From the NCBI GenBank assembly GCA_046594445.1, contig JBKJSM010000075.1:23819-87818 (forward strand): 64,000 nucleotides of DNA, read 5' to 3'. The number at the start of each line of letters is the position of its first letter. Within the stretch, counting starts at the first letter, position 1. Source of the DNA: Gaiellaceae bacterium (GTDB lineage Bacteria > Actinomycetota > Thermoleophilia > Gaiellales > Gaiellaceae). The notes beneath the pieces are model-generated. The model saw only the letters and a program-made list of their open reading frames with translations, was not told the origin of the DNA and ran no database searches. This document shows positions 1 to 64,000 of this stretch, one piece after another. The translations under genes and the position numbers were made by a program.

Positions 1-368
1 TGATGGTGGTCGACGTTGATCGTGAACCGGGTCTGATGGAGGACGGCCGGGTCAGGACCCATCCTGGCCTCGTTCGCGCAGTCGACGGCGAGGAGCGCGC
101 GCTCGGCCGCATCCGCCGGCAGCTCCCGGAGCAGATCCCCGAACGACAGGAAGCCGTATTCGCCGGGGAGCGGCACCGGGCCTGCGAGGAACATGACGCT
201 GTCCTTCCCGAGCGCACGCAGCCCGAGGTGGGACGCGAGCAGCGAGCCGAGCGCGTCGCCGTCCGGATTCTCGTGCGTCGTGACGAGGAAGCGGTCGTGC
301 CCCCGGATCGCGTCGACGGCCGCCCTGAGGTCAGCTTGCGTCGTCGTCTGTTTCTGGGGCGAGCTCAT
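1..368 (-). CDS. DHH-family phosphoesterase (NrnA-like oligoribonuclease/pAp phosphatase), N-terminal part; continues past left edge
   Basis: Own translation of the minus strand from ATG at 368: MSSPQKQTTTQADLRAAVDAIRGHDRFLVTTHENPDGDALGSLLASHLGL...INVDHH. It has the NPDGDALGS and DHH motifs. Not in the ORF track because it is truncated. Overlaps the rbfA 3' end by 38 nt. Confidence 0.7.
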   Translation of the reverse strand, partial: MSSPQKQTTTQADLRAAVDAIRGHDRFLVTTHENPDGDALGSLLASHLGLRALGKDSVMFLAGPVPLPGEYGFLSFGDLLRELPADAAERALLAVDCANEARMGPDPAVLHQTRFTINVDHH

Positions 369-687
369 CGATGAGTTGGGACATCCGCACGCCGTGCTCG
401 ACCGCATGATCGTATGCGAACGTGAGCAGCGGGGTTCGCTTCATCCGGAGCTCGCGGGAGATCCGGGCCTGCAGCACTCCGTGCGCGCGGTCGAGGCACG
501 CCATGCTGGCGCTTCGCTTCTTCTCACCGCCGAAGACGCTGACGTAGACGGTCGCCTGGCGCAAATCCTGCGACGCCCGGACACCCGTGACGGTGACGAA
601 GCCGATCCGCGGGTCCTTCAGCTCGAGCAAGGCCTCGGAGAGGACCTGGCGAAGCGACTCGTTCACTCTCCGCATCCGCTCGGCCAT
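331..687 (-). CDS. rbfA: ribosome-binding factor A
   Basis: C-terminal part of ORF 331..1149. The internal ATG at 687 gives MAERMRRVNESLRQVLSEALLELKDPRIGFVTVTGVRASQDLRQATVYVSV..., typical RbfA. It follows infB as in most bacteria. Confidence 0.9.
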   Translation of the reverse strand: MAERMRRVNESLRQVLSEALLELKDPRIGFVTVTGVRASQDLRQATVYVSVFGGEKKRSASMACLDRAHGVLQARISRELRMKRTPLLTFAYDHAVEHGVRMSQLIDELAPETDDDAS

Positions 688-713
688 CGTTCTACCGTAG
701 CGAGCCTCGCCTC

Positions 714-1013
714 TCAGTCGTCGAGCGTGACGAGCTGGCGCTCGACCGGACCGAGCTCCCACTCGCGCGAGGCGAGGTAGCGCTCGGCGTCCGCGAGCAG
801 CCGGTCCGCCTCGCCGGGCTCTCGGGTGACGACGGCCGCCGTGATCCGGGCCCGCTGCCAGAGCTCGTGGTGGTCGACCTCGGCGACCGAGGCTCCGAAG
901 CGGTTCTTCAACTGCTCCTTCGCGGAGCGGACGTGCATGCGCTTCTCCTTGAGCGAGTGCGCCTCGGGGAAGTGCAGCTCGGCGGAGAGGATCCCGACCC
1001 AGCCGGCGGGCAT
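714..1013 (-). CDS. DUF503 (YlxP-like) protein
   Basis: 99 aa with ...AELHFPEAHSLKEKRMHVRSAKEQLKNRFGASVAEVDHHELWQRA..., matching the DUF503 pattern. Canonical position between infB and rbfA. Confidence 0.8.
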   Translation of the reverse strand: MPAGWVGILSAELHFPEAHSLKEKRMHVRSAKEQLKNRFGASVAEVDHHELWQRARITAAVVTREPGEADRLLADAERYLASREWELGPVERQLVTLDD

Positions 1014-1016
1014 GCC

Positions 1017-2990
1017 CTAGGAAGCGGTAGCGGCCGGCGTCGTCCCGGCGGGCTCGTCGAGCGACGTCCGCTCGACCTGGCGCGTCTCGTAGGCCTCGAG
1101 CACGTCGTCTTCCTTCACGTCGTTGAAGCCGTCGAGCAGGATCCCGCACTCGAAGCCCTCGGCGACCTCGCGCGCGTCCTCCTTGAACCGCCTCAGCTGG
1201 GAGATCGTGGTGTCGTAGATCACCGTGCCGTCGCGGACGACGCGCACCTGAGAGTTCCGCTTGACGATTCCCTGCGTGATCATGCAGCCGGCGATCGTGC
1301 CCAGGCGCGAGACCTTGAACAGCGCGCGCACCTCGGCCTCGCCCGTGATCTCCTCGGTCTGGACGGCGGAGAGCATGCCGACGAGCGCCTGCTCGATGTC
1401 CTCGGTGAGCTGGTAGATGACGCGGTAGGTGCGGATGTCGACGCCCTCGCGCTCGGCGAGCTGCCGCGCCTCGGTGTTCGGGCGGACGTTGAAGCCGACG
1501 ACGAGCGCGTTCGAGGTCGCTGCGAGCATGATGTCGCCCTCGGTGATCGCGCCGACGCCCTGGTGGATCACGTTGACGCGCACCTCGGGATGCTCGATCT
1601 TCGCGAGCTCGGACACCGCCGCCTCGACCGACCCGCCGACGTCGCCCTTCAGAATCATGTTCAAGTCCTGGACGGCGCCCGCCTGGAGGGCGGAGAACAA
1701 CGACTCGAGCGAGACACCGCTTTTCGAGCGCTGCGCCTGCTGCTCGGTGCGCAGCCGCTGCGCCCGGCGCTGGGCGAGGTTCCGGGCCTCGCGGTCGTCC
1801 TCGACGACGCGCGCCAGCTCGCCGGCCGGCGGCGGCACGTTGAAGCCGAGGATCTCGACCGGAGTGCCGGGGCGAGCCTCCTTGACCTTCTCGCCGCGGT
1901 AGTCGTAGAGCGCGCGGACCTTGCCGTGCGCGTCGCCCGCGACGATCGCGTCGCCCACCCGCAGCGTGCCGCGGTGGACGAGCATCGTCGCGACCGGGCC
2001 GCGACCGACGTCCAGGCGCGACTCGATGATCGGGCCGGAGGCGTCCGCGTTCGGGTTCGCCGTCAGCTCGAGCTCGGCGTCCGCGACGAGCAACACCTTC
2101 TCGAGCAGGTCGTCGAGGTTCGTCTTCTGCTTCGCCGAGACGTTGGAGAACTGGACGGTGCCGCCCCAGTCCTCGGGCTGGAGGCCCTCGGCGGCGAGGT
2201 CGGCCTTGACGCGGTCCGGGTTCGCGTCGGGCATGTCCATCTTGTTGACCGCAACGACGATCGGGACGCCGGCGGCCCGCGCGTGGGAGATCGACTCCTT
2301 CGTCTGCGGCATGACGCTGTCGTCCGCGGCGACGACGAGGACGGCGATGTCCGTCACCTTGGCGCCGCGGGCACGCATGGCAGTGAAGGCCTCATGGCCC
2401 GGCGTGTCGAGGAAAGTGATTTTGCGACCATTGACATCGGCCTGGTAGGCGCCGATGTGCTGCGTGATCCCGCCGGCCTCGGTCTCGACGACAGCCGCCT
2501 CGCGGATCGCGTCGAGCAGCGTCGTCTTGCCGTGGTCGACGTGGCCCATGATCGTTACCACCGGCGGCCTCGGCACGAGATCGGCCTCGGCGTCCTCGAA
2601 GACCTCCGGCACCTCTTCCTCGTCCGCGGCGTGCTTGATCGTGATCTCGCGGTCGAGCTCCGTCCCGATCAGCTCGACTTCCTCGTCGGAGAGCGACTGC
2701 GTGATCTGGATCATCTGGCCGAGCCCCATCATGATCTTGATGATCTGGACGGCGGGAACGCCGAGCAACTGCGAGAAGTCGCGCACCGAGACCCCCGACG
2801 GCACCGTCACGGGGCCGGTCGGCTGGACGATCTCGCGCGGCGGCGCCTTGGGCACGTCGCTGCGACCGCGGCCCTGGCGCGTGTCGCGCGGACGCTGGCC
2901 GCCGCTGTCGATCACGACGCGGCGCTTCCGGCCGGGCGCACCCTGGCGGGGGCGGATCGGGCGGTTGGGCTTGTTGGGCTCGTCAGCCAT
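1017..2990 (-). CDS. infB: translation initiation factor IF-2
   Basis: 657 aa. GTPase motifs VTIMGHVDHGKTTLLD, DTPGHEAF, NKMD. Basic N-terminus and C-terminal IF2 domains. Confidence 0.97.
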   Translation of the reverse strand: MADEPNKPNRPIRPRQGAPGRKRRVVIDSGGQRPRDTRQGRGRSDVPKAPPREIVQPTGPVTVPSGVSVRDFSQLLGVPAVQIIKIMMGLGQMIQITQSLSDEEVELIGTELDREITIKHAADEEEVPEVFEDAEADLVPRPPVVTIMGHVDHGKTTLLDAIREAAVVETEAGGITQHIGAYQADVNGRKITFLDTPGHEAFTAMRARGAKVTDIAVLVVAADDSVMPQTKESISHARAAGVPIVVAVNKMDMPDANPDRVKADLAAEGLQPEDWGGTVQFSNVSAKQKTNLDDLLEKVLLVADAELELTANPNADASGPIIESRLDVGRGPVATMLVHRGTLRVGDAIVAGDAHGKVRALYDYRGEKVKEARPGTPVEILGFNVPPPAGELARVVEDDREARNLAQRRAQRLRTEQQAQRSKSGVSLESLFSALQAGAVQDLNMILKGDVGGSVEAAVSELAKIEHPEVRVNVIHQGVGAITEGDIMLAATSNALVVGFNVRPNTEARQLAEREGVDIRTYRVIYQLTEDIEQALVGMLSAVQTEEITGEAEVRALFKVSRLGTIAGCMITQGIVKRNSQVRVVRDGTVIYDTTISQLRRFKEDAREVAEGFECGILLDGFNDVKEDDVLEAYETRQVERTSLDEPAGTTPAATAS

Positions 2991-3246
2991 CAGCGGACGA
3001 TTCTAGTTGCAGGCCGTAGAGACGCGAAAGCTCGGGATCCACGCAGACCGTTTGCCGCAGCACGCGGTTGAACGCCCGCGCTGCGACCGCGCGCTCGAAG
3101 CAGGCGAGCCGCCGGCAGGTGTACGCCCCACGGCCGGGCTCCGTTCGCCCCGGGACAAGCTGCTGCCGGCGCGCGGCGAAGCGCACGAGCTCCTCCTGCG
3201 GCGCCTTGCGTCCGCAACCCGCGCACGTTCGCTCCGGCGAGGTCAT
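2983..3246 (-). CDS. YlxR/DUF448 family RNA-binding protein
   Basis: 87 aa starting MTSPERTCAGCGRKAPQEELVRF...GRGAYTC, the typical YlxR motif. Lies between nusA and infB and is ATGA-coupled to the nusA stop. Confidence 0.85.
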   Translation of the reverse strand: MTSPERTCAGCGRKAPQEELVRFAARRQQLVPGRTEPGRGAYTCRRLACFERAVAARAFNRVLRQTVCVDPELSRLYGLQLESSADG

Positions 3247-4640
3247 GCAGCAGGGCTCTCGTCCTCCCCGGCCTCGGGCGCGGGCACGTCATCGGTCTCC
3301 GCGACCACGGCGACCGGCTGGAGCTCCTCGGCCTCCGCGGGGGTCGCGACCTCCTCGACCGCCTCCTCGGGCGGCTCCTGGCCGACCATCTCCTTGTGGG
3401 CCGGGACGCCGCAGTAGCGCGTGCCGGGCAGGGCGGCGTTCGGGCAGCGCTTCCCGTTCGAGAGGATGGCGCCGCAGCGGCCGGAGTAGTCCCCGGAACC
3501 CTCGCTGTCGCCGGCGTAGGCGGCCTCTGCCTCGGCCTGGGCGAACTCCTCGTCGGACTGAATGTCGACCTTCCAGCCGGTCAGGCGCGCGGCAAGACGA
3601 GCGTTCAGCCCGTCCTTGCCGATCGCGAGCGCCAGCTGGTCGTTCGGGACGACGACCGTCGCCTCCTTGGTCTCGTCGTCGATATAGACCTCGCGCACGC
3701 GCGCGGGCGAGAGCGCCTTCGCGACGAACCGGGCGGGCTCGTTGTTCCACGGGATGATGTCGATCTTCTCGCCGCGCAGCTCGGAGACGACCATGCGGAC
3801 GCGGGAGCCGCGAGGGCCGACGCAGGCGCCGACCGGGTCGACGCCCTGGGCGTGCGACTCGACGGCGATCTTGGCGCGGTAGCCGGGCTCGCGCGCGACG
3901 CCGCGGATCTCGACGAGGCCGTCCGCGATCTCGGGCACCTCGAGCTCGAAGAGCGTCTTGATCAGCTCCGGATCGCGCCGCGAGAGGATCACCTGCGGGC
4001 CCTTGGTGCCGGAGCGGACCTCGGTGATCACGGCCTTGATCCGCGAGCCCTGCTCGTAGCGCTCGCCGTCGACCTGCTCGGAGCGCGGCAGGAGCGCCTC
4101 AACCTTGCCGAGGTCGACGAGCACGTTATTGCGGTCTCCGGCCTGCTGAACGATGCCGGTGACGACCTGGCCCTGCTTGTCGATGTACTCCTCGTACATC
4201 ATCGCGCGCTCCGCCTCGCGGATCCGCTGCTGGATCACCTGCTTGGCCGTCATCGCGGCGATCCGGCCGAAGTCGCTCGGGGTGACATCTGCGCGGGCGA
4301 TCAGCTCCTCGGGGACCTGGTCCCAGTCGAGCTCGAGCTCGTCCTGGTTGATCAGGGTGTGCTGCTTCTCACCCGTCTCCTCCTCGAGCCGCTCCAGCTC
4401 CTCGATCTTCGCCTCCATCGCCTCGTCGAGCAGGCGCGCCTCGAGGTCGTCGGGGATCTCGATCGAAAAGACGCGGAACTCGCCCTCGTCGTCGAGCTCG
4501 ACTGCCGCGTGCCTGGCCGCGCCGGGGGTCTTCTTGTAGGCGGCGAGCAGCGCATCTTCGAGCGCGCTGACGACCGTGTTCTCCTCGATCCCCTTCTCGC
4601 GCTCGAGACCGCGGATGTGCTCGATGATCTCCTGGGACAC
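3243..4640 (-). CDS. nusA: transcription termination/antitermination factor NusA with Cys3His plus acidic C-terminal extension
   Basis: 465 aa. N-terminal domain, S1 and KH regions are recognisable (…VVTGIVQQ…, …GACVGPRGSRV…, …LAIGKDGLNARLAARLTGWKVDI…). Confidence 0.95.
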   Translation of the reverse strand: MSQEIIEHIRGLEREKGIEENTVVSALEDALLAAYKKTPGAARHAAVELDDEGEFRVFSIEIPDDLEARLLDEAMEAKIEELERLEEETGEKQHTLINQDELELDWDQVPEELIARADVTPSDFGRIAAMTAKQVIQQRIREAERAMMYEEYIDKQGQVVTGIVQQAGDRNNVLVDLGKVEALLPRSEQVDGERYEQGSRIKAVITEVRSGTKGPQVILSRRDPELIKTLFELEVPEIADGLVEIRGVAREPGYRAKIAVESHAQGVDPVGACVGPRGSRVRMVVSELRGEKIDIIPWNNEPARFVAKALSPARVREVYIDDETKEATVVVPNDQLALAIGKDGLNARLAARLTGWKVDIQSDEEFAQAEAEAAYAGDSEGSGDYSGRCGAILSNGKRCPNAALPGTRYCGVPAHKEMVGQEPPEEAVEEVATPAEAEELQPVAVVAETDDVPAPEAGEDESPAA

Positions 4641-4649
4641 GGCTCGCTC

Positions 4650-5078
4650 CTAGCTTTCGTGGATCAGGTTGCCCCGGACGATCTGGTCGTACGGGATCTC
4701 GATTGAGTCGTCGCCCGCCTGGACGACGACGGCGCGCGCGTCCGCGCTCAGAACCTCGCCCCTGAGGCGCTTGCGCTCGGGGGTGCGCAGCGCGACCGTG
4801 CGACCGATGGCGTTGCGGAAGTGCTCGGGCTTGCGGAGCGGGCGCTCGATTCCCGGCGAAGAGACGTCGATCGCGTACTCGGTCCGGTAGTCGCGCAGGA
4901 GCTCGGTGACGCGCGCGCAGAGCGCGTGGTCGACCCCGCCCACGTGGTCGACGAAGACGGTGAAGCGATCGGGGCCGGCGAGCTCGACGGCGAGCACCTC
5001 TACGCCCGGAAGGGCCGTCTCGACCTCGCGTTCGATCTGCTTCTGCAGCGTTCGCTCCTTTTCGTGCGTCGCGCTCAT
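4650..5078 (-). CDS. rimP: ribosome maturation factor RimP
   Basis: Last 142 aa of ORF 4650..6956, from the ATG at 5078: MSATHEKERTLQKQIEREVETALPGVEVLAVEL...DVSSPGIERPLRKPEHF. GAGGAG lies upstream of the ATG. Confidence 0.9.
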   Translation of the reverse strand: MSATHEKERTLQKQIEREVETALPGVEVLAVELAGPDRFTVFVDHVGGVDHALCARVTELLRDYRTEYAIDVSSPGIERPLRKPEHFRNAIGRTVALRTPERKRLRGEVLSADARAVVVQAGDDSIEIPYDQIVRGNLIHES

Positions 5079-5103
5079 GGTTCTCCTCGAAATGCTGGCC
5101 CTT

Positions 5104-5133
5104 TCAACAAAAATGGGCGCGGCGCGCCCATTT
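5104..5133 (-). terminator. intrinsic terminator downstream of dtd
   Basis: Minus-strand RNA reads AAAUGGGCGC-GCC-GCGCCCAUUU followed by UUGUUGA. This is a 10-bp GC-rich stem plus a U-tract, about 70 nt after the dtd stop. Confidence 0.7.
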
Positions 5134-5203
5134 CGTCCAGCAGGTGAAAATGGTCTCTGGAGTGTAGCAAGGAGGGGTCGGCGAGGCGACGCCGCGGCGT
5201 GGC

Positions 5204-5635
5204 TCACAGGACGATCGTGACCGGGCCGTCGTTGACGAGCTCGACCTCCATGCGGGTGCCGAAGACGCCCTGCTCGACCGGGATGCCGAGGTCGCGCAGC
5301 GCCGCACAGAAGCGCTCGTAGAGCGGCTCGGCGCGCTCGGGCGCCGCGGCCGCGGTGAAGCTCGGCCGGTTCCCCCTGCCCGTGTCGGCGAGCAGCGTGA
5401 ACTGACTGACGACGAGCGCGGCGCCTTCGACGTCGAGCAAGGAGCGGTCGAAGCGACCCTCGTCGTTCTCGAAGATCCGCAGCCGGGCGACCTTCCCCGC
5501 CAGGCGCACCGCCTCGTCCTCGTCGTCCTCCGCCCCGACTCCGAGCAAGACGACGACTCCGGCGCCGATCTCCCCGGATACCCGGCCGTTCACGCGAGCC
5601 GCCGCCCGCGTGACCCGCTGCAAGACGACTCTCAT
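5204..5635 (-). CDS. dtd: D-aminoacyl-tRNA deacylase
   Basis: 143 aa: [11 protein letters not shown]...VVLLGVG..DDE...KV..LRIFEND...[24 protein letters not shown], typical Dtd. Confidence 0.92.
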
Positions 5636-7394
5636 GTCGCTCGCGACTATGACCGATAAAACATCGGTGGAAGCGGCCTCCTTTCCTCCTCCCCTGCCCG
5701 TGGAGCTCTACGCGGCCCCGCAGGGTCGCCCTCAGCTCGGATCGTTGCTCCTTCGGGACGGCGCGGTCACGCTCGAGCAGCTCGAGTTCTGCCTCTCGGA
5801 GAAGGAAGCGAACGACGGCCGGCTGGGCGAGATCCTGCTCGGCCACGGGTACGCCTCGGGCGCCCAGATCGCGAGGGCGCTCGCAGAGCAGCACGGCCTC
5901 GACTACCTCGAGCTCGGGCGCGTGGAGATCGACCCGTCGGCGATCACCTTGCTCCCGGAGACGGTCGCGCGCAGGCTCGGCGCCCTGCCGATCTGCTTCA
6001 CCGCCGACGACGTCGTCCTGATCGCCGTCTCCGATCCGACGGACGTGCTCGCCTCCGACGACCTGCGACTCGCACTCGGGCTCCAAATCCGGCTCGCCGT
6101 GGTCGCCACGGACGACCTGGTGAAGACGATCGAGCGTTGCTACCGCTCGAACGTCCTCGTCGAGATGGAGGAGCTGAGCGTCTCCACTCCGGCCGAGGCG
6201 ATCGAGGACGTGCGCGACGGCAGCGCCACGAACGCGCCGGCGATCAAGCTCGCAAACCAGATCATCGCCAAGGCGATCGAGGACGGCGCCTCGGACATCC
6301 ACTTCGAGCCGCAAGCGCACGCGATGGTGGTGCGGGCGCGGATCGACGGCGTCATGCGCCGGGTCGCCGAGGTGCCGAAGAGCCTTCAGCCCGCGATCAC
6401 GAGCCGCCTGAAGATCATGGGCGAGCTCGACATCGCCGACCGGCGGATCCCCCAAGACGGCAGGATCTCGATCCGCTACGGCGGCGCCCCGATGGACCTT
6501 CGCGTCGCCGTCCTGCCGACGACGCACGGCGAGCAGGTCGTGCTCCGGATCCTGCATCAGGCGTCCGGCCGGCTCAGCTTGCCCGACCTCGGCATGAGCG
6601 AGGCCGCCGAGGCCGCCTTCACGCGCGCGGTCAAGCAGCCGTACGGCGCCGTGATCGCGTGCGGGCCGACAGGCTCCGGGAAGACCACCACTCTCTACGC
6701 GGCGCTCGAGTTCCTGAACGACGAGACGCAGACGCTGACGACGATCGAGGATCCCGTCGAGTACCAGATCCCGGGCGTGAACCAGGTCGAGGTGAACGCG
6801 CGCGCCGGGCTGACGTTCTCGCGCGGCCTCCGGACGATCCTGCGCTCCGACCCCGACATCCTCCTCGTCGGCGAGATTCGCGACGAGGAGACTGCCCGGA
6901 TCGCGATCCAGGCGGCGATGACCGGCCACCTCGTCCTGACCACGCTGCACACGCACAACGCGGCGAGCTCGATCGCGCGACTGCGGGACATGGGCGTCGA
7001 GCAGTCCCTGCTGGCGGCGTCCGTCAACTGCATCGTCGCCCAGCGCCTGGCCCGGCGGCTCTGCCTCGAGTGCCGCGAGGCCTATGTCCCGACCGCCGAG
7101 GAGTTGGCGGCCGAGGCCATCGAAGGGTTCGGGCTCGAGAACGAGACGCTCTATCGCCCGCGCGGCTGCGGTGTCTGCTCGTCGACCGGCTACAACGGCC
7201 GCGTCGCCCTCTACGAGGTCATGCCCGTGCAGGGGAAGATCCGCAGGCTGATCGAGGCGTCGACCGAGGAGATCTTTGCCGCGGCGGTCGAGGCCGGCAT
7301 GACCACCCTGCGCGAGGACGGAATCCGCCTCTGCCGCGTCGGCGTCTCCTCGCTCGAGGAGATCCGCAGAGTCACCGGCGACCGGCTGATGTAG
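5634..7394 (+). CDS. GspE/PilB-family secretion ATPase with N-terminal MshEN-like domain
   Basis: Walker [10 protein letters not shown], Asp box, Walker [10 protein letters not shown], His box, and tetracysteine CxxC...CxxC (CLECRE...CGVCSSTGY). I placed the start at ATG 5634. The ORF track starts at GTG 5610, which would overlap dtd. Confidence 0.9.
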
Positions 7395-7403
7395 CTCGGA
7401 GGG

Positions 7404-7757
7404 CTACTCGCCGAGCTCCATGATCCGCTCGGCGTAGTGCGGGCTGTTCGGCGAGAGCGAGCTCGCCAGCTTGTAGTGGCCGTTCGCCTCCGCGTCCCGG
7501 CCCTGCTTCTCGAGCGCGCGCCCGAGCGCGTAATGCGCGTAGTCGTCCGCCGGCGAGAGCTCGAGCACCGCTCGGAACTCGGCTTCGGCCTCCTTCCAGC
7601 GCTGGATGCGGAAGTAGGCGATGCCGAGCGACTCGCGGATCGAGGCCTTGTCGGGCTCGAGCTTCTTTGCCTTCTCGAGCGCGACGGTCGCCTGCGCCGC
7701 CATCCCCTGCTTCAGGCGGTCGCGCCCCTGCTGGAAGAGGTCGTATGCGTCGGTCAC
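7404..7757 (-). CDS. TPR-repeat protein
   Basis: C-terminal 117 aa of ORF 7404..8285: VTDAYDLFQQGRDRLKQGMAAQATVALEKAKKLEPDKASIRESLGIAYF...ALGRALEKQGRDAEA. GTG start at 7757 overlaps the upstream stop (GTGA), and GAGGAA lies 5 nt upstream. Confidence 0.75.
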   Translation of the reverse strand: MTDAYDLFQQGRDRLKQGMAAQATVALEKAKKLEPDKASIRESLGIAYFRIQRWKEAEAEFRAVLELSPADDYAHYALGRALEKQGRDAEANGHYKLASSLSPNSPHYAERIMELGE

Positions 7758-8425
7758 AGGTTCCTCAGGTAGGGGAAGTTCTCCTCGAGCAGGTCGAACG
7801 GCGTCGTGAGGCCTCGCGTCGGGCCGATCTCGATCCCCGCCACCCGCTCTCCCGCGTCGATCGCCTGTTGAAACGCCGTTGCCAGCTCGAACGGTGCCTG
7901 CCCGGGCCGCGCTTCGACGAACGGTGCGACGCGAGGGCCTACCGCCCAGAGCGGCGCTCCCGCGCGGCCCTCTCCGAGCACGCGCTCGACGCGGCCGTTC
8001 CTGACCTCCACTGTCCCCGGCCGCTGCTCGACTGCCAGCGCCCCTGCCGCGCCGGAGTCGACGAATCCGGCGGCGAACGCGGCCACGTCCCCGGGGGCAA
8101 AGACCATGTCGGCGCCGACGACGAGGTACGGGGGCACTGCGCCCGCAGCGAGCACCGCGTCCGCCGAGCCGTCCGGGGCCGTCTGCCGCGCGTAGGCGAC
8201 CGGCACCCCGAAGCCGCTGCCGTCCCCGGCGAGCCGCTCGACCTGCTCGGCCAGGTGCCCGGTCACGATCGTCACCCGCGGGCATCCGGCCGCCTTGAGC
8301 TCCCGGAGCAGGATTGCGAGCACGGGGCTGCCGTCGACGGGCAGCACGGCCTTCGCGAACCGCTCGGTCAACGGTCGTAGCCGCGTCCCTAGCCCGGCCG
8401 CGATCACGACCGCCGGGATGCTCAC
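7754..8425 (-). CDS. sugar-phosphate nucleotidyltransferase family protein
   Basis: 223 aa. The N-terminal IAAGLGTRLRPLT...KAVLPV motif belongs to the NTP_transferase family. Confidence 0.8.
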   Translation of the reverse strand: MSIPAVVIAAGLGTRLRPLTERFAKAVLPVDGSPVLAILLRELKAAGCPRVTIVTGHLAEQVERLAGDGSGFGVPVAYARQTAPDGSADAVLAAGAVPPYLVVGADMVFAPGDVAAFAAGFVDSGAAGALAVEQRPGTVEVRNGRVERVLGEGRAGAPLWAVGPRVAPFVEARPGQAPFELATAFQQAIDAGERVAGIEIGPTRGLTTPFDLLEENFPYLRNL

Positions 8426-10632
8426 GCGCGCAGCGACCGCAGCGCGAGCAGGCCGCGCAGGCGCGCCGAACGGCTCAGGTTCTCACGGATCGCTCGCAAA
8501 AGGAGCCGCAGCTCGCGCCGGGCGGTTGCCGCAGCTGCCTCGCTCGCGGCAGGAGGCCCGAAACGCGCCTGTGCGAGCGCGGCCGCGAACGGCCGGGCGT
8601 CGGCGCCCAGCCTGCCGCGAACGAGGCCGTCCAGCTCGTCCGGCGTCGTGCTCGGGCTGACCGGCTGACCCTGGTCGGTGAGGTAGTCGACGAGCTCCCG
8701 GCGCGCGGCCGCCGCGAGCCGGCGCGGATCGCGGGTGAGATAGCGGGCTCGCGTGCGCATGAGCTTGACGCCGGCGAGCGCCGCCGCGGCGGCGAGCGCT
8801 GCCGCGAGCAGCACCCAGATCGTCCCCGTCGCCCCGTCCTCGCGCCCCCGTCCGGCCGCCTGCCGTTCCGCGAGACGCTCCTTCAGCTCGAGCAGCCGTC
8901 CGAGTTCTCCCGCGCCACCGGCGCTCGCGCCGCCCCGCGCTGGCCCGAAAGCCTCCGCGGCGTCGCCCGCGTTGAACGCGGTCGAGGACGAGCTGTAGCT
9001 GGCCGCCAGGCTGCCGCGGCCCGGAGTGGGATCGAACGGAAGCCAGCCGTACCCGGGGAACCAGACCTCGACCCAGGCGTGCGCGTTGTGGTCTGTCACC
9101 GTCCAGCCACCGTCCTCGCGCTTGCCGCTCGTGAACCCGGCGGCGACCCTGGCCGGAATACCGAGGAAGCGCAGCATCAGAGCCATTGCGCCGGCGAAGT
9201 GCTGACAGTAGCCGGCCTTGCCCGCTGCGACGAAGTGCGCCAGCGGCGGCAGCCCACCGGTCGGTGGCGGCGTCTCGTCGTAGGCGAAGCCCCCGGTCGA
9301 GCGGAGCCAGGTCTCGATCGCGACGACCGCTCCGTACGGCGTCCGCGCTCCCGCCCGCAGGCGCTGCGCCTCGTTCCAGAGCCGCTCGTAAGGCCAAAGC
9401 GCGAGATAGCGCTCGTCGTCGAACCGCTCGTCGATGAACCGGTCGCGCTCGGGAACACCGAATGGATCGACGCGCGTCCGGCCGATGTCGAGGAAGCGGT
9501 CGAGCGCACGGGGATAGTCCGCGCCGAGCTTCGCCAGCGCCCCCGGCCCTGGGCGCGGCGCGTAGCTGTACGCCGTGTAGCGCTGGCCCCGTCTGAGGCC
9601 CCCGGAGACGCGGACGATGCCGTCCGAGAGCCGGAAGACGCCGCCGAGCTGTCGAGCCTCGAGCGCCACCGGTTGGGTGGCAGCGACGATGTGAGCGTCG
9701 CTCAACCCGACGACCTCCACCTCCTGCTTGACCCAGGTCCGCGTCTCGAGCGAGCGCGCCGGCAGCAACGGGTCGTTGGGAAGCCTTCCCTGCGCGAGGC
9801 CGGTCGAGAGCGGCGTCGGATTCTCGAACCAGCGGTCGGCGTCGAACTGATCCAGTGTCGTCGCGCGCCAGTAGAGACCGCGCTTCGGGCCGCGGATCCG
9901 CAGCAGCGTCGTCTGCTTCTCCGGGAACGCGATCCCGCCGTAGTTCGCCTCCCAGACGTAGCTGACGGAGACCGGCACGCGCCGCTCGCCGTTCGGGTCC
10001 CAGCGCTGCCACGCGAGCACACCGTCCTTGGCCAGCGCCGCCGAGGTCGACGCGCCTGCGGCGACGAGCACGATCAGAGCGCCCGCGGCGACGGCCGGCA
10101 GCGGCCGGGCCGTCCGCAGGCCGGCGAGCGCCCAGAGCGCCGCCGCAAGGATCAGCGCGCCGTAGACGACGCTCTGCGAGCCGTCGAGCGTCGCCGGCCA
10201 CCCCGCGCCCGCAATCACGGCGAGCGCGGCGGGAAGCGGCCGTCGAGCGGCCGCCGCGTGCGCGAGCACGAGGCAAAACCCGAAGACCGCCAGCACGAGC
10301 ACGCCGTGCATGTGCGGCTGCTCGAGCCCGGAGAACGGAACCCGGACGTCGTAATAGTCGAGGAAGCCGTCCCCGAACCGGTCGAGAACGGGGCCGAAGA
10401 AGCCCGGCCGGTCATCCGTCGACGGCGTGTCGAGCGCGATCCAGGCGGCGGTCAGGGCGGCTGGGACGCTGAACGCGAGCCGCAACGCGACCGTCGGCGC
10501 GAGCGCCGGGGCCAGCGCAAGCAGGAGCACCCAGAGCGCGTCGCCGCCGGACGCGCGAGGCTCCTCGAGCTGCAGCCACGCGAGCGCGATCAGCGCCGCC
10601 GGAAAGATGTAGACCGCGGCGGTTCTAGCCAT
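8422..10632 (-). CDS. transglutaminase-domain membrane protein (TgpA-like)
   Basis: From the internal ATG at 10632 (MARTAAVYIFPAALIALAWL...). Several N-terminal TM segments. Transglutaminase core GYCQHFAGAMALMLRFLGIPARVAAGF...HAWVEVWFPGYGWLPFDPTP. Confidence 0.88.
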   Translation of the reverse strand: MARTAAVYIFPAALIALAWLQLEEPRASGGDALWVLLLALAPALAPTVALRLAFSVPAALTAAWIALDTPSTDDRPGFFGPVLDRFGDGFLDYYDVRVPFSGLEQPHMHGVLVLAVFGFCLVLAHAAAARRPLPAALAVIAGAGWPATLDGSQSVVYGALILAAALWALAGLRTARPLPAVAAGALIVLVAAGASTSAALAKDGVLAWQRWDPNGERRVPVSVSYVWEANYGGIAFPEKQTTLLRIRGPKRGLYWRATTLDQFDADRWFENPTPLSTGLAQGRLPNDPLLPARSLETRTWVKQEVEVVGLSDAHIVAATQPVALEARQLGGVFRLSDGIVRVSGGLRRGQRYTAYSYAPRPGPGALAKLGADYPRALDRFLDIGRTRVDPFGVPERDRFIDERFDDERYLALWPYERLWNEAQRLRAGARTPYGAVVAIETWLRSTGGFAYDETPPPTGGLPPLAHFVAAGKAGYCQHFAGAMALMLRFLGIPARVAAGFTSGKREDGGWTVTDHNAHAWVEVWFPGYGWLPFDPTPGRGSLAASYSSSSTAFNAGDAAEAFGPARGGASAGGAGELGRLLELKERLAERQAAGRGREDGATGTIWVLLAAALAAAAALAGVKLMRTRARYLTRDPRRLAAAARRELVDYLTDQGQPVSPSTTPDELDGLVRGRLGADARPFAAALAQARFGPPAASEAAAATARRELRLLLRAIRENLSRSARLRGLLALRSLRA

Positions 10633-11823
10633 GCGCCGCCCTCGTAGCGGGCGCGGCGCCGAGCACGGCTGCGAGCGAGTCGCCCCGCCGCACGACCGCC
10701 ACGGCGACGCCGGCGGCCTGAACGCGGAGGAGCTCCGGCTCGACGCGGGTCGGCCGACCCGCGAAGCTCGGCGCGTCGATCCAGACGAGGCTGACGCCCT
10801 GCGCGGCAAGCGAGCGATGGACGAGCTTCGTCGCGAGCACGTCGGAGAGGCGCGCAGTCACGACGACCGTCTCGAAAGCGCGCGCAGCCGGCCCGCTCTC
10901 GCGCGCGAGCAGGTCCACGACCGGGCGGGTCCCGTCCGGCTCGGCCGCAGCGAGTAGCCCGAGCGCCGCGAGCCAGTCGCCGTCCAGCGAGGAGACGCGG
11001 ATCGCCGGTCGCTCGGCCGAGTTGACGGCGAGCACTGCGCGGCGCCCGCGCGCGGCGTGCGCTCGCAGAATCGAGCCGGCCGCACGCACCTGGACGTCGA
11101 AGCTCTCGCCGGTGACGGCTGCAGGATCGGCGTCGAGGAGCACGGCGATCTCGTCTCTCGGCGCGTCCTCGAGCTCCTTCACCATCAGCTGCCCGCGGCG
11201 CGCAGTCGAGCGCCAGTGCACCTTGCGCAGTGACTCGCCCTGCTCGTAGTCGCGCACCGAGTGGAGGTCGAAGCCCGACGGGCGGCGCAGCAGCAGGTGG
11301 CGGCCGTCCTGAGCGTGCGCCCCGCTCTCCGAGAAGAGGCGGTCGAGCGCGACGAGGCGCGGATAGACGAGCAGCGAGCCGCCGGTCTCGAGCGCGACCT
11401 CGGCCCGCGCGAGCCCGAAGGGGTCGTCGATCGTCGCCCGTGCCTGCTCGACGACGTAGCGGCCCCGCGGCAGGCGCTCGAGCACGTAGGTGCCGCGGTG
11501 GAGCCGGCCGGACCGGCTCAGGTGCGTCTCGCGCTCGCCGAGCCGGCCGAGCCGCTCCAAGACGGCGAGCGCCGGAAGCGGCATCCGCGACTCGGGCTTG
11601 GCCTCGAGCGTCACCCAGACGTCGTCGCCCTCGAGCAGCGCGCCTCGGCCCGCGCGCCGCCGTAGGACGATCGGCCCGGCGGCGAGCCGGACCCAGGCTC
11701 GAGCGGCGAGCGGCGCGAGCACGAGCCCGGTTGCGACCGGGTAGAGCGCCTTCGCGCCGAAGAGCCACGCGATCACATAGGTGGCGACCCCGAGCAGCAG
11801 GGTGAGCTTGCCGCGCCGCGTCA

Positions 11824-11824
<1 letters not shown>
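10625..11824 (-). CDS. DUF58 domain protein
   Basis: 399 aa. N-terminal TM pair and the motif ...LRKVHWRSTARRGQLMVKELED. Canonical partner of MoxR ATPases. Confidence 0.85.
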
Positions 11825-12786
<962 letters not shown>

Positions 12787-12950
12787 AGTGTCTCCTGAGG
12801 TGATGTTGCCCTGTTCCTGACGAGCGAAAAGCAAGCCAGGCTAGGACGCAGGGAGCGGCCGTAGCTGCTGCTACGGCCGCGACTGAGGACGACGCATGGC
12901 GCCGCTTTGCAGCCGTAAGGGACAGAGATGACATTGCCTCAGGAGACACT
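12787..12950 (-). repeat. structured intercistronic element, copy A (coaBC|moxR)
   Basis: 14-bp perfect inverted arms (12787-12800 and 12937-12950). Core AGGACGCAGGGAGC (12843-12856), a 9-bp hairpin (12857-12878), then GCGACTGAGGACG (12879-12891). Both core blocks are identical to those at 19936-19983. Confidence 0.8.
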
Positions 12951-14126
12951 TCGCTCCGCCAGCAGGCGCTCGATCTCGTCGACGATGCCCACGGCGATCT
13001 GCTCCTTGGGCGCGCGCTCGAGCAGCCGGTCGCCGGCCTGGGTCAGCAACGTCACCTCGTTGTCGGGCGCGTCGAAGCCGATCCCGGACGCGCTCACGTC
13101 GTTGTAGACGACGAGATCGAGGCGCTTGTCGGCCAGCATCCGCCGCTTGCGCTCCAGCCCCGCCTGCCCCGTCTCGGCGCCGAAGCCGACGAGCACCTGC
13201 CCGTTGCGCTCGCCCTCGCCGAGCCGGGCTAGCACGTCCGCGGTCGGCTCGAGCCTCAGGTTCCAGTCCTCCCCGGTCTTGGCCCGCTTCCCTTCGACCG
13301 GATCGGCAGCGCGGTAGTCGGCCACGGCCGCGGCCATCACGATCACGTCCGCCGCGCCGGCCCGGCCGGTCGCCTCGCGCTCGAGGTCGGCGGCGCTCGG
13401 CGTCTCCACGATCTCGACCCCCGCGGGCGGCGGGACGGCCAGATTCGACGCGAGCAGCGTCACCTCGGCGCCTCGGCGGCGCGCCTCTGCCGCGACGGCG
13501 ACCCCCATCCGTCCCGACGAGCGGTTGCCGAGAAAGCGGACAGCGTCGATCGGCTCGCGGGTTCCGCCGGCGCTGACGAGCACGCTCAGGCCCGCGAGCG
13601 GACTTTGTGTTTCAGGAACACTTTCTCTCAAGAGCGCTTCGATCCGGGCGGCGATCGCCGCCGGCTCGGTCATGCGGCCGGTGCCGACCTCTCCTTCGGC
13701 GAGCTCGCCGGACTCCGGGCCGATCAGCTCTACCCCGCGGGCGCGCAATAGCGCGGCGTTCGCCTGCGTCGCCTCGTGCTCCCACATCCGAGTGTTCATC
13801 GCGGGGGCCACGAGCATAGGGCCGCGGTGAGCGAGCGCGGCCTCGGTGAGCACGCCGTCCGCGAGCCCGTGCGCCAGCTTCGCGAGCGTGTTCGCCGTCA
13901 ACGGCGCGATCACGAGCAGCTCGGCCCGCTCCAGGTGTGGGTATGGATCGACACTCTGCGGCTTGCGCGCGAGCGCGAAGAAGGTTTCGGCGCGGACGAA
14001 GCGCTCCGCGCCGGCCGTCGGCAGCGGCAGGACGTCGTGGCCGGCCGTGACGAGCAGCCGCACGAGCTCGCAGGCCTTGTAGGCCGCGATGCCGCCGGTG
14101 ATCCCGAGCAGGATGCGTGCCATCAC
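12939..14126 (-). CDS. coaBC: bifunctional phosphopantothenoylcysteine decarboxylase / phosphopantothenate-cysteine ligase
   Basis: 395 aa: ILLGITGGIAAYKA..., PAMN..MW, and the C-terminal CoaB domain. Follows rpoZ as in other actinobacteria. Confidence 0.93.
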   Translation of the reverse strand: MMARILLGITGGIAAYKACELVRLLVTAGHDVLPLPTAGAERFVRAETFFALARKPQSVDPYPHLERAELLVIAPLTANTLAKLAHGLADGVLTEAALAHRGPMLVAPAMNTRMWEHEATQANAALLRARGVELIGPESGELAEGEVGTGRMTEPAAIAARIEALLRESVPETQSPLAGLSVLVSAGGTREPIDAVRFLGNRSSGRMGVAVAAEARRRGAEVTLLASNLAVPPPAGVEIVETPSAADLEREATGRAGAADVIVMAAAVADYRAADPVEGKRAKTGEDWNLRLEPTADVLARLGEGERNGQVLVGFGAETGQAGLERKRRMLADKRLDLVVYNDVSASGIGFDAPDNEVTLLTQAGDRLLERAPKEQIAVGIVDEIERLLAERSVS

Positions 14127-14177
14127 CCGCCATTGTGCCCGCGAAGCGTTAGTTCGGGGTCAATCCGCTACGAGGGC

Positions 14178-14426
14178 TTAACGCTTGCCGTAGTCGTACT
14201 TGATCTTGCCCTGGGCGATCTCCTCCAGGGACATGGTCAAGTAGTTCTTCGAGCGCGACTCGACGAGCGGCGGCGGAGCTTCTTCAAAGCCCATGCCCTC
14301 ACCGAGCTGATGGTGGTAGTTGTTGATCTGCCGGGCGCGCTTGGCGGCGACGATGACCAGCGCGTAGCGCGAGTCGACGCCACCGGCGTCGGTGTTCAGC
14401 AGCTCATCGATGCGAGGATGGATCAT
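14178..14426 (-). CDS. rpoZ: DNA-directed RNA polymerase subunit omega
   Basis: Last 82 aa of ORF 14178..14717, from the ATG at 14426: MIHPRIDELLNTDAGGVDSRYALVIVAAKRARQINNYHHQLGEG... ATGA overlap with the gmk stop. Confidence 0.9.
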   Translation of the reverse strand: MIHPRIDELLNTDAGGVDSRYALVIVAAKRARQINNYHHQLGEGMGFEEAPPPLVESRSKNYLTMSLEEIAQGKIKYDYGKR

Positions 14427-15019
14427 GGACAGGCCATGGTACCTGCGAGAGCCAGCTCTCGCTCGACGAGGGCCGCGAGGGCCTCGGTCGCGCGTTCGAC
14501 GTCGTCGTTTCTGACCATGTAGCGGAAGCGGTAGGCCTGCTCGAGCTGGTTTCGCGCGAGTGCGATCCGCGCCCCGATCTCGCCAGAGCTCTCGGTCGCC
14601 CGCGCGAGCAGCCGGCGCTCGAGCTCGGGCACGTCGGCGGCGATGAAGAGCGTCACGCTCGCGTCCACCTCGTCCTGCACCCTCAGCGCGCCCTCGATCT
14701 CGAGCTCGAGGACGCACACGCGCCCGTCGCCGGTGATCCGTTCGATCTCCGAGGCGAGCGTGCCGTAGCGCCCGCCGGCGAACTCGACGTGCTCGAGGAA
14801 CGCGTCGGAGTTGATCCGATGGACAAACTCCTCCTCGCTCAGAAACCAGTACTCGCGGCCGTGCTCCTCGGCCGGGCGCTGCGGACGTGTCGTCGCCGAA
14901 ACGGCGACCTCGAGCTCGGGCTGGCGCTCGACGAGCCGCCTGATCAACGTTCCCTTGCCGGCCCCGCTCGGACCGGTGACAACGAAGACGGGCAGCGGCC
15001 TAGCGGTTGAAGAGCCCAA
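14423..15019 (-). CDS. gmk: guanylate kinase
   Basis: P-loop GPSGAGKGT, then ...SATTRPQRPAEEHGREYWF. The only in-frame start is TTG at 15019, which overlaps the mihF end by 20 nt. Confidence 0.9.
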   Translation of the reverse strand: MGSSTARPLPVFVVTGPSGAGKGTLIRRLVERQPELEVAVSATTRPQRPAEEHGREYWFLSEEEFVHRINSDAFLEHVEFAGGRYGTLASEIERITGDGRVCVLELEIEGALRVQDEVDASVTLFIAADVPELERRLLARATESSGEIGARIALARNQLEQAYRFRYMVRNDDVERATEALAALVERELALAGTMACP

Positions 15020-15329
15020 TGAGCTCTGTGCGCTGGCGTTCGGAGAGGCCGCCCACCGTCTTCGACTGGCTGATCCGGCACTGGTTGAGCAGCCTGGCCG
15101 CCTTAACGCGCCCGAACTTGGGGACGGCCATGAGCATGTCGAACACCTTCGCCGTCGAGACGTACTCGGGCGGATCGAACAGGATGCCCTCGATGTGGAC
15201 GCGTCCGTCCTTCAGGTCTTTCTTCAGCTGAGCGCGCCGAACGCGGATGTCGTTGGCGCGCTTGAGGGCCTCCATCCGTTGATCCAGAGACCTCAACGGG
15301 GCCTGCGCCTGCGTTTTCGACGACACCAT
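15000..15329 (-). CDS. mihF: integration host factor, actinobacterial type (mIHF)
   Basis: 109 aa: ...ALKRANDIRVRRAQLKKDLKDGRV...KVFDMLMAVPKFGRVKAARLLNQCRISQSKTVGGLSERQR. Conserved mihF-gmk-rpoZ order. Confidence 0.88.
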   Translation of the reverse strand: MVSSKTQAQAPLRSLDQRMEALKRANDIRVRRAQLKKDLKDGRVHIEGILFDPPEYVSTAKVFDMLMAVPKFGRVKAARLLNQCRISQSKTVGGLSERQRTELIGLFNR

Positions 15330-15362
15330 GAGGGCGGGATACTAGCAGCCCCGCGTCGACGG

Positions 15363-16286
15363 TCAAGCAGTCAGTTTTCGCCCGTTTCCAGGCACTTTTC
15401 CCACGCCGTTGCCTAGAATGAAAACGCTATTTGCAGGGAAAGCGTGAGCGACGCCTCGTGCGTCCAGGGGATGTCCGAGGTTCCGGGCGGCCGACTCGGC
15501 AGCGAGCTCGGACCGAATCCGGGCCGGGGCATCGGGGTCAGAGAAGAGAATTGTGCCGAGCGCGACGGCGCTCGCGCCGGCGGCGATCAGCTCGAGCGCG
15601 TCGAGTCCGGAGACGACGCCGCCCATCCCGACGATCGGCAGATCGACCGCGGCCGAGCAGGCGTACACGGCGGCCAGCGCGACCGGCTTCAGCGCCGGGC
15701 CTGAGTAGCCGCCCGTCCCCCGTGCGAGCTTGGGCCGGAGCGTTCGTTCGTCGAGCGCGAGCCCGCGAAGCGTGTTCACGAGCGAGAGGCCGTCCGCCCC
15801 TGCGGCCTCGACGGCGCGCGCAGCCTCCGCGAGATCCCAGGCCGCCGGGGAGAGCTTCGCGTAGAGCGGCAGGCTCGTGGCGGCGCGGCAGGCGGCGACG
15901 ATCGCGGCGGCGCTCTCGGGCGCCTCGTCCACGTTGGGGCAGGAGAGGTTCAGTTCGATGACGGCCACGTCTTCGAGCGCGGCGCAGGTCTCCGCGTACT
16001 CGGCCGCGGCAAAGCCCCCGACGGAGATCCAGAGCGGCACGCCGAGCTCGCGCAGCCGCGGTAGCGTCTCGGCGAGGAAGCGCTCCCGGCCGGGGTTCGC
16101 GAGCCCGATCGAGTTCAGCATTCCTGCGTCGGTCTCCGCGATCCGGACAGCGGGGTTCCCCTCGCGCGGCTCAGGCGTGATCGTCTTGGTCACGAAGGCG
16201 TCGAGCGAGCGGGCGACCTCGGGTGCGGTCAGCGCGTCGAGGCAGCCTGAAGCGTTAAGCAGCACAGAGCACGGGACCTTCGACAC
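15363..16286 (-). CDS. pyrD: dihydroorotate dehydrogenase, catalytic subunit (class 1B-like)
   Basis: 307 aa: LLNASGC...TKTIT.EPREGNP.PR....GMLNSIGLANPG, ...NLSCPN..., ...IVGMGGV. The N-terminus is short and the start is uncertain (GTG 16286 or 16265). Confidence 0.88.
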   Translation of the reverse strand: MSKVPCSVLLNASGCLDALTAPEVARSLDAFVTKTITPEPREGNPAVRIAETDAGMLNSIGLANPGRERFLAETLPRLRELGVPLWISVGGFAAAEYAETCAALEDVAVIELNLSCPNVDEAPESAAAIVAACRAATSLPLYAKLSPAAWDLAEAARAVEAAGADGLSLVNTLRGLALDERTLRPKLARGTGGYSGPALKPVALAAVYACSAAVDLPIVGMGGVVSGLDALELIAAGASAVALGTILFSDPDAPARIRSELAAESAARNLGHPLDARGVAHAFPANSVFILGNGVGKVPGNGRKLTA

Positions 16287-16912
16287 ACAGGCGCTTCAGC
16301 TCGCCGTCGATCTCGACCGCGCACCCGTAGCAGGCGCCATAGCCGCAGGCCATCGGCGCCTCCCAGGCGAGCTGCGCGCCTGCTCCTGAGTGACTTGCGA
16401 CGCGGGCGCGGATCGCTCTGAGCATCGGCTCCGGCCCGCAGGCGAGCACGTCGTGTCGATCGTCGGGCAGCAGCTCGGTGACGTAGATGGGCTCGATGCA
16501 GACCTCGGCGTTCGGCACGAGCGCCGCTGCCTCGGCGTGCCAGTCGCTGCGGAAGCCGAGGATCGCCGGCGGCCCGCCCAGGCGCGCGGAGAGGAAGGGC
16601 AAGGGCGCGATCCCGATCCCGCCACCGACGAGGAGCGGCCGCTCGACGTCGAGGTCGAAGCCGTTGCCGAGCGGGCCGAGCACGTGCAGCTCGTCGCCGG
16701 GCTCGAGCGAGCAGAGCGCGCGCGTGCCCGGGCCGATCGGGTCGATCAGGAAGGCAAGCTCGCCGGCCGACTCCAGACAGAGGCTCATCGGCCGCGGGAG
16801 CACGCGTCCGGGCGCCTCGAGCATGAAGAACTGACCGGGCACTCCGGCGTCCACGCCCCCCCGCTCCAGGCGCAGCAGCGTGTACGGCCCGACGGGCTCG
16901 ACGGCGACGACG

Positions 16913-16935
<23 letters not shown>
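16255..16935 (-). CDS. pyrK: dihydroorotate dehydrogenase electron-transfer subunit
   Basis: From the internal ATG at 16935 ([24 protein letters not shown]...). FAD/NAD-binding fold and a C-terminal 2Fe-2S motif [11 protein letters not shown]...C. Confidence 0.85.
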
Positions 16936-19876
<2,941 letters not shown>

Positions 19877-20047
19877 CGGTGTGCGCCTCCTGGTGACGTT
19901 GCCGCGGCGCTCGCGGTCGGAAAGCGAGCGAGCCAAGGACGCAGGGAGCCCCCATGCTGGTAGCACGGGGGCGACTGAGGACGCCGGATCGCGAAGTCTT
20001 TCCGGGCGCGAGCGACTCGGAGGACGTCGTCAGGAGGCGCACTTAAC
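19877..20047 (-). repeat. structured intercistronic element, copy B (carA|carB)
   Basis: Arms 19881-19892 and 20031-20042 are 12 bp perfect, then a 2-nt internal loop, then 5 more bp. Core blocks 19936-19949 and 19971-19983 are identical to copy A. The central hairpin 19950-19970 has a different sequence, with a G-U pair only on the minus strand. Confidence 0.8.
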
Positions 20048-21067
20048 CTCCCGGACCCAGCGCTCGATTATCGGCCACGCGTCGTGAGGCCCAGGTCCTG
20101 CCTCGGGATGGAATTGCACCGAGCGGGCGCGCAGCTCCGGGAAGTCGAAGCCCTCGACCGTGCCGTCGTAGAGCGAGACGTGCGTGGCCTCGGCGTCGTC
20201 GGTCGGCGCGACGGCGAAGCCGTGATTCTGGCTCGTCACGAGCACGCGGCTCTGCTTGCGCTCCACCACCGGGTGATTCGCGCCGCGATGGCCGAACGGG
20301 AGCTTGAACGTCTGGTGGCCGGTCGCGAGGCCGAGCAGCTGGTGGCCGAGGCAGATTCCCAGGACTGGGACACGCCCGAGCAGGTCGCGCACGACCTGCA
20401 CCTCCTGTTCGAGCGGCTGCGGGTCACCGGGGCCGTTCGGGAGCACGACCGCGTCGTGGCGGGCGAGCTCGTCCGCGTCGACCGTGTGCGGGAAGACGGT
20501 GACGTGGGCTCCGGCGCACGCGAGCCGGCGCAGGATCGAGGTCTTGACGCCGTAGTCGACGACCGCGACGCGGATCTCGCCCCGGTCGGCGTACACGTAG
20601 GGCTCCGGGGTGGAGACGAGCTCGACCAGAGCAGAGCCCTCCATCGGCGGGAGAGCCCGCACTGCGGCCAGCGCCTGCTCCTCGTTTACGCCGCCGGCGA
20701 CCGCCGCTGCGCGCATCGCGCCGCCGTCGCGCAGGTGCAACACGAGCGAGCGCGTATCGACGCCGGTGAGGGCGACGACCCCGTGCTCGGTCAGCCAGTC
20801 AGTCCATTCAGGCCCCCGCGCCTCGCGCATCAGCACCGCCTTCGCGTGCGCGGACGACGACTCGGCGCGGCCGCCCGAGACGCCGTAGTTGCCGATCATC
20901 GGCGCCGTGAAGCAGACGAGCTGCTCGGCGAAGCTCGGATCGGTGACGGTTTCCTGATAGCCGGTCATCGCCGTCGTGAAGACGGCCTCGCCGTAGGCCA
21001 CACCGTCCGCGCCCACCGAGTCGCCGCGAAAGATCGTGCCGTCCTCGAGCGCCAGGAAGCTGCTCAT
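20030..21067 (-). CDS. carA: carbamoyl-phosphate synthase small (glutaminase) subunit
   Basis: 345 aa: ...FTTAMTGYQETVTDPSF..., catalytic GICLGHQLL, and ...QNHGFAV. Confidence 0.96.
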   Translation of the reverse strand: MSSFLALEDGTIFRGDSVGADGVAYGEAVFTTAMTGYQETVTDPSFAEQLVCFTAPMIGNYGVSGGRAESSSAHAKAVLMREARGPEWTDWLTEHGVVALTGVDTRSLVLHLRDGGAMRAAAVAGGVNEEQALAAVRALPPMEGSALVELVSTPEPYVYADRGEIRVAVVDYGVKTSILRRLACAGAHVTVFPHTVDADELARHDAVVLPNGPGDPQPLEQEVQVVRDLLGRVPVLGICLGHQLLGLATGHQTFKLPFGHRGANHPVVERKQSRVLVTSQNHGFAVAPTDDAEATHVSLYDGTVEGFDFPELRARSVQFHPEAGPGPHDAWPIIERWVREVKCAS

Positions 21068-22323
21068 GCGCCGTGCACCAGCCGGCCGTCGGCCACCGTC
21101 TGCACGACCGCTCCGCGCAGGCGCTCGCCGAGCAGCCAGGAGTTGGCCGAGCGGGACCGGAAGCCGGCCTCCTCAACCGTCCACTCGGTTTCGAGGTCGA
21201 GCAGTACGAGGTTCGCCCGCGCGCCGACCTCGACGCGAGGCTCGGGCAGGCCGAGGGCGCGCGCCGGTCCGCCGGACAGGCGCTCGAGCAGCAGCTCGAG
21301 CGGGATCAGGCCGGGCTCGACCAGATGCGTGTAGAGCGCGGCGAAGGCGGTCTCGAGCCCGGTGACGCCGAAAGGTGCGTCCTCGAACGGCGCCTCCTTC
21401 TCCTCGCGGGAGTGCGGCGCGTGGTCGGTTGCGATGCACGCGATCGTGCCGTCGCGGAGCGCGTCGATCAATGCCTTGCGGTCGACATCGCCGCGCAGCG
21501 GCGGGTTCATCTTCACGTTCGGGTCGAGCGAGCGGACGACCTCGTCGGTGAGGACGAGGTGGTGCGGCGTCACCTCGGCGGTCGCCTCGATCTCTCGCTC
21601 GTGGGCGCGGCGCAGCGCCTCCACCGACTCGAGCGCGGAGAGGTGCATCAGGTGCAGCGGCCTGTTCTCGAAGGCGGCAAGCGAGAGGTCCCGCTCGACC
21701 ATGGAGCTTTCCGCCACCGAGGGGTACGGCGCGAAGCCGAGCTCCGAGCAAACGGCTCCCTCATGCATTTGGCCGTCGCGGGACAGGGTCGGCTCCTCGC
21801 AATGGAGCGCGAGCGTCCGGCCTGTGATCGCGCCGTACTGCAGCGCTCGGCGCATCAGTCCCGCGGAGGTGACCGGGCGGCCGTCGTCGGTGAAGGCGGC
21901 CGCGCCGGCGTCGGCGAGCTCTCCCATTTCGGTCAGCTCGTCCCCGTCCAGGCGCTTGGAGATGGCAGCCATGAAGCCCGTCGGCACGAGCGCCTCGCGC
22001 TTCGCCGCCTCGACGAGCGAGCCGAGCACCGCGGCGGAGTCGACCACCGGGTCGGTGTTGGGCATCGCCAGGATCGCACAGTAGCCGCCCGCCGCCGCGG
22101 CGGCGGTTCCACTCGCAATCGTCTCCTCGTCCTCGCGTCCGGGCGAGCGCAGGTGCACGTGAGGATCGACGAACGCGGGCGCCAGCACGCGGCTCGTCGC
22201 GGGCGCGGGCTCGATCCGGACGATGACGCCGTCGTCGACCGTGATCGTGACGCACTCCCCACCTGCGAGGCGTCCGGTGAGACTGAGGCTGTCGGAGCGG
22301 CCGTTCTTGCAGAAGAGCGTCAC
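21064..22323 (-). CDS. pyrC: dihydroorotase
   Basis: 419 aa: DPHVHLRSPG metal-binding motif, then ...ATDHAPH... Confidence 0.93.
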   Translation of the reverse strand: MTLFCKNGRSDSLSLTGRLAGGECVTITVDDGVIVRIEPAPATSRVLAPAFVDPHVHLRSPGREDEETIASGTAAAAAGGYCAILAMPNTDPVVDSAAVLGSLVEAAKREALVPTGFMAAISKRLDGDELTEMGELADAGAAAFTDDGRPVTSAGLMRRALQYGAITGRTLALHCEEPTLSRDGQMHEGAVCSELGFAPYPSVAESSMVERDLSLAAFENRPLHLMHLSALESVEALRRAHEREIEATAEVTPHHLVLTDEVVRSLDPNVKMNPPLRGDVDRKALIDALRDGTIACIATDHAPHSREEKEAPFEDAPFGVTGLETAFAALYTHLVEPGLIPLELLLERLSGGPARALGLPEPRVEVGARANLVLLDLETEWTVEEAGFRSRSANSWLLGERLRGAVVQTVADGRLVHGA

Positions 22324-23234
22324 GCCGCCACCGCCGACACTGCCGCGGGAACCTCGACCGCGAGCAGGTCGTGCAAGACGGCCATCCTGACGGCGAGGCC
22401 CGAGCGGACTTGCTCGAGGACGAGTGAGTCCGGGGAGTCCGCGACGCGGCCGTCCATCTCGACGCCCCGATTGATCGGCCCGGGATGCATCACCTTCTGC
22501 CCCGGCCGCAGACGCTCGGGCGTGATCCCCCAGCGGGCGGCGTACTCGCGCAGGCTCGGCACGTAGGCGGACTCCATCCGCTCGCGCTGCATCCGCAGGA
22601 CGTAGACGACGTCTGCGGACTCGATCGCGGCGATGTCGGTCGAGGTCTCGCAGCCGAGCGCCTCGATTCCGCGCGGGAGCAGCGTCGGCGGGGCGACGAG
22701 CGTCGTGTGGCCGCCGACGAGCGCGAGCGCCTGCACGAGCGAGCGGGCGACGCGACTGTGAAGGATGTCGCCGACGATCGCCACGTGGAGCCCCTCGAGA
22801 TCGCCGAGGGCCTGACGCATCGTGAACAGGTCGAGCAGCGCCTGCGTCGGATGCTGGTGCTTGCCGTCCCCGGCGTTGACGACCGCGGCGCCGCAGTGGC
22901 GGGCGACGATCTGCGGCGCACCGATCCGCGCGTGCCGGACGACGATCGCGTCGGGCTCATACGACGAGAGCGTCAGCACCGTGTCCTTGAGCGACTCGCC
23001 CTTGTCGAGCGAGGAGCCTGCGGCCTTGAGCGAGATCACGTCGGCGGAGAGCCGCCTCGCGGCCAGCTCGAAGCTCGACGACGTCCTGGTCGAGGACTCG
23101 AAGAACAGATTCACGACGAGCTTGCCCCTGAGCGTCGGCAGCTTCTCCTCCACGCCGGCGAGAGCGCCTGCCGTCTCGAGGATCCGCTCCACGTCGTCGC
23201 GGTCGAGGTCGGCGATCGAGAGCAGGTGTTTCAT
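22320..23234 (-). CDS. pyrB: aspartate carbamoyltransferase catalytic subunit
   Basis: 304 aa: ...FFESSTRTSSSFELA..., ...HPTQALLD..., ...MHPGPINRGVE. Confidence 0.96.
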   Translation of the reverse strand: MKHLLSIADLDRDDVERILETAGALAGVEEKLPTLRGKLVVNLFFESSTRTSSSFELAARRLSADVISLKAAGSSLDKGESLKDTVLTLSSYEPDAIVVRHARIGAPQIVARHCGAAVVNAGDGKHQHPTQALLDLFTMRQALGDLEGLHVAIVGDILHSRVARSLVQALALVGGHTTLVAPPTLLPRGIEALGCETSTDIAAIESADVVYVLRMQRERMESAYVPSLREYAARWGITPERLRPGQKVMHPGPINRGVEMDGRVADSPDSLVLEQVRSGLAVRMAVLHDLLAVEVPAAVSAVAA

Positions 23235-23830
23235 GCCGCCTCCTCCTTCTCCTCGGGCGCGCCGAGCAGCAGGATCCGGTCCGTGCCGTCCGTCTCCCGG
23301 AGCTCGACCTGGATCCGCTCGCCGCGCGCGGTCGGAAGGTTCGTGCCGACGTAGTCGGGCCGGATCGGTAGCTCGCGATGACCTCGGTCGACGAGGACGG
23401 CGAGCTCGACACCGGCGGGGCGCCCGTGCTCGAAGAGCGTCTCGATCGCGGCGCGGATCGTGCGTCCGGTGTAGAGGACGTCGTCGACGAGGACGACGGT
23501 CATGCCGCGGAGCTCGAAGTCCAGCAGCGTTGCATGCACCACCGGCTGCTCCTGACCGGGGACGGCATCGTCGCGGTGAAAGGTGATGTCGACCGCGCCC
23601 AGCGCGACTTCCTCCCCGCTTCGCTCCTCGATCAGCGTCACGAGGCGCTCGGCGATCGGGACGCCGCGTGTGTGGATGCCGACGAGGGCGACCCGGGTGA
23701 GGTCGGGGTTGCGCTCGACGATCTCATGGGCGATGCGGGACAGCGCGCGGCCCAGCGCCTCCGCGTCCAGCAGGGTCTTTCCCGCGTCGCGGTCGGCGAC
23801 GTGCGTGCTCATTCCACTGTTCATTCCCAT
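23231..23830 (-). CDS. pyrR: bifunctional pyr operon regulator / uracil phosphoribosyltransferase PyrR
   Basis: 199 aa: ...LVGIHTRGVPIAERL..., and PRPP motif VVLVDDVLYTGRTIRAA. Confidence 0.93.
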   Translation of the reverse strand: MGMNSGMSTHVADRDAGKTLLDAEALGRALSRIAHEIVERNPDLTRVALVGIHTRGVPIAERLVTLIEERSGEEVALGAVDITFHRDDAVPGQEQPVVHATLLDFELRGMTVVLVDDVLYTGRTIRAAIETLFEHGRPAGVELAVLVDRGHRELPIRPDYVGTNLPTARGERIQVELRETDGTDRILLLGAPEEKEEAA

Positions 23831-23835
23831 CCTTT

Positions 23836-23853
23836 CCGGCCTCTCTGGACCGG
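23836..23853 (-). promoter_or_regulatory. PyrR-binding RNA hairpin overlapping the pyrR translation start region
   Basis: Minus-strand RNA CCGG-UCCAGAGAGG-CCGG carries the conserved PyrR loop UCCAGAGAGG. It is followed directly by AAAGGAUGGGAAUG, which holds the SD and start of pyrR. Confidence 0.75.
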
Positions 23854-23902
23854 GTTAAAGGGTCGAGCGCACAATAGCGCCCACATCGGACGAAGCGACG
23901 AG

Positions 23903-24904
23903 CTAGCCGGCGCCCAACTCGTTGACCCCGGTGAGCACGGCTGCTTCGGCCCGGGGCAGGCGCGCACCGCGCTTCACGAGCCGAGGCGTGCCGCGCTCCT
24001 CGAACGGAACCTCGATCAGGTCGAAGTCGCGTGGAACCACCGTCTGAGGGAAGATCGTGCGCGCCTCCCGCTCGACGTCGCCGCCGCCGTAGCGGCTCGA
24101 CAGATGCGTCAGTGCGAGCAGCTTCACTCCGGCGTCGCGCGCGACGCGGGCCGCTTCGAGCGCGGTCGAGTGCTCCGTCTCGCGAGCCCGCTCGGCCTCG
24201 TCCTCGCAGAACGTCGCCTCGTGGACGAGCACGTCGGCGCCGCGGGCCGCCTCGACGACCTCGTCGGAGGGTGCCGTGTCCCCGGTGAGCACGACCTTCC
24301 GGCCCGCCCTAGGCTCACCGAGCACGTGCTCGGGCGCGACGACGACGCCGCCGGCGAGCGTCACCTGCTCCCCCGCCTGGAGCGCGCCACGCTCGGGACC
24401 GAATGGAACGCCGAGCGCGTCGGCGGACGCCACGTCGAAGCGGCCGGGGCGCTCGTCCTCGACCAGTGCGTAGCCGAGCGCATCCCGGCCGTGGCGGGCG
24501 GCGAACGTTCGCAGCGCGTAGCCGTCGCGCGGGAGCGACGCGCCGGCCGCCAGCTCGACGACGCCGACCTCGTAGCTCAGCCGTCCGATGATCCGCCGGA
24601 GCGAGCCCAGCAGCTCCTCGAGGCCACGGGGGCCGTAGATCGTCAGCTGCAGCTCCCGGCCGCGGAGTGCGAACGTCTTCAGCATCCCGGGGATGCCGAG
24701 GACGTGGTCGGCGTGGAAGTGCGTCAGGAAGAGCTCCGAAAGGTCGACGAGCCCCACGTCGGAGCGCAGGAGCTGGCGCTGCGTCCCTTCGCCGCAGTCG
24801 AACAGCAGCCGCTCGCCCCCGCGCCGGACGAGCGTGGCGGAAGGCGCACGGCGGGCCGTCGGCATCGAGCCTGCGGTGCCCAGGAAGGCGACGTCGAGAT
24901 CCAC
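23903..24904 (-). CDS. rnz: ribonuclease Z (MBL-fold)
   Basis: 333 aa: FLGTAGSMPT..R..S......G...LFDCGEGTQRQL, then LTHFHADHVLG. Confidence 0.85.
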   Translation of the reverse strand: MDLDVAFLGTAGSMPTARRAPSATLVRRGGERLLFDCGEGTQRQLLRSDVGLVDLSELFLTHFHADHVLGIPGMLKTFALRGRELQLTIYGPRGLEELLGSLRRIIGRLSYEVGVVELAAGASLPRDGYALRTFAARHGRDALGYALVEDERPGRFDVASADALGVPFGPERGALQAGEQVTLAGGVVVAPEHVLGEPRAGRKVVLTGDTAPSDEVVEAARGADVLVHEATFCEDEAERARETEHSTALEAARVARDAGVKLLALTHLSSRYGGGDVEREARTIFPQTVVPRDFDLIEVPFEERGTPRLVKRGARLPRAEAAVLTGVNELGAG

Positions 24905-24924
24905 GCCGCCAGTCTAGGCCGGGG

Positions 24925-25161
24925 TTACGGCAGGACGAGGATCTGGCCGGGGACGATCGTCGTCCCGTCGAGCCCGTTCCGCTCCCGGATCTCCCAGACG
25001 CCCTTGCGAGGATCGGTGTAGCCGCTCGCGGCGATCGACCAGAGCGTGTCGTACGCCTGGACGACGTACTGCCGCTCCGGCTGCGACGCGTCCGAAGATC
25101 GCGCGAATGCAGCCCAGAGAAAGACGAGCAATGCCGCGACGATGATGATGCGTCCGAACAT
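24925..25161 (-). CDS. small TM + LysM-domain protein (YneA/ChiZ-like candidate SOS cell-division inhibitor)
   Basis: 78 aa. N-terminal TM IIIVAALLVFLWAAF, then LysM YVVQAYDTLWSIAASGY...NGLDGTTIVPGQILVLP. Two LexA boxes lie on its promoter and start codon. Confidence 0.8.
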   Translation of the reverse strand: MFGRIIIVAALLVFLWAAFARSSDASQPERQYVVQAYDTLWSIAASGYTDPRKGVWEIRERNGLDGTTIVPGQILVLP

Positions 25162-25168
25162 GTGTTCG
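25155..25168. promoter_or_regulatory. LexA (SOS/Cheo) box 2, overlapping the start codon of the LysM gene
   Basis: CGAAC-ATGT-GTTCG is a perfect CGAAC-N4-GTTCG palindrome. The N4 spacer contains the ATG (minus strand). Confidence 0.75.
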
Positions 25169-25170
25169 CC

Positions 25171-25199
25171 ATGATGCCACGAACACGCGTTCGTGTCAA
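25171..25199 (-). promoter_or_regulatory. sigma-70-type promoter of the LysM gene
   Basis: On the minus strand: TTGACA (25199-25194), a 17-nt spacer, then CATCAT (25176-25171). The -10 ends 9 nt before the ATG, so the leader is absent or very short. Confidence 0.6.
25180..25193. promoter_or_regulatory. LexA (SOS/Cheo) box 1, in the promoter spacer
   Basis: CGAAC-ACGC-GTTCG is a perfect palindrome, extendable to CACGAAC-ACGC-GTTCGTG. It lies between the -35 and -10. Confidence 0.75.
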
Positions 25200-25218
25200 G
25201 TGGAGGCGCGAATCAGAG

Positions 25219-25250
25219 GCTCTCGGGGCCGGTCTGCCGGCCCCGAGAGC
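25219..25250 (-). terminator. strong hairpin (I-shaped terminator candidate) after the secreted hydrolase-like gene
   Basis: GCTCTCGGGGCCGG-tctg-CCGGCCCCGAGAGC, a 14-bp perfect stem, sits 13 nt downstream of the stop at 25263. No clear U-tract. Confidence 0.55.
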
Positions 25251-25262
25251 GTCATGCTGCTT

Positions 25263-26798
25263 CTACTTGCCCTTCTTGCCCTTCTTGCCCTTCTTCGCCA
25301 CGGGCTTCTTCACCGGGGCCGACTTCCCCGCCCCGACCTGGAAGGCCTTCGAGACGAGCACCGTCGAGCGGCTGCTGTTGGCCCACGCGCTCAGCCTGAT
25401 CGCGTAGACGTACTTGCCCTCGGCCAGCGGGACCGACGGGAACTGGATCCGCGGCGTGAAGTTCGCCTTGATCGTGCCGTCGGTCGACAGCGTCGGCGCC
25501 TGGACGGCGGCGAGCTCACGGCTGATCTGGGCCTTGGCGACGGTCGACCTGAAGACGCCGGCCTTGTAGGTCGCATCCTCGAGGGCGCTCGCGTTGAACG
25601 CCCAAGCCTTCTGCGTCTTCATCTTGGGCTTCGACAGGTCACCGAACTCGGCCGCTCCGCCGACGACGCCGCTCGGGGGCGACCAGGCGACCTGCTGACC
25701 GGTGCATGTCGCGTTCGCCGCGATCGCGGCCGTCACCGCCGCAGCAGAGGGACGCGGGGTGCCGTCGGCGTAGTGCAGCGCCGCCTGCCAGCCGGCGAGG
25801 TTCTCCTCGTCGTGGAAGCCGAAGAAGTTCAGCGCCGCAATCGCCGGGTCGCAGGCCGCCCGCTTGACCAGCTCCGCGTAGATCTGTGCCTGCGTCTGTT
25901 CGGTCGTGACGTTGATGTTCTCGCCGCCCGTGTACCGGGCCTTCTTGTCGTCCGGGATCGCGACCTGCCAGCCGGTCTCGTCCAGGAAGAGCTTCGGCGA
26001 AGTGGGCTGCGCGGTGCCGCGGAACGCGTCGAAGAGGGCGAGCTTCAGCCGGTCGAGGTTGGGGAAGCCCATGTTCGGCCAGACGTAGCCCTTGTCGAGC
26101 GCGTCGGTGTGCTCGTTCGGGTAGGGGTGGAAGCTGAAGCCGTCCATCAGCGGCTTCGTCCGCCCGCTGCCGCGGTACCAATCGCCGAGCGCCTTCAGGA
26201 ACTTGACCGGCGAGGTGGAGATGTTGCTCGGCGCGTCCGGGCGGTCGTTGCCGCGCGGTGAGAGCCCGACGCCGAGCACCTCGATGCTTGCGTCGACCGA
26301 CTTGACCCCGTCGTAGCCGGCGGCCAGGAACGGGCCGAACGCAGCGGCCGACGCCTGCTTGCCGGCGGCGTCGAACTGCGGCCGCCAGAACGCGGGCTGG
26401 TTCGCCTCGTTGCCGACGATGTAGCTCCGTACCTGCGGGTACGTCCGCGCGAGCTGCGCGAGATAGGCGCCGAACGCGTCGGGCGAGACGCCGCCGGCCT
26501 CGATCTCCTTCGGCGGATAGGGGTAGACGGCGAGGATCACCTTGACCCCGTTCGCGAACGCGCGGGGAACCGCGACGTCGAGGAACGCCTTGTCCTGGAT
26601 CGTCGTCGGCTGGCTCGGCGTCCACCGGACGGTCATCACGTTGTTCTTCAGGCCGACGCGGGCCATCTTGGCGAAGAACGCGGCGTCACCCGTGTACTTG
26701 CCGGTGTCGTCGTTGGAGCCGAACTCGACCGCCGAGGCGGTGGAAGCCAGCACGAGGGCGCACAGCAGTGCAAGCGCCGCAGAAAATCGTTTCAACAT
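25263..26798 (-). CDS. secreted TIM-barrel glycoside-hydrolase-like protein with Lys/Gly-rich C-terminal tail (function unknown)
   Basis: 511 aa. Signal peptide MLKRFSAALALLCALVLASTASA, ...IVGNEANQPAFWRPQF... (GH-like NE motif), tail KKPVAKKGKKGKKGK. Paralog of 60111..61532. Confidence 0.8.
   Translation of the reverse strand: MLKRFSAALALLCALVLASTASAVEFGSNDDTGKYTGDAAFFAKMARVGLKNNVMTVRWTPSQPTTIQDKAFLDVAVPRAFANGVKVILAVYPYPPKEIEAGGVSPDAFGAYLAQLARTYPQVRSYIVGNEANQPAFWRPQFDAAGKQASAAAFGPFLAAGYDGVKSVDASIEVLGVGLSPRGNDRPDAPSNISTSPVKFLKALGDWYRGSGRTKPLMDGFSFHPYPNEHTDALDKGYVWPNMGFPNLDRLKLALFDAFRGTAQPTSPKLFLDETGWQVAIPDDKKARYTGGENINVTTEQTQAQIYAELVKRAACDPAIAALNFFGFHDEENLAGWQAALHYADGTPRPSAAAVTAAIAANATCTGQQVAWSPPSGVVGGAAEFGDLSKPKMKTQKAWAFNASALEDATYKAGVFRSTVAKAQISRELAAVQAPTLSTDGTIKANFTPRIQFPSVPLAEGKYVYAIRLSAWANSSRSTVLVSKAFQVGAGKSAPVKKPVAKKGKKGKKGK
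25266..25292 (-). repeat. 3 x 9-nt perfect tandem repeat (CTTGCCCTT) encoding the KKG repeats
   Basis: Read directly from the sequence. Lies in-frame inside the CDS 3' end. Confidence 0.9.
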
Positions 26799-26841
26799 TC
26801 CCCCCTAAGGACTCAGATTTATCGGTCACAACGATGATCGG

Positions 26842-27936
26842 TCAAGCTGAGGACGACCGGAAGGGGCCGTCCGGCCCATCTTCGGCATCCGAGGGGCCTA
26901 GTCCTTGGTCGTCCAGGAGGGCAAGGATCGCGTCCAGGACGTGGTCCGAGCCGAAGCGGACGACGTCGTCCGCGACAAGGCCGGTCTCGGCCTCGGCGGC
27001 CGCAAGCGCAGCCTGCGCACCGGCCTCGTCCAGCGTCCGGGTGTTCAGCACGATCGCCGCCACGCGTGCCTTGCGTGCGGGGAGGGAGATCCGCTCGTGC
27101 AGGTCGACGAGCTCTGTGAGCGGCAGCAGCGGATGCCCCGGGTAGCCCTCTACCTCGGTCGTGCCCGCCTCATGGCAGAGCACGAATGCGTGCGGAGCGG
27201 AGCCGTGGATCAGCCCGAGCGTGACGCCCGAGTACGCGGGATGCGTGACCGCACCCTGGCCCTCGACGAGCAGCAACGCACCGTCGCGCTTGTGCCCCTC
27301 GACGACGAGCTGCTCGGCGGCGCCGGCGATGAAGTCGGAGACGACCGCGTCGACGGCGATCCCCCACCCCGCGATCGCGATCCCGGTCTGGCCGGTCGGG
27401 ACGAAGCGCGAGGAAATCCCCCGAGCCCGCGCGGCGCGATCGAGCTCGAGCGCGACCGTCATCTTCCCGATCGCGCAGTCGGAGCCCACGGTGAGGACTG
27501 TCTTCGCCGGATGCAGGAGGTTCGCGCCCGTCGGGACGTTGAGCCCCGCGGGCGGGCGTCGCAGGTCACGCAGCTCGACACCGTGCCGCGCCGCGAGCGC
27601 GGACAGCTCCTCGTCGTCGCCGAGGAAGACGTGCAGCCCGTTCTCGAGGTGAAGGCCGTGCGAGACCGCGCTGCGCAGAAGCTCTTGCCAGGCCGGCGGA
27701 AACCGTCCGCCCGCCGTGACGACGCCGACCAACGCGGTCGTGGGCTCGTACCGGAGCGCCTCCTCGACCGAGGCGACGATCGGAACGCCCGCCTCCGTCT
27801 CGCCCGCGTGCACCGAGTCGAGGATCGCGACGACGGGCCGCTCGCCGTAGGCGAGCACGCCCCGGCCGGTCTTCGCGTAGTGGGGATCACGCCAGAAGCC
27901 CTCGGCGAGAATGAGGATCCGCTCAGGCTGCTGCAA
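26842..27936 (-). CDS. DUF1611-family protein (possible DgcN-type N-acetyltransferase)
   Basis: 364 aa: ...ILAEG......AKTG.G.L.Y......VAILDS..AG..., ...TVGSDCAIGKMTVALEL..., ...PTGQTGIAIAGWG, typical of DUF1611. Confidence 0.75.
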   Translation of the reverse strand: MQQPERILILAEGFWRDPHYAKTGRGVLAYGERPVVAILDSVHAGETEAGVPIVASVEEALRYEPTTALVGVVTAGGRFPPAWQELLRSAVSHGLHLENGLHVFLGDDEELSALAARHGVELRDLRRPPAGLNVPTGANLLHPAKTVLTVGSDCAIGKMTVALELDRAARARGISSRFVPTGQTGIAIAGWGIAVDAVVSDFIAGAAEQLVVEGHKRDGALLLVEGQGAVTHPAYSGVTLGLIHGSAPHAFVLCHEAGTTEVEGYPGHPLLPLTELVDLHERISLPARKARVAAIVLNTRTLDEAGAQAALAAAEAETGLVADDVVRFGSDHVLDAILALLDDQGLGPSDAEDGPDGPFRSSSA

Positions 27937-28927
27937 CGCCGAGCCCGGGCCTATCGGAGGGAACCTGGACGCCGTCGGCGAAGGCGACGCCGGGCCAGGG
28001 GTCGTCGGCGATCAGCAGGTTCCCGTCGAGGTCGACGTGGTCGCACAGGGGCGCGACGGCGCAGCCGGCGGCGATGCCGAGGCCCGACTCGATCATGCAG
28101 CCGAGCATGACGCCGAGCCCGAGCGCACGGGCTGCGTGCGCCATCCGGATTCCCTCGCGGATCCCGCCCGACTTCGCGAGCTTGATGTTGATCCCGTGCG
28201 CGATCTCCGCGCAGGCGGCGACGTCAGCGAGCCGGTGGCAGTCCTCGTCGACGTAGATCGGGATCGGCGACCGCTCTTTCAGCGTCCGGCCGCCCTCGTT
28301 GCCCGCGGGCAACGGCTGCTCGCAGTAGGCGACGCCGAGCTCGGCGAGCTGCGGGAGCGACTCGAGCGCCTCCTCGAGCGACCACCATTCGTTCACGTCC
28401 ACCTGCAGCGGCAGGTCGGTGACCGCCCGCACCGCGCGAACGCGCTCGACGTCGAGCCCGTCGGCGCCGCCCAGCTTCAGCTTCAGCCGCCGGAAGCGCG
28501 TCGCCGCCTTCTCGGCGCGGCGGGCCATGTCGTCGGGGTCGCCGAGCCAGACCGTCCAGGACGTGGGCGGGCCGGTGCGCGGGAGGCCGAGCAGCTTCCA
28601 GACCGGGACGCCGAGCAGCTTCCCCTGTAGGTCGTGCAGCGCGCCGTCGATCGCCGCTCTGGCCGCGTTTTCGCCCTGCGGCAGCCGGGCCTCGATCTCC
28701 TCGAGCGCGAACGGGTCGTCGCCGAGCAGGGCCGCGTGCTCCTCGAGATAGGCGAGCGCCGACGCCGGGGTCTCGTCGTAGCGCTCGATCGGCGCTCCCT
28801 CGCCGAAGCCCGAGACGCCGTCGTGGCGGAGCTCGACCTGGACGACGTCGTCCTCGTCGCTCGACTCGCGCGCGATCACAAAGGTCTCGGCGAGCCGCAG
28901 GGTCACGATCCGGGCTGAGAGCTCCAC
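27923..28927 (-). CDS. enolase-superfamily dipeptide epimerase / N-acyl amino acid racemase-like protein
   Basis: 334 aa. ...LKLKLG..., ...VDVNEWWS..., ...YCEQPL..., ...IYVDEDC..., ...INIKLAKSGGI... fit the MR/MLE-type metal ligands and catalytic Lys pattern. Confidence 0.8.
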   Translation of the reverse strand: MELSARIVTLRLAETFVIARESSDEDDVVQVELRHDGVSGFGEGAPIERYDETPASALAYLEEHAALLGDDPFALEEIEARLPQGENAARAAIDGALHDLQGKLLGVPVWKLLGLPRTGPPTSWTVWLGDPDDMARRAEKAATRFRRLKLKLGGADGLDVERVRAVRAVTDLPLQVDVNEWWSLEEALESLPQLAELGVAYCEQPLPAGNEGGRTLKERSPIPIYVDEDCHRLADVAACAEIAHGINIKLAKSGGIREGIRMAHAARALGLGVMLGCMIESGLGIAAGCAVAPLCDHVDLDGNLLIADDPWPGVAFADGVQVPSDRPGLGVAAA

Positions 28928-28949
28928 GCCGGGTACACTAGAGCGCTCC

Positions 28950-29022
28950 GCGCCCGTAGCTCAGGGGATAGAGCGCACGCCTCCGGAGCGTGAGGTCGGA
29001 GGTTCGAATCCTCCCGGGCGCA
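28950..29022 (+). tRNA. tRNA-Arg (anticodon CCG)
   Basis: Manual cloverleaf: acceptor GCGCCCG/CGGGCGC, D arm GCTC/GAGC, anticodon stem CACGC/GCGTG with loop CUCCGGA, T arm GGAGG-TTCGAAT-CCTCC, discriminator A. Confidence 0.92.
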
Positions 29023-29043
29023 TTCCTCATCGGGGCGCAAGCA

Positions 29044-29075
29044 GAACCGGAATCCGCTTTCGCGGACCCCGGTTC
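29044..29075. terminator. palindromic stem-loop between tRNA-Arg and the convergent queF (bidirectional terminator candidate)
   Basis: GAACCGG-aat-CCGC-tttc-GCGG-acc-CCGGTTC. A second small hairpin, GACCC-ctgaa-GGGTC, lies at 29083-29097. Confidence 0.45.
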
Positions 29076-29112
29076 GCGCCAAGACCCCTGAAGGGTCGCT
29101 TCGCTCCCGGGC

Positions 29113-29496
29113 TCAGGCCTTGGCGGTGATCGTGATGCCGCCGCGCGCCTTTTGGGTCAGCACGACGCGCACCTTGTCCGCGGGGAGATCGAGCGCTCCG
29201 GCGACGTCGTCGCGGATCCGGACGGCCAGCGCCTCGCAGAAGGCGCCCTCGTTCCGGTAGGTGGCAAGGTAGAGCTTGAGCGACTTCGACTCGAGGCAGA
29301 GCGGTCCCGGCTCGTACTCGATCACCGCGATGTAGAAGTCGGGCTGCGCGGTGATCGGGCAGATCGCGACCAGCTCGTCGCTTGTCATCGACACGTGCGA
29401 GACGCCTGGGTTCGGGAAGGTCTCGAGCCCGGCGTAGTGCTCGGAGCCGGCGTGGCCGAGCGCGACGAACTCGGTCGAACGGGTCGTCTCGTCCAT
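29113..29496 (-). CDS. queF: NADPH-dependent 7-cyano-7-deazaguanine (preQ0) reductase
   Basis: 127 aa of unimodular QueF type: ...ELVAICPITAQPDFY......EYEP.....ESKSLKLYL..YRNEG.FCE. Confidence 0.9.
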   Translation of the reverse strand: MDETTRSTEFVALGHAGSEHYAGLETFPNPGVSHVSMTSDELVAICPITAQPDFYIAVIEYEPGPLCLESKSLKLYLATYRNEGAFCEALAVRIRDDVAGALDLPADKVRVVLTQKARGGITITAKA

Positions 29497-29503
29497 CGCG
29501 CCG

Positions 29504-29510
29504 TACTCTA
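29504..29510. promoter_or_regulatory. bidirectional -10 heptamer TACTCTA (queF / deoxyribosyltransferase-like gene)
   Basis: Plus strand: TACTCT, 9 nt, then ATG 29519. Minus strand: TAGAGT, 8 nt, then ATG 29496. The divergent spacer is only 22 bp. Confidence 0.45.
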
Positions 29511-29518
29511 GGCGAGCG

Positions 29519-29893
29519 ATGCGCGTCTATCTCGCCGGCCCGCCGTTCGCAGAGGAATATCGCCGCCGCGCCGACACGCTCGTCCGCGCGGCCGGCTGGG
29601 AGCCGGTCGATCCGATGCGACGAGACTTCCGCGGCCACACGGAGGGCAACGAGCGGGAGATCGTCGAGGGCGACCTCGCCGAGATCGACTCTTGCGATGC
29701 CGTGCTCGCCTCCTTCACCGAGCCGGACGAGGGGACCGCGATGGAGTGCTGGCACGCCCACGTGGCCGGCAAGCCGGTCGTCGCCTACACCGGCGGCACG
29801 CCGGCACACCCATGGACCGTGTACGTCGCAGATGCGGTCTGCCCCGACCTGGAGCAGGCGGTCGCAGCGCTCGGCGCTACTGTCCCACGGTGA
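29519..29893 (+). CDS. nucleoside 2-deoxyribosyltransferase-like protein
   Basis: 124 aa: MRVYLAGP.F.......R....L...G.E...P........................D...I..CD.V.A.......D.GT..E.G.A...GKPVV, the pattern of the family. Confidence 0.65.
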   Translation: MRVYLAGPPFAEEYRRRADTLVRAAGWEPVDPMRRDFRGHTEGNEREIVEGDLAEIDSCDAVLASFTEPDEGTAMECWHAHVAGKPVVAYTGGTPAHPWTVYVADAVCPDLEQAVAALGATVPR

Positions 29894-31167
29894 GGGGTTA
29901 CCTGCGCAGCCTGAACCCGCGACTACCGCGGGAGATCCAGGTACTCCAGCTCGGCGGGCTCCTGAACGCGATCGGGAACGGCCTCGTGCTGCCGTTCACG
30001 CTCATCTACCTGCACAACGAGCGCGGGATCGACCTGACCACCGCCGGGCTGGTCCTCGGCACCAACGCTGCGGTCAGCCTGGTCGCCGGGCCGATCGCAG
30101 GTGCACTCGTCGACCGGGTCGGCGGCAAGCGGATGCTCACGATCGCGCTCGGCTTCCTGATGCTCGGAATCGGCGGCTACGCGTTCGTCGAGACGGCGTG
30201 GCACGGTTTCCTCGCGGCCGCGATCCTCGGGATCGGGAACGGCGCCTTCTGGCCCTCCCAGTCGACGCTCCTCTCGGGCTTGGCCTCGCGCGAGCAGCGT
30301 CCGACCGTGTTCGCGATGCAGCGTGTGACGATGAACCTGGGCATCGGGATCGGCGGCCTCACCGGGGGCTTCATCGCCGCAGCGAGCTTCCAGGCGCTCT
30401 TCCTGCTCGACGCGCTCACCTTCGTCGGCTACGCGGTGGTGCTCTGGCGGTTCGTCCCGGAGCCGCGCCGGCAGCTCGAGCGGGCTGTGCGCGCGGGGAG
30501 CTACCGCGACGTCTTCCGGCACCGGGTCTTCATGGGACTGATCGCCGTGAACGCCCTCTTCATCGCCGCCGGGATCGCACAGCTCGAGGTGCTGCCCGCC
30601 TACGCGAAGAATGAGGCCGGAATCGGCGAGAGCGGAATCGGCCAGCTGTTCTTCGTCAACACGATCGCGGTCGTCCTGCTGCAGCTGCCCGTCGCCCGGC
30701 TCGCGCAGGGCCACCGGCGGATGCCGTTCATGGCACTGCTCGGCGTCGTCTGGGCCGCATCCTGGATCGTCGTACCCGCGAGCGGCCTCTGGCTCTCCGG
30801 GTTCACCGCGTTTGCCCTGCTCGCTTTCGCCGTCCTCCTCTTCGGGGCGGGCGAGTGCCTGCACGGCGCCGTCCAGGCGCCGCTCGTCGCCGATCTGGCG
30901 GATCACCGGCTGATCGGCCGCTACATGGCGATGTCGGCGCTCTCCTGGCAGGTCGGCTTCACGGTAGGTCCGGCGGCCGGGGCCGCTCTGCTCGGCGCGT
31001 CGCCGACCGGGCTCTGGATCGCCGCCGCGTCCGGCTGCCTCCTCGCCGGCCTCGCCTCGCTGGCGCTCGAGCGGGCGTTGCCGGAGCACGTGCGCCGCAC
31101 GCCGCGTGCCGCGCCGGTCGCAACCGCACCCGTCGCGCTCGTCGACGCCGCTTCACCGACAACCTAA
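29890..31167 (+). CDS. MFS transporter
   Basis: From GTG 29890, which overlaps the upstream stop as GTGA: VRGYLRSLNPRLPREIQVLQLGGLLNAIGNGLVLPF... About 12 hydrophobic segments by eye. Confidence 0.85.
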   Translation: MRGYLRSLNPRLPREIQVLQLGGLLNAIGNGLVLPFTLIYLHNERGIDLTTAGLVLGTNAAVSLVAGPIAGALVDRVGGKRMLTIALGFLMLGIGGYAFVETAWHGFLAAAILGIGNGAFWPSQSTLLSGLASREQRPTVFAMQRVTMNLGIGIGGLTGGFIAAASFQALFLLDALTFVGYAVVLWRFVPEPRRQLERAVRAGSYRDVFRHRVFMGLIAVNALFIAAGIAQLEVLPAYAKNEAGIGESGIGQLFFVNTIAVVLLQLPVARLAQGHRRMPFMALLGVVWAASWIVVPASGLWLSGFTAFALLAFAVLLFGAGECLHGAVQAPLVADLADHRLIGRYMAMSALSWQVGFTVGPAAGAALLGASPTGLWIAAASGCLLAGLASLALERALPEHVRRTPRAAPVATAPVALVDAASPTT

Positions 31168-31214
31168 GTAGAATTGCGCCATGCCGATCGCCGCCGAGGA
31201 CCCGCTCAGTACGT

Positions 31215-32198
31215 ATGGCCAACCTGCCTCGCATCAGGCGGTCACGGCTCGACTCGCTCGCACAGCCCGACGCTCCGGCTGAGCGCCGCCCGCTCGAGCT
31301 CACCGGCGGCGGCCTGACCTGGGTCCACCTCGACCGGCCAAACGCGACCGCCGCGGCCGACCTCGCCGAGCGGTTCGGCTGGCACGCGCTCGACGTCGAG
31401 GACGTGCTCTCGAAGCGCCAGCGGCCGAAGATCGACGAGTACCCCGACTATCTCTTCGCCGTCCTCCACTTCCCCGTCTACGACAAGGCTATCCAGCGGC
31501 TGAACGCGGCCGAGCTCGACGTCTTCCTCGCCCAGGGCTACCTCGTGACGCTGCCGAACGTCGAGCTGCTCCCGGTGACGCGGCTCTTCCACCGCTGCCG
31601 GGAGAACGAGCAGCTGCGGGAGGAGCTGTTCGCAAAAGGGTCCGGTCGACTGCTGTACGAGGTGCTCGACGACCTCTTCGACTACTGCTTCCCGATCCTC
31701 GACAAGATCGGTCACAAGCTCGACTCCGTCGAGGACGACATGTTCGAGCGCCGGGCCGAGGACGTCGTCCGCGACCTCTCGAACGTCAAGCAGGAGATCA
31801 TCTCCTACCGCAAGATCATCAAGCCCGAGCGCGCCACCCTGCGCCAGCTGGAGCGGCGCGTGGAGCGGTTCCTGCCGGAGGAGCTCGACCTCTACTTTGA
31901 CGACATCGTCGACGCGGCCGAGCGGATCTGGGACCTGCTCGACAACTACAAGGAGGTCGTCGAGGGGCTCGAGTCGACGAACGAGTCGGTGATCTCGCAC
32001 CGCCAGAACGACGTCCTCCGCGTGCTCACCACCTTCAGCGCGATCCTGCTGCCGCTGACCCTGCTGGCCAGCGTCTTCGGGATGAACGTCGACTTCCCGG
32101 GCAACGGCACCGCGTTGGCCTTCTGGATCATCGTCGGCGTCATGGTCGCCGTGGGCGCGAGCCTCCTGGGCTTCTTTCGCTGGAAGCGCTGGCTCTAA
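31215..32198 (+). CDS. corA: magnesium/cobalt transporter CorA
   Basis: From ATG 31215: MANLPRIRRSRL... Has a C-terminal TM pair with the GMN signature (...LASVFGMNVDFPG...). Confidence 0.9.
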   Translation: MANLPRIRRSRLDSLAQPDAPAERRPLELTGGGLTWVHLDRPNATAAADLAERFGWHALDVEDVLSKRQRPKIDEYPDYLFAVLHFPVYDKAIQRLNAAELDVFLAQGYLVTLPNVELLPVTRLFHRCRENEQLREELFAKGSGRLLYEVLDDLFDYCFPILDKIGHKLDSVEDDMFERRAEDVVRDLSNVKQEIISYRKIIKPERATLRQLERRVERFLPEELDLYFDDIVDAAERIWDLLDNYKEVVEGLESTNESVISHRQNDVLRVLTTFSAILLPLTLLASVFGMNVDFPGNGTALAFWIIVGVMVAVGASLLGFFRWKRWL

Positions 32199-32208
32199 TT
32201 GAAGACTG

Positions 32209-32237
32209 AGCCGGGGCGCAGTCGGTGCCGCCCCGGC
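32209..32237 (+). terminator. hairpin after corA
   Basis: AGCCGGGGCG-cagtcggtg-CGCCCCGGCT, a 10-bp stem 11 nt after the corA stop. Weak T content follows. Confidence 0.5.
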
Positions 32238-32463
32238 TGTCGTCGCTCTTAGCGGCCTTCGCTCCCGTCTCCCCCGCGGCCCCAGTTGATGTCGAGGTGC
32301 TCGCGGGGATCGTCGGCGTGCGAACGGGTGCCGGACTTCGCGATCCCGCGGCTGACCTTGGTCGTTGCCGGGATCGCGATCACCGCGGCCTCGTCGGACG
32401 CCTTCGTAGGAACTTCATAAACCGGTCCTGCCGGTGACGCGTGGAGGTTTAACGGTATGCGCG

Positions 32464-33276
32464 CTAGGCCGGTTGGAGCCTCCGGGCTCCCGCGGCGACG
32501 TCCGCGGTCTCGAGCGCGCGCCAGGTGAGCGGCCCGGCGACCCCGTCCGGCTCGAGGTCGCGCTGCTGCTGGAACGCCTCGACCGCGAGCTGGGTGATCT
32601 GGCCGTAGTCGCCGTCGATGGCGGCTTCCACAGGCAGCACGCCGTGCTGGCGCAGCAGCCTCTGCAAGCGCTTGACCTGCCACCCCTCGGAGCCGAACCG
32701 GAGGGTCGGGGCCTCCGCCTTCAGCGGCTTCACCGCCGCCGGGACGCCGGTGCCGATCCGTGCGCGCACGAGCGCGAGGTAGCGCTCGACCGGGAAGCCC
32801 TGGCCGGGATCCCAGTGCGAACCGCGCTTGAACGCCTTGCTGACGGCGTCGTGGGTCGTGATCCCACGCCTGCCCGCCTTCAGATCAGCTGCGTAGAGCC
32901 AGGTGACCGGGATCTTGTACTTCTTGCACAGGTCGCCTACGAGCGTGGCGGAACGCTCGAGCATCGCCGTCGAGTAGGCGTCGCTCCAGTCGCGGCCGGT
33001 CTGCTTCGCGCGTCCGGCGTGCTCGATCCCGATCCCGTCGTGGTTCGCGCCTGGAGCGTGCCAGCCGACGTCCTGGTCGCGAACGCACTGCACGACCGAG
33101 TTCGCATCGACGCAGTAATGGGCGGAAACCTTCGCGCCGGGGTTGCGGAACCAGGCGGCGCAGTTCTCCGCGGTCTCGCCCTTCTCGTCCATCTCCATCG
33201 TGTGGATCACGATCAGGTCGATCTGGCGGCCGGCGGTGCGGGTGACGTGCGGGCTCTCGACGAACGGATAGGCCAT
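32464..33276 (-). CDS. N-acetylmuramoyl-L-alanine amidase (Amidase_2/PGRP) with C-terminal PG_binding_1 domain
   Basis: Last 270 aa of ORF 32464..34431, from ATG 33276 (AGGAGA upstream): MAYPFVESPHVTRTAGRQIDLIVIHTMEM...SAHYCVD...GWHAPGANHDGIGIEH... C-terminal part ...GSEGWQVKRLQRLLRQHGV...DGDYGQITQLAVEAFQ. Confidence 0.88.
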   Translation of the reverse strand: MAYPFVESPHVTRTAGRQIDLIVIHTMEMDEKGETAENCAAWFRNPGAKVSAHYCVDANSVVQCVRDQDVGWHAPGANHDGIGIEHAGRAKQTGRDWSDAYSTAMLERSATLVGDLCKKYKIPVTWLYAADLKAGRRGITTHDAVSKAFKRGSHWDPGQGFPVERYLALVRARIGTGVPAAVKPLKAEAPTLRFGSEGWQVKRLQRLLRQHGVLPVEAAIDGDYGQITQLAVEAFQQQRDLEPDGVAGPLTWRALETADVAAGARRLQPA

Positions 33277-33293
33277 GTCTCTCTCCTTTTCGT

Positions 33294-34055
33294 TCAGGGC
33301 TGGGTGGCGGTGGGCGCGGTGACCAAAGCCTTCTTGGCCAAGTAGCCGGCGTGCGAGATCGCGAGCAGCGTGACGACGGCCTCGTCGACCGCCGGCAATG
33401 AGGTGAATGCACTCGTCCTGTCCTCGAACATGTCGCCGAGCGTCAGCCCGTAGGCGAGGATCAGCACGACGGTGAACAGGAACATCTGCACCTTGCCGAG
33501 ATCCACGTGGTCGCCGTCTGCCTCCTCCTCGCCGTGGAAGAGATCGGCGAACCTCGAGTCGGCCTCGCTGCGCAGGTGCACGACCTTGCCGCCCTGCTTT
33601 CGCTGCTTGTAGGAGAGCGCGGCGGGCGCGGCGACGAGCGACGCCGTCGAGATCCCCATCGCGAGCCAGAGCTCGCTCGGGATGCTCACGTTCATCGGCT
33701 CCGCCGCATTGCGGCCGATGTTCGCGAGCGCTGCGGCCAGATAGCCCGAGAGCACGAGCACGGTCCAGAGGAGCATCTGCAGCCGCGAGAGGCTGACGCG
33801 GTGGCGGTCGTCGATGAGGACGCCGCGCCAGAGGCCCGTGACGCCGTGCCCCGCGACGGCGGCCAAGGCGGCCATCAGCGCCGCGACCGCGAGCCAGCCG
33901 ACGACGGTGCGCTGGCCGAGGAAGCCGAGCTGGCCGCCGCTCTGCGGCAGCGAGATCCCGAGCACCGCAATCCCCGCGAGAATCGCGACCAGCCCAAAGG
34001 TGTGAGCGGAGCGCCAGCGAGGACGCTCGGCGTACGTGGCTGCTGCGGTCGACAT
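33294..34055 (-). CDS. polytopic membrane protein, unknown function
   Basis: 253 aa with 5-6 hydrophobic segments by eye and a central charged loop KQRKQGGKVVHLRSEADSRFADLFHGEEEADGDHVDLGK. AGGAAGG lies upstream of the ATG. 17 nt upstream of the amidase gene. Confidence 0.7.
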   Translation of the reverse strand: MSTAAATYAERPRWRSAHTFGLVAILAGIAVLGISLPQSGGQLGFLGQRTVVGWLAVAALMAALAAVAGHGVTGLWRGVLIDDRHRVSLSRLQMLLWTVLVLSGYLAAALANIGRNAAEPMNVSIPSELWLAMGISTASLVAAPAALSYKQRKQGGKVVHLRSEADSRFADLFHGEEEADGDHVDLGKVQMFLFTVVLILAYGLTLGDMFEDRTSAFTSLPAVDEAVVTLLAISHAGYLAKKALVTAPTATQP

Positions 34056-34130
34056 GCTCCCTCGCCTTCCTGCCGCAGCTCGCTTGTGCGGAAAGCATCA
34101 ACCTTTCCTCGCCCATTGTCAAGGTTCGGG

Positions 34131-34139
34131 TGCGAGAAT
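34131..34139 (+). promoter_or_regulatory. extended -10 (TGcGAGAAT) positioned for a leaderless HIT-gene transcript
   Basis: TG-n-GAGAAT ends 6 nt before ATG 34146. Confidence 0.4.
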
Positions 34140-34145
34140 CGCCTG

Positions 34146-34628
34146 ATGCCGAAGCCGCTGTGGGCGCCCTGGCGTCTCGAGTACGTGACGCAGGCCGACG
34201 AGCTCCCGGGCTGCCCGCTCTGCGCCGAGGCGGCGGGCGAGGTCGAGGAGAGCCTCGTCGTCCACCGGGGCGAGACGGCGTTCGTGCTCCTGAACAAGTT
34301 TCCGTACTCCTCCGGGCACCTACTCGTCGCTCCCGTCGCCCACACGGGCGAGCTCGCGGGGCTCGGCGACGAGACCGCGCTCGAGATCCACCGGCTCGGC
34401 CTCCAGGGAATCGAGGCGTTGCGCGCGACATATGCGCCCGCGGGCTTCAATCTGGGTTGGAACCTCGGCCGGGTCGCGGGGGCGGGGATCGTCGACCATG
34501 TCCACCTTCATGTCGTTCCGCGCTGGGCGGGCGACACGAACTTCATGCCGGTGCTCGGCGACGTGAAGGTGCTGCCCGAGCACCTGCACGCCACGCGCGA
34601 GCGGCTGCTCGGCGCCTGGCCGCGCTGA
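34146..34628 (+). CDS. HIT-family nucleotide hydrolase/transferase
   Basis: From ATG 34146: MPKPLWAPWRLEYV...CPLC...NKFPYSSGHLLVAP, and histidine triad HVHLHVVPR. Confidence 0.88.
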   Translation: MPKPLWAPWRLEYVTQADELPGCPLCAEAAGEVEESLVVHRGETAFVLLNKFPYSSGHLLVAPVAHTGELAGLGDETALEIHRLGLQGIEALRATYAPAGFNLGWNLGRVAGAGIVDHVHLHVVPRWAGDTNFMPVLGDVKVLPEHLHATRERLLGAWPR

Positions 34629-34856
34629 GCTCGGCCGAGAGCGCTTCACCTCGGCGCCGCTTCCGTCGATGGGAGACGAGATGGAGCGCTTCGACTTCCA
34701 ACAGCTCGTCGAGTGCTTGCCGCTCGTCGTCTGTCCGGCTATGCCGAGGAGGCATTCGCGGACAACCCGGCGATCACCGCGGCGACCTTGATCGGGAAAC
34801 CGTTCACCGTCGACGAATTCGCGCACCGCGTACGCGGCGCACTCGAAGCGGCCTGA
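34629..34856 (+). pseudogene. remnant of a response-regulator receiver domain (C-terminal half only)
   Basis: Own translation of the frame ending at TGA 34854-34856: ...VLAARRLSGYAEEAFADNPAITAATLIGKPFTVDEFAHRVRGALEAA. It matches the REC pattern ...SGY......A...GA..F..KPF..DEL...V. No ATG and no N-terminal Asp pocket. The frame opens right after a stop at 34626. Confidence 0.4.
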
Positions 34857-34947
34857 CGCACTTCTCAGCCCGGAAAGCCCTGCAAATGTGGCTTGATTCC
34901 TCGAACGAGGGATCAGTTGCCAGCGCTGGCGCTCCGATCTCTGGAGT

Positions 34948-35568
34948 GTGGATCTCGTCCGTGCCGCCGTATCGGGCAGGGTCCGCGTCGCCGCTCTTCT
35001 AGCGCTGACGTGCGCCCTTCTCCCCGCCGACGCTCTCGCGTTCGGCGGCAGCTACCGCATCGACGGCGGTACGCAGCGCCAGCAGGCGCAGGTGCGTCTC
35101 GCGCTCGACGCTAGCTCGTTTGACTGGGGCGTCGTCCCGCCGGTCGAGATCGCGATCCGCGAGGGCACGGGCTCGTTCTCCCTGCCGGGTCGGATCACCC
35201 TCGAGGCCAAGCTCCTCGATGCCGGGATCTTCTCCTGGGCCGTCGTCCAGGACGAGTTCGCCCACCAGATCGACTACCTCGTGCTCGGCGAGCGCGCCCG
35301 CTCGATCCTCAACCGGGAGCTGCTCGGCCGGGTGTGGTGCCACTCTGACCAGCCGGGCCTCCCCCACTCCGTCTATGGCTGCGAGCGGTTCACCTCCACC
35401 TTCGTCTGGGCGTTCTGGCCGGTGCGGCAGAACGCGTACCGCCCCAACTCGCGGAACGACGAGTCCGCCTCGATGGCTCCTGGCCCGTTCCGGGCGCTCG
35501 TCCAGGAGCTAATCGCGCCCGCCGTGGCCGTGCGCTCGCACAATCGCCTCTACGGCCCCCTCCGGTAA
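34948..35568 (+). CDS. secreted hypothetical protein
   Basis: 206 aa with a signal-like N-terminus RVRVAALLALTCALLPADALA. No family recognised. Confidence 0.55.
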   Translation: MDLVRAAVSGRVRVAALLALTCALLPADALAFGGSYRIDGGTQRQQAQVRLALDASSFDWGVVPPVEIAIREGTGSFSLPGRITLEAKLLDAGIFSWAVVQDEFAHQIDYLVLGERARSILNRELLGRVWCHSDQPGLPHSVYGCERFTSTFVWAFWPVRQNAYRPNSRNDESASMAPGPFRALVQELIAPAVAVRSHNRLYGPLR

Positions 35569-35591
35569 AGCAGCGTACCCGCGAAGTCGGC

Positions 35592-35620
35592 TTGACCGTT
35601 TGCCTTCTGCGAGCTTGAAT
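35592..35620 (+). promoter_or_regulatory. sigma-70-type promoter for the 35647 gene
   Basis: TTGACC (35592-35597), a 17-nt spacer, then TTGAAT (35615-35620). GAGGG SD lies 5 nt before ATG 35647. Confidence 0.5.
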
Positions 35621-35646
35621 CACGGGAGAGACTTCAGAGGGCCGCC

Positions 35647-35973
35647 ATGTCGCACGCAACTCGTAACGCACACATCCAGTCGCTGTACCGAGAAGTCAAC
35701 GAGGGCATCGCCCTGATGGGCAAGGGCTGGGACACCCCGATGCTGGAGCTGCTCTGCGAGTGCGGCACCGCGCGCTGCACCGAGCGGATCGAGATGAGCC
35801 CGGACGACTACGAGCTCCTCCGCGCCGATGCGACCCGTTTCGTGCTCCGTCCTGGACACGAGGACGGCGCGGCCGAGACCGTCGTTCGCTCCACCCCGGA
35901 GTACCTGATCGTCGCCAACCACGGACGCGCCGCGACCGTGGCGATCCGCAAGGATCCCCGGACCGCGCGCTAG
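35647..35973 (+). CDS. hypothetical protein with CxC...C motif
   Basis: 108 aa: ...MLELLCECGTARCTERIEMSPDDYELLRADATRFVL... Has a plausible promoter and SD. No family recognised. Confidence 0.6.
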   Translation: MSHATRNAHIQSLYREVNEGIALMGKGWDTPMLELLCECGTARCTERIEMSPDDYELLRADATRFVLRPGHEDGAAETVVRSTPEYLIVANHGRAATVAIRKDPRTAR

Positions 35974-35986
35974 AATCCCCGTCGAC

Positions 35987-36059
35987 GCGGGTGTAGCTCA
36001 GTTGGTAGAGCATCAGCTTCCCAAGCTGAGGGTCGTGGGTTCGAGTCCCATCGCCCGCT
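35987..36059 (+). tRNA. tRNA-Gly (anticodon CCC)
   Basis: Manual cloverleaf: acceptor GCGGGTG/CGCCCGC (one G-U pair), D arm GCTC/GAGC, anticodon stem TCAGC/GCTGA with loop UUCCCAA, T arm GTGGG-TTCGAGT-CCCAT. Confidence 0.9.
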
Positions 36060-36083
36060 TTCTGCGAGACGTCGCGCCGACGC

Positions 36084-36830
36084 TTACTCGCAGCCGATGC
36101 CGTCGTTGTCGGCGTCGAGCCGATAGGGGTCGGCGCCGATCACCTGCACTGGCGCCTTGCCGAGCGCGCGCACGTCTGGGCAGTTGAGATCGCCCACGAT
36201 CGGCAGGCAGTTGGAGTAGTTCGGATGACAGCCGGCTGACGGCGATGGTGTGGCGGATGGAAGCGGGGTTGCGACCGGAGCCGGAGCCGGGGTGGCCGTC
36301 GGCGCAGGCGGAGTCGCCGGAGCTGCACACGCCGTGTACAGACCTGCGTTGGCGCTCTTTGCGGAGGCCGCCGCGGAGCGGTACGCCGTCAACCGCGCGA
36401 ACGGCCGCTCGAAGACGTACACCGCGGCGTATCCCTCCCTGACCAGGCGGACACCGAGATCTTGGCTACCGCCGATGTCGACGTACGCCAGCAGGCGGCT
36501 GTAGCGATCACGCGTGTCCTGCGTGGGATCACCGCGGAGAACGACGCGCTTCCCGAGCGTGAGGCTCGTCGTCCTGTGCGAGGCCTGCGTGAAGTAGCAA
36601 GCCCCCCGCTCCGGAGTGTCGATGCCGATCACACGCACGCGCTCGCGCATGCCGCTGGCTAGCGTGACGTCGAGCGTGTCGCCGTCGATAACGCGCGTGA
36701 CGATGCCGGGATACGAGAAGCGCCCGTCGCTAGCCGCTTCAGCCTGGTCGGAGGAGGGAAGTCCCGAAAGCAGCCCGAACCCGAGCAGGCCTGACAGTGC
36801 CGCCGCAGATACCGCCCACCTCACTGCCAA
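36084..36830 (-). CDS. secreted thermonuclease (SNase)-family nuclease with C-terminal Excalibur Ca-binding domain
   Basis: 248 aa: ...VIDGDTLDV....G..ERVRVIGIDTPE..., then the C-terminal ...CPDV.......V.G.DPYRLDADNDGIGCE. Confidence 0.82.
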   Translation of the reverse strand: MAVRWAVSAAALSGLLGFGLLSGLPSSDQAEAASDGRFSYPGIVTRVIDGDTLDVTLASGMRERVRVIGIDTPERGACYFTQASHRTTSLTLGKRVVLRGDPTQDTRDRYSRLLAYVDIGGSQDLGVRLVREGYAAVYVFERPFARLTAYRSAAASAKSANAGLYTACAAPATPPAPTATPAPAPVATPLPSATPSPSAGCHPNYSNCLPIVGDLNCPDVRALGKAPVQVIGADPYRLDADNDGIGCE

Positions 36831-36876
36831 CCATTGTTAGCGCGATTGTCCTTTTAGTACAAGCGGCTGGCGCCGC

Positions 36877-37905
36877 TCAGCTCGAGCGGGCGAGCTCCTC
36901 CATCTCAGTCGAGTAGCGGCCGCCGACGGCGGCGCTGTTGCAGCGAGACCGGAGCGCGAGCTGCGCCTGGCCAGCCTCGACGTTCGACGCGTCGCCCCCC
37001 CAAGCCGCGATCGCCGGCGCCTGCAGGGCGCGCCCGTACGAGAACGAGAGCGCCCACGGCTGCGGTCCGCGCGAGTTGATCGCGTTCAGGTTCTCGCTCG
37101 CCTGCTGGTCGGTCTGGCCGCCTGAGAGGAAGACGATCCCGGGCACGGCCGCAGGGACGGTCTCGCGGAAGCACCTGAGCGTCCAGTCGGCGACCTCGTC
37201 GGCGCTCGCCTGCGTCGGCGAGCCCTTGCCGGAGAGAACCATGTTCGGCTTCAGCAGGATCCCTTCGAGGTCGACGCGCTGGTGGTAGAGCTCGTCGAAG
37301 ACCTTGTGCAGCGTCCGCTTGGTGGCGCGATAACACGTCTCGATGTCGTTGTCGGCGTCCATCAACACCTCGGGCTCGACGATCGGGACGATTCCCTGCT
37401 CCTGGCACAGGGCCGCGTAGCGAGCGAGCGCATGCGCGTTGACCTGGATGCAGTAGGCCGTCGGGATGCCGTCGCCGATCGTGATCACGGCGCGCCACTT
37501 GGCGAAGCGCGCGCCGAGCCCGCGGTACTCCTCGAGGCGCTCGCGCAGCCCGTCCAGCCCTTCGGTCAGCTTCTCGCCCGGCGCGCCCGCGAGCTCCTTG
37601 GCGCCGGTGTCGACCTTGATCCCCGGGATGATCCCCTTGTCCGCGAGGTAGCTCGCGAACGGGGTGCCGTCGGCGCTCGACTGCCGCAGCGTCTCGTCGT
37701 AGAGGATGACGCCGCTGACGAACTCCTCGAGCCCGGGCGTCGTGAAGAGCATGTCGCGGTAGGCGCGGCGATTCTCCTCCGTCGACTCGAGCGAGATCGT
37801 GTCGAAACGCTTTTCGATCGTCCCCGAGCTCTCATCGGCGGCGAGGATCCCCCTGTCGCCGGCGACGAGCGCCCTGGCGGTCTCGTGTAGGCCGTTGTCA
37901 GCCAT
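36877..37905 (-). CDS. fba: class I fructose-bisphosphate aldolase
   Basis: 342 aa: ...[16 protein letters not shown]..., ...ILYDETL..., ...LLKPNMV... (Schiff-base Lys region). Confidence 0.9.
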
Positions 37906-38890
37906 CTCGCTGTCCTTTCATCAGTTGTCGAACCTTCTCGGACGGGTGATAGGCGGCGATCCGGCGAACCGTCCCGGAGCGCGAGCGCATCACGATCGAC
38001 TCGGTCTCGACACCGGTGCCGCTGACGCGCACGCCGCGGAGGAAGACGCCGCTCGTGACACCGGTGGCGGCGACGAAGACGTCCTCGCCGGAGACGAGGT
38101 CGTTCGTCGTCAGCACGCGATCGAGGTCGACGCCGGCGTCGAGGAGCGCCTGCCGCTCCTCGTCCGAGCGCGGCCAGAGCTTGCCCTGGATCGCGCCGCG
38201 CAGGCACTTGATCGCGGCGGCGGAAATGACGCCCTCCGGGGTACCGCCGATCCCCATCAGCATGTCGACGCCCGCGAAGGCCTGCGCAGCCGCGATCGAG
38301 GGAGCGACGTCGCCGTCGCGGATTAGGTTGACGCGGGCGCCGGACTGGCGCAACTCGCCGATCAGCTCGACGTGGCGGTCGCGCTCGAGCACGACGACGG
38401 TCACCTCCGAGACGTCGAGGCCTTTCGCCTTCGCGACCGCTCGCACGTTCTCGGTCGGAGTCGCGTCGATGTCGATCGCCTCCGCCGCCTCAGGCCCGAC
38501 GGCGATCTTGTCCATGTAGAAAGCGGCGCCCGGGTCAAACATGGTCCCGCGCTCGGCGACGGCGATCACGGCGATCGCATTCGGCTGTCCGAGGGCGGTC
38601 AGCCGCGTTCCCTCGAGCGGGTCGACGGCGACGTCGACGGCGGGACCGGTGCCGTCGCCCACCTCCTCGCCGTTGTAGAGCATCGGCGCCTCGTCCTTCT
38701 CCCCCTCGCCGATCACGACGACGCCGTTCATCCGCACGGTGTCTAGCACGAGGCGCATCGCGTCGACCGCCGCAGCGTCGGCCTTCTCCTTCTCCCCGCG
38801 CCCGACCCAACCGGACGCGGCCAGCGCAGCGGCCTCGGTGACGCGGACGAGCTCGAGGGCGAGGTTACGGTCGGGTGCTTCGGCGCTCAT
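37898..38890 (-). CDS. glpX: class II fructose-1,6-bisphosphatase (GlpX type)
   Basis: 330 aa: ...[32 protein letters not shown]..., ...[14 protein letters not shown]..., ...DPLEGT. Confidence 0.92.
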
Positions 38891-38911
38891 GCGCCGACAA
38901 CTCTATGCGCG

Positions 38912-39853
38912 CTACGGCGTGGTCGTCGCGGACTTCAGGAAGGTCGACGGGTCGAGCAGATTGCCCTGGCCGGCCGGCAGGAAGACGATCTGCGGCGGCG
39001 CCTCCTTGAGGATCTGGAGCGCCTCGAACTGAAGGTTGCGATCGGTCAGCGAGCTCGCGCGGAGCCGCTGCGCCTGCGCCTGGCCGCGTGCGCGCTCGAT
39101 CTCCTGCTGCGCCTCGGCCTTCGACTGCTCCACCTTCTGCGTCGCGGCGAGCGCGTCCTGGGTGGCGACCTGCTTGCGCTCGATCGCCTCGGTGAACTCC
39201 TTGGGGAAGTCGAGGTCGTTGATCAGGAAGTCGACGACGTCGATCGAGAAGCCGGCGAGCTGGCGGTTGAGCTCGGCCTGCACGGCGCCGCGGATCCGCT
39301 CGCGGTTCGGCGCCACAGAAACGCTCTTGAAGTTGACCGTCTCGTTCTTGAAGACCTGGAAGACGCGCGGCGCGACGACCTTCTCGAAGTAGGTCGCCCC
39401 GACGTCCGTGTAGAGCTCCTGGACGGCCTTGTCGCTGACGCGGTAGTTGAGCGTGACGACCGCGTACACCGGCTGCGTCTCCTCGCTGATCGCGGGACCG
39501 CTCGCGATCGTGCCCTCGGCCGGCCCGGTGCGATCGTCCATCTGGAAGCGCTGACTCTCGACCTGCGTCGAGACCTCCTCGGCGCTCTGCCAGGGTGAGA
39601 TCGTCTGGAAGCCGTCGCCCCGCTGGCCGACGATCTCGCCGAACTGGCGCACGACGAGCACGTGACCGGCGTTGACCGAGTGGAAGGAGCGCCAAGCGCC
39701 CCAACCGCCCACGACCACGATCACCGCGAGCGCGGAAGCGAGGATCCAGGCGTTTCCCTCGTCGGCCTTGGCCTGCCGGCGCAGGCCGACGCCGTTGATC
39801 ACCGCGAGGACGGCGACGATCAGGACGATCGTGGAGATGATCAAATAGCTCAC
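38912..39853 (-). CDS. SPFH/Band-7 (prohibitin/HflC-like) membrane protein
   Basis: 313 aa with an N-terminal TM and a coiled-coil tail ...ATQKVEQSKAEAQQEIERARGQAQAQRL. GTG start overlaps the stop of the small upstream ORF (GTGA). Confidence 0.85.
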   Translation of the reverse strand: MSYLIISTIVLIVAVLAVINGVGLRRQAKADEGNAWILASALAVIVVVGGWGAWRSFHSVNAGHVLVVRQFGEIVGQRGDGFQTISPWQSAEEVSTQVESQRFQMDDRTGPAEGTIASGPAISEETQPVYAVVTLNYRVSDKAVQELYTDVGATYFEKVVAPRVFQVFKNETVNFKSVSVAPNRERIRGAVQAELNRQLAGFSIDVVDFLINDLDFPKEFTEAIERKQVATQDALAATQKVEQSKAEAQQEIERARGQAQAQRLRASSLTDRNLQFEALQILKEAPPQIVFLPAGQGNLLDPSTFLKSATTTP

Positions 39854-39996
39854 TCGGGAGGAGGGATTTCGCGTCGGCGACGCGATTCCTCCTTAGCCCG
39901 CCGTCCCTGGCGGACGTTCACGATCGCCCGCGCCAGGAAGGCGGTGATCGCGATCGAGCTCGCGACGATGCCGAGGATGATCTCGACTTTCAACAC
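39850..39996 (-). CDS. small single-TM protein (48 aa), not in the ORF track
   Basis: Own translation: (V)LKVEIILGIVASSIAITAFLARAIVNVRQGRRAKEESRRRREIPPPE. GTG lies 5 nt after the argS stop. No obvious SD. The stop is coupled to the SPFH start. Confidence 0.45.
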   Translation of the reverse strand: MLKVEIILGIVASSIAITAFLARAIVNVRQGRRAKEESRRRREIPPPE

Positions 39997-40001
39997 GGTC
40001 G

Positions 40002-41519
40002 TTACATCGTGTCCGGTGCGTCGACGCCGATCAAGTCCAGCGAGCGGGCGATCACGTGCTTCGTCGCGGTGCAGAGCGCGAGCCGGAACGGCTCCGACTC
40101 CGAGCCGAGCACCTTGTGCCGGGTGTAGAAGCGGTGGAAGTCGTCCGCGACCCGGATCGCGTAGGTCGGGATCGCATGCGGGCCGCGCCGCTCGGTCGCC
40201 TCGGCGACCACGCCCGGGAACTCCACGAGCCGCTTGATCAGGTCGCGCTCCTCGACCGCCAGCTCGGCGGGCAGCTCGGCCGAAGGGACGGCTCCCTCCG
40301 CATTGCGCAGGATCCCGGCGATCCGCGCGTGCGCGTACTGGACGTAGTAGACGGCGTTCTTCTGGCTCTTCTCTGACGCCAGGTCGACATCGATCTCGAT
40401 CGCCTGGTCGTGGCCGCGCGAGACGAGGTACCAGCGGGCGGCGTCGACGCCGACCTCGTCGAGGAGCTCGTCGAGCATGACGACGTCGCCGCGCCGCTTC
40501 GACATCTTCGCTGCCTCCCCCCCGCGCGTCAGGTGGACGAGCTGGTAGAGCAGCACCTCCACGCGCTCCGGGTCGTAGCCGAGCATCCGCGCGACCGCGG
40601 CGTACCAGTTGCGCGTGCCGTGGTGGTCGGCGCCGAGGACGTAGAGGGCGCGGTCGAAGCCGCGGTCGAGCTTGTCCGCGAGATAGACGACGTCGGCCGC
40701 GCGGTAGGTCGGGACGCCGGTCTCCGAGCGGATCAGCACGCGGTCGTCCTCGTCGCCGTGCGTGGAGGAGCGCGCCCAGAGCGCGCCGTCCTTCTCATAG
40801 GTGTCGAGCCTGGGCAGGAACTCCGGCAGCCGGGCCTCCAGCTCGCTCTGCTTCGCCCACGAGTCGAAGTGGACACGGAAGCGCTCCATCGTCGTCTCGA
40901 TCTGGCCGAGCATCACCGGCACCGGGTCCTCCGGCACCGCCGCAAGCTCCGCGACGTAGTCCCCGTGATAGCCGTCCTCCGGCGGTTCCTCCCCGCGCCG
41001 ACGGGCCTCGACGGAGGCGCGGAAGAGGTCCATCTGCCGTCCCGAGTCGTTGTAGTAGTACTCGCGCTCGACCTCGTGGCCGGCGAAGTCGAGCAGGCGG
41101 GCGACGCTGTCGCCGTAGGCCCCGTTGCGGGCATGGGCGACGTGGATCGGGCCAGTCGGGTTGGCGGAGACGAGCTCCACCTGCACCTTCTCCGGCGCTG
41201 TCGCCGAACCGCCGCCGTACGCGTCGCCCGCAGCGATCACCTCCGCGAGCGCGTCTGCGAACCAGGCCGGCGTCAGCCACAGGTTGACGAAGCCGGGCCC
41301 CGCGATCTCGGCGCTCTTCACCTGCGGCAGCGCCGCGGCCTGCTCGACGAGCTCCGCCGCGAGCTCCCGGGGCGCCTGCCTTCGCACGGCCGCCTGGCGC
41401 ATCGCCACGTTCGTCGCGTAGTCGCCGTGAGTGGGATCACCCGGCCGTTCCAGCACCACCGGTGCGCCCGCCGCCTCGGCGAGCGCAGCCTCGAGCCGTT
41501 GAATCGCCTCCGCCGCCAT
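40002..41519 (-). CDS. argS: arginine--tRNA ligase
   Basis: From ATG 41519: MAAEAIQRLEAAL...PTHGDYATNVAM... Has ...SANPTGPIHVAHARN (HIGH-type) and ...KMSKRRG (KMSK). Confidence 0.93.
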   Translation of the reverse strand: MAAEAIQRLEAALAEAAGAPVVLERPGDPTHGDYATNVAMRQAAVRRQAPRELAAELVEQAAALPQVKSAEIAGPGFVNLWLTPAWFADALAEVIAAGDAYGGGSATAPEKVQVELVSANPTGPIHVAHARNGAYGDSVARLLDFAGHEVEREYYYNDSGRQMDLFRASVEARRRGEEPPEDGYHGDYVAELAAVPEDPVPVMLGQIETTMERFRVHFDSWAKQSELEARLPEFLPRLDTYEKDGALWARSSTHGDEDDRVLIRSETGVPTYRAADVVYLADKLDRGFDRALYVLGADHHGTRNWYAAVARMLGYDPERVEVLLYQLVHLTRGGEAAKMSKRRGDVVMLDELLDEVGVDAARWYLVSRGHDQAIEIDVDLASEKSQKNAVYYVQYAHARIAGILRNAEGAVPSAELPAELAVEERDLIKRLVEFPGVVAEATERRGPHAIPTYAIRVADDFHRFYTRHKVLGSESEPFRLALCTATKHVIARSLDLIGVDAPDTM

Positions 41520-41524
41520 CCGGC

Positions 41525-41531
41525 TATCGTA
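41525..41531. promoter_or_regulatory. bidirectional -10 heptamer TATCGTA (argS / DUF3467)
   Basis: Plus strand: TATCGT, 7 nt, then GTG 41538. Minus strand: TACGAT, 6 nt, then ATG 41519. The spacer between the divergent start codons is 18 bp. Confidence 0.5.
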
Positions 41532-41537
41532 GGGGCC

Positions 41538-41837
41538 GTGGAGGACTCGGGCGCCGAGCGCCAGCTCAACATCCAGATCGACGAGAAGCATCTCGCGGGC
41601 ACGTACGCGAACTTCGCGAACATCTCGTTCTCCGACTACGAGTTCACGGTTACGTTCGCCCGCCTCGACCACGAGGGCGACGAGGGCGACGTGCCCGGAG
41701 TCGTCGTCTCGCGGGTGAACATGTCCACGAAGTTCGCGAAGGAGCTGCTCGACGCAATGCAGGACTCGTGGTCCAAGTACGCCACCGTCCGCGGGATCCA
41801 GAGCCTCCCCGAAGCGCCTCCCCGCGCCGAGAGCTAG
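41538..41837 (+). CDS. DUF3467 domain protein
   Basis: Tail of ORF 40410..41837, from GTG 41538: VEDSGAERQLNIQIDEKHLAGTYANFANISFSDYEFTVTFARLD.... Confidence 0.75.
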   Translation: MEDSGAERQLNIQIDEKHLAGTYANFANISFSDYEFTVTFARLDHEGDEGDVPGVVVSRVNMSTKFAKELLDAMQDSWSKYATVRGIQSLPEAPPRAES

Positions 41838-41843
41838 CCGCTC

Positions 41844-42563
41844 ATGCGCGTGGCGGTCGTCTCGGACGTCCACTCGAACCTGCACGCGCTCGCGACCGTG
41901 CTGGCAGAGATCGACGCCGGGAGATTCGACGCGATTTGGTGCCTGGGGGACGTGGTCGGCTACGGGCCGCGGCCGAACGAGTGCGCGGCGCTGCTCCGAG
42001 AGCGCGCCGCGATCTGCCTTGCCGGCAACCACGACCTCGTCGTGACCGGGCAGATCACGCTCGCGACGTTCGCCGGCGAAGCGGCCTCGGCGGCGGCCTG
42101 GACTCAGACGGTGCTCGACGAGGGGACGCGCGCATTCCTCGAGTCGCTCTCGCCTCAGGCGACCGCGCCCGGCTCCGAGCTCTTCCACGGCAGCCCGCGC
42201 GACCCCGTCTGGGACTACGTGCTCGGCGACGGCGCGGCGCGCGCGAGCTTCATCGCGACGACCGAGCCGCTCGTGCTTGTCGGTCACAGCCACGTCGCCT
42301 TGCACTTCGAGCTCGACGCCGGCGGCGAAACGGCCGACGCAGGGATGGTGGTGGAGCTCGGCGAGGGGAGGCACCTGCTGAACCCGGGCTCGGTCGGCCA
42401 GCCCCGGAACGGCGACCCGCGCGCAGCCTGGCTCGAGATTGACAACGCGTCTGCGCGGGCAACCTTTCGCCGTACCGAGTATCCGGTCGAGCGGACGCAG
42501 CTCGAGATGCGCGAGGTGGGTCTCCCCGAGGCCCTGGCTGCGCGGCTCGAGCACGGCGTCTAG
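41844..42563 (+). CDS. metallophosphoesterase family protein
   Basis: 239 aa: MRVAVVSDVHSN..., ...CLGDVVGYGP..., ...GNHD..., ...GHSH. Confidence 0.85.
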   Translation: MRVAVVSDVHSNLHALATVLAEIDAGRFDAIWCLGDVVGYGPRPNECAALLRERAAICLAGNHDLVVTGQITLATFAGEAASAAAWTQTVLDEGTRAFLESLSPQATAPGSELFHGSPRDPVWDYVLGDGAARASFIATTEPLVLVGHSHVALHFELDAGGETADAGMVVELGEGRHLLNPGSVGQPRNGDPRAAWLEIDNASARATFRRTEYPVERTQLEMREVGLPEALAARLEHGV

Positions 42564-42589
42564 CGCGGCCCGACGAGAAACGGAGCGAG

Positions 42590-43078
42590 ATGGCTGAGCT
42601 GACGAACATGGAGACCAAGCTGGGCGAGGTGATCGGCCTCGCGATGGCCGCCCAGGCCGCGACCGAGCGGGTCGAGAAGTTGACGAGCGACCGGAAGCTC
42701 GTCGCGGCGCTGAAGACGATGCGGAAAGAAGCCGTGCAAGCCGAGAAGGACGGCACCGCGGTGGCCGCGTCGATCGCCGGCAAGAAGAGCAAGATCCTCA
42801 CCGAAGCGCGCTCCGTGAAGACCAAGGGCGCCACGATGATGAAGACGTACCTCGAACGTGGCTCCGACGAGCTCGACGGATTTGAGTTCCTGACGATGGC
42901 CGAGGCCGGCGAGGTCGGGCACTGGTCGGTGCTGCAAGAGCTGAACAAGCAGGCGCGCCATCCTGGCGTGCGGAAGCTCGTCAGCACGCACCTGCCGATC
43001 CAGAAGCGGCACCTGAAGGACGTCATGGCGACGAGCATCCAGCTCGCGGCGAAGGAAGATGCAAACGCTGAGGCGTAG
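42590..43078 (+). CDS. helical, ferritin-like/DUF-type hypothetical protein
   Basis: 162 aa, K/E/A-rich and helical-looking, with EAGEVGHW (ExxH-like). Family assignment not secure. Confidence 0.55.
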   Translation: MAELTNMETKLGEVIGLAMAAQAATERVEKLTSDRKLVAALKTMRKEAVQAEKDGTAVAASIAGKKSKILTEARSVKTKGATMMKTYLERGSDELDGFEFLTMAEAGEVGHWSVLQELNKQARHPGVRKLVSTHLPIQKRHLKDVMATSIQLAAKEDANAEA

Positions 43079-43463
43079 CGCGCTGCTGCTGCCGGTTCTT
43101 GCCGCTGCCGTCGCCGTTGCCGGCTGCGGCAGCGGCGAGCCCCCGGCGGCGGCGCGCCTGCCGTCGCAGGTGGCGGAAGCCCTCGCGGCGCGAAGCGACG
43201 CGGTCGCGCAGCGGCTCGAACAGGGGGATGCCTGTGGGGCGCGCGCCGAAGCCGAAGCGCTCCAGTTCGACACGATCGCGGCGGTCAACGCAGGCCGCGT
43301 TCCGGCGCGTTACCAGGAGGAGCTGGGCTCCTCGGCGGCCACGCTCGTTGCTTCGATCGAATGCGTTCCGGCGCCGGTCGAGGACGAGGACGGGGACGGG
43401 GACAAGCAGAAGAACAAGGAAAAGGACGACGACGAAGAAGAAAGAGACGAGGAAGACGACTGA
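43059..43463 (+). CDS. lipoprotein with polyacidic C-terminal tail
   Basis: 134 aa. Signal plus lipobox LLLPVLAAAVAVAGC. Tail ...EDEDGDGDKQKNKEKDDDEEERDEEDD. Confidence 0.65.
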   Translation: MQTLRRSALLLPVLAAAVAVAGCGSGEPPAAARLPSQVAEALAARSDAVAQRLEQGDACGARAEAEALQFDTIAAVNAGRVPARYQEELGSSAATLVASIECVPAPVEDEDGDGDKQKNKEKDDDEEERDEEDD

Positions 43464-44539
43464 TCCCCGAGTCGCTCGCTGACGGCCGCTATTCGCTCGA
43501 GCACCGGCTGGGACTCGGCGGGATGGCGGTCGTCCACCGCGCCCGCGACACCGCTCTCGACCGCCCCGTCGCCGTCAAGTTCCTCGCCGAGAGTCTGAAC
43601 GGCGACGACGGCCTGCGTCAGCGCTTCCTCCGGGAGGCGCGTTATGCAGCCAGGCTCTCCCACCCAAACGTCGTCGCGATCTACGACACGGGCGAGGAGG
43701 ACGGTCTCCCTTACATCGTGATGGAGTACGTCGACGGCGCCACCCTCGCCGACGAGCTCCACCGACGCGGGGCGCTCCCGCCGGGGGAGGTGGCAGCGCT
43801 CGGCCACCAGGCTTGCGCCGGCATCGCTCACGCTCACGAGGCCGGGCTCGTTCACCGCGACATCAAGCCCCAGAACCTGCTGCTGCGGTCTGACGGCACG
43901 CTCAAGGTCGCCGACTTCGGCATCGCGCGCGGCGGCGTCGGCTCGACGCTCACTCACGCCGGCACGCTGCTCGGCACGGCTGCGTTCATGGCGCCCGAGG
44001 TCGTGCGCGGCGAACAGGCCACGGTGACCGCCGACCTGTACTCGCTCGGCGCGGTGCTCTACGAGCTGCTCACCGGGACTCCCGTCAGGCGCGTCGACAC
44101 GCTCGCCGACCTGCTCGACGAGCAGGACATCCCCAGGCCGGCGGAGCTCACTTCGGACGTACCTCCGGAGCTCGAACGGGCGATCATGCACTGCCTCGAG
44201 CCCGAGCCCTCCCGCCGCCCGCAGACGGCCGCTTCGCTCGCGGCAGAGCTCGACGGCGCTGCGGCGGAAGCGCCGACGCGGCAGCGGGCGCAGACGATCT
44301 CGCGTCGGCCGACGGTGCCGCTTCGGCGTCCGAGGCGTGACGACGGTTTCTACCTGACACGTTCGCGAGCTCCCGTCTGGGCGGCGCTCGCGCTCGGTGC
44401 GATCGTGCTCCTGCTCGTGCTCGCGTTCAGCGGCAACGACGACCCGCCGCCGGCCCGGGTCGAGCCCGTACCGACCGGGTCGACACCGGCGGAGCAGGCT
44501 CGCAATCTCTCTGAGTGGCTGCGAGAGAACTCGCGCTAG
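43361..44539 (+). CDS. Ser/Thr protein kinase with C-terminal TM anchor
   Basis: GRYSLEHRLGLGGMAVVHRA, VAVK, HRDIKPQNLL, DFGIAR, APE, then TM PVWAALALGAIVLLLVLAF. Start ambiguous: ATG 43361 overlaps the upstream gene by 103 nt. The alternative is CTG 43460 (CTGA coupling, GAGGAAG 4 nt upstream). Confidence 0.85.
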   Translation: MRSGAGRGRGRGRGQAEEQGKGRRRRRKRRGRRLIPESLADGRYSLEHRLGLGGMAVVHRARDTALDRPVAVKFLAESLNGDDGLRQRFLREARYAARLSHPNVVAIYDTGEEDGLPYIVMEYVDGATLADELHRRGALPPGEVAALGHQACAGIAHAHEAGLVHRDIKPQNLLLRSDGTLKVADFGIARGGVGSTLTHAGTLLGTAAFMAPEVVRGEQATVTADLYSLGAVLYELLTGTPVRRVDTLADLLDEQDIPRPAELTSDVPPELERAIMHCLEPEPSRRPQTAASLAAELDGAAAEAPTRQRAQTISRRPTVPLRRPRRDDGFYLTRSRAPVWAALALGAIVLLLVLAFSGNDDPPPARVEPVPTGSTPAEQARNLSEWLRENSR

Positions 44540-45372
44540 AGGGCCGCGAGCTCGTCGGCGACCGCTGCTGCCAGGGGGCGCTCCGACGGGTCGGCCGCGA
44601 GCATCCGCACGATCAGAGCCTCCAGTGACGCGGGAACGTAGTTCGGCATGCGCTCGGGCCGCGACGCCAGCTGGGGAAAGCGCACGGTTCGGGAGTCGCT
44701 CGTCTTCGCGCCGGCGGGCCGTGGGAAGGGAACCTCGCCGGTGGCAGCGTAGTAGAGGGTCGCGCCGAGGCTCCAGACGTCCGCGGCAGGACCGACGCGA
44801 CTCCCGCCCAGGTCCGCAGCGCAGAGCTCCGGGGCCATGAACGCGTCCGTCCCGAACGGCGTCCTCAGCCGCGAAGCGCTCTCAGTCGAACGCGCAGCGC
44901 CCAGGTCGATCAGGCGCGAAGGATGGCCGAACACGACGTTGCTGGGCTTGACGTCCAGATGGACGACCTCTTCCGCGGCGAGGTAGTGGAGGACGCCAGC
45001 GAGCTGCTCGCCGGCCTCCAGCACGTCTTCGAACGAGAGCGGCCCCTCGTCCTTGACCAAGCGGCGAAGGTTGGGGCCGACGAGGTGCTCCAGCAGCAGG
45101 TGGGGAACCGGCCCGTCAAGGGTCGCGTCGAGGCCTCGCACGAGGAGGGGATGTGCGAGACGCCGGAGTAACTCGGCCTCGCGCCGGAGCTTTCGCAACG
45201 CAGACTCGTCGGCCAGGAGATCGGGCCGGAGGATCTTGGCGACCCCGAGCGCATATAGCCGCTCGTCCCAGACGAGGTAGACCTCGTAGCGCCTGCCCCC
45301 GCCGAGCAGCTCGACCACAGTGCGGGCCGCGACGATCGGCGCCCCTTCCTCGAAGCCCCAGCTGACCTTCAC
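44536..45372 (-). CDS. soluble Ser/Thr protein kinase-like protein (non-RD; HLD / DLG variants)
   Basis: From GTG 45372: VKVSWGFEEG...LLGGGRRYEVYL...VAKIL..., HLDVKPSNVV, LIDLGAA, FMAPE. No TM or sensor domain. Its stop overlaps the stop of the convergent kinase by 4 nt. Confidence 0.75.
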   Translation of the reverse strand: MKVSWGFEEGAPIVAARTVVELLGGGRRYEVYLVWDERLYALGVAKILRPDLLADESALRKLRREAELLRRLAHPLLVRGLDATLDGPVPHLLLEHLVGPNLRRLVKDEGPLSFEDVLEAGEQLAGVLHYLAAEEVVHLDVKPSNVVFGHPSRLIDLGAARSTESASRLRTPFGTDAFMAPELCAADLGGSRVGPAADVWSLGATLYYAATGEVPFPRPAGAKTSDSRTVRFPQLASRPERMPNYVPASLEALIVRMLAADPSERPLAAAVADELAAL

Positions 45373-45397
45373 ACGCCCTTGTCCCTTGCCGCGCTCT

Positions 45398-46504
45398 TCA
45401 CTCGGCGTCGGGCTCGACACCGTCGCTCGCGTCCGGGTAGTCGGCATCGTCGGTGTCGTCGGTGTCGTTGAGATCCTCGACCTCGTCGTCATCCTCCTCG
45501 GGCTCGACTTCTTCCCGCGCGAGCAGTGGGCGCTCGTCGCGGTCGTAAAGCTCTTCGGTTTCTTCCGCCTCATCGCGGTCGTCCGGCTCGTCGCGGTCGC
45601 CCTCATCCTCTCGAGCGTCTGACGGGACGCCCTCGTCATCGTCCTCGCCCTCGTCCTCTCGGCTCTCTGCCGCCTGAACCAGGCCGACGACCGACTGAAC
45701 CACGAATGCGGGCCGCGGTTTCGTCACCCGCTCGACCAGGGCCTTGGCGGGCGCCCGGGTCGGCTGCTCGAGCTCCCGTTCGGCGATCACGCCCGCCGAC
45801 CCGGCGACGCCCACGGTCGCGCCCGCGGCGGCGAGCTTCGCGGCAAGCGGGACTGCTGCGAGCTTTGCGAGGACTCCCGCCGTCGACGCCCCGCCGGCTG
45901 CGAAGCCAGGAATGGCATAAGCGAGCGAGTCGCGCAGCGCCAGTGGCACGACCAGCACCCCGGCCACGATCTCCGGACGAAGTCGCCTCTGCAGCTTCCG
46001 GCGACCGCGAAAGAGCAATGATTCGACCGCGGGGCGCGAGATGCCGAGCGCCCGCGCGACCTCGTCGTAGCGAAGGCCGTAGAGATCGCGCAAGACGACG
46101 GCCTCGCGTTGCTTTTCCGGGAGGGTGGCGAGCTCGTCCTGCAGCTCCGCCAGCTCCGCCCGTACGCTCGCCTGCTCCTCGAGGGTGGCCGATGCGGGCT
46201 CACGGTCGGCCGCGAGGCCGATTGGCCCCAACTGTCTCCTGGCGATCCGGTTGTGAGCCTCGTTCCTCGCGATCGTCCCCAACCAGGCGCCCGGATTGCG
46301 GGGCTCGGTCCCGGCGAGGAGGCTTCGGTAAGCGGAGAGAAAGACCTGCTGTGTGGCGTCCTCAGCCTCGTCGGAGTCCCGCAGCACGAGCCGGGAGACC
46401 CCGAGAACCATCCGTGCATGCTCCTCGTAGAGCGCCGCGAGGCGCGCGCCGGCCGCCCCGGGTGAGGGGCGGCGCGGCAGCGCGGTCGCGGAGTCCAGCT
46501 TCAC
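45398..46504 (-). CDS. ECF-type sigma-70 factor fused to a hydrophobic region and a long polyacidic tail
   Basis: 368 aa. Region 2 ...DAEDATQQVFLSAYRSL...GAWLGTIARNEA. Region 4 ...LPEKQREAVVLRDLYGLRYDEVARALGISRPAVESLLFRGRRKL. Then IVAGVLVVPLAL...AAKLAAAGATVGVAGSAGVIA, then about 100 aa rich in D/E. Confidence 0.8.
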   Translation of the reverse strand: MKLDSATALPRRPSPGAAGARLAALYEEHARMVLGVSRLVLRDSDEAEDATQQVFLSAYRSLLAGTEPRNPGAWLGTIARNEAHNRIARRQLGPIGLAADREPASATLEEQASVRAELAELQDELATLPEKQREAVVLRDLYGLRYDEVARALGISRPAVESLLFRGRRKLQRRLRPEIVAGVLVVPLALRDSLAYAIPGFAAGGASTAGVLAKLAAVPLAAKLAAAGATVGVAGSAGVIAERELEQPTRAPAKALVERVTKPRPAFVVQSVVGLVQAAESREDEGEDDDEGVPSDAREDEGDRDEPDDRDEAEETEELYDRDERPLLAREEVEPEEDDDEVEDLNDTDDTDDADYPDASDGVEPDAE

Positions 46505-46516
46505 CTGTGAGGCCGG

Positions 46517-47527
46517 TCAGTCGTCCGAGTCGTCGGAATCGTCCGAATCGTCCGAGTCGTCCGTGTCGTCATTGTCCTCATCGTCGTCCTCATGCTTGAT
46601 CTTCCTGAGCACCAGCGTGCCCGTCGCGTCTGCAAAGCACTCCATCTCGACGCGATTGGCGATGGCGAAGCCGCTCAGCGGACGCCGAAGCGTGCAGGTC
46701 ACGGTTGTCGCGGACGAGCCGGGCCGAACCGTGATCGACGTGTCGGAGAGAGCGGTGATCGTGCCCTCCACCGTCAGCTTGTCCCCGTCCTCGTCGAAGT
46801 CGACGCCGTCATCGTCTTTGTCCTTGGCCTCGTCGCCCTGGACTGCGATCAGCGTCAGTTTTCCGTCGAACCCGACGGCGACGATCACCTTCACCTCGTC
46901 GAAGACCTTCACGCCGGCGGGCAGAATGAACCCGGCCGGCAGCGCGAACGCGACATACCCGGCTTTCGCAACGAGGAGCTCGAGATTTCCTCCTCCGAGC
47001 TTGGTCACGATTCCCTCGACCTCGAGGGTGCCGATGTGACCGACCGTCGTGACGGTCGTCGCCACCGGAGTGCCCGTTGCAACAGTGACCGTGGCGATCA
47101 CCTGGTCGCCCGCGGCGGGCGTCTCGGCCGAACCCGAGGCCAGGGCACGCCGGCTCTTCTGGCGCGACAGGGCGAACGTCGAGCCGCCTGCGGAGACGAG
47201 GAGGCGCCTCTGGGCCTGCTGATAGCGGACCACTACCGCCTTGACACGCGCAGTCTTCGCACGGCCCGTGACGCGCACCGCCGACGCCTTATAGGTGCCG
47301 TCGGCGAGCTTGGTACCGGTGACACTGACCCGCTGGCCGATCCGGAGGCTGCGTGCCTTCGGCGATCGTGCCGTCCGGACATGACCGTTCGCAGAGGCCG
47401 TAACGACAGCCGAGCGGCCGTTGTCCTTGGCCACGACAGTTCCCTTCCAGATGGTCGCCGCCGAGGCGGGTGTCGCCGCGGCGAGCAGGCCGGCGACGAC
47501 AGTGAGAAGTACGAGGATGCGCTTCAT
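46517..47527 (-). CDS. secreted repeat protein (DUF5666-like beta modules) with polyacidic tail
   Basis: From ATG 47527: MKRILVLLTVVAGLLAAATPASA... Repeated G.V....G...V......V.V...T modules. Tail HEDDDEDNDDTDDSDDSDDSDDSDD. Confidence 0.75.
   Translation of the reverse strand: MKRILVLLTVVAGLLAAATPASAATIWKGTVVAKDNGRSAVVTASANGHVRTARSPKARSLRIGQRVSVTGTKLADGTYKASAVRVTGRAKTARVKAVVVRYQQAQRRLLVSAGGSTFALSRQKSRRALASGSAETPAAGDQVIATVTVATGTPVATTVTTVGHIGTLEVEGIVTKLGGGNLELLVAKAGYVAFALPAGFILPAGVKVFDEVKVIVAVGFDGKLTLIAVQGDEAKDKDDDGVDFDEDGDKLTVEGTITALSDTSITVRPGSSATTVTCTLRRPLSGFAIANRVEMECFADATGTLVLRKIKHEDDDEDNDDTDDSDDSDDSDDSDD
46520..46564 (-). repeat. about 5 imperfect 9-nt tandem repeats (GTCGTCCGA-like) encoding the (DSD)n tail
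   Basis: Read directly from the sequence, in-frame in the CDS 3' end. Confidence 0.85.
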
Positions 47528-47633
47528 GGCGATTAGCTCCTGTTTGCGGTTACATAGAGCAGGAGTGCCCTCCGGCAGAAAACTTGCGCCCCGGCGCGAA
47601 TTCCTCCGAACAAGGGCTGCGCGGCCTGCGCGG

Positions 47634-48224
47634 CTAAAGGCGTGCGGGCTCGGCGGGCTGCTCGCCCGACGTCGCGAAGGTGATCCCCTCGCGGGCAAGC
47701 GCGAGCTGCACTTCCTCGCGCGCCTTGTAGATGCGCCACTTGACCGTGGCGAGCGTCACCTCGAGCGAGTCGGCGATCTCGGTATAGGAAAGCCCGACGA
47801 CGTCGCGCAGCAGCAGCGCCATCTTCAGGTCGACGCTCAGGTTCTCGACCGCGCGCCAGACGGCGTCGATCGCCTCGACGCGCTCGAACGGGGCGTCGAC
47901 CACTTCGAGCGGCGCAATGTCCTCGAGGTTGACAACCGAGCGGGGACGGCGCTCGAGCGCGCGCAACTCGTCGAGCACGCGGTTCTTCGTCACCTGGAAG
48001 AGCCACGTCGTGAAGCGGCAGCGGAGCGAGAAGTTGGGCAACCCCTGGTAGACGCGGAGAAAGACCTCCTGCGTCAGGTCTTCCGCCAGCGAGCGATCGC
48101 CCACGAGCCGCAGCACGTAGTTGAAGACGGGGACCTCGTACGCTCGGACGATGAGCGAGAACGCGCGCTCATCACCTCGCTGGGCCTTCCGCAGGACGCC
48201 GAGATCAGGCTGGGGCAGCGACAA
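47634..48224 (-). CDS. ECF-type RNA polymerase sigma factor (SigE-like)
   Basis: 196 aa: ...AFSLIVRAYEVPVFNYVLRLVGDRSLAEDLTQEVFLRVY..., ...LLLRDVVGLSYTEIADSLEVTLATVKWRIYKAR. Confidence 0.88.
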   Translation of the reverse strand: MSLPQPDLGVLRKAQRGDERAFSLIVRAYEVPVFNYVLRLVGDRSLAEDLTQEVFLRVYQGLPNFSLRCRFTTWLFQVTKNRVLDELRALERRPRSVVNLEDIAPLEVVDAPFERVEAIDAVWRAVENLSVDLKMALLLRDVVGLSYTEIADSLEVTLATVKWRIYKAREEVQLALAREGITFATSGEQPAEPARL

Positions 48225-48251
48225 GTGGGCGGCAGTATAGCGCCGAGATCG

Positions 48252-49754
48252 TCAAACGGAAGGTCGAGTTTTTGCCGGAGCGCACAAGCTGCCTCCCGTC
48301 ATCTCGGACGGAATGTCCAAGCCCACTAGCCGCAGAGCCGTGGGAGCTAGATCGGCGAGCGCGCCGCCTTCCTTTAGCGTCAGCTCACTCGAGGTGAGGA
48401 CGAGCGGGACGGGATTCGTCGTGTGCGCCGTGTGCGGGCTGACCCCGTCGGCCTCGAGCATCTGCTCGGCGTTGCCGTGGTCGGCCGTCACCAGGCAGAC
48501 GCCGCCTGCGGCGTGCGTCGCGTCAACGACTACGCGCAGGCACTCGTCTGTAACCTCGACCGCCTCCGTGACGGCCGGGATCGAGCCCGTGTGGCCGACC
48601 ATGTCGGGGTTGGCGAAGTTGATCACCGCGAAGCGGTAGCCGTCGCCGATCTCGGCCGCGAAGCGCGCTGCCAGCTCGCGCGCGGACATCTCGGGCTTCA
48701 GGTCGTAGCTCGGAACGTCCCGCGGGCTCGGGACGAGGATGCGCGTCTCCCCCGGCCACTCATTCTCGACGCCGCCGTTGAAGAAGTAGGTGACGTGGGC
48801 GTACTTCTCGGTCTCGGCCGCGTGGAGCTGCCGCGCCCCCGCGGCGGCGAGCGTCTCGGCGAGCGTGTGCGGCACCACCTGCTCTCCGAAGGCGGCGGGC
48901 ACGTGGAGGTCGCCGGAGTAGCTCGTCATCGTCGTCAGGTCGTCGCCGGCCTCGACAAGCTTCTCCGCCAGCTGCCGGCCTCTGTCGGGGCGGAAGTTGA
49001 AGAAGATCGCGGCGTCGCCCGCGCGCAGCCGTGGCGCTCCTTCGACCACGAGCGGCTCGAGGAACTCGTCGGTAATCCCGGCGCCGTAGCTCGCGCGCAC
49101 GTCGTCCACGATCCGGTCGGCGGCGGTCGGCATCCCGCTGCCCTCGACGATCGCGTCGAGCGCCTTCTGCGTCCGCTCCCACCGCTTGTCCCTGTCCATG
49201 GCCCAGTAGCGGCCGACGACCGTCGCGATCCGCTCGGGCGGGAGCTCGGCAAGATCTGAGGCGGCTGAGGTCGGCGAGACATCGCGGCCATCCGTGAAGG
49301 CGTGGATCCAGGTGCGCTCCTCCATCCCCTGCGTCCGCGCGAGCTGGAGCAGCGCCTTGAGGTGGTCGAGGTGGGAGTGGACGCCGCCCTTGGACGCGAG
49401 ACCGAGCAGGTGAACGTCACCGCCGCCGGCGCGCGCCCGCTCGAACGCGTCCACGAACGCGTGATTCTCGAAGAAGGAGCCGTCCCGGATCGCGAAGTTC
49501 ACGCGCTGGAGGTCCTGGAACAGGATCCGGCCCGATCCGATCGTCAGGTGGCCGACCTCCGAGTTGCCCATCTGTCCCTCCGGAAGTCCCACCGCCTCGC
49601 CGGACGCCCTCAACGTCGTGTGGGGGTACTCGCGCCAGAGCGCGTCGAAGACCGGCGTCGCCGCCAGCTCGACCGCGTTCCCCGGTCCGGGCGGCGCGCA
49701 TCCCCAGCCGTCGAGGATGACGAGCGTTACGAGATCGACGCCGCTGCCCGGCAA
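48252..49754 (-). CDS. gpmI: 2,3-bisphosphoglycerate-independent phosphoglycerate mutase
   Basis: 500 aa: ...LVILDGWG..., ...GNSEVGHLTIGSGR..., ...ADHGNAE... The TTG start overlaps the tpiA end. Confidence 0.93.
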   Translation of the reverse strand: MPGSGVDLVTLVILDGWGCAPPGPGNAVELAATPVFDALWREYPHTTLRASGEAVGLPEGQMGNSEVGHLTIGSGRILFQDLQRVNFAIRDGSFFENHAFVDAFERARAGGGDVHLLGLASKGGVHSHLDHLKALLQLARTQGMEERTWIHAFTDGRDVSPTSAASDLAELPPERIATVVGRYWAMDRDKRWERTQKALDAIVEGSGMPTAADRIVDDVRASYGAGITDEFLEPLVVEGAPRLRAGDAAIFFNFRPDRGRQLAEKLVEAGDDLTTMTSYSGDLHVPAAFGEQVVPHTLAETLAAAGARQLHAAETEKYAHVTYFFNGGVENEWPGETRILVPSPRDVPSYDLKPEMSARELAARFAAEIGDGYRFAVINFANPDMVGHTGSIPAVTEAVEVTDECLRVVVDATHAAGGVCLVTADHGNAEQMLEADGVSPHTAHTTNPVPLVLTSSELTLKEGGALADLAPTALRLVGLDIPSEMTGGSLCAPAKTRPSV

Positions 49755-50422
49755 ATTGCCGCGAAGGAGTCGGGCTCGAGCGAGGCGCCGCCGACGAGGG
49801 CGCCGTCGACCGCCGGCTGCGAAAGGAGCTCGGCCGCGTTCTCGGGCTTGACCGAGCCGCCGTAGAGGACCGGCCGGTCGAGGAGCCCCTTGATGAAGGC
49901 GTGCGCCTCCTGCGCCAGCTCGGGCGTCGCTGTCTTGCCCGTGCCGATCGCCCAGACCGGCTCGTAGGCGATCACGAGCCGCTCATGCTCCCCCGCGGCG
50001 AACGCGATCGCCTCGACCTGGATCTTCAGGACCAGCTCAGTGTCACCCGAGTCGCGCTGCTCGAGCGTCTCGCCGACGCAGGCGATCACGCCGAGCCCCG
50101 CGTCGAGCGCGGCCCTGGCCCGCCTCGCCACGGTCTCGTCCGACTCGCCGAAGAGCTGCCGCCGCTCCGAGTGGCCGACGAGCGCGCCCTGGACGCCGAG
50201 CTCGAGCAGCATCGCCGGGGAGACCTCGCCTGTGTAGGCGCCCGAAGTCTCCCAGTGGACGTTCTGCGCGTAGATCGTCTGTCCGCTGGCCACGGCCGCG
50301 GAGAGCGAGACGAACGGCGGGCAGAGGACGACGTCGACGCCCGCGGGCGGGTTGAAGCCGGCGAAGAAGGACTCCGCCTCACCCGGCCCCTTGAACATCT
50401 TCCAGTTCCCTGCGATCAGCAC
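49727..50422 (-). CDS. tpiA: triose-phosphate isomerase
   Basis: 231 aa: IAGNWKM..., ...VGHSERR..., ...AYEPVWAIGTG..., ...LYGGSV. Confidence 0.95.
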   Translation of the reverse strand: MLIAGNWKMFKGPGEAESFFAGFNPPAGVDVVLCPPFVSLSAAVASGQTIYAQNVHWETSGAYTGEVSPAMLLELGVQGALVGHSERRQLFGESDETVARRARAALDAGLGVIACVGETLEQRDSGDTELVLKIQVEAIAFAAGEHERLVIAYEPVWAIGTGKTATPELAQEAHAFIKGLLDRPVLYGGSVKPENAAELLSQPAVDGALVGGASLEPDSFAAICRAAASIS

Positions 50423-50426
50423 TTAC

Positions 50427-51470
50427 CTAATTCTCCGGTATCGCGGCCACGCCAGGGAGCTCCTTGCCCTCGAGCAGCTCCAGTGAGGCGCCGCCGCCGG
50501 TCGAGACCCAGCTCATCTCCTCCGCGAGGCCGAGCTCGTTGACGGCGCGTACAGAGTCGCCGCCGCCGACGACGGTGAACCCGTCGCACTCGGCCATCGC
50601 CTGCGCGATCGCCTTCGTGCCCTCGGCGAAGCGCTCCCATTCGAAAACGCCCATTGGCCCGTTCCAGAAGACGGTTTTCGCGCTCCGGATCTTCGCGCCG
50701 AACGCCTCGCGGGTCTCCGGGCCGATGTCCAGGTCGAGCCAGCCCTCGGGGATCTGGTCCCACGGCACGATCCGGCTCTCCGCGTCCTCGGCGAATTCGG
50801 CCGCGACGACGTAGTCGACCGGCAGCAGCACAGGCGCTTCGAGCGGGTTGTCGGCGCGCAGCTGCTCGGCCATCTTGCCGCCGATCAGCATCGTGTTCAC
50901 GTACTCGGCGAGGTTCTCGAGCACGCCGATCTTGTCCTCGACCTTGAGCCCGCCGACGACGGCGATGTACGGCCGCTCCACGTCCTGCAGCAGCCGTCCG
51001 AGGTGCTCCAGCTCCCGCTCGAGCAGCAAGCCGGCGTAGGCGGGGAGGATGTGCGCGACGGCCTCGGTGGAGGCGTGCGCACGGTGCGCCGAGCCGAACG
51101 CGTCGTTGACGTACAGGTCAGCCCGCTCGGCGAGTTCGTGGGCAAAGCTCGGGTCGTTCTGCGTCTCGCGTGGGTCGAAGCGCGTGTTCTCGAGCACGTC
51201 GATCCGCTCGTCCGGCAGGAGCTCCGCCAGCCGACGGCGGACGGGCTCGATCGAGAAGGCCGGGTCAGGCCCGTCGGGCCGGCCGAGGTGGGAGCAGACG
51301 CGAAGCCGCGACGCTCCGCGCTCAAGCAGCAGCTCGAGCGTCGGCAACGCCGCACGGATGCGCATGTCGTCGGCGATCTTGCCGTCCTCGAGCGGCACGT
51401 TCAGGTCGGCTCGGACGAGCACCGCCTTCCCGCCGACGTCCGCGTCGCGGACCGAGCGCGGCTTCCTCAC
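50427..51470 (-). CDS. pgk: phosphoglycerate kinase (compact form)
   Basis: 347 aa: ...VLVRADLNVPL..., ...SHLGRP..., ...NDAFGSAHRAHAS..., ...WNGPMGVFE..., ...STGGGASLE. Confidence 0.93.
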   Translation of the reverse strand: MRKPRSVRDADVGGKAVLVRADLNVPLEDGKIADDMRIRAALPTLELLLERGASRLRVCSHLGRPDGPDPAFSIEPVRRRLAELLPDERIDVLENTRFDPRETQNDPSFAHELAERADLYVNDAFGSAHRAHASTEAVAHILPAYAGLLLERELEHLGRLLQDVERPYIAVVGGLKVEDKIGVLENLAEYVNTMLIGGKMAEQLRADNPLEAPVLLPVDYVVAAEFAEDAESRIVPWDQIPEGWLDLDIGPETREAFGAKIRSAKTVFWNGPMGVFEWERFAEGTKAIAQAMAECDGFTVVGGGDSVRAVNELGLAEEMSWVSTGGGASLELLEGKELPGVAAIPEN

Positions 51471-51474
51471 GCTG

Positions 51475-52485
<1,011 letters not shown>

Positions 52486-53970
52486 CTAGATGGGGAGCGG
52501 GTACTTTCCGCGCAGGTACCGGAGGTAGGGCTCGGAGTCGAGCCCGCCGCCGGTGATCCGCTCCACCAGCTCCCGCGGCGTGAACTTGCGCCCGTGCTGC
52601 CAGAGGTGCTCGCGCAGCCAGCCGGCGAGCGCGCCGAACTCTCCCTGCTCGAACTGGTCGTCGAGGTCGGGGATCTCGGCGGTCACCTTCTCCCAGAGCT
52701 GGCCCGAGATCACGTTGCCGAGCGCGTAGGTGGAGAAGTAGCCGATCGCGCCGACCGCCCAGTGCATATCCTGGAGGACGCCGAGCGCGTCGTCGGGGGG
52801 CTCGACGCCGAGGTAGTCCCGCATCCGCTGGTTCCAGATCGCGGGCAGGTCCGCAAGGTCGATCGAGCCTGCCAGCAGCTCCTGCTCCAGCTCGAAGCGA
52901 AGGATGATGTGCAGGTTGTAGGTCGCCTCGTCGGCCTCGACGCGGATCAGCGATGGCTCGACCCAGTTGACCGAGCGGTACCAGTCCTCGACGTCGTAGA
53001 CGCCGAGCTCCGGGAACGTCTCCTGCAGCAGCGGATAGAAGTGGCGCCAGAACGGGAGGCTCCGGCCGACCATGTTCTCCCACATCCGGCTCTGCGACTC
53101 GTGCAGGCCGAGCGAAGCGCCGTGGGCGAGCGGCAGGCGCTCGAGCGCCCGGGAGACGCCGTTCTCGTACAGCCCGTGGCCACACTCGTGCATCGTCCCG
53201 AAGAGGCCGTCGAGGTTGTCGTCGAAGTACCGGGTCGTCAGCCGGATGTCCGAGATCGCCACCGCAGAGGCGAACGGGTGCACCGCCGTGTCGAGACGCC
53301 ACTCGCGCGGCGTGAAGCCAAAGCGCTCGATCACCTTCAGCTCGAACTCCTGCTGCCGCTCGATCGGGAACACGACGCCGCTCACCGGCTTGTCGCCGGC
53401 GGGACGGGACGCCGCCACGAGCGGTACCTGATCCTGCTTGATCCGCTCGAACACCGCCCGCACCTCCGCGGTCTTCATGCCGGGCTCGAAGTCGTCGAGC
53501 AGGACGTCGTAGGGCTCGTCGTAGTCGTCGAAGCACTCGACGTAGCGCCGGCGCAGGTCGAAGTTGTGCTCGAGCGCCGGCAGGAACTGCGCGAAGTCTT
53601 TCTCCTGGCGGGCCTTGACCCAGACGGGCATCGCGAGCGACGCGGCGCGGGACATCTCGGCGCGCAGCTCGCCGGGGACGCGGCGAGACTTCTCCCAGTC
53701 GCGGCGAACGAGCCGGATCAGGCTCGCCTCGTCGGACTCGTAGGGCAGCGACTCCTCGAACGGCGCCAGGGTGTCGAGCAGCCGGCCCATCTCGTCGGAG
53801 GTAAGCGCCTCGTGGCCGATGCGCTCGAGCGTGGCGAGCTGCTCGGCCCGAACGGCACCGCCGCCCGGCGGCATCTTCACCTGCTGGTCCCAGGCGAGCA
53901 GCGACGACGTCCGGTCGAGATCCTCGATCTCGCCGACGCGCTCTCTCAGCTCGTTCATCGCGGCCTGCAT
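52486..53970 (-). CDS. M32-family metallocarboxypeptidase (Taq-like)
   Basis: 494 aa. HECGHGLYE zinc motif, then ...HESQSRMWEN..., ...IRVEADEATYNLHI. Confidence 0.88.
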   Translation of the reverse strand: MQAAMNELRERVGEIEDLDRTSSLLAWDQQVKMPPGGGAVRAEQLATLERIGHEALTSDEMGRLLDTLAPFEESLPYESDEASLIRLVRRDWEKSRRVPGELRAEMSRAASLAMPVWVKARQEKDFAQFLPALEHNFDLRRRYVECFDDYDEPYDVLLDDFEPGMKTAEVRAVFERIKQDQVPLVAASRPAGDKPVSGVVFPIERQQEFELKVIERFGFTPREWRLDTAVHPFASAVAISDIRLTTRYFDDNLDGLFGTMHECGHGLYENGVSRALERLPLAHGASLGLHESQSRMWENMVGRSLPFWRHFYPLLQETFPELGVYDVEDWYRSVNWVEPSLIRVEADEATYNLHIILRFELEQELLAGSIDLADLPAIWNQRMRDYLGVEPPDDALGVLQDMHWAVGAIGYFSTYALGNVISGQLWEKVTAEIPDLDDQFEQGEFGALAGWLREHLWQHGRKFTPRELVERITGGGLDSEPYLRYLRGKYPLPI

Positions 53971-54172
53971 CGCCGCGCACCGTACCGCGCGTCGTCGATC
54001 GCAAGCGCCGGTTACGGTCAGAAACCGAGGAATCCCTGGAAAACTCGTTTTTCTAATTTACAACTCAGGTGACGACGGGGCGACTTTCCCCTAATCTTGG
54101 TGCCGCGGGTCCGTGCTCGTTCGGCGTCGGATTCAGACCCCGTCCGTCGTCGGCATCGGAGCGCGGTTTTGC

Positions 54173-54205
54173 GGAGGGGGAGGTCGTCCTCGGAGCTCCC
54201 CCTCC
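54173..54205 (-). terminator. hairpin after whiA (I-shaped terminator candidate)
   Basis: GGAGGGGGAG, a 13-nt loop, then CTCCCCCTCC: a 10-bp stem starting 9 nt after the whiA stop. No U-tract on the minus strand. Confidence 0.45.
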
Positions 54206-54213
54206 GGCCCGCT

Positions 54214-55134
54214 TCATTGCCTTGCGAGCTCTCTGATCTTTTGCAGCCGGCGGTGAACCGAGGCCTTCGTCGCGGGCGGCTCGCACTTCGCAGCAAGCTC
54301 GCGCAGCGGGAGCGTCGGATGCCGCAGTCGGAGCAGGGCGACCTCCTGCAGGCGGTCCGGCAGTCGCTCGAGCGCGCCGTCGCGCTGGAGCGCGCGAACC
54401 GCCTCGAGCTGCTCCTGCGCCGCGCGGCTCGTGCGGACGAGGTTTGCGTGGTCGGCGTTGGCAAGCCGGTTCGCCTCGCCGCGCGCGGCGGCCACGATCG
54501 AGCGCTCCTCGAAGCCGAGCACGGTGTCCCCCGCCCCGGCGGCGCTCAGTACCGCCTCGATCGAGTCGAGCCCCTTCGCGTACGCGATCGCGTGGCGGCC
54601 GCGGTCGAGCACGCCGAGCGTCACGCCCTCGGCGGCGACCACCGAGCGCAGGAACTCGGCACCCTCGAGCGAGGTCGTGCGCAGCTCGAGGTGAGGCGCG
54701 CTTGGGCCTGACAGCGAGCCGCCACCGAGGAGAGCGCCTCGTAGATACGCGCCGCGGCAGCACGCGCGGCCGACGACGCGCTTCGGCGGCCGCTCCACGG
54801 GAGCGTTGCGAGCGTCGAGGACGCCCGCCTCCACGAGCGTCGCCAGCGCGGCTTCGTTGCCGGTGACGTGGAGCTGGTAGCGAGTGGCCCGGTCGAACGA
54901 GCGGCGGCTGTAGGTCCGGATCTCCGAGTGGATCCCGAGCTCGCGCAGGAGCGTGAACGCCCTGCGCGCGACCGCCGGGGTCGCGAGGTCGAGGTGGAGC
55001 GCGATCTCGCCGCGGCCGCGCAGGTGAATGCTGCCGGCCGAGTGGAAGAGGGCGGAAACTTCCGCCAGCCGGCAACAGCCCCGCTTGGGCGCGATCGCAG
55101 CCAGCTCCGCGCGGAGCTCGTCAGAGAGAGCCAT
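54214..55134 (-). CDS. whiA: DNA-binding sporulation/cell-division regulator WhiA
   Basis: Last 306 aa of ORF 54214..57060, from ATG 55134: MALSDELRAELAAIAPKRGCCRLAEVSALFH... LAGLIDADG-like core and a C-terminal HTH ...PTLPLRELAAKCEPPATKASVHRRLQKI. Confidence 0.92.
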   Translation of the reverse strand: MALSDELRAELAAIAPKRGCCRLAEVSALFHSAGSIHLRGRGEIALHLDLATPAVARRAFTLLRELGIHSEIRTYSRRSFDRATRYQLHVTGNEAALATLVEAGVLDARNAPVERPPKRVVGRACCRGAYLRGALLGGGSLSGPSAPHLELRTTSLEGAEFLRSVVAAEGVTLGVLDRGRHAIAYAKGLDSIEAVLSAAGAGDTVLGFEERSIVAAARGEANRLANADHANLVRTSRAAQEQLEAVRALQRDGALERLPDRLQEVALLRLRHPTLPLRELAAKCEPPATKASVHRRLQKIRELARQ

Positions 55135-55616
55135 TACCACGTCCCACCCTCGAGGCCCAGGAGCCGGCGCTTGTACTCGACGCCGAGCGAGCCGTAGCCC
55201 CCGATTCCGCCGACCGAGACGACGCGGTGGCAGGGGACGAAGAGCGAGAAGCGGTTCTCGGCGCAGAACATCCCGGCTGCCCGAGCCGCCCGGGCGCGGC
55301 CGGCGAGCGCCGAGAGCTCGCCGTAGCTGACGACCTCTCCCCAGGGCACACGGCGCAACGCCTCGGCGAGCGACGTCTGGAACGGCGTCGCCCAGTCCCC
55401 GTCGAGTGGCACGTCGGCGAACGAGCTGCGCTCGCCCGCGAAGTAGCCGTGCAAGCGCTCCACGAGCTCCGCTGCGAAGTCGCCGCCCGCGCCGGGCCCG
55501 CCGAGCCCGACTCCGGGCGCGGGCGGGTCGTGCGCTACGACGACGCGGCCGTCGCCGATCCACAGCTCGCCCACTCCCCAGCCCTCGACCTTGTAGGGAT
55601 GCCTCGTCACGCGCAT
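55134..55616 (-). CDS. ogt: methylated-DNA--protein-cysteine methyltransferase
   Basis: From ATG 55616 (MRVTRHPYKVEGWG...). Active site ...VPCHRVV... and ...SYGELSALAG. Its stop overlaps the whiA ATG (TAATG). Confidence 0.88.
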   Translation of the reverse strand: MRVTRHPYKVEGWGVGELWIGDGRVVVAHDPPAPGVGLGGPGAGGDFAAELVERLHGYFAGERSSFADVPLDGDWATPFQTSLAEALRRVPWGEVVSYGELSALAGRARAARAAGMFCAENRFSLFVPCHRVVSVGGIGGYGSLGVEYKRRLLGLEGGTW

Positions 55617-55624
55617 CGACGCCG

Positions 55625-55634
55625 ACTCTACAAT
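55625..55634. promoter_or_regulatory. back-to-back -10 boxes for ogt (TAGAGT, minus) and pruA (TACAAT, plus)
   Basis: ACTCTACAAT. Plus strand: TACAAT, 7 nt, then GTG 55642. Minus strand: TAGAGT, 8 nt, then ATG 55616. The spacer is 25 bp. Confidence 0.5.
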
Positions 55635-55641
55635 CGCCACC

Positions 55642-57291
55642 GTGAGCTCCTCCGGATTGTTCAGACCGCCGAAGCCCGAGAACGAGCCGGTCAAGAGCTA
55701 CGCCCCCGGCACGCCCGAGCGCGAGGAGCTCCGCGTCCGGCTCGCCCGGATGGAGCGCGAGCGGCTCTCGATCCCGATGGTGATTGGCGGCAAGGAGGTT
55801 GACACCAAGGAGAAGACCCAGGCGGTGATGCCCCATCGCAAGGAGCATGTCCTCGCCGACGTCGCCAAGGGCGGCCCCGAGCACGTGCAGCAGGCGATCG
55901 ACGCCGCCCGCGAGGCGCACGGCGATTGGTCGCGCCTGCCCTGGGAGGAGCGCGCCGCCGTCTTCCTGCGCGCCGCCGAGCTGCTCGCCGGCCCCTGGCG
56001 CTCGACGATCGTCGCCGCGACGATGCTGAACCAGTCCAAGACCGCGCATCAGGCGGAGATCGACGCTGCCGCCGAGCTGATCGACTTCTGGCGCTTCAAC
56101 GTCGAGTTCATGCTCCGGATCTACGCGGAGCAGCCGGTCTCCTCGCCGGGGGTCTGGAACCGGATGGAGTACCGCCCGCTCGAAGGCTTCGTCTTCGCGG
56201 TCAGCCCGTTCAACTTCACCGCGATCGGCGGCAACCTCAGCGGCTCCGCGGCACTGATGGGCAACACGGTCGTCTGGAAGCCCGCGTCCACGGCCGCGCT
56301 CTCCGCGCACTACACCCTCCAGCTCCTCAAGGAGGCGGGCCTGCCGGACGGCGTGATCAACCTCGTCTACGGCTCCGGCGCGTCGATCGGCGACGCCGCC
56401 CTCGCCAGCCCAGAGCTTGCCGGAATCCACTTCACTGGCTCGACGCCCGTCTTCCAGAGCATGTGGAAGACGGTCGGCGACAACATCTCGAACTACCGGA
56501 ACTACCCGCGCATCGTCGGCGAGACAGGCGGCAAGGACTTCATCCTCGCCCACCCGAGCGCGGACGTGGACGCGGTCGCGACCGCGATCGTCCGCGGCTC
56601 GTTCGAGTACCAGGGCCAGAAGTGCTCGGCCGCGTCGCGCGTCTATGCGCCGAAGAGCATGTGGCCCGCCCTGCGCGAGAAGCTCGAGCAGCAGGTCGCG
56701 GAGCTGAAGATGGGCGACGTCGCAGACTTCACGAACTTCATGGGCGCCGTGATCGACAAGAGCTCCTTTACGACGCAGAAGGAGGCGATCGACGAGGCTC
56801 GCGCCTCCGGCAAGGCCAACATCGTCGCCGGCGGCGAGTACGACGACAGCGAGGGCTACTTCGTCCGGCCGACGGTGATCCAGACCGAAGATCCCGACTA
56901 CCGGACGATGCAGGAAGAGCTCTTCGGCCCGATCGTGACGACGTACGTCTACGACGACAAGCGCTGGGCCGAGACGCTCCAACTCGTGGACGAGGGAGCG
57001 GCGTACGCACTCACCGGCGCCGTCTTCGCCGACGACCGCTACGCCCTCGAGGAGGCGCATGCGGCGCTGCGCTACGCCGCAGGCAACTTCTACGTCAACG
57101 ACAAGCCGACGGGCGCGGTCGTCGGACAGCAGCCGTTCGGCGGCGCCCGCGCGTCGGGCACGAACGACAAGGCGGGCTCACTCTGGAACCTGATCCGCTG
57201 GGTCAGCCCCCGCACGGTCAAGGAGACCTTCGTGCCGGCGACCGACTATCGCTATCCCTTCATGGGCCCCGACGGAGCGGATCGAGCCTAG
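55642..57291 (+). CDS. pruA: L-glutamate gamma-semialdehyde (1-pyrroline-5-carboxylate) dehydrogenase
   Basis: 549 aa of the aldehyde dehydrogenase family: ...FNFTAIGGNL..., ...VGETGGKDF..., ...GQKCSAASR... The N-terminus is typical of actinobacterial PruA. Confidence 0.9.
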   Translation: MSSSGLFRPPKPENEPVKSYAPGTPEREELRVRLARMERERLSIPMVIGGKEVDTKEKTQAVMPHRKEHVLADVAKGGPEHVQQAIDAAREAHGDWSRLPWEERAAVFLRAAELLAGPWRSTIVAATMLNQSKTAHQAEIDAAAELIDFWRFNVEFMLRIYAEQPVSSPGVWNRMEYRPLEGFVFAVSPFNFTAIGGNLSGSAALMGNTVVWKPASTAALSAHYTLQLLKEAGLPDGVINLVYGSGASIGDAALASPELAGIHFTGSTPVFQSMWKTVGDNISNYRNYPRIVGETGGKDFILAHPSADVDAVATAIVRGSFEYQGQKCSAASRVYAPKSMWPALREKLEQQVAELKMGDVADFTNFMGAVIDKSSFTTQKEAIDEARASGKANIVAGGEYDDSEGYFVRPTVIQTEDPDYRTMQEELFGPIVTTYVYDDKRWAETLQLVDEGAAYALTGAVFADDRYALEEAHAALRYAAGNFYVNDKPTGAVVGQQPFGGARASGTNDKAGSLWNLIRWVSPRTVKETFVPATDYRYPFMGPDGADRA

Positions 57292-57308
57292 CGCGTTAGC
57301 CTGACCGC

Positions 57309-58244
57309 ATGGGCGAGGTCTTCCATGCGGTCCGGGTCTTCTTCGAGCAGCTCGCGGCGGTCGAATTCGGGGCGCTGGGCCTCGCCGTCCTCGCGCACCT
57401 GCTGAAGACGATGTGCACGAGCCGCGCGTGGTGGAACGCGGTCGAGGCGGCGTACCCGGAGGAGCCGGTGCGCTGGCGCTCCCTCTACGCGGCGTACCTG
57501 TCGGGCGTCGGCGTCAACGCGATCGTTCCGGCGCGCGCGGGCGACGCCGTCCGCCTCTACGTGGCGCACCGCGCCGTCCCCGGCAGCACGTACACCGCGC
57601 TCGCATCGACGCTCCTCGTCCTCTCCTTCTTCGACATGGCGATGGCGGCGCTGATCTTCGCCTACGCGTTGACGCTCGGCGTTTTGCCTGGGCGGGGCGC
57701 GCTGGGCCGTCTGCCCGGCTTCGAGTTCGGTTTCTTCGCCGCGAACCCGGAGCTCTCGGCGGTCCTCCTCGTCGTGGTGGCGATCTTCGGCGTGATCGGC
57801 TTCTTCTGGCTGCGGCTGCACGTAGCGGAGTTCAAGGCCCACGTGCGCCAGGGGTTCGCAATCCTCTCCGACCGGACCGACTATCTTCGCCGCGTCGCGC
57901 TCTGGCAGGCCGGCGACTGGACGCTCCGCTTCGTCGCAATCTGGTTCTTCCTGGACGCACTCGGGATCCAGCAGACGCTCCGGAACGTCCTCCTGGTGCA
58001 GGTGACGCAAAGCCTCGCGACGCTCGTCCCGATTTCGCCCGGTGGGATCGGCACCGAGCAGGCGTTCATCGTCTACGTCTTCAAGGGAGCCGTCTCGACC
58101 TCGAAGCTGCTCTCGTTCTCCGTCGGGATGAAGCTGACCCTCATCCTCACCAACATCGTGCTCGGCTTCACGGCCCTCTTCCTCACCCTCGGCCACACCG
58201 ACTGGCGTTCGCTCGTAGGGAAGCCGCCGGCTTCGGAGAGCTAG
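57309..58244 (+). CDS. flippase-like / lysylphosphatidylglycerol-synthase TM-region family (UPF0104) membrane protein
   Basis: 311 aa, polytopic: ...YLSGVGVNAIVPARAGDAVRLY..., ...PISPGGIGTEQA. Confidence 0.75.
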   Translation: MGEVFHAVRVFFEQLAAVEFGALGLAVLAHLLKTMCTSRAWWNAVEAAYPEEPVRWRSLYAAYLSGVGVNAIVPARAGDAVRLYVAHRAVPGSTYTALASTLLVLSFFDMAMAALIFAYALTLGVLPGRGALGRLPGFEFGFFAANPELSAVLLVVVAIFGVIGFFWLRLHVAEFKAHVRQGFAILSDRTDYLRRVALWQAGDWTLRFVAIWFFLDALGIQQTLRNVLLVQVTQSLATLVPISPGGIGTEQAFIVYVFKGAVSTSKLLSFSVGMKLTLILTNIVLGFTALFLTLGHTDWRSLVGKPPASES

Positions 58245-60091
58245 CCCGCCCCGGTCTTGTGGAGCTGCGCGTAGATCGCCCGGGCGGTTTTCGCCGGCAG
58301 CCCCGGGACGCCCTCGAGCTCCTCCTGGCTCGCACCGATCACGCGCTCCGTCGAGCCGAAGTGCCGGAGCAGCGCCCGGCGGCGCGCAGGCCCGACGCCC
58401 TCGAGCGTGTCGAAGAGCGACTCGCGCGCGCGGGCCGAGCGCCGCTGGCGGTGGAAGCCGAGCGCGAAACGGTGCGCTTCATCCCTAACACGTTGGAGAA
58501 GCTGCAAGCCGGCGCTGTGCGAATCGAGCAGGATCGGCAGCGGCTCGCCCGGCAGGAACACCTCCTCGATCCGCTTCGCGAGCGAGATCACGGCGACGCG
58601 CGGGAGCTCGTACGCCTGCATCGCCGCGAGAGCGGCGGAGAGCTGGCCCTTGCCGCCGTCGATCACGACGAGGTTCGGCGCCGTCGCGAAGCCCTCGTCG
58701 TACTCGTCCTCGACCCCGGTGCGCAGGCGCGCGAACCGCCGCGAGACAACCTCGGCCATCGCGGCGAAATCGTCCTGCCCGTCGAGCCCGCGCACCCCGA
58801 ACTTCCGGTAGTGCGCCTTCTTCGGGATCCCGTCCTGGAACACGACCATGGAGCCAACGATCTCCTGTCCCTGGATGTTCGAGATGTCGAAGCACTCGAT
58901 CCGCAGCGGCAGGCTCTCCAGGTTCAGCGCCTCGCGCAGCTCCTCGAGCGCGTGCACGCGGCGGAGTTGCTTCTGCTCGGAGACGAGCGTCTCGGAGTCG
59001 AGCGCCAGGCGCGCGTTCTGTGCGGCCAGCTCCGCGAGCCGCCGCTTCTCGCCCCGAACCGGAGCCCGCACCTCGACGCGTGAGCCGCGCAGCTCGCTGA
59101 GGAACTGCTCGAGCGCCTCCAGCCCGGTCGCCTCGGTGGGCACGACGATCTGCGGCGGGATCGAAGGTGCGTTCCCGTAGTACTCCAGCACGAACGCCTC
59201 CAGGATCGCCGTCACGTTCTCGCCCTCGACGTTCTCGAGGTGGAAGCCGTGCCGGTCGACCATCTTGCCGCCGCGGAGCGGGAACACTTGCACCGCTGCG
59301 CGGTCTCCGGCGGCGGCGATCCCGATCACGTCGATCGACCCGGTCTCGCCGCGGTCGGCGCCCTGCTTCTGGGCCAGGTTCTCGATTGCGAACAGCCGGT
59401 TGCGGTAGCGAGCGGCGTCCTCGAAGCGCTCCTCCACAGCGGCCTCGCGCATCTGCCGCTGCAACTCGCGCACGATCGTCTTCGTGTCGCCGGAGAGGAA
59501 GTTGATCACGCTCTCGACGATCTCCCCGTAGGCCTCCTTCGAGATGTAGCCCACGCACGGCGCGTGGCAGCGCTCGATGTGGAAGTCAAGGCAGGGGATG
59601 CCCGAGTGCCGGCCCGGCTTCGGGCCTTCGCAGGGGCGGAACTGGAAGACACGGTTGAGCACGTCGAGGGTCTCTCGCACCTTCTTCGCGTTCGCGTACG
59701 GCCCGAAGTAGAGGACGCCGCGGCGGTGCCGCTCCCGCGTGAACATCACGCGCGGGTACTCGTCGCCGATCGTGACGCAGATGTAGGGGAACGACTTGTC
59801 GTCGCGTAGGCGGACGTTGAACGGGGGCCGGTGGCGCTTGACGAGGTTCTGCTCCAGATGGAGCGCCTCGACCTCGGTCGAGGTGACGATCACCTCCAGG
59901 TCGGCGATCCGCGGCACCATGCGCGGGATCGACGAGCGCGTGTCGCTGCTCCCCGACTGGAAGTACGAGCGCACGCGCGGCCGCAGCGACTTTGCCTTGC
60001 CGACGTACAGCACGTCGCCGCGCTCGTCGCGGAAGAGATAGACGCCCGGCTTGGCCGGCAGTCCCTTCAGCTTGTCTCGAACGTCGGCCAC
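58241..60091 (-). CDS. uvrC: excinuclease ABC subunit C
   Basis: From GTG 60091: VADVRDKLKGLPAKPGVYLFRDERGDVLYVGKAKSLRPRVRSYF (GIY-YIG). UVR domain, RNase H-like domain, and C-terminal (HhH)2. Confidence 0.95.
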   Translation of the reverse strand: MADVRDKLKGLPAKPGVYLFRDERGDVLYVGKAKSLRPRVRSYFQSGSSDTRSSIPRMVPRIADLEVIVTSTEVEALHLEQNLVKRHRPPFNVRLRDDKSFPYICVTIGDEYPRVMFTRERHRRGVLYFGPYANAKKVRETLDVLNRVFQFRPCEGPKPGRHSGIPCLDFHIERCHAPCVGYISKEAYGEIVESVINFLSGDTKTIVRELQRQMREAAVEERFEDAARYRNRLFAIENLAQKQGADRGETGSIDVIGIAAAGDRAAVQVFPLRGGKMVDRHGFHLENVEGENVTAILEAFVLEYYGNAPSIPPQIVVPTEATGLEALEQFLSELRGSRVEVRAPVRGEKRRLAELAAQNARLALDSETLVSEQKQLRRVHALEELREALNLESLPLRIECFDISNIQGQEIVGSMVVFQDGIPKKAHYRKFGVRGLDGQDDFAAMAEVVSRRFARLRTGVEDEYDEGFATAPNLVVIDGGKGQLSAALAAMQAYELPRVAVISLAKRIEEVFLPGEPLPILLDSHSAGLQLLQRVRDEAHRFALGFHRQRRSARARESLFDTLEGVGPARRRALLRHFGSTERVIGASQEELEGVPGLPAKTARAIYAQLHKTGAG

Positions 60092-60097
60092 GTGGGC

Positions 60098-60104
60098 TAG
60101 CGTA
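60098..60104. promoter_or_regulatory. bidirectional -10 heptamer TAGCGTA (uvrC / hydrolase-like paralog)
   Basis: Plus strand: TAGCGT, 7 nt, then GTG 60111. Minus strand: TACGCT, 7 nt, then GTG 60091. The spacer is 19 bp. Confidence 0.5.
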
Positions 60105-60110
60105 GCCAGC

Positions 60111-61532
60111 GTGAGACGGGGCTTCTGGGCCGCTCTGGCGGTGTTCCTGCTGGCGCCGGTCGCGCAGGCGGGCGGCCCGTCGCTGACCCTGGGCGCGGCC
60201 GAGGACGTCGTTCGCAGCGCATCGCCGACGGAGGCGAAGGCGAACATGACGCTGTTGCGCCTGGCGGGCTTTCGGGCCGTCCGGATCACGTCGAACTGGC
60301 TCCCCGGCCAGACCGAGCCGACCGCCGCCGAGGCGGGGGTCCTGCGCAACGTCTCCGCCGCCGCCGCTCTGAGCGGCGTCGAGGTCTATGTCTCCGTCTA
60401 CCACCCCGGCTCCCGGACGACGCCGCTGTCGACCGAGGCGCGGGGCGAGTTCGCCTCCTACGCCGCTGCCCTCCTGCGCGCCAATCCCTCCTTTCGGCAG
60501 CTGATCGTCGGCAACGAGCCGAACCTCAACCGCTTCTGGCTGCCTCAGTTCGCGGAAGACGGCAGCGGCGCATCGGCGCCCGCCTACTTCGCGCTCCTCG
60601 CCGAGACCTACGACGCGGTCAAGGTGGCGTCCCCCGGCGTGCGGGTCTGGGGCGGGGCGCTGGCGCCTCGCGGTGTCGACCGCCCGAACACGGGCCGCGA
60701 CACGATCTCCCCCACCCGCTTCATCCGCGAGCTCGGGGCCGCTTACAGGGCGAGCGGGCGGACCGCGCCGGTGATGGATGGCTTCGCCTTCCACCCATAC
60801 CTGGAGAACTCGAGCCGCCCGCCCGACGCGAAGCCGTTCGACGCGGATCACCTCGGCCTGGTCGACTACGGCAAGCTCGTCGCCCTGCTCGGGCAGGCGT
60901 TCGACGGCACGGCGCAGCCGGGCTCGGCCCTGCCGATCCTCTACGACGAGTTCGGCGTCGAGGCGGTCGTGCCCCCGGAGAAGGCCGGTCTCTACACCGG
61001 GGCGGAGCCCTCGACCACGCAGCCCGTGGACGAGGCGAAGCAGGCGAGCTACTACCGGCGGGCGCTCCAGCTCGTCTTCTGCCAGCCGAACGTGACCGGG
61101 ATGCTGCTCTTCCACTCGCACGACGAGACCGCGCTCGCCGCGTGGCAGTCGGGGGTCTACTACGCGGACGGCACCGCGAAGACGAGCCTGATCCCCGTTC
61201 GCAGAGCGCTCGCCGACGCTCGCGGCGGCTCGATCGCGCGCTGCCCCGGTTTGGCGCTCCCGCTCGCACCAACGCTGACCTTCGACCTGCGGACGCGCTC
61301 GATCAAGTTGCGGTGCGATCTCGACTGCGTCTATCGGGCGCGGATCGTCAAGCTCCCCGGTCTCTCGACGACGTCCGCGAAAAACGGCCTGCTCGCCGCA
61401 GAGACGCCGGCTAGCATCGCCCTCGCGCGCAACCTCCGCAAAGGCCGCTACCGGCTGACCGTCAGCGTCGTCCACCCCGTCAACCCGGCGACGCCAGTCG
61501 TTCGCGAGAGTGCGACCCTGACCGTACGATAG
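60111..61532 (+). CDS. secreted TIM-barrel glycoside-hydrolase-like protein (paralog of 25263..26798)
   Basis: From GTG 60111: VRRGFWAALAVFLLAPVAQAG... ...LIVGNEPNLNRFWLPQF... aligns by eye with ...YIVGNEANQPAFWRPQF... in the paralog. The C-terminal beta-rich modules are similar. Confidence 0.78.
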   Translation: MRRGFWAALAVFLLAPVAQAGGPSLTLGAAEDVVRSASPTEAKANMTLLRLAGFRAVRITSNWLPGQTEPTAAEAGVLRNVSAAAALSGVEVYVSVYHPGSRTTPLSTEARGEFASYAAALLRANPSFRQLIVGNEPNLNRFWLPQFAEDGSGASAPAYFALLAETYDAVKVASPGVRVWGGALAPRGVDRPNTGRDTISPTRFIRELGAAYRASGRTAPVMDGFAFHPYLENSSRPPDAKPFDADHLGLVDYGKLVALLGQAFDGTAQPGSALPILYDEFGVEAVVPPEKAGLYTGAEPSTTQPVDEAKQASYYRRALQLVFCQPNVTGMLLFHSHDETALAAWQSGVYYADGTAKTSLIPVRRALADARGGSIARCPGLALPLAPTLTFDLRTRSIKLRCDLDCVYRARIVKLPGLSTTSAKNGLLAAETPASIALARNLRKGRYRLTVSVVHPVNPATPVVRESATLTVR

Positions 61533-61536
61533 AGCC

Positions 61537-62238
61537 GTGAGCACCGTCCCTCAGGGCCAGTACGTGGCCTACAGCTTCCACAAGCTCGACCCGGCCTGGC
61601 GGCGGCTGCCCGTCGAGGAGCGGGCGGCGATGAAGGACGCGTTCGCGGAAGTCGTCGAGAGCTGGAGTGAGCGCTTCGAGCACTTACGCGCCTACTCCAC
61701 AGCGGGCGTCCGGCCGGACAGCGACTTCTTCCTCTGGAAGATCACCGAGCGCTACGGCGACCTCGGCGAGCTCGGGGCGGCGCTGAACGGCACGCCGCTC
61801 GCCGGCTGGCTCGAAACGCCCTACTCGTATCTCGCGACGACGAAGGCCTCGACGTACACGCAGGCGCGGAAACCTCGCAAGATCGTCCCCAAGGGCTCGC
61901 CCTACCTCGTCGTCTATCCGTTCGTGAAGGTGCGACCTTGGTACGCGCTCTCGCTGGAAGAGCGGCAGCGCGCGATGGACGAGCACATCCGCGTCGGTCG
62001 CGAGTTCGAGACGATTCACAACCACACGACCTACTCGTTCGGGATCGACGACCAGGAGTTCATGACGGCGTTCGAGTGCGACGAGCCGTCCGACTTCATG
62101 CACCTGATGCTGACGCTGCGCGAGAGCGAGGCTTCTGCGTACACCGAGCGCGACACGCCGATCTTCGTCGGCGAGGGGATGCCCATCCGCGCCGCGCTCG
62201 ACGTGCTGGACGGCGCCTCAGCGCAAGTCCGCGCGTAG
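61537..62238 (+). CDS. hemQ: chlorite-dismutase-family coproheme decarboxylase (HemQ/ChdC)
   Basis: 233 aa: ...YVAYSFHKLDPAWRRLP..., ...VYPFVKVRPWYALS..ER...M.EHI..G..., ...FGIDDQEFMTAFE. Confidence 0.88.
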   Translation: MSTVPQGQYVAYSFHKLDPAWRRLPVEERAAMKDAFAEVVESWSERFEHLRAYSTAGVRPDSDFFLWKITERYGDLGELGAALNGTPLAGWLETPYSYLATTKASTYTQARKPRKIVPKGSPYLVVYPFVKVRPWYALSLEERQRAMDEHIRVGREFETIHNHTTYSFGIDDQEFMTAFECDEPSDFMHLMLTLRESEASAYTERDTPIFVGEGMPIRAALDVLDGASAQVRA

Positions 62239-62795
62239 TGCGGCGGCTTTGGCCCCTACTCCTGGTCGTGCTGGCGCTCGGCGCTTGCGGCGGCGCAGAC
62301 GAGCCGGCCCCACCCTCGGCCGCGCAGGCTTCCGGCGTCAAGGAGCTCGCAAACATCCTCGACCTGCGCTCGGACTTCGAGGCGGATGCGGAGAAGACCC
62401 GCGTCATCATTCTCTTCTCGCCCACTTGAGGCACCTGCCTCGCCGGCGCCCGTTGGGTGCGGGAGAACCTCCTCGACAAGGAGCAGTCCCAGGAGCTGCG
62501 GCTGTACGTCGTCTGGCTCAACCAGCGCTCGACCGACGCCCGCGACACGATCGACGACTCGACGCTGGCCGACCCACGCGTGACGCAGTACTGGGACGGC
62601 GAGGGGATCACGGGCACGTACTTCGCAGAGTCCGATCTCGGCGGCCTCGGCTACTCCGGCTTCGTCTACGACGTCTATTACGTCTTCGGGGCCGACGCGA
62701 TCTGGGCGAAGGACCCGGCGCCGCTGGCCGGCTCGGGCGGGCCGGTAGTCCACGAGGGCGAGAAGCTCCTCGCCGCGCTCAGAGCTCAGCTGTAG
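62238..62795 (+). CDS. thioredoxin-fold lipoprotein with in-frame TGA (62427-62429) at the first position of a UxxC motif; candidate selenoprotein, alternatively a disrupted gene
   Basis: The tail of ORF 61938..62429 and ORF 62457..62795 are in the same frame, separated only by the TGA. Joined product: VRRLWPLLLVVLALGAC(lipobox)...KTRVIILFSPT-U-GTCLAGARWVRENLLDKEQSQELRLYVVWLN... GTG start overlaps the hemQ stop (TAGTG). Confidence 0.5.
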
Positions 62796-63160
62796 GTGTG
62801 CTCCTGGCGCCAGACCCGAACGGCCGCGAAGACGCAGGCACCGAGCACGAGGAAAAACGCGAGCGCGTCCGGCCCTGACGGCCGCAGGCCGATGAAGGCT
62901 CCCACGTCCACGACCGCGAGCACGATCGCCGCGTAGAACACGTTTCGGCTCCGATCCGGCCAGGCCTCGATGTCGCTCCGCCGCTCGCGCCAGATCAGGA
63001 AGACGAAGAACGCGATCGCGAGGAAGAACGCGATCCGGAGCAGGCCGCCGATCGTGGCGAGCACCGGCTCGAGTGAGAGCACCACGACGACGAGCGCGAT
63101 CAGCCCGATGATCAGGAAGCCGCGCAGGGTCGCGTTCATCTCGGTGAAGAAGCGCTTCAT
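62786..63160 (-). CDS. small polytopic membrane protein, unknown function
   Basis: From ATG 63160: MKRFFTEMNATLRGFLIIGLIALVVVVLSL... About 4 hydrophobic segments. ATGA-coupled to the upstream gene. Confidence 0.65.
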   Translation of the reverse strand: MKRFFTEMNATLRGFLIIGLIALVVVVLSLEPVLATIGGLLRIAFFLAIAFFVFLIWRERRSDIEAWPDRSRNVFYAAIVLAVVDVGAFIGLRPSGPDALAFFLVLGACVFAAVRVWRQEHTYS

Positions 63161-63510
63161 CCGGTCATGAATGCTCGCACGGCGAGCGCGGCGGCGACGA
63201 GCGACGTGCCGGCGAACCAGAGCAGTCGCTTCGGACCCTCGCGCGGCGCGTACATCCACGGCGCGAGGATCGCCCCGAGCGCGAGCGAGCCGTAGACGTA
63301 ATGGAGCTCCTCGGCGGCTTTACCGTCGTCGGCGAGGAGGAGCAGGCCGAGCGCGACCTGCGCGACCAGGAGCGTCTGCGCGAGCGCGAGCAGGTTCGCG
63401 ACGAGGCGCCCGGCTAAGCGTCGCCGCCAGTAGACGAGGCCGCCTACGAGCGCCGCCAGAGCGGGCACGCCCACCACCAGGAAGGCGAGAAAGGCGTGCG
63501 CGGATAGCAT
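63157..63510 (-). CDS. small polytopic membrane protein, unknown function
   Basis: 117 aa: MLSAHAFLAFLVVGVPALAALVGGLVYW... About 4 hydrophobic segments. Confidence 0.6.
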   Translation of the reverse strand: MLSAHAFLAFLVVGVPALAALVGGLVYWRRRLAGRLVANLLALAQTLLVAQVALGLLLLADDGKAAEELHYVYGSLALGAILAPWMYAPREGPKRLLWFAGTSLVAAALAVRAFMTG

Positions 63511-63523
63511 CGGGTCACCCTAG

Positions 63524-63997
63524 ATGAGAGGAGAGTTCGTGGTCGAAGAAGGCAAGGCCGCGCCGGACTTCGAGCTGACGAGCGACGCCGGCGAGACCGT
63601 GAAGCTATCCGATCTGCGTGGCCGGACGGTCGTCCTCTACTTCTATCCCAAGGACGACACGCCCGGCTGCACGGCCCAGGCGTGCGGGATCCGGGACGCC
63701 TGGGGCGAGTTCGAGCGCGCAGGTGCGGTGGTGCTCGGCGTCAGCCCCGACGACGAGAGCTCTCACGTGGCGTTCAAGCAGAAGTTGGACCTCCCGTTCC
63801 CGCTCCTCGCCGACACCGAGCACGAGACCGCCGACGACTACGGCGTCTGGGTCGAGAAGAAGTACGCCGGCACGACGTACATGGGCGTCGAACGCTCGAC
63901 GTTCGTGATCGACGCGGACGGCAACGTCGCGAAGGAATTGCGGAACGTGAAGCCGGACACTCACGCCGACGACGTCCTGGCGGCTCTCTCCTCCTGA
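63524..63997 (+). CDS. bcp: thiol peroxidase Bcp (peroxiredoxin Q type)
   Basis: 157 aa: ...APDFEL....G..V.LSDLRG..VVLYFYPKDDTPGCT.QAC..RD. Confidence 0.92.
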   Translation: MRGEFVVEEGKAAPDFELTSDAGETVKLSDLRGRTVVLYFYPKDDTPGCTAQACGIRDAWGEFERAGAVVLGVSPDDESSHVAFKQKLDLPFPLLADTEHETADDYGVWVEKKYAGTTYMGVERSTFVIDADGNVAKELRNVKPDTHADDVLAALSS

Positions 63998-64000
63998 CCG

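Follow-up and report, generated by a model that had tools for sequence, protein, structure and literature searches.

The genes coaBC and moxR, encoded on the minus strand of a contig from a Gaiellaceae bacterium, are separated by a palindromic element of about 165 nt, one foot of which carries the coaBC stop codon and the other the Shine-Dalgarno (SD) sequence of moxR. The question raised by this locus is whether the element couples the translation of moxR to that of coaBC, marks a processing site in the transcript or is one copy of an intercistronic repeat, all of which had been put forward in the original prediction. The analysis covered the whole stretch of 64,000 nucleotides (the window), in which the element at coaBC-moxR is designated copy A, as well as related loci (designated L followed by a number) and further copies of the element in other genomes. 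The coordinates of the features are collected in Table 1.

Table 1. Features of the window discussed in the text, with the evidence by which each was placed.
Feature	Position	Strand	Basis
Copy A of the palindromic repeat, between coaBC and moxR	12787..12950	-	164 nt; covariance-model match and rod fold
Outer helix of copy A, 5' strand AGUGUCUCCUGAGG, with the present coaBC stop TGA 12937-12939	12937..12950	-	sequence, fold, repeat search
Outer helix of copy A, 3' strand CCUCAGGAGACACU, with the AGGAG SD of moxR	12787..12800	-	sequence, fold, repeat search
Present moxR start codon GTG, immediately 3' of copy A	12784..12786	-	tblastn to relatives; Pfam AAA_3
Invariant 5' core block GUCCUCAGUCGC	12879..12890	-	unchanged in 117 aligned copies
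Central hairpin, 11 bp, loop AGCA	12855..12880	-	sequence variable and covarying across the family
Invariant 3' core block GCUCCCUGCGUCCU	12843..12856	-	exact match and alignment of copies
Relay ORF A, 58 codons, GTG 12949-12947 to TAG 12775-12773	12773..12949	-	translated without internal stop
Copy B of the repeat, between carA and carB	19881..20043	-	covariance-model match 19877-20045, 135.1 bits
Relay ORF B, 59 codons, GTG 20042-20040 to TAA 19865-19863	19863..20042	-	translation
Unoccupied TAGTG stop/start overlap at the moxR 3' junction	11822..11826	-	comparison with relatives

Copy A, its fold and a second copy at carA-carB

The neighbours of copy A were assigned using Pfam, the upstream ORF of 395 aa being CoaBC (DFP and Flavoprotein) and the downstream ORF a MoxR-type AAA_3 ATPase, the start of which was supported by tblastn alignments to relatives that open at residue 1. 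On the minus strand the coaBC stop region AGTGTCTCCTGAGG (12950-12937) was found to be the perfect complement of CCTCAGGAGACACT (12800-12787), the arm that adjoins the moxR GTG (12786), as originally predicted, yielding an outer helix of 14 perfect base pairs; a repeat search returned arms of 20 nt with 90% complementarity (12787-12806 and 12931-12950). Folding of the minus strand of 12780-12960 using RNAfold gave a single rod with a minimum free energy (MFE) of -90.6 kcal/mol (z = -6.75; 0 of 200 shuffles as good), compared with -103.9 kcal/mol for the antisense strand. Every one of the imperfect inward pairings that had been proposed was present in the MFE structure, and the central hairpin with its 4-nt loop was recovered with arms at 12855-12865 and 12870-12880, forming 11 bp. 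The two pyrimidine-rich blocks said to recur, GTCCTCAGTCGC and GCTCCCTGCGTCCT, do so exactly, and within the 64-kb window only at 12879-12890/12843-12856 and 19971-19982/19936-19949.

The second pair of blocks belongs to copy B, the flanks of which were identified as CarA and CarB (Pfam). Copy B folds like copy A (-103.5 kcal/mol, z = -6.71, RNAfold) and in its outer helix the region of the carA stop (GTGCGCCTCCTG-A) is likewise base-paired with the SD of carB (CAGGAGGCGCAC), through a sequence unlike that of copy A. A covariance model (R1) was built from 27 curated long-form copies and, in a search of the window, identified copies A (12784-12952, 164.5 bits) and B (135.1 bits) only. A model match of 18.6 bits at 59865-59994 was rejected as a copy, as it has no core and lies inside coding sequence. 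The suggestion that the inner CCUCAG might compete for the stop-codon arm was not borne out, since the copy B arm contains no CUGAGG and the sequence of helix 1 differs in nearly all copies.

Distribution of the family, conserved structure and empty sites

An exact scan of a species-representative genome collection, using a pattern of two core blocks 14-34 nt apart, returned at least 120 stretches, representing at least 120 copies in Thermoleophilia-type genomes. Among the matches listed, nearly all were in metagenome-assembled genomes labelled Gaiellaceae, Solirubrobacterales, Thermoleophilaceae, Thermoleophilia or unclassified Actinomycetota, the sole exception among them being a 3-kb contig binned as Acidobacteriota; the core pattern had no match in viral contigs. 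Complete Thermoleophilia chromosomes, namely OY970394.1, OY970329.1, OY970171.1 and OY969705.1, were also among the matches listed. In the fetched loci, model R1 added copies that the exact pattern had overlooked, mostly with one A to G change, which keeps the short CAG/CUG helix as a G.U pair and was the only core variant that R1 found. Four copies were detected by R1 in 344 kb of loci fetched for an unrelated reason, and the density in the fetched loci was about one element per 50-100 kb. The units were single apart from one adjacent pair of short-form units, in L019. No family in Rfam 15 matched the element at gathering or relaxed E-value thresholds, the window yielding two tRNAs only and the best sub-threshold match on the element being a plant miRNA precursor (20.8 bits versus a threshold of 268), and no description of the element was found in the literature on repeats in Thermoleophilia, Gaiella, Solirubrobacter and Conexibacter. 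The element is thus apparently an undescribed family, new as a family and of a known kind in its behaviour as read from sequence, in keeping with the part of the original prediction that likened it to Correia or MIRU intercistronic repeats.

Conservation of the fold was assessed in a model alignment of 104 copies, in which standard pairs filled 85.2% of cells, compared with 32-43% when partners were slid, 45 of 54 pairs varied on both sides and the covariation score was 0.48, compared with 0.084 or less for the controls. A curated MAFFT alignment that was not structure-fitted gave 79.8% paired cells versus 36-45%, with 41 of the 54 pairs changed on both sides. All 11 pairs of the outer helix covary (104 copies) and it is 87.6% paired family-wide, while helix 10, the central hairpin, is 94.6% paired with six of six pairs changed on both sides (alignment A4). 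RNAalifold run on the raw MAFFT alignment of 117 copies recovered the core alone, and the curated subset and the covariance-model alignment were required to recover the full structure. The core, drawn as GGCG / UCCU bulge / CAG / UC / GC [variable hairpin] GC / UCC / CUG / CGUC, is asymmetric and consists of three short invariant helices with pyrimidine-only loops between them; it is fixed across the 117 aligned copies and across Gaiellales, Solirubrobacterales and Thermoleophilales. At the termini, the sequence varies between copies, even inside one genome.

Such covariation fits an RNA, a folded DNA strand or inverted repeats equally well and is alone no proof of RNA function. The mean MFE was -87.3 kcal/mol for the mRNA-sense strand versus -111.4 kcal/mol for the antisense strand, the sense strand being weaker in 97 of 100 copies, and a test for RNA-level selection on the sense strand that compared G.U with A.C wobbles gave no support (98 versus 89; 204 versus 349). 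As the sense strand is weaker and G.U is not favoured over A.C, pairing is not demonstrably selected in the mRNA. It may be that only the weaker, stop-free transcript orientation survives inside operons; alternatively, the antisense strand may have to fold, for example as a transposition intermediate. The lower stability of the mRNA-sense strand had been overlooked in the original prediction.

The genomic setting of the copies was examined using orientation calls from a codon-usage model trained on carB, carA, coaBC and moxR of the window. The upstream gene was co-oriented with the element in 55 copies versus 10 (27 versus 6 in unambiguous tandem contexts), the element occupying the intergenic space between the upstream stop and the downstream start. 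Among the 55 co-oriented cases the upstream stop was positioned 4-5 nt ahead of the first paired base in 28 and at most 17 nt from it in 50, and lay within the helix only in copies A and B. Of 47 downstream starts, about half were located 3-6 nt past the last paired base and, where the neighbours were convergent, the stop of the other gene was equally distant from the 3' terminus in 17 of 21. TA was present at most 7 nt outside the helix in 62% of copies on the left and 53% on the right, versus a background of 6%. The flanks are diverse, with 206 Pfam families in 132 ORFs of ordinary housekeeping function, including ATP synthase, ribosomal proteins L2, S4, S11 and S13, and CarA/CarB; no recurrent transposase was found among these 132 ORFs. 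Copies of one subfamily (termini TAGGAGGG...CCCTCCTAG) are often flanked by convergent genes.

Eighty related metagenome loci were fetched with the window MoxR as query. In 62 of these, with MoxR identities from 92% down to 62%, moxR is immediately preceded by coaBC; all 62 have the two genes abutting or overlapping, and model R1 detected the element at this junction in 0 of 62. The empty junction reads GAGCGAC / GTGGAAGCGCGTAG, and that of the window GAGCGA (AGTG...164 nt...CACT) GTGGAAGCCAGTAG. The closest empty sites, ...GAGGAGCGAC GTGGAAGCGCGTAG in L122 and ...GAGGAGCGAA ATGGCCGTTCGTAG in L121, were set beside the window sequence ...GCGGAGCGA (AGTGTCTCC...GGAGACACT) GTGGAAGCCAGTAG, giving a net gain of 163 nt exactly at the moxR start. 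The sequences of L121 and L122 imply that the ancestral coaBC extended 14 nt into moxR and ended at TAG. With the gain of 163 nt, CoaBC now stops early, at the TGA inside copy A, and the GTG at 12949-12947 has taken the place of the ancestral moxR start, downstream of the ancestral GGAG. The reading frame set by this GTG exits copy A in register with the ancestral coaBC and ends at the TAG of the latter (12775-12773), so that the ancestral geometry of an upstream frame ending 14 nt inside moxR is rebuilt. Comparison of the filled and empty junctions indicates that copy A was inserted at the start codon of moxR recently and in a lineage-specific manner, and is not a conserved regulator of this gene.

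Similar comparisons were made at other junctions. The carA-carB junction is empty in L201 and L203 (CarA 83% identical), where carA overlaps carB by 11 nt (ATGCCGCGTAG); an orthologous element is present in L202 (138.6 bits), with a relay frame that ends in TGATG, and L093, from another lineage, carries an element of a different subfamily. Between S13 and S11, the junction is filled in L110 (TGATG...element...TGATG) and empty in L013 (TAAATG) and L099, S11 being 92-95% identical, and the filled/empty pattern at rpmJ-S13 is the opposite of that at S13-S11. At the 3' junction of moxR an element is present in L142 (133.7 bits) and L135 but not in the window, L121 or L122, and upstream of gmk only L143 and L156 carry one. 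Candidate direct repeats were observed (GTG in copy A, TGATG in L110, TAGTG in L003), which overlap the palindromic termini (e.g. CACTAGTG) and are inseparable from the inverted repeat. The lineage-specific insertion of copy A had not been recognised in the original prediction.

A stop-free frame through the rod and a proposed mechanism

In the intercistronic subfamilies, a stop-free frame of 53-59 codons, termed the relay frame, spans the entire rod. Its start (GTG or ATG) overlaps or abuts the upstream stop (TAGTG, TAAGTG, TGATG) and its stop overlaps the next start (TGATG, TAATG, TAGTG, TAGATG, or GTGA/ATGA), sharing a base with it in 16 copies. Relay ORF A crosses the whole rod and overlaps the 3' end of coaBC and the 5' end of moxR; relay ORF B extends over the stop codon of carA (TGA 20030-20032) and the start codon of carB (ATG 19874-19876), and its own stop is where carA ends in the empty sites (ATGCCGCGTAG). 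The linking frame was open in 30 of the 45 copies with a 5'-terminal start versus 27 of 90 for the other two frames, and of the 25 copies in which both junctions could be recognised 21 were in phase, all 21 of them open, although in these statistics independence is overstated because the copies share ancestry. Six combinations of arm and hairpin length give an identical total of 158 nt, which points to compensating indels, and stop triplets numbered 194 in the sense versus 317 in the antisense orientation. The 58-codon frame across copy A had gone unnoticed in the original prediction.

The relay peptide is not conserved: the core is read in all three frames by different copies, the 3' half changes frame between subfamilies, and the GC content at the three codon positions is flat (0.69/0.66/0.69) with no codon bias, in contrast to the real genes of these genomes, which are strongly GC3-rich. 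The relay peptides had no match in Pfam or NCBIfam. From the arrangement of starts, stops and open frames, we infer that the relay frame is translated and that ribosomes are handed on to the next gene.

We consider it probable that copy A represents one insertion of a non-autonomous palindromic interspersed repeat of about 165 nt, specific to Thermoleophilia and MITE-like, which resembles a MIRU in its behaviour and in which coupling is kept by the relay ORF. The element would be tolerated in operons because the mRNA-sense frame linking its two ends lacks stops. Initiation would take place at the GTG or ATG abutting or overlapping the stop of the preceding gene, which in copy A is the site, with its SD, where moxR used to be initiated. 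The ribosomes would then read 53-59 codons, opening the rod as they proceed, and would be released at the stop overlapping the downstream start (TGATG, TAATG, TAGTG); in copy A this would be the former coaBC stop, which lies 14 nt within moxR. Termination-reinitiation would thereby keep the next gene translated. The outer helix would be the terminal inverted repeat of the element, which in copies A and B happens to hold a good SD, and for this reason independent initiation on moxR and carB is probably silenced as well.

In the original prediction, the moxR SD stays inaccessible until the helix is opened by a ribosome that terminates at the coaBC stop. This part is physically plausible for copies A and B, in which the outer helix probably silences initiation on moxR and carB until it is opened by a ribosome on coaBC or carA or on the relay frame; judged from its usual footprint, a ribosome with the coaBC TGA in the A site would occupy the entire 5' strand of this helix, freeing the SD and GTG of moxR. 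However, occlusion is not a rule of the family, as an SD core is present in the 3' arm of only 10 of 25 intercistronic copies and the upstream stop is mostly just outside the helix; it is probably an extra specific to these copies.

Alternative explanations and relation to known repeats

The principal alternative is pure RNA-unfolding coupling, in which the rod sequesters the downstream SD and start, the ribosome that terminates upstream opens it and the interior is never translated. This is an accepted coupling mechanism (PMC12548453), copies A and B have the upstream stop in the 5' strand of the outer helix and AGGAG or AGGAGG by the start in the 3' strand, and family-wide the stop and start stand at the two feet of the rod and are thus near in space. 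It nevertheless leaves unexplained the stop-free, phase-preserving frame and the overlap of its stop with the next start, and is further weakened by the low proportion of 3' arms with an SD core (10/25), the shared stop-at-terminus geometry of convergent genes on the other strand (17/21), the weaker hairpin of the sense RNA and the 62 relatives in which the coaBC-moxR junction works element-free; we regard it as rather unlikely. A host cis-regulatory or processing RNA motif, such as a protein site or an RNase III-type separator of cistrons, kept for its function and not mobile, could account for the asymmetric core that is invariant across Gaiellales, Solirubrobacterales and Thermoleophilales, for the strong bias towards the sense orientation and for the copies in ribosomal-protein, ATP synthase and pyrimidine operons. 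As five junctions carry the element in one lineage and lack it in close relatives, the neighbouring genes have no relation to one another (206 families), none of the covariation is specific to the RNA sense strand and an Rfam match is absent, such a motif appears quite improbable. Unlikely too, though marginally less so, is the idea that the invariant core (GGCG-UCCU-CAG-UC-GC[hairpin]GC-UCC-CUG-CGUC) is the site of a class-wide dedicated factor, RAYT-like or a new ssDNA/RNA enzyme, which would move the element to stop/start overlaps, the rod being a domesticated operon spacer that is read through or shunted across. Were this reading true, Thermoleophilia would possess a portable unit by which translational coupling is set in ribosomal-protein and biosynthetic operons.

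Two further explanations have little to commend them. A transcription terminator or attenuator would be consistent with a long G+C-rich hairpin and with the frequent position of the TAGGAGGG...CCCTCCTAG subfamily between convergent genes, but a U tract is absent, the start codon directly follows the rod, and copies A and B, like those among ribosomal-protein genes, are located in operons that need downstream expression; a promoter/terminator scan of 12600-13100 found nothing, and this explanation is judged very unlikely. The least likely of all, with hardly any weight, is a genuine small protein gene of about 55 aa repeated across operons, which would agree with open frames of 53-59 codons whose starts and stops are coupled to the neighbours. 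The reading of the core in all three frames, the frame shift of the 3' half between subfamilies, the lack of the GC3 rise seen in real genes and the palindromic nature of the entire nucleotide sequence stand against it, and this reading was rejected given relay peptides with no match in Pfam or NCBIfam.

The insertion of a MITE-like or MIRU-like repeat that carries a relay ORF, which we prefer, was compared with known systems. The closest is MIRU of Mycobacterium, which the summaries of Supply et al. (1997) given in PMC12548453 and PMC3184786 describe as mobile, inserted at start codons and possessing an internal ORF coupled to the gene. Both are small repeats that have inserted at start codons within operons and whose orthologous sites may be filled or empty, and in both the ORF of the repeat overlaps the upstream stop and the downstream start, so that coupling is kept. 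However, MIRU units measure 40-100 bp, often form tandem arrays (VNTR) and are not one long rod, whereas the present element is set apart by size, copy habit and taxon, being about 165 nt long, almost always single, an imperfect palindrome over its full length with an invariant asymmetric core, and found in Thermoleophilia.

MITEs typically fold as long RNA stem-loops (PMC3184786). With these and the Correia repeats of Neisseria (CREE/NEMIS), the element shares a non-autonomous unit of 100-200 bp, terminal inverted repeats, co-transcription and long RNA hairpins, as well as TA-containing termini, which are frequent among its copies. The termini there are conserved and match a transposase, whereas those of the element are variable around a conserved internal core. 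Among the generic features of MITEs, the element is small, multi-copy, dispersed, without a transposase gene, bounded by terminal inverted repeats and found at filled and empty sites, but its termini vary between copies and no autonomous partner was found among the 132 ORFs flanking it. Cleavage by RNase III has been shown for Correia repeats, and we know of no relay ORF described for them.

The ERIC/IRU repeats of enterobacteria are likewise imperfect palindromes (about 127 bp) with a conserved centre in transcribed intergenic regions of operons, and differ in sequence and taxon; to our knowledge, neither a stop/start overlap nor a through-reading frame has been reported for ERIC. The element appears to belong to none of the MIRU, Correia and ERIC families. 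REPIN/REP sequences (RAYT, Y1/HUH) resemble it in their long hairpins of two imperfectly complementary halves, conserved asymmetries in the form of bulges, seemingly long inheritance within a lineage and strand asymmetry in folding; unlike the single 165-nt rod abutting a stop and a start, REP units are 20-40 bp long with GTAG/CGTC heads, and are extragenic and not located at start codons. Long-range coupling by RNA unfolding is known from E. coli rpmI-rplT and from MS2 coat-lysis (PMC12548453), to which copies A and B are similar in that a ribosome translating upstream would open the structure holding the downstream ribosome-binding site. Those structures are unique and locus-specific, whereas the element is a portable repeat with its own through-reading frame.

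If the preferred reading is right, selfish DNA can inhabit the tightest and most expressed operons (ribosomal proteins, ATP synthase, pyrimidine and CoA synthesis) and leave them unbroken, by bringing a stop-free relay frame and rebuilding the stop/start overlap at its far end. It would then be a second, independent invention of the MIRU strategy, in another class and with a different anatomy (a 165-nt rod), and would make each genome a source of dozens of natural tests of termination-reinitiation and of the unwinding of very stable hairpins by ribosomes. The combination of an invariant core with variable termini hints at a mechanism of mobility unlike that of classical MITEs. The elements are likely mis-annotated as hypothetical genes of about 55 aa, and they extend or truncate neighbouring ORFs, CoaBC and CarA of the window both ending inside an element. 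In this soil lineage, which is poorly represented in culture, they also make useful markers of recent changes to the genome.

Remodelling of protein ends and a vacant junction

In the window the element encodes the C-termini annotated for both CoaBC (..ERSVS*) and CarA (..VKCAS*), and since these ends are different in relatives that lack it, insertion has remodelled the ends of both proteins. At two comparison loci (8-kb stretches of related genomes or metagenomes), L142 and L012, the relay frame, the stop-free reading frame across the element, was found to have no terminal stop and to continue in frame into the downstream gene; this frame would add an N-terminal extension of ~54 aa to the downstream protein. 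The junction between moxR and the next gene is occupied by the element in two relatives (L142 and L135) and is vacant in the window, where the moxR stop and the start of the next gene overlap as TAGTG. Because of this occupancy in the two relatives, the overlap is an unoccupied target-like site.

Coordinates of features in the window and at comparison loci
Feature	Location	Strand
tRNA gene (Rfam, 72 bits)	window 28950-29022	+
tRNA gene (Rfam, 69.6 bits)	window 35987-36059	+
Rejected covariance-model match	window 59865-59994	+
Element-encoded CoaBC end	window 12937-12950	-
Element-encoded CarA end	window 20030-20042	-
TAGTG stop/start overlap	window 11822-11826	-
Stopless relay frames	L142:3403-3571; L012:4414-4582	
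Coreless copy upstream of rpsM	L013:1691-1859	+
Variant-core copies upstream of gmk	L143:136-304; L156:81-248	+
Ribosomal-protein region copies	L110:1294-2037 and 6852-7022	-

Core variants, short form and convergent-gene subfamily

In the L013 copy that precedes rpsM, typical arms (TAAATGCTCCTCCCAGCGATAC...CATCACCGGAAGGAGCACTAAC) enclose a wholly different central part from which the invariant core is absent; the exact core pattern therefore captures less than the whole of the wider family. Both gmk-upstream copies carry variant cores: in L143 self-complementary GGCC/GGCC replaces UC/UCC, closing the internal loop, and L156 has GTCCC in place of GTCGC. In Solirubrobacterales a short form of ~100 nt has the long-form core between shorter arms, with a near-constant central hairpin (TCGCGTGC-AGAG-CACGCCAC); among the exact-core matches listed, its carriers include L002, L008, L019 (two adjacent copies), L022, L025 and L026. 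A subfamily with the termini cTAGGAGGGTTTGGCGAAA...TTCCGCCAAACCCTCCTAG (e.g. L018, L059 and L120) is frequent between convergent genes, the TAG stops of both being supplied by these termini. It occurs in both orientations, usually without a through-running frame, and may be a gene-end or terminator-type element.

Folding asymmetry, clustering and other RNA matches

In 97 of 100 family copies the mRNA-sense transcript was less stable than the antisense, by ~24 kcal/mol; the comparison also took in window 12780-12960. At Rfam gathering level, nothing besides the two tRNA genes was detected across the whole window. The rejected covariance-model match is weak (18.6 bits, E = 0.007), falls in coding sequence and lacks the core blocks; it is no copy of the element. 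One ribosomal-protein region (L110) holds three copies in 8 kb, two of which lie on either side of rpsK (S11).

Follow-up and report, generated by a model that had tools for sequence, protein, structure and literature searches.

Small palindromic repeats are common in bacteria, and for most of them it is unsettled how they move and how they affect the operons in which they reside. This question is raised here by a palindrome of 162 nt that separates carA from carB in the window, i.e. the whole stretch of 64,000 nucleotides of Gaiellaceae DNA that was analysed: does it serve the pyrimidine genes between which it lies, or is it a repeat of wider distribution? An earlier note on this DNA had favoured a structured mRNA element that acts in cis on downstream translation or in pyrimidine regulation. 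That reading is partly supported, being right about a structured, repeated and operon-compatible element and wrong about the functional strand and about regulation specific to these genes.

The element between carA and carB and its second copy

According to NCBIfam, the genes are ordered pyrR-pyrB-pyrC-carA-carB with the element, hereafter copy B, between the last two, and the gene array is co-directional around this copy as well as around the second one (copy A), as had been stated before. The small subunit of carbamoyl-phosphate synthase is encoded by carA (20030..21067, minus strand; NCBIfam TIGR01368, 3.2e-114), its C-terminus being remodelled by the insertion, and the large subunit by carB (16913..19876, minus strand; NCBIfam NF003671), which starts with the ATG at 19876-19874. 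Copy B occupies 19881..20042, has its mRNA sense on the minus strand and its better-folding strand on the plus strand, and comprises a perfect outer helix of 12 bp followed by a near-continuous hairpin. The outer 5' arm, GUGCGCCUCCUGA (20030..20042, minus strand), holds an anti-SD-like CCUCC and consists of the last four carA codons (KCAS) together with the UGA at 20032-20030, which is the carA stop (ORF 20030-21067). The outer 3' arm, CAGGAGGCGCAC (19881..19892, minus strand), carries AGGAGG, the present carB SD, with an anti-SD duplex of -10.3 kcal/mol. Pairing of the carA end with 19892-19881 over 12 bp, followed by a 2-nt internal loop and 5 more bp, is borne out by the minus-strand sequence and the MFE fold. 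As to the proposal that AGGAGG stands 4 nt before the carB ATG, the paired arm does end 4 nt upstream, while AGGAGG itself (19891-19886) lies 9 nt upstream.

The interior of copy B is built around two core blocks, AGGACGCAGGGAGC at 19936..19949 and GCGACTGAGGACG at 19971..19983 (both plus strand; the latter reads CGUCCUCAGUCGC in the mRNA), which together form a non-Watson-Crick AGGACG/AGGACG motif of two-fold symmetry about a CAG/CUG helix; the former corresponds to invariant columns of the family alignment described below. They enclose a variable apical hairpin, CCCCGUGC-UACCA-GCAUGGGG (19950..19970, minus strand), all pairs of which (helices 7-8) covary family-wide. No promoter-like or terminator-like consensus was found within or beside copy B.

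Copy A of the same family lies at 12787..12950 on the minus strand, between coaBC and an AAA/MoxR-like ATPase gene (nhmmer E = 6.9e-33), with the coaBC stop (12939-12941) inside its 5' arm and the GTG of the ATPase gene at 12786. The two copies can be aligned over approximately 160 nt, and both the 14-mer and the 13-mer core of copy B recur identically in copy A, at 12843-12856 and 12879-12891, in agreement with the earlier comparison; likewise, the apical hairpins are unlike in sequence and paired in both. Each copy folds into one long hairpin with an MFE of -102.2 (copy B) and -90.6 kcal/mol (copy A), z being -7.2 against shuffles in either case. A profile search detected no further copies in the window. 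Moreover, the carB frame is open back through all of copy B to the carA stop (stop-to-stop ORF 16913-20029), and a frame that stays open across each copy and ends at nucleotides 12-14 of the next gene (stop minus start = 11) was confirmed. Since the frames differ between the two copies, conservation acts at the level of nucleotides and not of protein, as had been proposed.

Family-wide conservation and the folded strand

Two short identical cores within one window would by themselves be weak evidence; judged by sequence, however, at least 120 more loci that share both cores settle the similarity as real, and the earlier concern that it might be limited to the two loci does not apply. These loci, with at least 122 copies, emerged from a family scan for the two exact cores separated by a variable spacer, in which each species was represented by one genome. 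Among the matches listed, the hosts are Thermoleophilia-type genomes (Gaiellales, Solirubrobacterales, Thermoleophilaceae) with one exception, a bin labelled Acidobacteriota; carriers include the complete Thermoleophilia chromosomes OY970394.1, OY970329.1, OY970171.1 and OY969705.1. Unit sizes are discrete, at about 162-168 nt and about 100-110 nt, the shorter class being found in copies of the Solirubrobacterales type; unit ends were set by X-drop arm extension, given that RNAfold with long flanks yielded spurious boundaries. A profile search of about 0.92 Mb of flanking DNA added 7 copies, which corresponds to a density of about 10 per Mb. The cores of these profile-found copies differ by a single A>G, the sole variant seen, and core conservation is therefore not just an artefact of the search pattern. 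Metagenome scans for the arm variant of copy B gave 0 matches and then 25 chance matches. In Rfam searches of the window the gathering score was reached by tRNAs only and no PyrR site was recovered; at permissive thresholds, the best matches on both strands of the region had E values of at least 2.4, far below threshold. A search of the literature library returned no description of such a repeat in Thermoleophilia, and the family is a previously undescribed hairpin-forming mobile repeat that extends class-wide through Thermoleophilia.

The structure was derived from an alignment of 78 long copies, whose consensus folds as one hairpin with 50 pairs, 42 of which exhibit compensatory double changes. 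Paired cells amount to 94.0%, whereas shuffles reach 69.9% and slid controls 33-44%, and the covariation score of 0.673 (0.219 in shuffles, about 0.10 in slid controls) was reached by none of 500 shuffles, so that the family alignment bears out the notion of a structured repeat whose stems covary. Variability is highest in the outer helices, which covary at all positions. On the contrary, the core is invariant (alignment columns 74-86 and 118-129), and the inner 12 bases of the 13-mer block are exact in at least 120 loci. On the G-rich strand the centre reads ...AGGACG-CAG-GGAGC-[variable hairpin]-GCGA-CUG-AGGACG..., where in the folded form the AGGACG strands are opposed as G-C, G.A, A.G, C-G and G.A. 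As read from the sequence, this motif is two-fold symmetric when folded and a direct repeat in duplex DNA.

The strand on which this fold is conserved is not the one assigned before. Covariation had been taken to fix the mRNA strand as functional, but the data point the opposite way: the G-rich strand, which is the mRNA complement in most operon copies, is the more stable one as RNA in 106 of 109 copies and in all 84 long ones, with mean fold energies of -103.0 versus -81.7 kcal/mol, i.e. a gap of about 21 kcal/mol. The same holds for both copies of the window, since the plus strand of copy B folds as RNA with -109.3 kcal/mol (z -9.0) versus about -99.0 for the mRNA strand, and as ssDNA with -63.0 versus -56.0 for the minus strand, while copy A yields -103.3 on the G-rich strand versus -89.2 kcal/mol. 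In the consensus pairs, 326 G.U cells on the G-rich strand are opposed by 39 A.C cells, an A.C cell being equivalent to G.U on the mRNA strand. The advantage of the G-rich strand is alike in co-directional, convergent and antisense contexts (++, +-, --). The earlier strand call rested on one G-U pair in copy B.

Two other sources of this asymmetry were considered and rejected. Constraint on duplex DNA could yield neither a ratio of 326:39 nor a gap of 21 kcal/mol, and deamination linked to transcription or replication should have the opposite sign and flip with context, whereas no flip was observed. GC skew was too weak to yield the direction of replication. Taken together, the wobble and stability asymmetries imply that what is maintained is the fold of the G-rich strand in single-stranded form. 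In the preferred reading this fold would be kept as the single-stranded DNA form used in mobilisation, and host selection would favour the orientation that places the weaker hairpin in the mRNA.

Insertion sites, alleles and competing explanations

The copies are dispersed over unrelated sites. The 169 proteins that flank them fall into 143 clusters, and the sites are thus not orthologous. With respect to orientation, 36 copies are sense and 9 antisense between co-directional genes, whereas 16 lie between convergent and 2 between divergent genes; the operon-internal subfamilies are sense without exception. Close relatives among the copies occupy different junctions. A scenario in which every insertion takes its arms from the target sequence was rejected, as the L110 copies have the same arms at three different junctions and the 3' arms do not follow polymorphisms of the flanks.

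At carA-carB itself, presence and absence of the element can be compared among close relatives. In 15 of its 120 closest homologues, CarA has a ...CAS or ...CVS terminus; in the others the terminus is mostly ...RDAA. The element is present in each of the fetched junction-spanning contigs with a ...CAS end (L121, L125, L126, L128), while in two empty contigs (L122 and L124, with CarA ends of the ...RDAA and ...RCAA kind) carA and carB overlap by 11 nt and no element is found. Three alleles coexist at 99.5-99.8% carA nucleotide identity and are given here with a slash at the junction: an empty allele, ...GGAGGTACGAG/ATGCCGCGTAG, a filled allele, ...GGAGGTTAA/GTGCGCCTCCTGA..., and a footprint allele, ...GTTAAGTGCG/ATGCCACGTAG. 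The element sits between the ancestral carB SD (GGAGGT, inside the carA end) and the carB ATG, the genes having overlapped by 11 nt before insertion. Each end of the element has a TGCG repeat, as seen in L126 and L128, and slippage between these two would leave exactly this footprint; by the evidence of the allele sequences, the element is lost from this junction by slippage. Filled alleles do not form a clade but are scattered among empty ones by carA similarity, one of them being 100% identical to an empty allele in the rest of CarA; a neighbour-joining tree was uninformative. Near-identical filled and empty alleles differ at only two carA positions, both within about 60 nt of the junction, which fits allelic exchange. 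In the near-isogenic filled/empty pair no duplication was seen, the right junction not being recovered there. Several public contigs end inside the element, as expected of a repeat.

These observations are best accounted for, with a probability of roughly 0.6, by copy B being a member of a Thermoleophilia-wide family of non-autonomous, mobile palindromic repeats, whose G-rich fold is conserved and which are probably recognised and moved as single-stranded DNA. The strand asymmetry is what suggests the single-stranded step; the folded element would be recognised and moved by a core-binding protein, which is probably dimeric. Against this reading it must be noted that about 1 Mb of loci yielded no mobilising gene and that neither a target-site duplication nor a defined cleavage site was identified. 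By clustering alone, 946 ORFs near the copies revealed no recurring transposase or recombinase family; no half-cores flanking a gene occur in about 1 Mb of loci, and solo half-cores are chance matches. In addition, the identity pattern at carA-carB could instead reflect host-level constraint or recombinational spread of the filled allele. Within the same frame of mobile DNA, we tentatively consider a site-selective system distinct from TIR-bearing MITEs, REPINs and attC sites, in which the folded strand would be recognised through its symmetric purine core by a dimeric recombinase or nuclease, would home to the spacer between SD and start or to a stop codon of translationally coupled genes, and would bring its own stop/SD module.

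A somewhat doubtful possibility, which is compatible with the preferred reading, is that the repeat is of mobile origin but has been domesticated and is kept by the host as an intercistronic module, be it an RNase III site, an mRNA stabiliser or a device for stop-start re-initiation. Copies are found at stop/start junctions of ribosomal-protein, atp, nuo and pyr operons. Confirmed cases comprise S19-L22, S13-S11-S4, L18-S5, NusG-L11 and AtpD-AtpC, to which L2-S19, L23-L2, NuoI-NuoJ, PyrR-PyrB, ParA-ParB and HemB-HemL are added by reading of translations, and the same ribosomal-protein junctions are filled in several genomes. Moreover, identity among the five carA-carB copies is 88-96%, a degree of conservation equal to that of non-synonymous sites (first and second codon positions of the adjacent sequence 86-91%, third positions 55-64%), with sharp boundaries, and the lineage to which they belong shares at most 73% identity with copies elsewhere. 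Within this set, six compensatory swaps have occurred, with wobble intermediates distributed 27:2 in favour of the G-rich strand along a GC>GU>AU path. If these copies stem from one old insertion, such slow divergence would mean constraint in place. Purifying selection in place as its source is, however, weakened by the filled alleles not forming a clade and by some being 100% identical in carA to empty ones; slow divergence may then reflect youth only, and constraint is no more likely than recent spread, be it through repeated site-selective insertion or through allelic exchange. Empty alleles are, furthermore, viable and in the majority, about 105 of the 120 close carA homologues lacking a ...CAS-type tail, and an allele with a deletion footprint exists. 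Finally, selection on the mRNA fold should place G.U pairs on the mRNA strand, which is not what is seen.

The anatomy of the junctions was also examined. In about 40 of 62 long copies an upstream stop lies within about 5 nt of the 5' boundary, and convergent downstream genes likewise stop at the 3' boundary. The ends of the operon-internal subfamilies read ...T/AGTGCCCC...GGGGCACT/GATG or TGATG/GCGACC...GATCGC/TAGTG (slashes at the boundaries). The upstream stop is thereby either completed by the element or directly adjacent to it, and the element closes with a stop codon overlapping the start of the next gene. The stop of the bridging frame overlaps or abuts the downstream start in 18 of 33 co-directional copies, and about 10-12 also start on the upstream stop. 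The 3' arms are SD-like, with a mean anti-SD duplex of -7.8 versus -3.6 kcal/mol for random 16-mers, while anti-SD-type 5' arms are found almost exclusively in co-directional contexts and GGAGGG 5' arms occur mostly between convergent genes. Hence, the earlier idea of a 5' arm with stop codon and anti-SD set against a 3' arm with SD stands for the operon-internal subfamilies, though not for the whole family. The bridging ORF, on the other hand, shows no sign of selection, as interior openness barely exceeds chance (1.4 of 3 frames versus 1.14 in shuffles) and is equal in contexts outside operons. It is therefore regarded as a by-product of GC richness and of the arrangement of terminal codons; only the terminal stop/start overlaps are non-random.

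With regard to copy B, insertion at carA-carB is tolerated because the arms supply a carA stop and a carB SD. The element is in this sense operon-compatible, with its 5' arm providing a new stop for carA after four codons and its 3' arm a new AGGAGG for carB. Since the arms pair in the mRNA, ribosomes that finish carA within the 5' arm could open the helix and free the SD and ATG of carB, and translational coupling may in this way be preserved across the element.

That the family is an ordinary MITE, derived by deletion from an insertion sequence with a DDE transposase (e.g. of the IS630 or IS5 type, with TA or CTAG target) and recognised in duplex form by its terminal inverted repeats, is unlikely. 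The family does share the size of 100-170 nt, the palindromic and non-coding nature, the at least 120 dispersed loci and the presence/absence polymorphism at an orthologous site with such elements, and many ends read CTAG/GAGGG...CCCTC/CTAG or TA/GTG...CAC/TA. Furthermore, TA is present within 4 nt of the boundary in 43-51% of copies versus 7% at random, and stops of convergent neighbours, and of these only, are enriched in TAG (22 of 30 versus a background of 41%); stop codons would on this account serve as targets owing to the rarity of TA elsewhere in a genome of 70% GC. TA and TAG are indeed frequent at both ends of copies, but flanking TA is inseparable from stop-codon adjacency. Terminal inverted repeats are not family-wide: arms are complementary within a copy, but termini vary from one subfamily to another around an invariant interior core, the reverse of a family driven by its terminal repeats. 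No duplication is evident at the best-resolved site, no parent insertion sequence was found in about 1 Mb of loci, and the wobble ratio and stability gap cannot be given by a double-stranded constraint. The earlier note had held that copies in random orientation with conserved termini and target-site duplications would make the element a plain MITE; the copies are in fact dispersed and mobile, but their orientation is biased, the family lacks common termini, and no target-site duplication is clean.

The cis-acting mRNA element of the earlier note, controlling downstream translation or pyrimidine regulation, is very improbable and as the family's reason for existing largely refuted. The stop in the 5' arm and the SD in the 3' arm are real, the operon-internal subfamilies are always sense, and divergence at the orthologous site is slow. 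Nevertheless, it is the other strand that has the advantage in wobble pairs and stability in all contexts, both copies of the window included. A tie to these particular genes or to PyrR is contradicted by the non-orthologous sites, by convergent and antisense copies, by polymorphism of the carA-carB site among nearly identical strains and by the lack of any PyrR-site or Rfam match.

Least probable of all is a small RNA gene, in which the G-rich strand would give rise to an RNA of its own, a hairpin of about 160 nt that runs antisense to the operon and acts as guide, antisense RNA or mobility intermediate, for although the non-canonical pairing (G.U, G.A, G.G) and the symmetric core rich in purines resemble structured RNA, copy B lacks a promoter-like or terminator-like consensus, neither strand matches Rfam, and the sequence upstream of the G-rich 5' end is an unrelated coding region in all copies, so that any promoter would have to lie inside the hairpin.

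Relation to known repeat systems

The Thermoleophilia repeat provides a clean case for the study of orphan repeats, since it combines an invariant symmetric core and freely covarying stems with a clear sign that the folded form under selection is one DNA strand and not the mRNA, and with precise insertion where stop and start meet in the most conserved and highly expressed operons, and since a single population has filled, empty and footprint alleles side by side. It renders testable which protein moves such repeats and how coupling survives a hairpin of 160 nt between coupled genes. In practical terms, metagenome assemblies of abundant soil Thermoleophilia are interrupted by the repeat within core operons, and annotated protein ends are altered by it, e.g. 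CarA ...KCAS versus ...RDAA. If the site-selective system considered above is real, its stop/SD module would allow it to colonise ribosomal-protein, ATP-synthase and pyrimidine operons across a bacterial class.

Among known systems, attC sites are imperfect palindromes of 57-141 nt, of which the mRNA-complementary strand folds and is recognised as single-stranded DNA. Variable sequence with conserved structure, location directly after ORFs and the mRNA complement as folding strand are common to both, a resemblance that is functional only. The R'' (RYYYAAC) and R' (GTTRRRY) core sites occur in 1 of 84 copies; the conserved part of the Thermoleophilia repeat is central and not basal, its copies are single beside housekeeping genes and not arranged in cassette arrays, and no link to an integrase was found.

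REP elements are short palindromes with a GTAG or CGTC tag beside the stem, two of them in inverted arrangement forming a REP/REPIN unit, and CGTC-type REPs are described for which no transposase has been identified (PMC3733652). REP/REPIN sequences, with their RAYT (HUH) enzymes, resemble the Thermoleophilia repeat in being extragenic, in lying downstream of genes between unidirectional as well as convergent ORFs and in forming long hairpins, and for both an action as single-stranded DNA is thought of. CGTC is present twice in the core, in direct orientation and 8-9 nt from the apical stem. The repeat is, however, far longer than a REP (20-40 nt) and is not a REP doublet, for neither arm is a palindrome by itself (z about -0.2 to -0.3) and GTAG ends are found in 6 of 84 copies.

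MIRU are mycobacterial units of 40-100 bp, usually in tandem and not long palindromes, with short ORFs that overlap the flanking stop and start codons. The likeness to MIRU that the earlier note had drawn holds for the operon-internal subfamilies, which are equally actinobacterial, intercistronic and sense-oriented, with start/stop overlaps to the flanking genes, as in the 18 of 33 co-directional copies mentioned above. It does not extend to the unit as such, which, going by unit description, is single (about 162 or about 105 nt), fully palindromic and devoid of tandems, occurs also between convergent genes and shows no selection on the interior frame.

In Correia elements a conserved central part is thought to bind a host protein. 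Correia elements of Neisseria (NEMIS/CREE) and ERIC/IRU of enterobacteria are non-coding palindromes of 100-170 nt with no known dedicated transposase (see PMC2229807, PMC2759123). Like these, the Thermoleophilia repeat is dispersed at gene ends and between co-transcribed genes, is co-transcribed as a long hairpin and exhibits insertion polymorphism. It differs from them in being unrelated in sequence and confined to Thermoleophilia, in combining variable termini with an invariant core, in having no demonstrable TA duplication, and in its one-strand fold asymmetry and, in some subfamilies, its stop/SD/start signals. By analogy, it would work most like the co-transcribed palindromic repeats of the Correia/ERIC type, and it is best filed among the small palindromic mobile repeats and not as a locus-specific regulator.

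Copy B and the carA-carB reading frame

The stop codon of carA and the downstream carB gene share one reading frame (window 16913-20032, - strand). Copy B, the unit of the mobile palindromic repeat that resides between both genes (window 19881-20042, - strand), contributes 51 codons to this frame. Since none of these is a further stop codon, readthrough of the carA UGA would be expected to yield a CarA-linker-CarB fusion protein. The same in-frame arrangement of the carA stop and carB is likewise present at L093, a locus from another genome, where an element copy of a different subfamily occupies the carA-carB junction (L093:2161-2333, - strand). Here, the ATG and the first codons of carB originate from the 3' arm of the element, so that the encoded protein starts with MKRS instead of MPRR. 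This distinct subfamily, together with the provision of the carB start by its 3' arm, suggests that the junction was hit independently in the L093 genome.

In addition, a CarA allele with the tail ...VKCDAT carries a deletion footprint of the element (L132:2000-2045), which, judging from its sequence, was left by slippage between 4-nt TGCG repeats. The tails of other CarA homologues, namely ...VRCAA (L124), ...VADATA and ...ECNAKA, may constitute further element remnants.

Element copies in ribosomal-protein operons and at contig ends

Three element copies, which are 86% identical to one another, reside within a single 8-kb locus (L110, - strand; on the reverse complement, the cores begin at positions 1041, 6026 and 6600). 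They are located between L18 and S5, S13 and S11, and S11 and S4, respectively, and the latter two thus bracket S11 with elements inside ribosomal-protein operons. Moreover, public contigs often terminate within or directly at the element (L127, L129, L130, L004, L027, L033, L049, L062 and L073); hence, this repeat breaks short-read assemblies of Thermoleophilia, even in the interior of core operons. One of the carrier contigs, L007 (JBDTXY010000426.1), is labelled as belonging to an Acidobacteriota metagenome-assembled genome. Because its S19-[element]-L22 copy is typical of Thermoleophilia, this label is probably a binning error and does not represent a second phylum.

Other features of the window and stop-codon usage

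The sole Rfam matches reaching the gathering score in the window are two tRNA genes on the + strand (28950-29022 and 35987-36059), and no Rfam match to a PyrR binding site was obtained anywhere in the window despite the presence of a pyrR-led pyr operon. A 17-nt inverted repeat with 94% complementarity and a 4-nt loop, situated at a gene end (window 25216-25253), looks like a terminator-type hairpin and is unrelated to the element family. Throughout all loci, which derive from genomes of about 70% GC, stop codons are distributed among TGA (50%), TAG (41%) and TAA (10%), a TAG share that is unusually high for high-GC actinobacteria.

Follow-up and report, generated by a model that had tools for sequence, protein, structure and literature searches.

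The 64-kb stretch of DNA analyzed here (the window) very probably carries, at 62238–62795, one gene for a selenoprotein, and the UGA beginning at 62427 is almost certainly a selenocysteine (Sec) codon. Its product belongs to a family of thioredoxin-like, membrane-tethered proteins that had not been catalogued before and is common in soil Gaiellaceae and Acidobacteriota. The gene predicts Sec decoding in Gaiellaceae, a family of actinobacteria that is dominant in soil and poorly cultured, and the public copies that were found (240 proteins) are either Cys forms or truncated entries labeled 'hypothetical protein'.

One reading frame and its predicted product

Direct reading of the window sequence places a GTG at 62238, the TGA at 62427–62429 and a TAG at 62793–62795 in a single shared frame. 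The preliminary description of two open reading frames split only by an in-frame TGA was accurate, and all of the features that it described were found where it had placed them. The complete candidate gene (62238–62795, forward strand) comprises 185 codons including the UGA and would encode a lipoprotein with a thioredoxin-fold domain; the joined translation of the read-through product is VRRLWPLLLVVLALGAC...KTRVIILFSPT*GTCLAGARWVRENLL..., and its active-site motif is SPT-U-G-T-C. The predicted Sec codon (62427–62429, forward strand) provides position 1 of U-G-T-C, and the resolving Cys that closes the UxxC motif, encoded by TGC at 62436–62438 on the same strand, is invariant across the family. 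Further downstream lies a family signature, DPRVTQYWD (62571–62597, forward strand), which spans the predicted loop before strand β3 as well as β3 itself, and of which the residues D, P, R, V, T and Q are invariant in a diverse alignment (A4). In the structural model of the Cys homolog P0001 described below, strand 115–120 comes after P113, and the Pro of the signature may be a cis-proline.

At the N terminus, a lipoprotein signal peptide, VRRLWPLLLVVLALGA, and its lipobox Cys (TGC, 62286–62288) can be read directly from the sequence at 62238–62288 of the forward strand. Judged by eye, the window sequence RR-LWPLLLVVLA-LGAC conforms to the bacterial lipoprotein pattern of a signal peptide followed by a lipobox, [LVI]-x-[GAS]-C, and the Gaiellaceae orthologs, also read by eye, retain the motif L-A-G/A-C-G-G (LAGC or LAAC). 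This conservation of the lipobox supports the lipoprotein nature originally claimed for the product. The pre-protein would leave the cytoplasm, receive a lipid at Cys17 and remain anchored to the external side of the cytoplasmic membrane.

Conservation of the in-frame TGA

A TGA occupies exactly this position in the species genomes of 35 of 35 Gaiellaceae, one other member of the Actinomycetota and 16 Acidobacteriota, amounting to 52 of the 55 species genomes that could be scored; the remaining three (L037–L039) have Cys. The same is true of 75 of 75 metagenome contigs, and recurrence on this scale far exceeds chance. The frame is kept across the TGA in >120 independent sequences, and neither TAG nor TAA is ever found at the recoding site among them. 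TGA is an ordinary stop in the window, where the 29 confident open reading frames end in TAG (16), TGA (11) or TAA (2), yet TAG, the commoner codon, is absent from the recoding site.

Cys is found in the UGA column not only in L037–L039 but also in P0001 and in 46 database proteins, and many Terracidiphilus proteins (194 residues) are uninterrupted, with Cys aligned to the UGA. P0001 is a full-length Cys homolog with the motif SPTCGTC and is 77% identical to the Sec form L094, the closest Sec/Cys pair. The question of what orthologs carry at this column, which the preliminary description had raised, is therefore answered: it is either TGA or Cys. As had been proposed, the stop coincides with the N-terminal Cys of CxxC, where helix 1 of the thioredoxin fold begins. 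Values of dN/dS are 0.29 upstream and 0.36 downstream of the TGA, and purifying selection acts on both halves of the gene. This selection also counts against a pseudogene, which together with a sequencing or assembly error of TGC or TGT can be regarded as effectively refuted already, with next to no probability left to it. Frameshifts elsewhere in the gene do occur in several nanopore-derived genome bins (L031–L035, L056), but most copies are free of any other disruption, and the identical TGA recurs in assemblies that many studies produced independently and on many platforms.

Every public annotation divides the locus in two. In the window, gene callers report a 112-residue open reading frame (62457–62795, forward strand), an artefactual truncated call whose GTG start lies inside the hairpin described below; 194 of the 240 database homologs are fragments of 101–143 residues that start a few residues past the TGA, none contains U, and in L057 and L058 a separate upstream open reading frame of 72 residues has been called. 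Taken at face value, this layout would mean two genes, one for a secreted lipopeptide of 63 residues that stops at TGA 62427, the other for an independent 112-residue protein, and GTG 62457 could indeed serve as a start codon. We give this interpretation a very slim chance. No purine-rich Shine-Dalgarno sequence precedes GTG 62457, which bears out the earlier remark that the downstream part has none of its own, and the 27 nt from the TGA to the GTG retain both frame and protein sequence (GTCLAGARW). Moreover, Cys-form homologs run unbroken through the junction, a split would sever the thioredoxin fold between strand 1 and the active-site helix, and the exclusive use of TGA as the stop in >120 sequences is a further point against it. 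A family profile would mend hundreds of such calls, in soil metagenomes as well as in soil genomes.

A conserved hairpin downstream of the UGA

A SECIS-like hairpin, CC.GCGCC[C GUU G]GGUGC.GG, begins 13 nt downstream of the UGA (62443–62463, forward strand). Its core, GCGCCC-GUU-GGGUGC at 62446–62460, is the element named in the preliminary description and stands as a conserved SECIS candidate, extended to 62443–62463 by a lower stem; the alternative pairing of 62431–62435 with 62456–62460 offered at the same time was not recovered in the alignment fold. The upper stem has 5–6 bp and the lower 2 bp, the apical loop CGUUG (62451–62455) lies 21 nt past the UGA, and the folding energy is −13.2 kcal/mol, a modest gain in stability over shuffles (z = −2.2) in a sequence of 70% GC. 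Published bSECIS criteria describe a loop of 3–9 nt with G in the first two loop positions, a stem of 4–16 bp, a distance of 16–37 nt from the UGA and an energy ≤ −7.5 kcal/mol (PMC13188914), and the window hairpin agrees with all four.

The consensus fold of 34 aligned sequences recovers the hairpin, and across 65 distinct sequences 87% of cells are paired. The covariation score for the latter set is 0.105, compared with 0.062 in shuffles, and 0 of 500 shuffles reach 0.105; the covariation is limited to a few pairs, among them 21:33 (CG in 44, UA in 5 and GC in 2), where 14 of the 65 sequences need a register shift, and 22:32 (GU in 61 and GC in 4). Synonymous divergence is 2.6-fold lower within the hairpin than in the rest of the gene (0.22 versus 0.57), and 28 of 29 sequences use a rare CGT codon that keeps the loop residues G26-U27. 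In the Acidobacteriota, a hairpin with another sequence, its start exactly 11 nt past the UGA, likewise conforms to the bSECIS description, with a stability no better than that of shuffles (z about 0). The conserved hairpin is absent from the Cys-form loci examined. No relevant Rfam match was obtained for the site at thresholds as loose as E = 10, and a 5′ mini-hairpin that includes the UGA (62428–62441) was dropped, its conservation being confined to Gaiellaceae.

Decoding of the UGA

By the proposed mechanism, SelB carrying Sec-tRNA(Sec) would bind the hairpin and insert Sec at the UGA. Genes for this machinery were sought by tblastn with Escherichia coli SelA, SelB and SelD against the window and all related loci, and by ARAGORN for tRNA-Sec in the window and the first 56 loci; neither tRNA-Sec nor any of selA, selB and selD turned up in the window (64 kb) or the ~1.3 Mb of related loci so covered. 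The tblastn match in the window is IF2 (1017–2990, minus strand) rather than a sel gene, and the one weak match to SelB, in L056 (27% identity across 232 residues), is presumed to be another translational GTPase. The window and the Gaiellaceae loci yielded no further selenoprotein candidate, a composition-based scan for in-frame TGA having returned only adjacent genes in the same frame. Documented users of Sec include other Actinobacteria (Rubrobacter) and Acidobacteria (PMC1794560; PMC12013277), and a full-text literature search turned up no paper connecting Gaiella or Thermoleophilia with its use.

The UGA might instead be recoded, with the help of the SECIS, to Cys by a SelC*-type tRNA(ReC), which would make the mature product a CxxC protein of the ordinary kind. 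Such a tRNA has been reported to read UGA as Cys, given a downstream SECIS, in some soil and sediment lineages (PMC13582414), and the evidence gathered here fits insertion of Sec and of Cys alike. It is, however, rare, occurring in about 2% of ordinary Sec-type genomes and mostly beside a canonical tRNA-Sec (PMC13582414). The retention of a costly UGA and SECIS across three phyla, though TGC is one mutation away, would also be hard to explain without some benefit from selenium, and we consider the chance of Cys insertion to be slim.

Fold and relationship to known families

The AlphaFold model of the Cys homolog P0001 (pLDDT 88, pTM 0.81) has the order β-α-β-α-β-β-α, in which strand 54–60 is followed by C64-x-x-C67 and helix 65–79, with the CxxC at the helix N-cap. 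Foldseek matched it to CcmG (1kng), DsbE (3gl3), DsbF (3ios), ResA (1st9) and GPx (2p5q) with E about 1e-4; all of its significant PDB matches are thioredoxin-fold proteins, which places the protein in that superfamily. The TlpA/ResA-like thioredoxin fold suggested in the preliminary description is thus favored by the model, the closest solved structures being CcmG, ResA, DsbE and DsbF.

Sequence comparison, in contrast, assigns the protein to no family, with no match in Pfam at E up to 1 or in NCBIfam at E up to 10, whereas PDB sequence profiles gave only thioredoxin and glutaredoxin matches, all below threshold. It does not fall within AhpC-TSA, Redoxin or Thioredoxin_8, which are matched by just 2 of 141 cluster representatives, probably via extra domains. 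With TlpA, ResA and CcmG (DsbE), the family has in common its predicted tethering to the membrane and extracytoplasmic location, a thioredoxin fold with an N-terminal β-α extension and a dithiol motif that caps the N terminus of helix 1, and the best Foldseek matches in this group (1kng, 3gl3, 3ios, 1lu4 and 1st9) have E values of 1e-4 to 1e-3 and TM scores of 0.5–0.6 on the target. It differs from them in having SPT-[U/C]-x-x-C in place of W-C-x-x-C, and in its own invariant signature, DPRVTQ[FY]WD; sequence identity to the solved structures is 10–21%.

Several families of UxxC thioredoxin-like bacterial selenoproteins have been catalogued, among them the thiol:disulfide interchange proteins (PF13098), Prx-like oxidoreductases (PF00578), Redoxin (PF08534), SaoT (NF040730), the HUIPC-motif family (NF047660) and the UGC-containing TlpA family (cd02966). 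As in these, Sec replaces the N-terminal Cys of CxxC, Sec and Cys forms coexist, and the SECIS lies directly 3′ of the UGA (PMC13188914). The defining Pfam and NCBIfam models nevertheless fail on the window protein, and the CDD-defined families were compared only indirectly. The table of 119 families in a 2026 review (PMC13188914) does not include the window family, and none of the Pfam or NCBIfam models behind these 119 catalogued prokaryotic selenoprotein families matches the protein.

The neighborhood in Gaiellaceae

Immediately upstream, hemQ (coproheme decarboxylase of the chlorite dismutase family; 61537–62238, forward strand; Pfam Chlor_dismutase, 5.4e-54) ends in a TAG that shares 1 nt with the GTG of the selenoprotein gene (TAGTG), an overlap that may couple translation of the latter to that of hemQ. 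In all 72 Gaiellaceae-type loci for which upstream DNA is available, hemQ ends 180–216 nt ahead of the TGA. On the downstream side, the ORF list contains a small membrane protein of ~124 residues from an internal ATG (62786–63160, minus strand), convergent with the selenoprotein gene and overlapping its 3′ end, in an arrangement repeated in L057 and L058. A second small membrane protein (63157–63510, minus strand), with 117 residues and no Cys, is conserved beside the gene, its homologs lying 736–1279 nt downstream of the TGA in 50 loci; neither of the two has a match in Pfam or NCBIfam. Then follows bcp (peroxiredoxin Q/AhpC-TSA; 63524–63997, forward strand; Pfam AhpC-TSA, 1e-43), which begins 729 nt downstream of the selenoprotein gene in the window and lies 1.1–3.9 kb downstream in 34 loci. 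Pfam matches confirm both neighbors that the preliminary description had named, the overlapping hemQ and bcp some 0.7 kb away.

The Gaiellaceae branch thus sits in a fixed housekeeping context, hemQ-X-bcp, where X is the family member. The redox theme originally ascribed to this context holds insofar as adjacency to hemQ is universal in Gaiellaceae, but relatives in other phyla point to mercury and soft-metal systems. The invariant coupling to hemQ suggests that heme synthesis is tied, in a way not yet explored, to a redox or metal protein outside the cytoplasm.

Relatives in metal operons and possible function

In L064 and L036 the gene order is merB, arsR, merA (TIGR02053, 589 bits), X in its Sec form and a membrane protein, whereas 10 Sec-form Acidobacteriota loci and the Cys-form Terracidiphilus locus L062 have the order merR-like, DF family NF049942, merT-like, X. 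The MerT-like part is fused to X in some loci (L043 has the fused MerT-like domain only), and among the 141 cluster representatives HMA is present in 17 and MerT in 3. One actinobacterial clade constantly pairs X with a polytopic membrane protein that has two Cys motifs, whether mer genes are present or not. Taken together, the mer operons, the MerT-like proteins that accompany X or are fused to it and the HMA fusions tie the family at large to the handling of thiophilic metals. A new selenoprotein family is thereby linked to mercury and soft-metal operons, which offers a testable case of why selenium might be preferred to sulfur outside the cell. Membership of a mer operon is seen only in relatives (L036, L064 and the acidobacterial cassettes) and not for the window gene: no MerA, MerB, MerR, ArsR or MerT-like homolog lies within 10 kb of it or of the gene in any Gaiellaceae locus, nor is there an HMA or CcdA-like neighbor. 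For Gaiellaceae the link to metals is thus an extrapolation, made from relatives with 30–40% identity.

The U-G-T-C center would be expected to alternate between the selenol/thiol and selenenylsulfide states, as in TlpA, ResA and CcmG, and to act either as a reductase for the cysteine pairs of extracytoplasmic and membrane proteins or directly as a soft-metal ligand exchanging with them. As regards function only, the domain could be chiefly a binder of Hg(II) and other soft metals outside the cytoplasm that hands them on, a thioredoxin-fold replacement for MerP rather than a reductase, with the Gaiellaceae copy as a constitutive metal scavenger. We regard this as a serious possibility that is nonetheless somewhat improbable. 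In its favor, the domain occupies the position of MerP, fused behind a MerT-like three-helix domain, to true MerT (3 representatives) or to HMA (17), and directly downstream of merA; relatives are under MerR-type or ArsR-type metalloregulators; and, as a matter of general chemistry, Hg(II) is bound more tightly by selenolate than by thiolate. Against it, the closest structures (CcmG, ResA, DsbE) are reductases, the two-Cys-motif membrane partner of the actinobacterial clade, with or without mer, resembles a CcdA-ResA electron relay, and the Gaiellaceae context lacks any metal genes. TlpA-type reductases service metal-site cysteines, so metal contexts are no proof of metal binding. Like MerP and MerTP, the family has a CxxC-type pair outside the membrane and, in relatives, membership of a mer operon or a C-terminal fusion to a MerT or MerT-like transporter; the fold of MerP is, however, the ferredoxin-like HMA fold and that of the window family the thioredoxin fold, some relatives having an additional, separate HMA domain.

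A broader proposal, which we consider rather doubtful, is that the window gene is the founding member of a large family of thioredoxin-fold proteins (~3,100 clusters at 50% identity) that no existing model covers and whose Sec forms are extracytoplasmic selenol handlers of Hg(II) and other soft metals, selenoprotein replacements for MerP with MerT-like or CcdA-like membrane partners, and that Sec decoding is universal in Gaiellaceae. If true, Sec decoding would be a universal and so far unreported trait of these abundant soil bacteria, upheld by a housekeeping gene coupled to heme synthesis.

Two neighbors of the relatives may be recorded here. The 292-residue membrane partner in L064, which had no Pfam, NCBIfam or PDB match, resembles CcdA/DsbD by eye only. 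NF049942, the DF family (seleno)protein that the deep-Sep study named hypothetical protein DF, precedes the window-family member by two genes in the acidobacterial merR-like cassette. It is small, has a weak DUF2703 match and is known with either Sec or Cys; it represents a separate family, with 108 residues, a CPNH motif and no signal peptide, and all copies seen here are Cys forms.

Sequence and conservation of the recoded gene

The thioredoxin-fold lipoprotein gene at 62238-62795 (+) is a genuine UGA-recoded gene, and on comparative sequence grounds its UGA most probably encodes selenocysteine. Exactly as the preliminary description had it, two ORFs are split only by TGA 62427-62429, a single frame running from GTG 62238, which overlaps the preceding TAG stop as TAGTG, to TAG 62793-62795. 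The read-through product opens with the lipobox-bearing signal peptide VRRLWPLLLVVLALGAC, and its core reads ...KTRVIILFSPT-[TGA]-GTCLAGARWVRENLL.... TGA is otherwise an ordinary stop in the source genome (GC content 70%), because 11 of the 29 confidently coding ORFs of the window end in it, the others ending in TAG (16) or TAA (2). Two more TGA codons flanked on either side by in-frame, stop-free sequence of high GC3, at 45620 (+) and 46519 (-), sit where opposite-strand ORFs overlap (44536-46504); they seem to be adjacent or shadow frames, not selenoprotein genes.

A first protein search, with the joined window protein as query and U written as C, yielded 227 homologs, nearly all of them 112-residue "hypothetical proteins" beginning at a GTG or ATG just past the TGA. 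One full-length homolog among them, P0001 (185 residues), has the junction SPTCGTC. A profile-based second search recovered many uninterrupted Cys forms of 194 residues, such as that of Terracidiphilus (SPTCPVC), along with far more numerous truncated calls. The family is mis-annotated throughout public data, and none of the 240 database proteins retrieved contains U. Orthologs bear either TGA or Cys at the aligned position, in keeping with the selenoprotein first proposed.

When each GTDB species was scanned through a single genome, 56 loci were recovered, one of them truncated by the end of its contig. In-frame TGA at SPT*xxC was present in all 35 Gaiellaceae loci, with protein sequence kept on both sides, in one other Actinomycetota genome bin and in 16 Acidobacteriota loci; the three loci with Cys belong to Phycisphaerales, an unclassified bin and Thermoanaerobaculia. 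Metagenomic contigs with a scorable site had TGA in 75 of 75 cases, and neither TAG nor TAA occurred there in these contigs or the species-scan loci. The nearest pair of Sec form (TGA) and Cys form shares 77% identity across 157 residues. In a comparison of 29 Gaiellaceae sequences, the 32 codons 5' of the TGA have a dN/dS of 0.29 and the part 3' of it 0.36, with synonymous divergence of ~0.55 alike upstream and downstream, and both halves are therefore translated in one frame.

Several nanopore-derived "MFD" genome bins (L031-L035 and L056) carry frameshifts or extra stops within the gene; these are probably homopolymer assembly errors, and some lineages could hold pseudogenes. Stops a short way upstream of the TGA were seen in L054 and L055.

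A candidate SECIS element

In the consensus model of a bacterial SECIS, a 4-16 bp stem is capped by an apical loop of 3-9 nt with G at one of its first two positions (pattern N1-G-[G/U]-N-N2), the UGA-to-loop distance is 16-37 nt and the folding energy is <= -7.5 kcal/mol (Zhang et al. 2026, PMC13188914). The hairpin at 62443-62463 (+), CC.GCGCC[CGUUG]GGUGC.GG, fits this model, with a loop of the form N1-G-U-N-N2, 21 nt from the UGA, and -13.2 kcal/mol, bearing out the earlier suggestion that a hairpin just 3' of the UGA is compatible with a bacterial SECIS. Its stability against shuffles (z = -2.2) is only modestly unusual for GC-rich RNA. It is the consensus fold across 34 actinobacterial sequences, and standard pairs fill 87% of pair cells in 65 distinct sequences, where the covariation score of 0.105, a signal from few positions in related sequences, compares with 0.062 in shuffles and was reached by none of 500. 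Pair 21:33 is C-G (44), U-A (5) or G-C (2), and the 14 sequences in which it is broken refold via a shifted CCGG/CCGG register; pair 22:32 is G-U (61) or G-C (4). Several compensating changes are synonymous, including GGC to GGG (Gly) and GTG to GTC (Val). Synonymous divergence is 0.22 at codons +4 to +12 vs 0.57 in the remaining gene, and 28 of 29 sequences retain the loop U, through the codon CGT.

The Acidobacteriota hairpin differs (GCGGGG-GGC-CUCCGC, starting exactly 11 nt past the UGA); it shows one compensatory change, G-C to A-U, and stability no greater than that of shuffles. In the three loci of Cys form that were examined, the conserved hairpin is missing from the matching position. 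At 62428-62441 another small hairpin, GAGGC-ACCU-GCCUC, includes the second and third bases of the UGA. Most Gaiellaceae copies are predicted to form it, but it is weaker in those with Ser for Gly+1, and the other actinobacterial clade has lost it.

Identity of the inserted residue

The original observation and its selenoprotein interpretation are both supported, by TGA or Cys at the site, by dN/dS in both halves, by the hairpin and by the fold. Since tRNA(ReC) is reported to insert Cys in a SECIS-dependent manner (PMC13582414), the UGA could in principle be decoded as Cys; sequence alone does not separate the two residues, and we consider this reading highly improbable beside selenocysteine. 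Sec use is documented in other Actinobacteria, e.g. Rubrobacter, and in Acidobacteria (PMC1794560, PMC12013277), and our literature search found no report of it in Gaiellales. Neither selA, selB, selD nor tRNA-Sec was found in the window or in ~1.3 Mb of related loci, and no second selenoprotein candidate was seen in the window or the Gaiellaceae loci. A 98-nt ARAGORN call at L035:8664-8761 (-), labelled tRNA-Gly(ccc), is not a tRNA-Sec; the tRNA-Gly(ccc) of the window (35987-36059) is far shorter, at 73 nt, and the longer call may be an assembly artefact or contain an intron-like insertion.

Fold and family

An AlphaFold model of P0001 from a 49-sequence alignment (pLDDT 88, pTM 0.81) has the thioredoxin fold, extended N-terminally by a beta-alpha unit. 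After strand 54-60 comes C64-x-x-C67, which caps the N-terminus of helix 65-79, so the TGA does fall at the N-terminal redox Cys of a thioredoxin-like fold, as had been proposed. Foldseek against the PDB returned thioredoxin-fold proteins only, the top matches being CcmG, DsbE, DsbF, ResA and glutathione peroxidases (E ~1e-4, TM 0.45-0.6, 10-21% identity).

The family is a new one among the UxxC thioredoxin-fold selenoproteins, which are a known class. No Pfam-A or NCBIfam model matched the protein, even at permissive thresholds. The 119 prokaryotic selenoprotein families tabulated in the 2026 review each carry an identifier from Pfam, NCBIfam, CDD or PANTHER (PMC13188914), and because none of their Pfam or NCBIfam models matches, the family appears uncatalogued, CDD-defined entries having been compared indirectly only. 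An exhaustive profile search at E <= 1e-3 recovered 3,110 clusters (50% identity), 1,995 of them with E <= 1e-10; the family has the signature F...R...S-P-T-[U/C]-x-x-C ... W ... D-P-R-V-T-Q-[FY]-W-D ... W-D ... W.

Genomic context and possible role

The reported neighbours are both present: hemQ (+; Pfam Chlor_dismutase, 5e-54) overlaps the gene start, and bcp (AhpC-TSA, 1e-43) lies 729 nt downstream. Coupling to hemQ is invariant in Gaiellaceae, its end lying 180-216 nt 5' of the TGA, and so abutting or overlapping the start, in all 72 loci that include upstream DNA. Downstream, 50 loci encode a small conserved membrane protein on the opposite strand, and bcp is 1.1-3.9 kb away in 34. The wider neighbourhood is one of housekeeping genes (gap, pgk, tpi, iPGM, uvrC, ogt), and no mer or cytochrome-maturation genes were found in ten ORFs scanned at 47.6-61.5 kb or by whole-window tblastn. 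Directly 5' of hemQ, a 493-residue ORF (60051-61532, +) has a signal-peptide-like N terminus and no Pfam match at E <= 1e-5.

Relatives of the gene give an unexpected tie to mer operons. In a second actinobacterial clade (L036/L064) the Sec-form gene, which encodes a lipoprotein, comes straight after merB, a regulator gene of the ArsR/SmtB type and an authentic merA (TIGR02053, 589 bits vs cutoff 454). The gene after it encodes a polytopic membrane protein of 292 residues in which two Cys motifs occur; L066 and L067 have this pair without mer genes. The membrane protein, of 292-295 residues (L064:8358-9236, L036:10473-11348, L066:6345-7232), contains NPCGFALVPAYLG and LGCTLPLF, has no match in Pfam, NCBIfam or PDB and looks, by eye, like either a thiol relay of CcdA/DsbD type or a novel transporter for Hg.

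In Acidobacteriota, a merR-like metalloregulator of the MerR family, a DF family (seleno)protein (above the NF049942 cutoff; all copies Cys, "CPNH" forms) and a MerT-like CC-motif membrane protein precede the thioredoxin-fold gene in a conserved cassette. It occurs in 10 Sec-form loci (L040, L044, L046-L052, L056; ~1.2 kb 5' of the thioredoxin-fold gene) and in the Cys-form Terracidiphilus locus (L062:6893-9047), where a 122-residue CC-motif protein follows. As merA is absent, the cassette seems to be a metal-handling module not described before. Some acidobacterial loci encode the MerT-like domain in a gene of its own, others as an N-terminal fusion to the thioredoxin-fold protein; in L043 the fused domain alone was seen. 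Among 141 cluster representatives, 17 have an HMA domain and three a true MerT domain. Together, the mer operons, MerT-like cassettes and HMA/MerT fusions tie the family to thiophilic-metal systems.

These associations fit either of two roles. The protein could be a reductase of TlpA type, holding the cysteines of metal sites or transporters in the reduced state, as favoured by its structural neighbours (CcmG, DsbE, ResA) and its membrane-protein partner. The position of the fusion to MerT favours a direct MerP-like metal carrier, a possible though less likely role.

The Phycisphaerales protein has two domains of this family plus HMA. Two very long Planctomycetota-type ORFs, L037:2919-5144 (717 residues from the first Met, as scanned) and the longer reading frame L038:7856-10930, each contain two such domains (STCPAC, SPTCGGC), HMA and a weak C-terminal Thioredoxin_3.
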